Positions 1 to 17,928 of a DNA stretch of 17,928 nt are shown here, piece by piece. Position 1 is the stretch's first letter; each line of letters starts with the position of its first letter. The position numbers were made by a program, and so were the translations under genes. A model generated the notes under the pieces. It was not told the DNA's origin, made no database searches, and worked only from the letters and a program-made list of their open reading frames with translations. Origin of the DNA: Candidatus Micrarchaeota archaeon (GTDB taxonomy: Archaea; B1Sed10-29; JAJRYS01); the NCBI GenBank assembly GCA_964496415.1, contig CAZBZN010000011.1, positions 3,349 to 21,276 on the forward strand, given 5' to 3'.

Positions 1-2
1 CA

Positions 3-428
3 GAAATAGAAGCCTTTGAAATAATAGACTTCCCAAACCCAATAAACGCCTACGAGTTCTGTAAAAAAATAGAAGCAAACATAGTCACGAACAAAGACGT
101 GCTAAAAAACAAAAGAGTTTATTCAACAACAATCGTTGACTCAATGAGAGCAATCTTAGAACTACCTGCAAACGAGTTCATAAAAATCTATGGGTCAACA
201 ACTGAAAGGGCATTAATATTCACAAACGTTACAATGGGAAGAAGCCCAATGGTAGCAATAAGAGTAACAGAACTAAAACCATCAGTAGTAGTACTTCACA
301 ACGTAGTAGAAGTAGACAAAATTGCTAAAAAAATCTCAGAAGTAGAAAAAGTACCATTAGTATCAACCCTTCTTCCAATAGATGAAATCAAAAAAAGAAT
401 AAAAGAAATAGCTAAAAACAACCACTAA
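3..428 (+). CDS. 3' part of an archaeal HTH transcriptional regulator (COG1709-like, C-terminal DRTGG-like domain); 5' end lies outside the window
   Basis: Frame is open from base 3 (EIEAFEIIDFP...) to TAA at 426-428, so the GTG at 99 is not the real start. Contains the family motif YGSTTERALIFTNVTMGRSPMVAIRV. Confidence 0.75.
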   Translation, partial: EIEAFEIIDFPNPINAYEFCKKIEANIVTNKDVLKNKRVYSTTIVDSMRAILELPANEFIKIYGSTTERALIFTNVTMGRSPMVAIRVTELKPSVVVLHNVVEVDKIAKKISEVEKVPLVSTLLPIDEIKKRIKEIAKNNH

Positions 429-430
429 CC

Positions 431-1069
431 TCAAACAAGCCTTCTTATAACATCCTTCAACTTCTCTGAATTCAAGTCAAAATTCTCAACAACAAAAACA
501 TCCAAAGGCAAGTTAGCTTTTATTGCACCATCAACATACTCCTCAGAAACCAACAAAAGCCTCTTAGGTTTTAAAAAGAAAGAAGCATTCTTCAAATCAT
601 TCAAATCAGAAGACGAGAACACCTTCTTAGCAAACACAACCAAGTCAAGCTTGTTCATGCGTGAAAGCAAACGATTAGCAACCTCCCTAATCATAGTTGA
701 AGTGAAAAACTCATGAGAAGAAAGCATTCTCTCAGTCACTTCATCTAAATCATAAAGCAAATCATTACCAAGCAAGACAACAAAATGAGGGTTAATCACT
801 CCAACTCCATCACTCTTAGGATAATAAAACACTGGCCTGTGCCATATGTTAATCTTTCTCCCAAGCTTATCAACAACACTTGCTGAAGGACCTGAAAGAG
901 TAGGAGAAAAAACATCCTCTTCAGGCTCTTTTTTAACTTCTTCAGCTATTATTGTAAAACTCTTAGGCTCAAAAGCCTTAACCAAAGAAAACAATACCTT
1001 CAACTCAAAATCAAGCAAGCCAAGCTTCTTAGCCTTATTAAACTCATTATCATTACCTATAAGCATCAT
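431..1069 (-). CDS. hypothetical protein, 212 aa
   Basis: Long ORF whose start overlaps the pyrG stop by 17 nt, consistent with coupling. No motif recognised. Confidence 0.7.
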   Translation of the reverse strand: MMLIGNDNEFNKAKKLGLLDFELKVLFSLVKAFEPKSFTIIAEEVKKEPEEDVFSPTLSGPSASVVDKLGRKINIWHRPVFYYPKSDGVGVINPHFVVLLGNDLLYDLDEVTERMLSSHEFFTSTMIREVANRLLSRMNKLDLVVFAKKVFSSSDLNDLKNASFFLKPKRLLLVSEEYVDGAIKANLPLDVFVVENFDLNSEKLKDVIRRLV

Positions 1070-2696
1070 TCAACTCACTATTCTCTTTTTCAAGCCCTGC
1101 CTTAACCAATCCAAAAAACAATGGGTTAGGCTTTCCAGGCCATGAAGTAAACTCAGGATGAGCTTGAGTTGCTACAAAAAAAGGATGACCTTTAACTTCT
1201 ATGAACTCAGCAAGCCTGCCATCAGGAGACTTGCCACTAACAAGCATGCCCTTTGATTCAAGCAAGTCATGGTATTCTGGATTAACTTCATACCTGTGCC
1301 TGTGTCTTTCAAAAACCACGCCGTCAGCTATTCTTCCTGCCTCTTCATAAAGCTTCCAAACCAAGCTACCCTTCACTAAAACAGCTGGGAACTCACCAAG
1401 CCTCATGGTTCCTCCTTTTTCATTAATTCCTCTCTGCTCAGGCAAAATATCAACAACCTTATGCTCTGCATGCGGGTTTATCTCAGAAGAATCAGCATCA
1501 AGCCCGCATACATTCCTAGCAAACTCAACCACTGCAAGCTGCATTCCAAAACAAAGCCCTAAGAAAGGCTTTTTGTTCTCACGGCAGTATTTTATAGCCT
1601 CAAGTTTTCCTTTCACTCCTGAAGAACCAAAACCACCTGGAACTATCACACAATCCACTTCCTCCAAATCCTTTGTAATGTTCTCGCTTAACGAGTTAAT
1701 CCACTTAATGACTGGCTTAGCGCCAAGCTTGGCGCAAGCATGCTTTACAGCCTCATTTACTGAAATATAAGAATCCTTTAACTCAAACTCGCCAGTGGCA
1801 ACATACTTACCAACAATACCCACCACTATTTCCTTTGAAGCATTCCTAAACTCATCAACTATCCTCTGCCACAAGTAAAGCTGGTTTCCTCTTGGCTTAA
1901 GCCCAAGCTTATCAAGAATAGCATCACCAAAACCCTGGCTCTCAAAAACCAAAGGAAGCTCGTAAATGTTCTCAACATCAGGATTGTTTATAACACACTC
2001 AGGCTTAACATTACAAAACAACGCAAGCTTCTGCCTACGTACAGAGTCAACCTCCCTCACTGACCTGCATACCAAAAAGTCTGGCTGTATGCCCATCTGC
2101 TGCAGGAACTTCACAGAATGCTGAGTAGGCTTTGTCTTAGGCTCTCCTAAAAACCCAGGCACTGGAACAAAAGAAACATGAACAAAAACAACCCTCTGAC
2201 CTAATTCAAGCTTAAGCTGCCTAGCTGCTTCCAAGAAAGGAACATTCTCATAATCACCAACAGTACCGCCAATCTCAACCAAAAGAATATCATTACCCTC
2301 AGCATTCTTCATTATAGCCTTTTTTATCTCATCAGTCAAATGAGGGATTATTTGAACTGTTTTCCCAAGATAATCCCCTTTTCTCTCTTTTTCAATAACC
2401 TTCTTGTAAACCTTTCCAGTAGTAAGGTTATGGTCTTTTGACAATGTTTTATGAAGAAAACGCTCGTAATTCCCTAAATCCTGGTCAATCTCACCACCAT
2501 CAGCTGTCACGAACACTTCACCATGCTCTGTTGGCCTCATAGTGCCAGCGTCAACATTAATGTAAGGGTCTATCTTCATGGCTGAGACTTCAAAACCCTT
2601 GCATGCAAGCAACCTTGCTATAGAAGAAGTGGTTATTCCTTTACCCAACCCGCTCATTACTCCACCAGTCACGAAAACAAGGCAAGGCGCACTCAT
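1053..2696 (-). CDS. pyrG: CTP synthase (glutamine-hydrolysing)
   Basis: FVTGGVMSGLGKG, KIDPYINVDAGTM, EHGEVFV, EIGGTVGD, KTKPTQHSV; GATase domain with PGGFG, GLCFGMQ, ERHRHRYEVN, HPE. Confidence 0.98.
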   Translation of the reverse strand: MSAPCLVFVTGGVMSGLGKGITTSSIARLLACKGFEVSAMKIDPYINVDAGTMRPTEHGEVFVTADGGEIDQDLGNYERFLHKTLSKDHNLTTGKVYKKVIEKERKGDYLGKTVQIIPHLTDEIKKAIMKNAEGNDILLVEIGGTVGDYENVPFLEAARQLKLELGQRVVFVHVSFVPVPGFLGEPKTKPTQHSVKFLQQMGIQPDFLVCRSVREVDSVRRQKLALFCNVKPECVINNPDVENIYELPLVFESQGFGDAILDKLGLKPRGNQLYLWQRIVDEFRNASKEIVVGIVGKYVATGEFELKDSYISVNEAVKHACAKLGAKPVIKWINSLSENITKDLEEVDCVIVPGGFGSSGVKGKLEAIKYCRENKKPFLGLCFGMQLAVVEFARNVCGLDADSSEINPHAEHKVVDILPEQRGINEKGGTMRLGEFPAVLVKGSLVWKLYEEAGRIADGVVFERHRHRYEVNPEYHDLLESKGMLVSGKSPDGRLAEFIEVKGHPFFVATQAHPEFTSWPGKPNPLFFGLVKAGLEKENSELNDAYR

Positions 2697-2720
2697 GGTT
2701 AATTGTATAGGAAAAGTTAG

Positions 2721-2728
2721 TATTTAAT
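2721..2728 (-). promoter_or_regulatory. putative TATA box of pyrG (leaderless transcript)
   Basis: Minus-strand ATTAAATA ends 25 nt upstream of the ATG at 2696; no SD motif in between. Confidence 0.5.
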
Positions 2729-2762
2729 CTTAACCAAACCAAATCAAAAAACAGATTAATGC

Positions 2763-2770
2763 AAAAAAGA
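2763..2770 (-). terminator. oligo-T tract, putative terminator of the structured ncRNA
   Basis: Minus-strand TCTTTTTT just 3' of the last helix (ends at 2777). Confidence 0.45.
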
Positions 2771-2774
2771 TGTG

Positions 2775-2965
2775 AATGCAAGGGTAACAAGTTCTTCCTG
2801 CCGAAGCAGAAAGAACTGCACCTCCCTCATCACCTCCTGGGCGATGCTGGAGTCACCCCTGCAATTCTCCCACGTCCCATCAAAAATGATGAAACGTGGA
2901 CAGAGCCCAGGCAAGAAAACCTCATGGGTTTCTTTTTAACCCTCATTCGAGGGACCTAGGATGCT
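2775..2965 (-). ncRNA. unassigned structured non-coding RNA, ~190 nt
   Basis: GC-rich island with seven helices found by eye, 8 G-U pairs that work only on the minus strand, a cUUCGg tetraloop, an upstream TATA box and a downstream T-tract. Confidence 0.75.
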
Positions 2966-2987
2966 AAAAGAATACTGCACTACCAAG

Positions 2988-2995
2988 TATTTAAA
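2988..2995 (-). promoter_or_regulatory. TATA box (with BRE) for the putative ncRNA
   Basis: Minus-strand gcaaagg-TTTAAATA; predicted TSS ~2965, immediately before the first helix (2960). Confidence 0.6.
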
Positions 2996-3129
2996 CCTTT
3001 GCATTAACCTTACAAATTTATAAATGCCAAAAGTGCCCTCTTAAACAATGTCCAAGCTGCAGAGCTTATACATATTTAACAACAGGAGATGCTTATGCTC
3101 CAGACCCAGCATGTGTTTTTGATTGGTAG
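2995..3129 (+). pseudogene. C-terminal fragment of a radical SAM/SPASM-domain protein, no start codon
   Basis: After TAA at 2992-2994 the frame reads TFALTLQIYKCQKCPLKQCPSCRAYTYLTTGDAYAPDPACVFDW*, matching the SPASM tail CxxC-x4/5-CxxCRAxAYxxTGDxxxxDPxC. No in-frame ATG/GTG/TTG. Confidence 0.7.
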
Positions 3130-4156
3130 CGGAGAAATAGAAGGTTTACTAGACACACTACAATTAACTTATACAAAAGTAAAAGAGTTAAGTGAAGTGC
3201 CAGTAGGCTCAGAGGTAGTTATTGACACAAATATAAAGCCGGGAAAGAAAGCAATCATGGAAAAGAAGCATAATGTGAAGATATATGATAGAGCAGATGT
3301 TATCTTAGCACTTTTCAAAAAACACGCTTCTCCTTTAGGAAGCCTTCAACTAAAACTCATTGAAATGCAAAGAAAGTACGCTATTGCAGGAGATATTGAA
3401 AGACTAAAATTAAGAAGACAGATAAAAATCATTAAAAACAAAATAGCAAGACTCCAGCAAGTCAAAGAAAACCCCCTATTGAAATTAAAAGAAAAAGGGT
3501 ATTATATTGTGCCAATGGTTGGGTATACTAATGCTGGTAAAAGTACTCTTTTTAATATACTGATTGGCAAGCAAAAAGCACCTACAAGAGATGAACTTTT
3601 TACGACAAGCATTGTACGGTGTGGTCTCTTGGATCTTGGCATAAAAGTAATACTTACTGATACTGTTGGATTCATAAAAGACATCCCTGAAAAACTTATT
3701 CCCGCTTACCACAGCACTTTAAATGTTATGAAGATCTCAGACCTTGTTATCCATGTGCTTGACTCCTCTGACCATGAAATTAGTTCAAAAAAAGCACTTG
3801 GAGAAGAAATAATAAAATCATATACAAACGCCCCTATTTTAACAGTGATGAATAAAAAAGACCTCATACCCTCCAAAAAAATAGCATCAAATGCAGTGCT
3901 TACTTCTGCTGTTAACAAAGATCTTGATAATTTATTGGAAGAAATATTAAACCACTTAAAACCATACGAAGAAACTATTTTTTTAAGCTATGAAAAAATA
4001 CAATTACTTCATACAATTCCCTTTACAGTGCACAAAAAAATTGAAAAACTTCAGGGTGGACTTAGAATCACTTTAAAAGGAAAAAAAGACATAGTCAAAA
4101 GAACAATAGCCTTATTGAAAAAACAATCTAAAAACTCTAAAAACCCTGCTCCTTAG
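3089..4156 (+). CDS. hflX: divergent HflX-family ribosome-associated GTPase; start uncertain (ATG 3089/3095 or GTG 3113)
   Basis: G1 VGYTNAGKSTLFN, G2 DELFTT, G3 TDTVGFI, G4 NKKD, G5 SA; N-terminal IYDRADVILALF resembles the HflX DRxxLILxIF motif. Confidence 0.85.
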   Translation: MLMLQTQHVFLIGSGEIEGLLDTLQLTYTKVKELSEVPVGSEVVIDTNIKPGKKAIMEKKHNVKIYDRADVILALFKKHASPLGSLQLKLIEMQRKYAIAGDIERLKLRRQIKIIKNKIARLQQVKENPLLKLKEKGYYIVPMVGYTNAGKSTLFNILIGKQKAPTRDELFTTSIVRCGLLDLGIKVILTDTVGFIKDIPEKLIPAYHSTLNVMKISDLVIHVLDSSDHEISSKKALGEEIIKSYTNAPILTVMNKKDLIPSKKIASNAVLTSAVNKDLDNLLEEILNHLKPYEETIFLSYEKIQLLHTIPFTVHKKIEKLQGGLRITLKGKKDIVKRTIALLKKQSKNSKNPAP

Positions 4157-4529
4157 CCCTCTTATACTCTTCATGAAGTTTTTTCACATGCCTTGAATCA
4201 ACTCTTCTTTTTCCAAAGCACTTATGAGGAACAAGCCCTCCTGTAAACTTTTTTGGGATATGAAGAAGCTCATGAATTATCACTTTTTCTTTTTCTTCTT
4301 GACTTAGCTTGTCAAAATGCTGTGACAAAACCTCAATTACATAATGCGGTTTTACTCCTAAAGCTTTCTGCCATATCTTAGGAAGCTCCCATATTCTTGC
4401 ATAAGCATTGGCTTTTGAGCCATAACTCCTCATGTATATTATCCTTGAAGAGTCAATATGCTCAAGTTTAAGAGTTCTGATTATGTCATTTGCTTTCTCC
4501 TGAACGTCTGGAGCGTAATGAAACTTCAT
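4137..4529 (-). CDS. putative zinc metallopeptidase (COG4900/phage-metallopeptidase-like)
   Basis: HEXXH in VIIHELLHIP, plus AYARIW and YVIEV. ATG 4529 preferred over TTG 4550 because a TATA-like TTTTAATT lies ~22 nt upstream. Confidence 0.8.
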   Translation of the reverse strand: MKFHYAPDVQEKANDIIRTLKLEHIDSSRIIYMRSYGSKANAYARIWELPKIWQKALGVKPHYVIEVLSQHFDKLSQEEKEKVIIHELLHIPKKFTGGLVPHKCFGKRRVDSRHVKKLHEEYKRAKEQGF

Positions 4530-4582
4530 GGTAAAATTAACTCTTTTCAAAATTAAAAGTCTTAGGATTTAACAAAACAAGA

Positions 4583-4604
4583 GAGGGAACGGAAACGTTC
4601 CCTC
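4583..4604. other. perfect 9-bp GC-rich hairpin in an intergenic spacer (terminator-like element or part of a small RNA)
   Basis: GAGGGAACG-GAAA-CGTTCCCTC. GNRA loop on plus; followed by TCTTGTTTTGTT on minus. Confidence 0.6.
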
Positions 4605-4681
4605 CAAGGCAACGGTGACGCATTCTGGAAAAAGGTCTGTTCAGATTTATTACTAAACGTTGAAATATTTAAAACCATAGG

Positions 4682-5125
4682 TCACAAAGTAACCACTAAG
4701 TAGTCAGTTACAATGCATATTATCAGTGCTGAGGCAATACTAATAAAAGAAACTTTTAAAGATTCTCTGAAATTTCCTTTTTCTGTAAGGTCTTCAAACA
4801 AGCTAAGACCCATTTTAACAGTTGCTATAAGGATTATCACTGCTGAAAGCATTCCAAAAATAACAAAACTACTTGGAATTCCAGTTACTTTGTAAATCCA
4901 GCCGTAAAAGATCCCTGCAAAAAAACTAACAATTGGAGAACCATAGCCAAAGAACAACAAGCCAAAAGAAAACATTATTATCGTTATTAATAAAGTGGTG
5001 GAGTTAGCTGGAAAAACTAAAAGTGAATAAGGAAGCCCGTAGTACTTCATTCCAAAAAAGCCTATGAAAAGCAATACTAATGATGAGAGGTAAACTATTA
5101 ATTCTTTTAAAGTAAACAAAGCCAT
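4682..5125 (-). CDS. integral membrane protein, ~4-5 TM, unknown function
   Basis: Hydrophobic 147-aa ORF abutting the upstream gene (stop 5126, start 5125). Confidence 0.75.
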   Translation of the reverse strand: MALFTLKELIVYLSSLVLLFIGFFGMKYYGLPYSLLVFPANSTTLLITIIMFSFGLLFFGYGSPIVSFFAGIFYGWIYKVTGIPSSFVIFGMLSAVIILIATVKMGLSLFEDLTEKGNFRESLKVSFISIASALIICIVTDYLVVTL

Positions 5126-5998
5126 TCACTTCACCCTCTTAGCAAGCCTTGTATGATAAGCATGAGCCATTGTCTCAACTTTCCTGTGAAAGTCATAAAC
5201 TTCTCTTGAACAAATAATAAACTGATAAACTAAAGCAAAACTTATGCCAAGTATTGTTAGCAGTATGTTAAAATAAGGAACTATTATTGGGCTAAGGACA
5301 GACAAAGGAAAAGTAAAAACTAAAAGTAATCCAATTGGAACAGCTAAAGCTACGCCCATTGAAAGCAAATAAACTCTGATTACTCCTCTTAAATTAAACC
5401 TTAAGAAGTCAAAAGCATTAAACAATGCTTCTCCTATAGAGTCTCCTGCAGCAGCATTAGGAATAGCTAAAGCAAAAATCACTGCAAAGTTAAGCAAGAG
5501 CACTAACTGAAAGCCTTGAAGTGAAAAAGAAGAAATGAAAAACACTACAACAGAAGCAATAAAAGCAAGCGCTATTGATGAAAAAGTCAGCCCCTTAAAA
5601 CAAGAAGAATTGTACTTGTTCTTGAAATTAAATACCGCGCGTGATACTACTGCAAAGACCAAGTACTGTAAGAACAAGCTTACAAAAACCAATAAAACAA
5701 TAATATTTGAAAAAGGATTTGAAAAGAATTCAACAACTTGAGAAGTTGTTATACCTTTAGTTATTCCTCCGAACCTCATGATAGGGATTATTCCATCAGC
5801 TCCTATCTCATCATACTTTGAAATATTCGTAGCTGACAGTGAAATCTCTCCTCCGAAAAATCTTTCAGTAACAGAAAATATATCTTCATTTGAAAAATAA
5901 ACAGAAGCAGATAATAAAAAGCAGATAACTAAAGCTGGCAAAAGAATCAAGCTTATCTTCTTCTTAAGCATGATGAAAGGATAAGTAACCAAGTCCAT
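5126..5998 (-). CDS. integral membrane protein, ~6 TM, unknown function
   Basis: 290-aa ORF with several long hydrophobic stretches; starts 11 nt after the PAP2 stop. Confidence 0.75.
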   Translation of the reverse strand: MDLVTYPFIMLKKKISLILLPALVICFLLSASVYFSNEDIFSVTERFFGGEISLSATNISKYDEIGADGIIPIMRFGGITKGITTSQVVEFFSNPFSNIIVLLVFVSLFLQYLVFAVVSRAVFNFKNKYNSSCFKGLTFSSIALAFIASVVVFFISSFSLQGFQLVLLLNFAVIFALAIPNAAAGDSIGEALFNAFDFLRFNLRGVIRVYLLSMGVALAVPIGLLLVFTFPLSVLSPIIVPYFNILLTILGISFALVYQFIICSREVYDFHRKVETMAHAYHTRLAKRVK

Positions 5999-6009
5999 TT
6001 AAAACCCCT

Positions 6010-6633
6010 TTATTTCAAAAAGGACTTAAGGTTTATAATTTTTTCTAAGCAAAGCAAGTCCTTTTCTACAACCCAGTACATTAACTCTGACAAAATCAAA
6101 CCTATCAAAGCACCAAAAATAACATCAGACAAGTAGTGCACTTGAAGGTATATTCTTGAAAAAGCTACTAAAAAAGCAGCTGAGTAAAAGAACACTTTAT
6201 AATTAAAGTACTTTGAAAGAATAGAAAACATGAAAAAAGCTCTTGAAGAATGAGAAGAAGGGAAAGAATAAGAAAAAGCCTCTGTCTTCATTAAGAAATC
6301 ATACGATTTAGGCCTGCTTCTCTTAATAGTTATCTTTAACAACCCAACAACCACTAAATCTAAAAACAAACCTAATAAGAAAGCCTTTAATAACTTCCTC
6401 TTATGCTCATGCCTTAAAACCAGAACTATTAAAATGATTAAAGGTATTCCAAGAGTTATGCCAGCAATCTCAGAAGCATAAAGCATAACCACGTCAAGCA
6501 AAGGGCTTCTCATAGAGTTAACAAAACTTAAAACGCTTTCATCAAACCAAAAAGAAACAATCCCAAAAAGCAAAATGATTAAAAAAATTAAAACCTTCTG
6601 CTTCCAATAATCCCTTGCCTCTTGAGAAATCAT
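6010..6633 (-). CDS. PAP2-family membrane lipid phosphatase
   Basis: C1 KITIKRSRP, C2 SFPSSH, C3 SRIYLQVHYLSD. Confidence 0.92.
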   Translation of the reverse strand: MISQEARDYWKQKVLIFLIILLFGIVSFWFDESVLSFVNSMRSPLLDVVMLYASEIAGITLGIPLIILIVLVLRHEHKRKLLKAFLLGLFLDLVVVGLLKITIKRSRPKSYDFLMKTEAFSYSFPSSHSSRAFFMFSILSKYFNYKVFFYSAAFLVAFSRIYLQVHYLSDVIFGALIGLILSELMYWVVEKDLLCLEKIINLKSFLK

Positions 6634-6636
6634 TTC

Positions 6637-7605
6637 CTACAACTCCAAAAAAGCTTCTCCTGATAACTTTTTAACCTTCCTATTAAAATAATAGTCATCC
6701 TCTATTCTTAAACCACCAGTCTTAGTTATGAGACCAGGTTCTAAAGCAAAAGTAACTCCCTTAACAACTTTATCTTTAGACTTGACAGTTATGCTTGGTT
6801 TTTCATGAACATCTAAACCAATCCCATGACCCAAGCTATAACACCAGTCTTCAAATACTCCTTCTTGTTTGAAAAAAGCTTTTACTGCTTTCGCTGGCTC
6901 TGAAAAAAACTTAGCTTTCTTGATTCTCTTAACAGCAATCTCCTGAGCTTCACGTACTATATTAAAAAGTTCTACTTGCTCTTCAGTTGGCTTTATCGCA
7001 AAAGTCCTTGTAATATCAGAACAATACCCACTGACTTTAAAACCGCAATCAACCACTATAAACTCTCCCTTTCTTATTTTGTTATTCGTCGGCAAAGGAT
7101 GAATCTTTAAAGTATTAACTCCTGCAGAAACAATAGGAAAGAAAGCAATGCCATCAGCTTCTTTTAACCCTTCACTTAAAATAAATCTTGCTAAGTCCTT
7201 CTCCCTGATGCCCTGTCTTATCTTTTCAGAAGCTTTTCCAATCACTTCACAAGTAATCCTAACAGCTTCTTTTATGCTTTTAACCTCTTCACGTGTTTTA
7301 ACCATCCTCTTTTCAAGTAATTCTTTTGAAAAATCAACAACCTTAACAACATTCATAAGTCTTTCAAGAAAAACTTTGTCAGTTGAGTCAAAAGGAACAT
7401 AAACCTTTCTAATACCAAAACTAAGAAGCTGCTTCTTTAACTCATCAAAAACCCTGTTGCTCCTAATCACTCTAACTCCTTCAACTTTTCTTATTTCAGG
7501 AGTAATCAGCACTTTCTCCTTAGCTATCAAAAGAACTCCAGTAACAGCATCCTCACCTAAAAAATATTTTATGCTTTTCTCATCAGCCAAAACCAAACAC
7601 TTCAT
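6637..7605 (-). CDS. M24-family Xaa-Pro aminopeptidase/prolidase
   Basis: VDCG, YCSDITRT, GHGIGLDVHE, LEPG and GLRIEDD carry the metal ligands. Confidence 0.92.
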   Translation of the reverse strand: MKCLVLADEKSIKYFLGEDAVTGVLLIAKEKVLITPEIRKVEGVRVIRSNRVFDELKKQLLSFGIRKVYVPFDSTDKVFLERLMNVVKVVDFSKELLEKRMVKTREEVKSIKEAVRITCEVIGKASEKIRQGIREKDLARFILSEGLKEADGIAFFPIVSAGVNTLKIHPLPTNNKIRKGEFIVVDCGFKVSGYCSDITRTFAIKPTEEQVELFNIVREAQEIAVKRIKKAKFFSEPAKAVKAFFKQEGVFEDWCYSLGHGIGLDVHEKPSITVKSKDKVVKGVTFALEPGLITKTGGLRIEDDYYFNRKVKKLSGEAFLEL

Positions 7606-8351
7606 ACTAACACTGCCCCAGAACTCATAACTTTATTTTCACCAACGAACACTTCAGGCCTTATCAAAAAACTAAGGCTGCCATCATCAAACTCAAGAGT
7701 AACTATCCCCCTGCTTTTTCTCATGTTATTCTCCTCGGAAAAACCAACAAGAGGGTTGACGCCAATGCTGATTCTTTTAAGCTTTCTTTTTTTCTTCAAA
7801 TTAACTGTAACCCCATTCCTAAGAATGATTTCCTTCTTTGAAGAGAAACCAAAATCAGGGCAAACAATTCCCTTAGCTGACTTCACTGAAACGATAACCT
7901 CTCCAAAAGGCACGACTCCGTAAGACCTTTCAGATGGAAGCAATTCATCTTTCACAATCTTTCCAGGCTCTATGACAAGATTAGTTGCTTGGGACAATAT
8001 CTTAACCTTTCCAAGCTTAAGAGTTCTTGCAAGCTCTTTTGCCTGAGCATCAACCTGAGAAAAACCTGTTTCAACAAGCCTTTTAAACTCTCTTGGCTTG
8101 CAGTTCACAAAAAGCAACCTTGACTTAAGTCTTTCAAAAGCCTTTGAAAACTGCCTACTTCCAAAAACAACGCAAGCATCAAACTTTCTAATCAAATCCT
8201 TGACAAGGCTTGCTTTTTCAGAAGGAACAATCACTACCACTTCTCCTTTAAGGTTAACAACCTTCTCCCATTCACCAAAATCATTTTCAAAAACCAGCAA
8301 AAGCTTGCTCTTCTTAGGCAATTTTAACAAGTTCTTCAAGTCACCATTCAT
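7602..8351 (-). CDS. degenerate M29 (aminopeptidase T/leucyl aminopeptidase)-like protein, probably inactive
   Basis: ATNLVI, VPFGEV, ISIGVNP and KSRGIVTL echo M29 motifs GTDL, LPxGEV, ExGIGxN and KxxGTxHxA. ATG 8351 overlaps the ligase stop by 11 nt and is preferred over 8390. Confidence 0.55.
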   Translation of the reverse strand: MNGDLKNLLKLPKKSKLLLVFENDFGEWEKVVNLKGEVVVIVPSEKASLVKDLIRKFDACVVFGSRQFSKAFERLKSRLLFVNCKPREFKRLVETGFSQVDAQAKELARTLKLGKVKILSQATNLVIEPGKIVKDELLPSERSYGVVPFGEVIVSVKSAKGIVCPDFGFSSKKEIILRNGVTVNLKKKRKLKRISIGVNPLVGFSEENNMRKSRGIVTLEFDDGSLSFLIRPEVFVGENKVMSSGAVLV

Positions 8352-9489
8352 CAGCACACGCTCCTTCAAGAATAGCTTTAGTCTTATCATTAGTCTTAGG
8401 ATAATGCCTGCTTAGCTTAAACTTAACCCCTTTAGAAGTTTTCTTTTTTTCTTTAACAGTAACTATAACCCCAAGATTTTTAAGGTTCTCAACAAACTTA
8501 AACCCAAATTCTTCACTTGGAACAAGAAGTTCAAAGTCCTCAGTAACCTCTTCTCCTTCAGCTATCCTTTTGATTGTTTCAACCATTGGAATCAAAATAC
8601 TTTTACCAAGCTCTTTTGCTTCTTTTTCAAGTTCTTTGCCTTCAAGCCCTAATTCATAAGCTTGAAAAGCTTCTCTTAAAACACGGGAATACATGAAAGC
8701 CAAACCATAATCTTCAAAAAAAGTAAAAGCATACTTCAAATCATTATTAGTGCTTTGGTTTGCAGTGTATTTAAGCATTTTCATGCCATCAAAACTCTTA
8801 AGCACTACCCCCTCTCTGCCGTCTTCACCAAGCTTCCTGACAAGTTTTAAAACTTCCTCACCTGAACTAACCTCGCCGAAAAAATTAACATGCTTCAAGC
8901 CATACTTTTCAACAAGCCTTAGTTTTTCATCATAAGAAACAGGACTATTATCAACCATGTTTCTTATGTCAAAAACAAAGTAACCAAACTCTCTTGCTTC
9001 AGGGTAAGACTTCTCCTGATAAGGATTCTGAAGACCAACAACCTCCCCGCATAACATTAACTCAGGGTTTTCCTCAAAAAATGCTATACTACCATCACTT
9101 TCAAGCTGGTGTCTTATTCTTAAAGTAGTGTAAGGGCAATAAAGCCCTCTTCTTGTAAAACTATAAAGCTTCCCTTTAAGCATCACGGTTCTAACATTAT
9201 ACCCGTCCATCTTTTCTTCTGCAAAAACCTTTTCACCTGAAAGCCTTTTCTTAAATGCTGAAGAAATAACAAAAGCCCTTGGAATCTTAGGATAACCTCT
9301 CACAATAGTAAGAGGGTCAAGAACAATAACCGTTCCCTTCTCAACTTTCCTAAAAGCTTCCCTAAAACGATAATACTTAAATCCATCATAATTAACTTTA
9401 ACAATATCATTCTTTTCAAGCCTTTGCTCAAATTCTCTTTCAGTAAGTCCTAAAAACTCAAGAACCTTAGAAAAATCCTTAAACTTCAT
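8341..9489 (-). CDS. ATP-dependent RNA ligase, Rnl3/Pab1020 family
   Basis: RGYPKIPR, motif I EKMDGYNVR, III GEVVG..NPY, IIIa FVFD, IV REGVVLK, V LKY; 382 aa with C-terminal extension typical of this family. Confidence 0.92.
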   Translation of the reverse strand: MKFKDFSKVLEFLGLTEREFEQRLEKNDIVKVNYDGFKYYRFREAFRKVEKGTVIVLDPLTIVRGYPKIPRAFVISSAFKKRLSGEKVFAEEKMDGYNVRTVMLKGKLYSFTRRGLYCPYTTLRIRHQLESDGSIAFFEENPELMLCGEVVGLQNPYQEKSYPEAREFGYFVFDIRNMVDNSPVSYDEKLRLVEKYGLKHVNFFGEVSSGEEVLKLVRKLGEDGREGVVLKSFDGMKMLKYTANQSTNNDLKYAFTFFEDYGLAFMYSRVLREAFQAYELGLEGKELEKEAKELGKSILIPMVETIKRIAEGEEVTEDFELLVPSEEFGFKFVENLKNLGVIVTVKEKKKTSKGVKFKLSRHYPKTNDKTKAILEGACADEW

Positions 9490-9628
9490 AAACTGTTCCC
9501 CTCACGCACCTAACGCATAACCCTGTCTTTTTATCAAAGTGCTCGTCACATACTCTAGCACCACATCTCCAACAAGTATTTAAATGAGTTGAAGGCTTAT
9601 TACAAACATCACATAATCCTGCAACCAT
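9479..9628 (-). CDS. small Zn-finger protein, 49 aa (below the ORF-track cut-off)
   Basis: MVAGLCDVCNKPSTHLNTCWRCGARVCDEHFDKKTGLCVRCVRGTVYEV*: CxxC, CxxC, CxxH, CxxC. Stop overlaps the ligase start; TATA box 23 nt upstream of the ATG. Confidence 0.85.
   Translation of the reverse strand: MVAGLCDVCNKPSTHLNTCWRCGARVCDEHFDKKTGLCVRCVRGTVYEV
9579..9586 (+). promoter_or_regulatory. putative TATA box for the M50 protease gene, inside the Zn-finger CDS
   Basis: TTTAAATG; SD-like GAGGT at 9629-9633 lies 6 nt before ATG 9640. Confidence 0.4.
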
Positions 9629-9639
9629 GAGGTCCTATA

Positions 9640-10683
9640 ATGCAATCTTCTTATAAAATACTAACACTCAGCGGAATTAGTATTGAAATACACTGGTCAT
9701 TCTTAGCTTTCATGTTCTTCTTGTTGCTGTTTTCACCAGTACTAATGATACTCCTACTACTCGTGTTTAGCTTTGTCACTCTTCATGAACTCTGCCACTC
9801 AATAATAGCTATCAGGAATAAGATAAAAGTGAAAAAAATAATCCTCCTCCCAATAGGAGGAATGGCAGTAATGAACATAACAAGAATAAAACCAAGCAAA
9901 GAAATAAAAATGGCCATAGCAGGGCCTTTATTTAACTTTTTAATGGCAGGATTACTATTCATCTTAATAAAATCAATCGGCCTTGACTTTTCAAAAGCCT
10001 TTGACATTATAACAAGCATGAAACTATCTTTAGAGCTTGTCTTGTTTTACTCTTACTACGCAAATCTCTTACTCGGTGGGTTTAATCTTCTCCTTCCAGC
10101 TTTCCCACTTGACGGTGGAAGAATCCTAAGAGCAATAATAGCTTATAAAACAAGCTACTTAAAAGCAACTTTAATAGCAAGAAACATAAGCCTTGGAATA
10201 TCAATAACTCTTCTAATTCTCTCACTCTTATCACAGAACTACTGGATAAGCATTATCTCAATCTTCATAATGTTCGGCGCGATCTCTGAATACGAAAACC
10301 TCAAGCTCCAACTAAGCTTAAAAAGAGCAAAAGTAAAACAACTGATAAGAAAAGACTTCCTAAAAGTAAGACCAAAAGAAAAAATATTGGACAACATAGG
10401 CAAGCTGCTGGAAAAAGGAACCCTTACAGTAATAGTAACCTCAAAACCAGTTAAAATCGCAGACGTAAGAAAAATTGAAAAACTAACCCCTGACTTAACC
10501 TTTGACATGATTGGGGTAACAGCTCCAAGAATAACCCCTAATTCAAGCCTAATGACTGCTTTTGTGAAAATGCAGGAAAAAGAAGTAGCAATGCTCCCAG
10601 TATTCTCTGGAAAAAGAATAATAGGAGTAATAACCCTTCCTGACATTGAAAGATACAGGATAATAAAAAGCTTGCTGAAATGA
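9640..10683 (+). CDS. site-2 protease (M50) with C-terminal CBS domain(s)
   Basis: IHWSF, HELCH, LPIGG, AIAGP, NLLLPAFPLDGGR; CBS-like tail MQEKEVAMLPV...IIGVIT. Confidence 0.93.
   Translation: MQSSYKILTLSGISIEIHWSFLAFMFFLLLFSPVLMILLLLVFSFVTLHELCHSIIAIRNKIKVKKIILLPIGGMAVMNITRIKPSKEIKMAIAGPLFNFLMAGLLFILIKSIGLDFSKAFDIITSMKLSLELVLFYSYYANLLLGGFNLLLPAFPLDGGRILRAIIAYKTSYLKATLIARNISLGISITLLILSLLSQNYWISIISIFIMFGAISEYENLKLQLSLKRAKVKQLIRKDFLKVRPKEKILDNIGKLLEKGTLTVIVTSKPVKIADVRKIEKLTPDLTFDMIGVTAPRITPNSSLMTAFVKMQEKEVAMLPVFSGKRIIGVITLPDIERYRIIKSLLK
9651..9658 (-). promoter_or_regulatory. putative TATA box for the Zn-finger/RNA-ligase operon, inside the M50 CDS
   Basis: Minus-strand TTTTATAA ends 23 nt before ATG 9628, similar to the spacing at pyrG, HARP and 5S. 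Confidence 0.55.
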
Positions 10684-10717
10684 AAGGTTTTTTAACAATT
10701 CTTGTTTTTATCAACGC

Positions 10718-11569
10718 ATGGATGAAATAACAAAAACAATCAATGCAATCAAAACTCTTAAAATACAAGGAGCAACCAATGTTGCGTTAAAAGGAATAAG
10801 CCTTCTAACACTTGCTAAAACAAAAAAACAATACGAATCAATAAAGAAAAAACTAATAGCCGTAAGACCTACGGAACCAATGCTTAGAAATGGGATAAAA
10901 TATGTTGACTTCCTAAAAGCAACTGGTTTTGAAGTTAAAACAGCAGTAGAAAAATACAAACAGCTTATAAAAACAACTCAAGAAGAAGCAATAAAAAAAG
11001 CAGCTAAAAAAATTAAAAGATACGACGTTATAATGACTCACTGCCATTCAAGCACAGTGGTAAAAGCTATAATAAATGCAAATGAAGAGTCACCTGTAAA
11101 AGTAATTGTAAGCGAAACAAGACCTCTTTATCAGGGGAGAATAACTGCAAAAGAACTGGCAAAAGCAGGAGTCAAAACAACTTTGATAGTTGATTCTGCA
11201 ATGAGAAGTTTCATAAAAAAAGCAGACGCTTGTTTTATAGGTGCTGATGCAATAACTGCTGAAGGAAACGTAGTAAACAAAATAGGAAGCGCTGTGCTCT
11301 CACTCTGCGCTCTGAATGAAAGGAAACCATTCTTTTCAATAACAGAACTGCTAAAATTTGATCCAGAAACCTTAAAAAAACCAGAACCAATAGAGCAAAG
11401 AAACCCAGAAGAAGTTTTAAAAACAAAAATGAGAAATTTAAAAATAGAAAACCCAGCCTTTGAAGTAATCCCAAAAAACGAAATAACCAAAATAATAACA
11501 GAATTAGGAGAAATAACCCCCTCTGACGCTTACTTCGTAATAAGCAATACTTACAGGTGGATGTTTTAA
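10718..11569 (+). CDS. ribose-1,5-bisphosphate isomerase (eIF2B alpha/beta/delta-like family)
   Basis: IQGA, RPTEPML, MTHCHS (catalytic Cys), ETRPLYQG, GADAIT (catalytic Asp), NKIGS, NPAFE; same operon as AMP phosphorylase. Confidence 0.85.
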   Translation: MDEITKTINAIKTLKIQGATNVALKGISLLTLAKTKKQYESIKKKLIAVRPTEPMLRNGIKYVDFLKATGFEVKTAVEKYKQLIKTTQEEAIKKAAKKIKRYDVIMTHCHSSTVVKAIINANEESPVKVIVSETRPLYQGRITAKELAKAGVKTTLIVDSAMRSFIKKADACFIGADAITAEGNVVNKIGSAVLSLCALNERKPFFSITELLKFDPETLKKPEPIEQRNPEEVLKTKMRNLKIENPAFEVIPKNEITKIITELGEITPSDAYFVISNTYRWMF

Positions 11570-11586
11570 AAAAGAGAAGTGGGAAA

Positions 11587-11877
11587 ATGATAGACACTGA
11601 CATAATAGAAACAGAAAAAGGAGCAGCATTAGGAATAAAAATAAACCTGCCAAAAGCACCTTTACTATTAATAATCGCAGAAAAAGGCTTTATCTGCTGC
11701 GGGTACTTCAACAAAGACACTATTGAAAAACTAAACCAAGCAGCAGTAATAGTAAAGGGTGTAAGAACCTTCAAGCAAATGCTTTCCAAACAACCTGACT
11801 ATGTAAGCAAAAAAGCAAGGAAACTAGGAGCTAAAAAGAAAATGAAAACAAAACAAATCCTAAACTTGTTGGTGTAA
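11587..11877 (+). CDS. YunC/DUF1805 family protein
   Basis: LPKAPLLLIIAEKGFICCGYFN...AAVIVKGVRTF...VSKKARKLG pattern. ATG 11587 preferred over GTG 11557. Confidence 0.8.
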   Translation: MIDTDIIETEKGAALGIKINLPKAPLLLIIAEKGFICCGYFNKDTIEKLNQAAVIVKGVRTFKQMLSKQPDYVSKKARKLGAKKKMKTKQILNLLV

Positions 11878-11881
11878 GAAA

Positions 11882-13432
11882 ATGAAATACGAGTTCAAAG
11901 TTAAAAAAATAGACGTTACTGCTGGAGGAAAAAACGTAGTAGTGTTAAACAAAGAAGACGCTGAAGACATTGACGTAGGAATAATGGACAGGGTAAAAGT
12001 AAAAACAAACGGCAAAGAAGCAGTAGCAATAGTTGACCTTACAGAAAAGTATATTAAAAAAGGACAAATCGGATGCTTCTCTGACCTTGTCAAAAGGCTT
12101 GGGTTAAAAAATAATCAAAAAGTAAGAATAGAACCTATTGAAAAACCAGAAACAGTTGAATACATTAAGAAAAAATTAGACGGAATAGAACTCTCAAAAG
12201 AAGAAATAAACGCCATAATAAGAGACGTGATGAGAGAAACCTTATCAGACGTGGAATTAACTGCCTTGGTATCTGCAATGTACATAAGAGGGCTAACCGA
12301 CAAAGAAACCATAGGCTTGACAAAAGCAATAATAAACTCAGGAGCAACGCTTGAATTCAAAAAAAGACCAATCCTTGACAAACACTGCGTTGGAGGAGTT
12401 CCTGGAAACCGCACTACCATGATCATAGTACCAATAGTAGCTGCTGCAGGATTGACTATTCCAAAAACCTCTTCAAGGTCAATAACTTCAGCTGCTGGAA
12501 CAGCAGACACCATGGAAGTCTTAGCACCAGTATCCTTAAGCGTTGAAAAAATAAAAGAAGTAGTTGAAAAAACAAACGGATGCATGGTATGGGGAGGAGG
12601 AGTTAATCTCGCAGCAGCTGACGACAAGCTGATAAAAATAAGACACCCATTAAACCTTGACCCAAAGGGAGTGCTTCTTGCTTCAATACTCGCAAAGAAA
12701 AAAGCAGTAGGAGCAACACATGTTCTTATAGATATCCCAATTGGTTTAGGTGCAAAAGTAGCTTCTAAAAAAGAAGCACAGGCTTTAGCAGAAGACTTTA
12801 TGAAAATAGGAAGCGCGCTTGGAATGGAAGTAAATTGCATAATAACTCCTGGTTATGATCCAGTAGGACAAGCAGTAGGGCCTGCTTTAGAAGCAAGGGA
12901 AGTTTTAAAAATTTTAAAAGGAGAACAAGTGAGCCCTGACTTGGTTGAAAAGTCATTAGTCATGAGTGGGTTGCTTCTTGAAATGGGTGGAAAAGTAAAA
13001 AAAGGACAGGGAAGGCTTCTTGCTGAAAAAATTCTTAGAAAAGGAGAAGCTTTACAGAAAATGAGGGAAATAATCGAAGCCCAAGGAGGAAACCCTGACA
13101 TAGAACCTGAAGACATAAAAATAGGAAAGAAATCCCTTGACATTTACTCAAAAGAAACTGGCAGGATTTTCTTAGTGAACGTTAAAAAAATAAACTCAAT
13201 AGCAAGAGCAGCTGGAGCTCCAAAAGACAAGGGAGCAGGAGTATACCTCTATGTTGAAAAAGGAGACAAAGTAAAAAAAGGACAAAAACTATTTACAATC
13301 TACGCTGAATCAAGCAGAAAACTAAAAGCAGCCCAAGAACTAGTTGAAAAACTAAAACCAATAGAATTTGAAAAAATAATTCTTGGAGAATATTCCACTG
13401 AGCGAAAACCAATGGTTTATGAATTCCACTAA
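11882..13432 (+). CDS. deoA: AMP phosphorylase (archaeal NMP phosphorylase, thymidine-phosphorylase family)
   Basis: N-terminal extra domain, DKHCVGGVPGN, PKTSSRSITSAAGTADTMEVL, SILAKK, GPALEARE, AGAPKDKGAG; 516 aa. Confidence 0.95.
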   Translation: MKYEFKVKKIDVTAGGKNVVVLNKEDAEDIDVGIMDRVKVKTNGKEAVAIVDLTEKYIKKGQIGCFSDLVKRLGLKNNQKVRIEPIEKPETVEYIKKKLDGIELSKEEINAIIRDVMRETLSDVELTALVSAMYIRGLTDKETIGLTKAIINSGATLEFKKRPILDKHCVGGVPGNRTTMIIVPIVAAAGLTIPKTSSRSITSAAGTADTMEVLAPVSLSVEKIKEVVEKTNGCMVWGGGVNLAAADDKLIKIRHPLNLDPKGVLLASILAKKKAVGATHVLIDIPIGLGAKVASKKEAQALAEDFMKIGSALGMEVNCIITPGYDPVGQAVGPALEAREVLKILKGEQVSPDLVEKSLVMSGLLLEMGGKVKKGQGRLLAEKILRKGEALQKMREIIEAQGGNPDIEPEDIKIGKKSLDIYSKETGRIFLVNVKKINSIARAAGAPKDKGAGVYLYVEKGDKVKKGQKLFTIYAESSRKLKAAQELVEKLKPIEFEKIILGEYSTERKPMVYEFH

Positions 13433-13866
13433 GATGCTGCTTCTGCTACTGCTTTTCCTGCTTTTATCAAGTCAATCAATGACCCCTTGCATGAGTTTTC
13501 ATTAATCTCTGAAACAAAGTCACCAGTTACTGGAAGCCAGCATTCTGCTTCTTTGCCTTTTACCAGCACAGCAGCCATTTTCTCTTCAATAGAAGCATTA
13601 TCAGGCAAAGATATTTCAATTATCCTTAGATAAAATGAGCAGTTCTCTAAAGAGCCTCCTCTTACTTCAGCATAATAAGAAGCACCACCAACTCCTGGGA
13701 TTTCCTGAAATGCTTTAACCTTTGCCCTGCCGCATTTCAAAGCTTCTTCCTGAAAGCATGAAACATTAGAACCACAGTCCTTTAACCCAGGAGTTTCCTT
13801 AGGTTGTTGAATGCACCCAGCAAACAACACGACCAATCCTAAAAGTAAAACAAAAAACCATCTCAC
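13429..13866 (-). CDS. predicted lipoprotein/secreted Cys-rich protein
   Basis: Signal peptide with lipobox LFAGC plus six further Cys. GTG start directly follows the HARP stop. Confidence 0.7.
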   Translation of the reverse strand: MRWFFVLLLGLVVLFAGCIQQPKETPGLKDCGSNVSCFQEEALKCGRAKVKAFQEIPGVGGASYYAEVRGGSLENCSFYLRIIEISLPDNASIEEKMAAVLVKGKEAECWLPVTGDFVSEINENSCKGSLIDLIKAGKAVAEAAS

Positions 13867-14466
13867 TTAACTCACCTTTTTAATATACTCCTTTAAAAGT
13901 CTAGGAAAAGCCTCTGAATCAATAAAACGAATACCCCATTCCTTAGCCCATTTCTTAATCCCTTCGTCAGAAGCCACTATCCCTGCGTTAAGTTCTTTTG
14001 CTAAAAGCAACACGTCAAGGTCTTCTTTTGAATCAACCATTCCCTGCCTCATCTTCTCACGGTAATTGTTCCTAAGCTCTTTTATGACTTTAGCATGAGA
14101 CTCTGGTTTATGTTTTGTCTTAATCACTGCTTTTTCAGCTTCCCGCAAGCCCTTATTAATCCTGTTTCTTACTTCCCCTATATACTCATACATAAAAGCA
14201 GCTGGAATCATTAACTCTGCTTTGGAAGGAGTTTTTTGAACAAGCCACGCGTCAAGAGAATTAATACTCCTCTTGCTTATTCCTTTGTTTTCAAGCAAAT
14301 GCTTTATTTCTTCCCACACGCTTGGAGGAGTATAACAAGTGATTCCAGCATCCTTTGCTTTTGAAATAAGCTTTATCATTTCAAGAATATGCTTGTTAAT
14401 CTCCTTTTTACTCTTATTAAGACCAGTAAAAGCTGAAGTATCTAATACAAACCTTTGTTTTCTCAT
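13867..14466 (-). CDS. HARP, protein-only RNase P (Aq_880/MJ0950-like PIN domain, the 'RNA ligase partner')
   Basis: RFVLDTSAF, CYTPPSV, RINKGLREAE, YREKMRQGMVDSKEDLDVLLLAKEL, SDEGI. ATG 14466 preferred (TTTTATAC ~24 nt upstream). Confidence 0.92.
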   Translation of the reverse strand: MRKQRFVLDTSAFTGLNKSKKEINKHILEMIKLISKAKDAGITCYTPPSVWEEIKHLLENKGISKRSINSLDAWLVQKTPSKAELMIPAAFMYEYIGEVRNRINKGLREAEKAVIKTKHKPESHAKVIKELRNNYREKMRQGMVDSKEDLDVLLLAKELNAGIVASDEGIKKWAKEWGIRFIDSEAFPRLLKEYIKKVS

Positions 14467-14519
14467 CAGACTCAAATAATTCAAAAAGAGTATAAAAAAC
14501 TTCCTAAAATCAAAGCAAG

Positions 14520-14640
14520 TGCCCAGGCAGCGTCTCGGCTTTCCCGCACGTAAGTGCAGTACACACCGAATCGCTGGACGGCTTAACTTCCGGGTTCGGG
14601 ATGAGACCGGGTGTTTCCCGTCCGCTGTGACCGCCGGGCA
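14520..14640 (-). rRNA. rrf: 5S rRNA, stand-alone
   Basis: Minus strand TGCCCGGCGGTCACAGCG...ACACCCGGTCTCATCCCGAACCCGGAAGTTAAGC...GGGAAA...CGCTGCCTGGGCA; 121 nt, ends pair, conserved CCGAAC loop. Confidence 0.97.
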
Positions 14641-14661
14641 TTAAGTTTTCTGACAAAACTT

Positions 14662-14669
14662 GTTTAAAA
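14662..14669 (-). promoter_or_regulatory. putative TATA box of the 5S rRNA gene
   Basis: Minus-strand TTTTAAAC ends ~22 nt before the 5S 5' end at 14640. Confidence 0.55.
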
Positions 14670-14672
14670 GCT

Positions 14673-14972
14673 TTACTGAACACTGAATCCTTCATAACCA
14701 GTCTGAATCCTTATTGCTTTCCCATTAACTAAAGCATCAGCTATTTTTCTCCGAGCAGAAGAAAGGATCCTGTTAAAAGTAGGTTGTGATACTTTCATTT
14801 TCTCAGCTGCTTTTTCTTGGGTTAAGCCTTCAAAATCACTTAGTCTTATTGCTTCAAACTCATCAAGTTCAAGAATAACCTCCTCCAACTCAATCATTCT
14901 TCTTCCAGCAGGCTTGAAATAAAAAACTCCAGGAAAAAACAATATCCTTCTAAACCTTCTTCTCCGAGGCAA
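14673..14972 (-). CDS. DUF134 (UPF0251) HTH DNA-binding protein
   Basis: MPRRRRFR, FKPAG, DEFEAIRLSD.EGLTQEKAAEKMKVSQPTF.RIL.SARRKIADALVNGKAI; TTG start with SD GAGGTGA upstream. Confidence 0.92.
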   Translation of the reverse strand: MPRRRRFRRILFFPGVFYFKPAGRRMIELEEVILELDEFEAIRLSDFEGLTQEKAAEKMKVSQPTFNRILSSARRKIADALVNGKAIRIQTGYEGFSVQ

Positions 14973-14983
14973 CCCCTTTCACC

Positions 14984-16090
14984 TCACATAACAACCCCAC
15001 TTAACAAAACCACACCCATCAAAATCATTATTATCCCAGCAATTAAGTGAAGTACTCTAAGTTTTTTCTGCCTCCACTTTTCTGCTTCTTCAGTTTTAGC
15101 TATTCCAAAGTATACAGCAGCAGTTATCAAAATCATTGGAAGAACAAATACTGCATTGTAAAGTAAGAGCCATGGAATAGCATAAGCTCTTGTTGCCTGC
15201 CTTGCAAGCAAGCCAAGAATCACAAGATAAGGCCCACTAGTGCATGGAAGCAAAAACAAGCTTACTATAAGCCCTACTATGAAAGCACCTGGAACACTTA
15301 CAACGCTTCTTATGATTCTTTTCATAGTAGGCCTCCATGACCTTGGGACTTCCATTACAAAACCAAAAGCACCAAACTTAAAGAAATCCTTCAAGTTAAA
15401 CAAACCAACTACCAACGCAAGAAAGCCTACTGCTTTGTAAAAGTAGTAAGTCAATCCAGTTAACTGCACTGCAGTAAATATCCCCAAGCCCATCAGAAAG
15501 TAAGAGATATAAACAGCAATAGTAAAAGCAAGCCCAGAGAAAAGAACTTTTTTCTTAGTGCCTGCTGCTAACACGGTTGTAAGAAGAATTATTAATACTG
15601 CAAAAGCACAAGGATTTATAGCATCAACAGCAGCAGCTGTTACCACTAATGCTAAAGTTAGTCCTTTTTTAAAACTAGTAGGTGAAACTTCCTTAGAGTA
15701 AGAAACTTGGGAAGAACTCATATTTTTAGTAACAAAATCCCAAGGGTCAACACACCCACTAGCAGCACACTCTTCAATAACCTCTCTTATCCCTTCTTTC
15801 ATTGAAGAAGAATACCCAATGAAAGCTCTGTCTCCTATGAAGTAAGTAGGTACTCCTTCTACTTCTATGCCATAAGCTTCAGCATACTTGTAAAACTTTT
15901 CAAGGTTAGATGAGTTATGATAAACTTCAAATTTTGAAACCTTCAATTCAGGAAATTCTTGTTGTAGAGAACTCAAATAATTTAATAAAGCAGCACAGTG
16001 CGGGCATCCTTCACCATAAAACACATGAACATTAACAGGATAAGAAAAACCAACCAATGCTAGTAAAAAGAATAACAATGCTTTCTTCAT
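14984..16090 (-). CDS. thioredoxin/glutaredoxin-domain plus CcdA/DsbD-type transmembrane electron-transfer protein
   Basis: Signal peptide, FYGEGCPHC, GVPT; TM domain with DAINPCAF and LPCTSGPY; SD GGAAGTAGGA upstream. Confidence 0.85.
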   Translation of the reverse strand: MKKALLFFLLALVGFSYPVNVHVFYGEGCPHCAALLNYLSSLQQEFPELKVSKFEVYHNSSNLEKFYKYAEAYGIEVEGVPTYFIGDRAFIGYSSSMKEGIREVIEECAASGCVDPWDFVTKNMSSSQVSYSKEVSPTSFKKGLTLALVVTAAAVDAINPCAFAVLIILLTTVLAAGTKKKVLFSGLAFTIAVYISYFLMGLGIFTAVQLTGLTYYFYKAVGFLALVVGLFNLKDFFKFGAFGFVMEVPRSWRPTMKRIIRSVVSVPGAFIVGLIVSLFLLPCTSGPYLVILGLLARQATRAYAIPWLLLYNAVFVLPMILITAAVYFGIAKTEEAEKWRQKKLRVLHLIAGIIMILMGVVLLSGVVM

Positions 16091-16111
16091 TCCTACTTCC
16101 CTCCTATTTGC

Positions 16112-16411
16112 TTATGCTTCTTCAATTGCTTCTTTTACTGTCTTATTAGAAACTACCCTTATTTTAATTCCTTTTGTTTTTAATGCTTGAATCATATTAG
16201 GGCCAAAGTTCCCTGCTATCACTTCTTCTACTCCTTCTTTTGCAAGCAGGTGAGCTACTGAAAAGCCAGCTCCTCCTCCAAACATGAAAGGATTTTTTAA
16301 GGTCTTCACTAGCTTTTTATTTTCGTAAATTAAAAAGAAAGGAGCTCTTCCGCCTACATTACTCACCATAGAGTCTTCAGTGCTTCCAGTTGAAGCAACA
16401 GCTATCTTCAA
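16112..16411 (-). CDS. NifB/NifX (dinitrogenase FeMo-cofactor) family protein
   Basis: MKIAVAS, GRAPFFLI, NP..GGGAG, VIAGNFGPN. Confidence 0.88.
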   Translation of the reverse strand: MKIAVASTGSTEDSMVSNVGGRAPFFLIYENKKLVKTLKNPFMFGGGAGFSVAHLLAKEGVEEVIAGNFGPNMIQALKTKGIKIRVVSNKTVKEAIEEA

Positions 16412-16416
16412 TTAAA

Positions 16417-16926
16417 TCACCCCGCAATTTTTTCAACAATTAACCCTTGAATGACAGAAAATATTATCATGACACATGTTAATATAATTAAAGTTTTAAA
16501 ACCAAAGTAAGCAGCAAACAAAGGCATTAAAGGAAGCTTTACAGCCCTGTTGTAAAGAAAACATGCAATAAATGCTGTTCTTACTCCTTTTTCTTTAAGA
16601 TCACTTAAGAAAGGATACCACAAGTAAATTGGTCCTGTTGAAAGCACTCCTCCTATTATTGAAAAAAGCCATCCTTTCACTCCAGCACTGCTTCCAAGCC
16701 ACTTTACAAGAGTTTCATTACTCACAAAGCAGTTAACCAAAAACATTAAAATGAAGACTAAAAATAATACTGGAATGACCTTAACAAATATTCCTGCTGA
16801 AAAACCAAGTGCCTTAAAGAATATGGTCTTATCCACAGTAAAAACTATCAAATATAAAAACAAGATTAAAAAAATGAAAAGTACTTTCATATTTTCAGTG
16901 ATTATTCTGAAGTTCATATCAACCAC
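16417..16926 (-). CDS. DUF318/ArsP-like permease subunit; start may be ATG 16917 or 16893
   Basis: Hydrophobic; GGVLSTGPIYLWYPFLSDLKEKG, YNRAVKLP. Confidence 0.75.
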   Translation of the reverse strand: MVDMNFRIITENMKVLFIFLILFLYLIVFTVDKTIFFKALGFSAGIFVKVIPVLFLVFILMFLVNCFVSNETLVKWLGSSAGVKGWLFSIIGGVLSTGPIYLWYPFLSDLKEKGVRTAFIACFLYNRAVKLPLMPLFAAYFGFKTLIILTCVMIIFSVIQGLIVEKIAG

Positions 16927-17330
16927 ATTAATAAGACAGTAACGACTGCCACTATTACTGATAATATAAAACTAATGAAGTTACGCGTGAGGGCAAATTT
17001 TTTACCAAGCATGATTGATTCTGCTGGCAGTTGAACTATTCCAACTGTCACCCATGCAACTATGAAAGAAAGAACAGCAACCAAACTTACTCCTTGAGAT
17101 AAAAGCTCTCCTCCAATCACATAACTAGTCACTGGATTTCCTGCCAACACACTTCCAATAGTAGAACCTATCCATGGATCTATCAATAAACTTCCCTTGA
17201 ATACGTGCTGATAAAAGCTTTTTGGAACAACTGAGTTAAACAACCCTACAAGTAAAATAACGCCAAACAGTACTGGAAAATTGTTCAACAATGACTTTGC
17301 AGCAGAAGTTAATGCTTTTTTCTTATTCAT
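16914..17330 (-). CDS. DUF318/ArsP-like permease subunit
   Basis: Hydrophobic; GSVLAGNPVTSYVIGGELL..GVS, AWVTVGIVQLPAE...LGKKFA..RN. Confidence 0.8.
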   Translation of the reverse strand: MNKKKALTSAAKSLLNNFPVLFGVILLVGLFNSVVPKSFYQHVFKGSLLIDPWIGSTIGSVLAGNPVTSYVIGGELLSQGVSLVAVLSFIVAWVTVGIVQLPAESIMLGKKFALTRNFISFILSVIVAVVTVLLMWLI

Positions 17331-17693
17331 TTATTCACCTTTTAAGTGTTTGCAGGGATTAGCAGAGTCAGTGAGTTTGTTTTCTAAAAAAGAATTAACT
17401 ACTTCACTTATGCTTCCAGAACACCCTTTAATGACTTTTATTCCCTGTTGGTTTAAGGAGTTTATTGCCCTTGGACCTATACCATCACATAAAACATAAT
17501 CTGGCTTAAAGCCTGCAATGAACTCCACTACAACATAAGGTCTATGATTCTCTACAAAAGGATTAGCCACTGCTTTAAAATCCTGAACTTTGTTTTCTTT
17601 TACTGTTATTACTATAAAAAAAGGGCAGCGGCCAAAGTGTTCTGCTACTTTACTGTCTAAACTGTTTCCTTCTGAAGGAACTGCTATTATCAT
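17331..17693 (-). CDS. NifB/NifX family protein
   Basis: MIIAVPS, VAEHFGRCPFF, GIGPRA, C-terminal NPCKH. ATG 17693 preferred over GTG 17702. Confidence 0.88.
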   Translation of the reverse strand: MIIAVPSEGNSLDSKVAEHFGRCPFFIVITVKENKVQDFKAVANPFVENHRPYVVVEFIAGFKPDYVLCDGIGPRAINSLNQQGIKVIKGCSGSISEVVNSFLENKLTDSANPCKHLKGE

Positions 17694-17709
17694 ATAACTC
17701 ACTGATTAT

Positions 17710-17928
17710 TCATTCTAATTCTTTTAATCTTTTTTTAAGTTCTTCTAAATATCTTTCAATATCCTTTATTTCTGCTTGTATTTCTGCTTTTTCTTCTTCT
17801 TTTGTTAATGGCTGGTAGGTTGCTGGATACACTGGCTGGTATGCTAATGCTCTTGCCCTCCAAGCGTATCCTCTACCTAATCCAAGGCCTCTGCCAAATC
17901 CTCTTCCAAATGGCCTAAATCCATATCC
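17710..17928 (-). CDS. 3' part of a DUF5320-like protein (Gly/Arg-rich plus coiled coil); 5' end lies outside the window
   Basis: Open frame GYGFRPFGRGFGRGLGLGRGYAWRARALAYQPVYPATYQPLTKEEEKAEIQAEIKDIERYLEELKKRLKELE* (TGA at 17712-17710). Not in the ORF track; this family is commonly found next to NifX/DUF134 genes. Confidence 0.75.
   Translation of the reverse strand, partial: GYGFRPFGRGFGRGLGLGRGYAWRARALAYQPVYPATYQPLTKEEEKAEIQAEIKDIERYLEELKKRLKELE

Follow-up and report, generated by a model that had tools for sequence, protein, structure and literature searches.

Genes and features of the locus

The window, a stretch of 17,928 nucleotides that was analysed as a whole, corresponds to positions 3349-21276 of contig C11 in a 687-kb archaeal genome (41 contigs, 91% complete, 36.3% GC). 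A 392-bp spacer separates pyrG, on the minus strand, from a divergently oriented GTPase gene on the plus strand. The minus strand of the spacer carries a candidate RNA gene of ~200 nt, which extends from position 2965 to ~2764 and has a GC content of 50%, compared with 36% genome-wide. The genes, signals and structural elements of the locus are listed in Table 1. Public sequencing reads that match the DNA of the locus belong to three DNA runs, all of which are hydrothermal-vent metagenomes, with no RNA run among those listed. The best reading of the sequence is that the spacer would hold a lineage-restricted, single-copy gene on the minus strand, transcribed from its own archaeal TATA promoter and ending in oligo-T.

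Table 1. Coordinates of genes, signals and predicted structural elements at the locus, in numbering of the window.
Feature	Coordinates	Strand	Description
pyrG	1053-2696	minus	CTP synthase (CTP_synth_N, 4e-115); neighbour, outside the RNA
3′ tail	2746-2773	minus	ACA at 2773-2771; T6 terminator 1 at 2768-2763; T6 terminator 2 at 2751-2746
Inverted repeat, 13-nt arms	2753-2765 and 2998-3010		12 of 13 positions complementary; arm 2998-3010 just outside the TATA box
Domain 3 (predicted)	2777-2863	minus	11-12-bp closing helix, hairpins a and b; z −6.36
CUUGUUAC	2784-2791	minus	Complement of the 16S GUAACAAG segment just 5′ of helix 45
GGAGGUG	2825-2819	minus	Second SD-like sequence
AGGAGGUGAU	2829-2838	minus	Perfect 10-nt SD-type sequence; loop and 3′ strand of hairpin a
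Domain 2 (predicted)	2870-2899	minus	13-bp hairpin, UUUU loop; z −7.27
Domain 1 (predicted)	2906-2960	minus	Three-way junction; z −2.79, 2 of 200 shuffles as good
Promoter (putative)	2988-3000	minus	Purine-rich AAAGG, then TATA box TTTAAATA at 2995-2988
hflX-type GTPase gene	3089-4156	plus	Highly divergent; transcribed divergently from the RNA
Metallopeptidase gene	4550-4137		Beyond hflX as seen from pyrG
Small RNA	~4645-4575		Beside the metallopeptidase gene; counterpart in relative G004

Promoter and terminators

A first-pass annotation of this DNA had proposed that the spacer encodes a structured RNA with its own promoter and terminator, and every coordinate that it gave for signals and helices agrees with the sequence and with the computed fold. 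The TATA box is present where it had been placed. With 123 genomic occurrences of TTTAAATA, the box by itself is no proof of a promoter. The promoter 10-mer GGTTTAAATA is the same as that preceding a tRNA-Leu gene on contig C2 of this genome. The distance of ~24 nt from this 10-mer to the first structured base resembles the spacing of the 5S rRNA (TTTTAAAC) and of sRNA2, the second small RNA of the window. The sequence places the putative start of transcription near A2965/G2964.

The T-tract that had been noted after Domain 3 is a run of six T residues, and it is followed by a second run of the same length closer to pyrG. Runs of five to six T residues are efficient archaeal terminators, as described in the available text of PMC2253867. 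A scan for bacterial-type signals (sigma-70 promoters and hairpin terminators; archaeal signals are outside its scope) returned nothing.

Predicted fold and strand asymmetry

The minus strand (208 nt) folds with a predicted energy of −96.0 kcal/mol, compared with −62.9 ± 4.4 kcal/mol for 200 dinucleotide shuffles, none of which is as good (z −7.56). The fold of the plus strand reaches −70.6 kcal/mol (z −4.69), and the minus strand is the stronger one in each of the three domains, for which the z-scores of the plus strand are −1.62 (Domain 1), −6.19 (Domain 2), and −4.14 (Domain 3).

The three domains of the earlier annotation are recovered helix by helix. Domain 1 consists of a 7-bp closing helix (2960-2954/2912-2906), a 5-bp GAAU hairpin (2953-2940), and an 8-bp hairpin interrupted by a 1x1 internal loop (2934-2913), all of which can be traced both in the sequence and in the computed fold. 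With z −2.79 and two of 200 shuffles as good, Domain 1 alone is weakly supported. The 13-bp hairpin of Domain 2 is likewise found in sequence and fold at 2899-2870. The computed fold of Domain 3 contains the closing helix (2863-2852/2788-2777), hairpin a (2846-2828), whose stem contains a symmetric internal loop (AG/AG) and which ends in a CAGGA loop, and the 12-bp hairpin b (2817-2790), which is capped by cUUCGg. Domains 2 and 3 are predicted to remain folded at 80 °C. The three-domain architecture is a thermodynamic prediction throughout.

The centroid structure contains 70 pairs, of which 62 are Watson-Crick and eight are G-U, and there are no A-C mismatches inside the helices. The eight G-U pairs had been predicted to correspond to A-C mismatches on the plus strand, and all of them indeed read A-C or C-A there. 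In a decaying DNA palindrome the two kinds of non-canonical pair would be equally frequent, and a two-sided binomial test of the 8:0 split against this null gives p ~0.008. The split indicates that the minus-strand RNA, rather than the DNA, is what is maintained.

Independence from pyrG

The candidate RNA is oriented in the same direction as pyrG and is located 70 nt upstream of it, as would be the case for a cis-acting leader or attenuator, for example one in which read-through of the T tracts responds to pyrimidines. Attenuation of pyrG is known in some bacteria. However, pyrG has a TATA box of its own, ATTAAATA at 2728-2721, which confirms an earlier assignment; it precedes the ATG by 25 nt, as would be expected if the mRNA is leaderless, and both T6 tracts are located between the RNA and this box. 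Furthermore, 10 of the order's 17 other genomes yielded a pyrG locus, and the RNA is missing upstream of the gene in every one. In relative G004, the stop codon of the metallopeptidase gene is ~25 nt from pyrG. A pyrG leader is therefore highly improbable on the evidence of the gene's own promoter, the terminators, and the 0/10 synteny. The same three observations (own promoter, two terminators, and no conserved linkage to pyrG) support the preference, already expressed in the first-pass annotation, for an independent ncRNA.

Known RNA families and coding frames

When the whole window was scanned with Rfam 15 at gathering thresholds, 5S rRNA was the sole family to pass. A permissive scan of positions 2650-3100 (E ≤ 10) gave seven rows with E-values of 2.8 or more and scores of 12-16.4 bits against thresholds of 45-90 bits. 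The RNA had been described as belonging to no recognisable family, which is in line with the lack of any match at E < 2.8 among the 4227 models. The statement that it is devoid of RNase P, SRP, and tRNA features is borne out by the Rfam scan, by ARAGORN, and by the presence of the genuine genes elsewhere. The models of SRP RNA (RF01857) and archaeal RNase P RNA (RF00373) gave no row at the locus, and the genuine genes are located at C23:11373-11647 (155.5 bits) and C36:3879-4123 (144.7 bits), respectively. ARAGORN detected no tRNA gene in the window, although it also misses the cassette-bearing tRNAs of this genome; the candidate RNA shows neither a T-loop nor a D-loop consensus.

The genome encodes Nop10, fibrillarin, and two homologs of L7Ae, and it has no annotated guide RNAs. 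Because this machinery is encoded, guide RNAs must exist in the genome, and the candidate could be an atypical one, either a multi-hairpin RNA of the H/ACA type or a guide of another RNP. An H/ACA RNA has an ACA or ANA box 3′ of the lower stem, a large internal loop ~14-16 nt from the ACA, and a K-turn or K-loop, and a C/D RNA combines the C box RUGAUGA with the D box CUGA. The ACA of the 3′ tail directly follows the lower helix of Domain 3, which is extended there by GAA/UUC pairing, and is a few nucleotides from the 3′ end; there is also one perfect C-box-like GUGAUGA at 2833-2827. However, the helix that adjoins the ACA is continuous over ~15 bp and leaves no pseudouridylation pocket. The sole internal loop beside this helix is the symmetric 2x2 AG/AG loop, and a K-turn or K-loop is absent. 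No ANA box follows Domain 1 or Domain 2, and the 200 nt contain no D box. The Rfam guide families are also without a match, the best H/ACA row having 13.2 bits and an E-value of 6.6. A guide RNA is thus very unlikely.

Two strong SD-like sites, each half within a hairpin, resemble the sequestered ribosome-binding sites of bacterial type I toxin mRNAs, and the RNA could accordingly be read as a folded mRNA that encodes a very small protein. The frames considered encode 21-24 amino acids from AUG 2830 or GUG 2821, or alternatively 52 amino acids, and the frame stays open until it reaches a UAA between the T tracts (2758-2756). The organism uses SD pairing: across 524 long ORFs, AGGTG peaks at −10 and GGTGA at −9. 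The distance from SD to start in the small-protein frames is wrong by this measure, and neither of the SD-like sites has a start codon at the genome's usual spacing. Moreover, the first T6 terminator precedes the stop codon, the frame is buried in helices, and the peptide is too little hydrophobic for a membrane toxin. None of the three ORFs that overlap the locus has a Pfam match, and a 66-amino-acid ORF on the plus strand matched only itself among 5.8 billion proteins. A coding function is scarcely probable at all.

Taken together with its separation from pyrG, the spacer probably encodes an independent structured ncRNA that is neither a pyrG leader nor a member of a known family. We infer that this RNA is transcribed, stable, and active in trans.

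Distribution and strain variants

The candidate RNA locus is single-copy in the genome. A BLAST search found it in none of 40 other genomes. A covariance model built from the single sequence (201 positions, 70 pairs) gave one weak match when the 30 other genomes of the class, equivalent to the whole phylum, were searched, and none in two other phyla (0/1 and 0/17 genomes). The weak match, in relative G004 (L017 1501-1596, minus strand; 23.9 bits, E 1.6e-4), is probably spurious. The match is limited to Domain 1 and shares positions with the 3′ end of sepF and with the SD and start of the gene that follows on the plus strand; it has 35% GC, a fold no better than shuffles (z −1.3), and no synteny with the window.

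A pattern scan of genome contigs with a 24-mer gave no matches. The one match to a 20-mer among viral contigs is a coding GGDL repeat, which fails the RNA model. Metagenomes were also scanned with the GTPase, and of 461 pattern matches, three loci were confirmed. The sole close one is 100% identical to positions 89-5795 of the window, and the other two encode distant GTPases.

Contigs from the three vent DNA runs (X1, X2, and X3) were compared over positions 2300-3500. The X1 contig is identical to the locus, and this run may be the source of the assembled DNA. The X2 contig, which covers 2300-2997, has no changes in the RNA, two in the 69-nt spacer (position 2744 and the deletion of 2739), and a single one in pyrG (at 2692). 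The X3 contig, which has a length of 259 nt and a depth of 2.8, differs at two positions. Both are in Domain 2 and both preserve pairing: on the minus strand, A2887 is replaced by G, which converts an A-U pair to G-U, and U2892 by C, which converts a U-G pair to C-G. The strain variants are consistent with constraint on the fold, and they are far too few for covariation. As judged from the sequences compared, the candidate RNA is an orphan, known beyond this genome only from near-identical vent metagenome DNA.

The divergent GTPase gene and the ~1.4-kb block

The protein encoded on the other side of the spacer has a match to MMR_HSR1 and a weak one to the N-terminal GTP-binding domain; its identity to proteins named HflX is 30-34%. 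By sequence, the GTPase is a very divergent HflX. HflX is a ribosome-splitting factor, according to the available text of PMC4770234. The family's four other genera yielded no ortholog of the gene, and the only full-length relative in the order is that of G006 (33% identity), in which no such RNA is present beside hflX.

The closest full-length match to pyrG is that of G004, with 69% identity. In G004 the small RNA is followed by the metallopeptidase gene and pyrG, whereas the order in this genome is small RNA, metallopeptidase gene, hflX, candidate RNA, and pyrG. This difference in order defines the RNA and hflX as a block of ~1.4 kb that was either inserted here or deleted in G004. Synteny searches that started from pyrG and from the GTPase gene did not find the RNA in relatives.

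An inverted repeat around the gene

The 13-nt inverted repeat exactly brackets the promoter, the RNA, and the terminator. The main alternative, possible though unlikely, is that the locus arose recently in this lineage as an array of hairpins or a mobile cassette and does nothing for the cell. GC-rich palindromes are produced in this lineage, and the locus would be one of unique sequence whose promoter was carried along or happens to be located upstream. The GC-rich hairpin cassettes that crowd the tRNA and SRP RNA genes of this genome provide a precedent, and the RNA and hflX together constitute an indel relative to G004. The near-perfect 12-13-bp hairpins of Domains 2 and 3b and the confinement of the RNA to one species are also what would be expected of a young, possibly functionless element.

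However, the genome contains 433 inverted-repeat pairs of equal quality with a spacing of 150-400, so that only the placement of the 13-nt repeat is notable. We estimate the chance of a repeat at exactly these positions to be near 1e-3, a figure that was judged post hoc. A MITE had been named in the first-pass annotation as an alternative, recognisable by many genomic copies with target-site duplications. Of these marks, neither was found: there is no further exact copy of a repeat arm, no target-site duplication at the flanks, and no part of the RNA recurs in the genome among the matches listed; the bracketing inverted repeat, by contrast, is present. When the whole 233 nt were compared with their own genome by blastn-short, the best non-self match was an AT-rich stretch of 15 nt (E 0.12), from which it follows that the RNA is not a copy of the tRNA-adjacent hairpin cassettes. 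The candidate RNA shares with these cassettes the GC-rich nested hairpins and the restriction to one species. In contrast to them, it is single-copy, has its own promoter instead of riding on a tRNA gene, and has longer helices with strand-specific G-U pairs. A functionless cassette is further disfavoured by the 8:0 ratio of G-U to A-C, which points to selection on minus-strand RNA and not on DNA, by the complete promoter and double terminator, and by the two X3 substitutions, both of which keep pairing. If the locus were nevertheless a young cassette with a captured promoter, the palindrome-generating process of this lineage would be able to yield new transcribed RNAs.

Possible pairing with the 3′ end of 16S rRNA

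Within the independent RNA that we favour, Domain 3 contains two blocks with complementarity to the 3′ end of 16S rRNA. The SD-type sequence occurs as AGGAGGTGAT in a single copy, both strands of the 687-kb genome counted, namely in this RNA; ~0.9 copies per genome are expected from base composition, and the motif was spotted by eye, post hoc. Opening the 10-mer costs 4.5 kcal/mol and its duplex with the 16S tail is worth −17.4 kcal/mol, which leaves a net −12.9 kcal/mol; the tail used for this duplex is an assumed sequence, and the 16S rRNAs of six relatives do end in GAUCACCUCCU. The duplex of the full tail has an energy of −49.9, compared with −40.2 ± 4.5 for shuffles (minimum −54.9), and is thus ~2 sd better.

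The second block, CUUGUUAC, lies 37 nt downstream of the 10-mer. The corresponding 16S segment of relatives reads AUAACAAG, GCAACAAG, or GUAACAAG, with which 7-8 bp could form. The closest relative has AUAACAAG, not GUAACAAG, and the comparison rests on relatives, as the organism's own 16S 3′ end is outside the assembly, in which the gene is represented by its 5′ end alone, at the edge of contig C10. Given the SD-like site, the probability of finding the CUUGUUAC block by chance is ~0.02, which is weak support. The combination of GGAGGTG with CTTGTTA 10-100 nt further on occurs only here in the genome.

In the mechanism that we rank first, although with a low probability, Domain 3 would offer the SD 10-mer on the easily opened tip of hairpin a. 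The RNA would base-pair on either side of helix 45, serving as a clamp or decoy for the 16S rRNA 3′ end. Its partner would be HflX, the ribosome-splitting GTPase that is encoded divergently alongside and may have been gained or lost together with the RNA, and the two could park or silence small ribosomal subunits. The subunits may be the organism's own or those of a host cell, on which tiny archaea of this kind depend; host-cell subunits are conceivable targets because both target segments are nearly universal. The link of the candidate RNA to the ribosome is speculative, and a ribosome-directed RNA that acts as a clamp or decoy for the 16S 3′ end, as modelled here, is distinctly unlikely. Were it real, the RNA would be a hibernation or interference factor made of RNA, of which we know no example in archaea. 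The literature on ncRNAs that bind the anti-SD sequence, in the portions available, contained nothing relevant.

Related ideas were considered and rejected. A role of the RNA as a stand-in for missing 16S-maturation proteins is countered by the presence of KsgA/Dim1-type and Dim2-type genes in the genome, which leave no obvious protein gap for an RNA to fill. A search for the zinc ribbon of Nob1 gave a match in no control genome. The plus strand is not a relic of a 16S 3′ end, as the 10-mer alone aligns, with a score of 20, where shuffles average 15.6 and reach up to 22. Pairing between the candidate RNA and the nearby conserved sRNA2 was matched by 71% of shuffles.

Significance and comparison with known systems

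To our knowledge, metagenome bins are almost the only source of information on ultra-small symbiotic archaea, whose ncRNA content is essentially uncharted. The available excerpts of the literature on structured ncRNAs in DPANN, the ultra-small archaea, contained nothing relevant. The locus described here is a cleanly delimited candidate gene for a ~200-nt RNA of very high predicted stability, outside all 4227 curated families. Should the RNA be functional, a structured RNA specific to the lineage is retained even in a genome of 0.69 Mb. With a genuine link to the ribosome, it would address the universally conserved 3′ end of 16S rRNA.

Compared with an antisense copy of the 16S 3′ end, the candidate RNA has the AGGAGGUGAU and CUUGUUAC blocks in the same order, with a hairpin between them. 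However, the blocks are 37 nt apart in the RNA and 26 nt apart in the 16S rRNAs of relatives, and the intervening hairpin is unrelated. Archaeal SRP and RNase P RNAs are of a similar size class and also have GC-rich helices and three-way junctions, but their models do not match. Archaeal H/ACA sRNAs resemble the candidate in their multi-hairpin form of ~200 nt, in the ACA by the last helix, and in the encoded machinery, and differ from it by the pocket, the K-turn, and the ANA after the other hairpins.

The RNAs HgcC, HgcE, HgcF, and HgcG of Methanocaldococcus are stand-alone, GC-rich ncRNA genes, reportedly described by Klein and colleagues in 2002, and the Hgc families are presumably among the 4227 Rfam models. 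Unlike the Hgc RNAs, the candidate RNA is longer, has three predicted domains, is restricted to one species, and has no Rfam match. It shares with them the setting of a GC-rich folded intergenic island in an AT-rich archaeon, with a TATA box of its own and an oligo-T end.

A second small RNA gene upstream of pyrG

The window contains a second small RNA gene, sRNA2, with its own promoter. The gene occurs in the window and at five loci of relatives, which represent two families of the order, and its usual position is a few hundred nucleotides upstream of pyrG. Its first ~35 nt are near-invariant among these loci (ACAGACCYUUUYUCCA..GCGUCACCGUU); next come a GC hairpin that varies and includes three covarying pairs, and then a U tract. 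No match for sRNA2 was found in Rfam. A shorter sequence resembling the 5' motif is present on another contig of the genome, C8; it may belong to an sRNA2 paralog, because a further GCGUCACC comes after it, as does UUGGAGGCGAUCUC in two copies.

Features of the window and of other contigs (C) of the genome under study (G000)
Feature	Location	Strand	Details
sRNA2, ~70 nt	window 4575-4645	-	promoter TTTTAAATA at 4672-4664
sRNA2 look-alike	G000:C8:25775-25860	+	GAACAGACCUUUUUCC-GUCACCGUG-CUCUUGUUUUG
Stand-alone 5S rRNA gene	window 14522-14638	-	81.6 bits
16S rRNA gene, 5' end	G000:C10:23100-23464		at contig end
GC-rich intergenic islands	G000:C5:6788-7025, C25:480-760, C26:720-958, C32:1634-1941		
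Further GC-rich intergenic islands	G000:C4:19590-19830, C5:32172-32374, C1:40030-40330		
GC-rich motif, two copies	G000:C11:2617-3072		GGCTGGGTGAGCC..CTCCATCCTC.CC, ~330 nt apart
Rnl3/Pab1020-type RNA ligase gene	window 8341-9489	-	RNA_ligase and Lig_C domains

Ribosomal RNA genes

The 5S rRNA gene of the window adjoins neither a 16S nor a 23S gene and has its own TATA-like box, TTTTAAAC, ~24 nt upstream. The 3' end of the 16S rRNA gene is absent from the assembly, and the SSU model search of the genome reported no match despite the 5' end on C10. In the 16S 3' ends of relatives (loci L034-L038 and L041), the segment before helix 45 is variable within the order, reading AUAACAAGG, GCAACAAGG, or GUAACAAGG. 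To our knowledge, GUAACAAGG is normally universal at this position.

GC-rich islands, and protein genes of the window

The seven GC-rich islands look like tRNA genes with hairpin cassettes inserted into them or lying beside them; such cassettes are the GC-rich units found next to tRNA and SRP RNA genes of this genome. ARAGORN called no tRNA at any of the seven. The two-copy motif of C11 lies within a long AT-rich spacer just upstream of the window.

The hflX-type gene (plus strand) and the PhageMetallopep-domain gene (minus strand) are convergent, and their 3' ends overlap by 20 nt (window 4137-4156). The window also encodes an RNA ligase of the Rnl3/Pab1020 type, enzymes that circularize small RNAs in other archaea.
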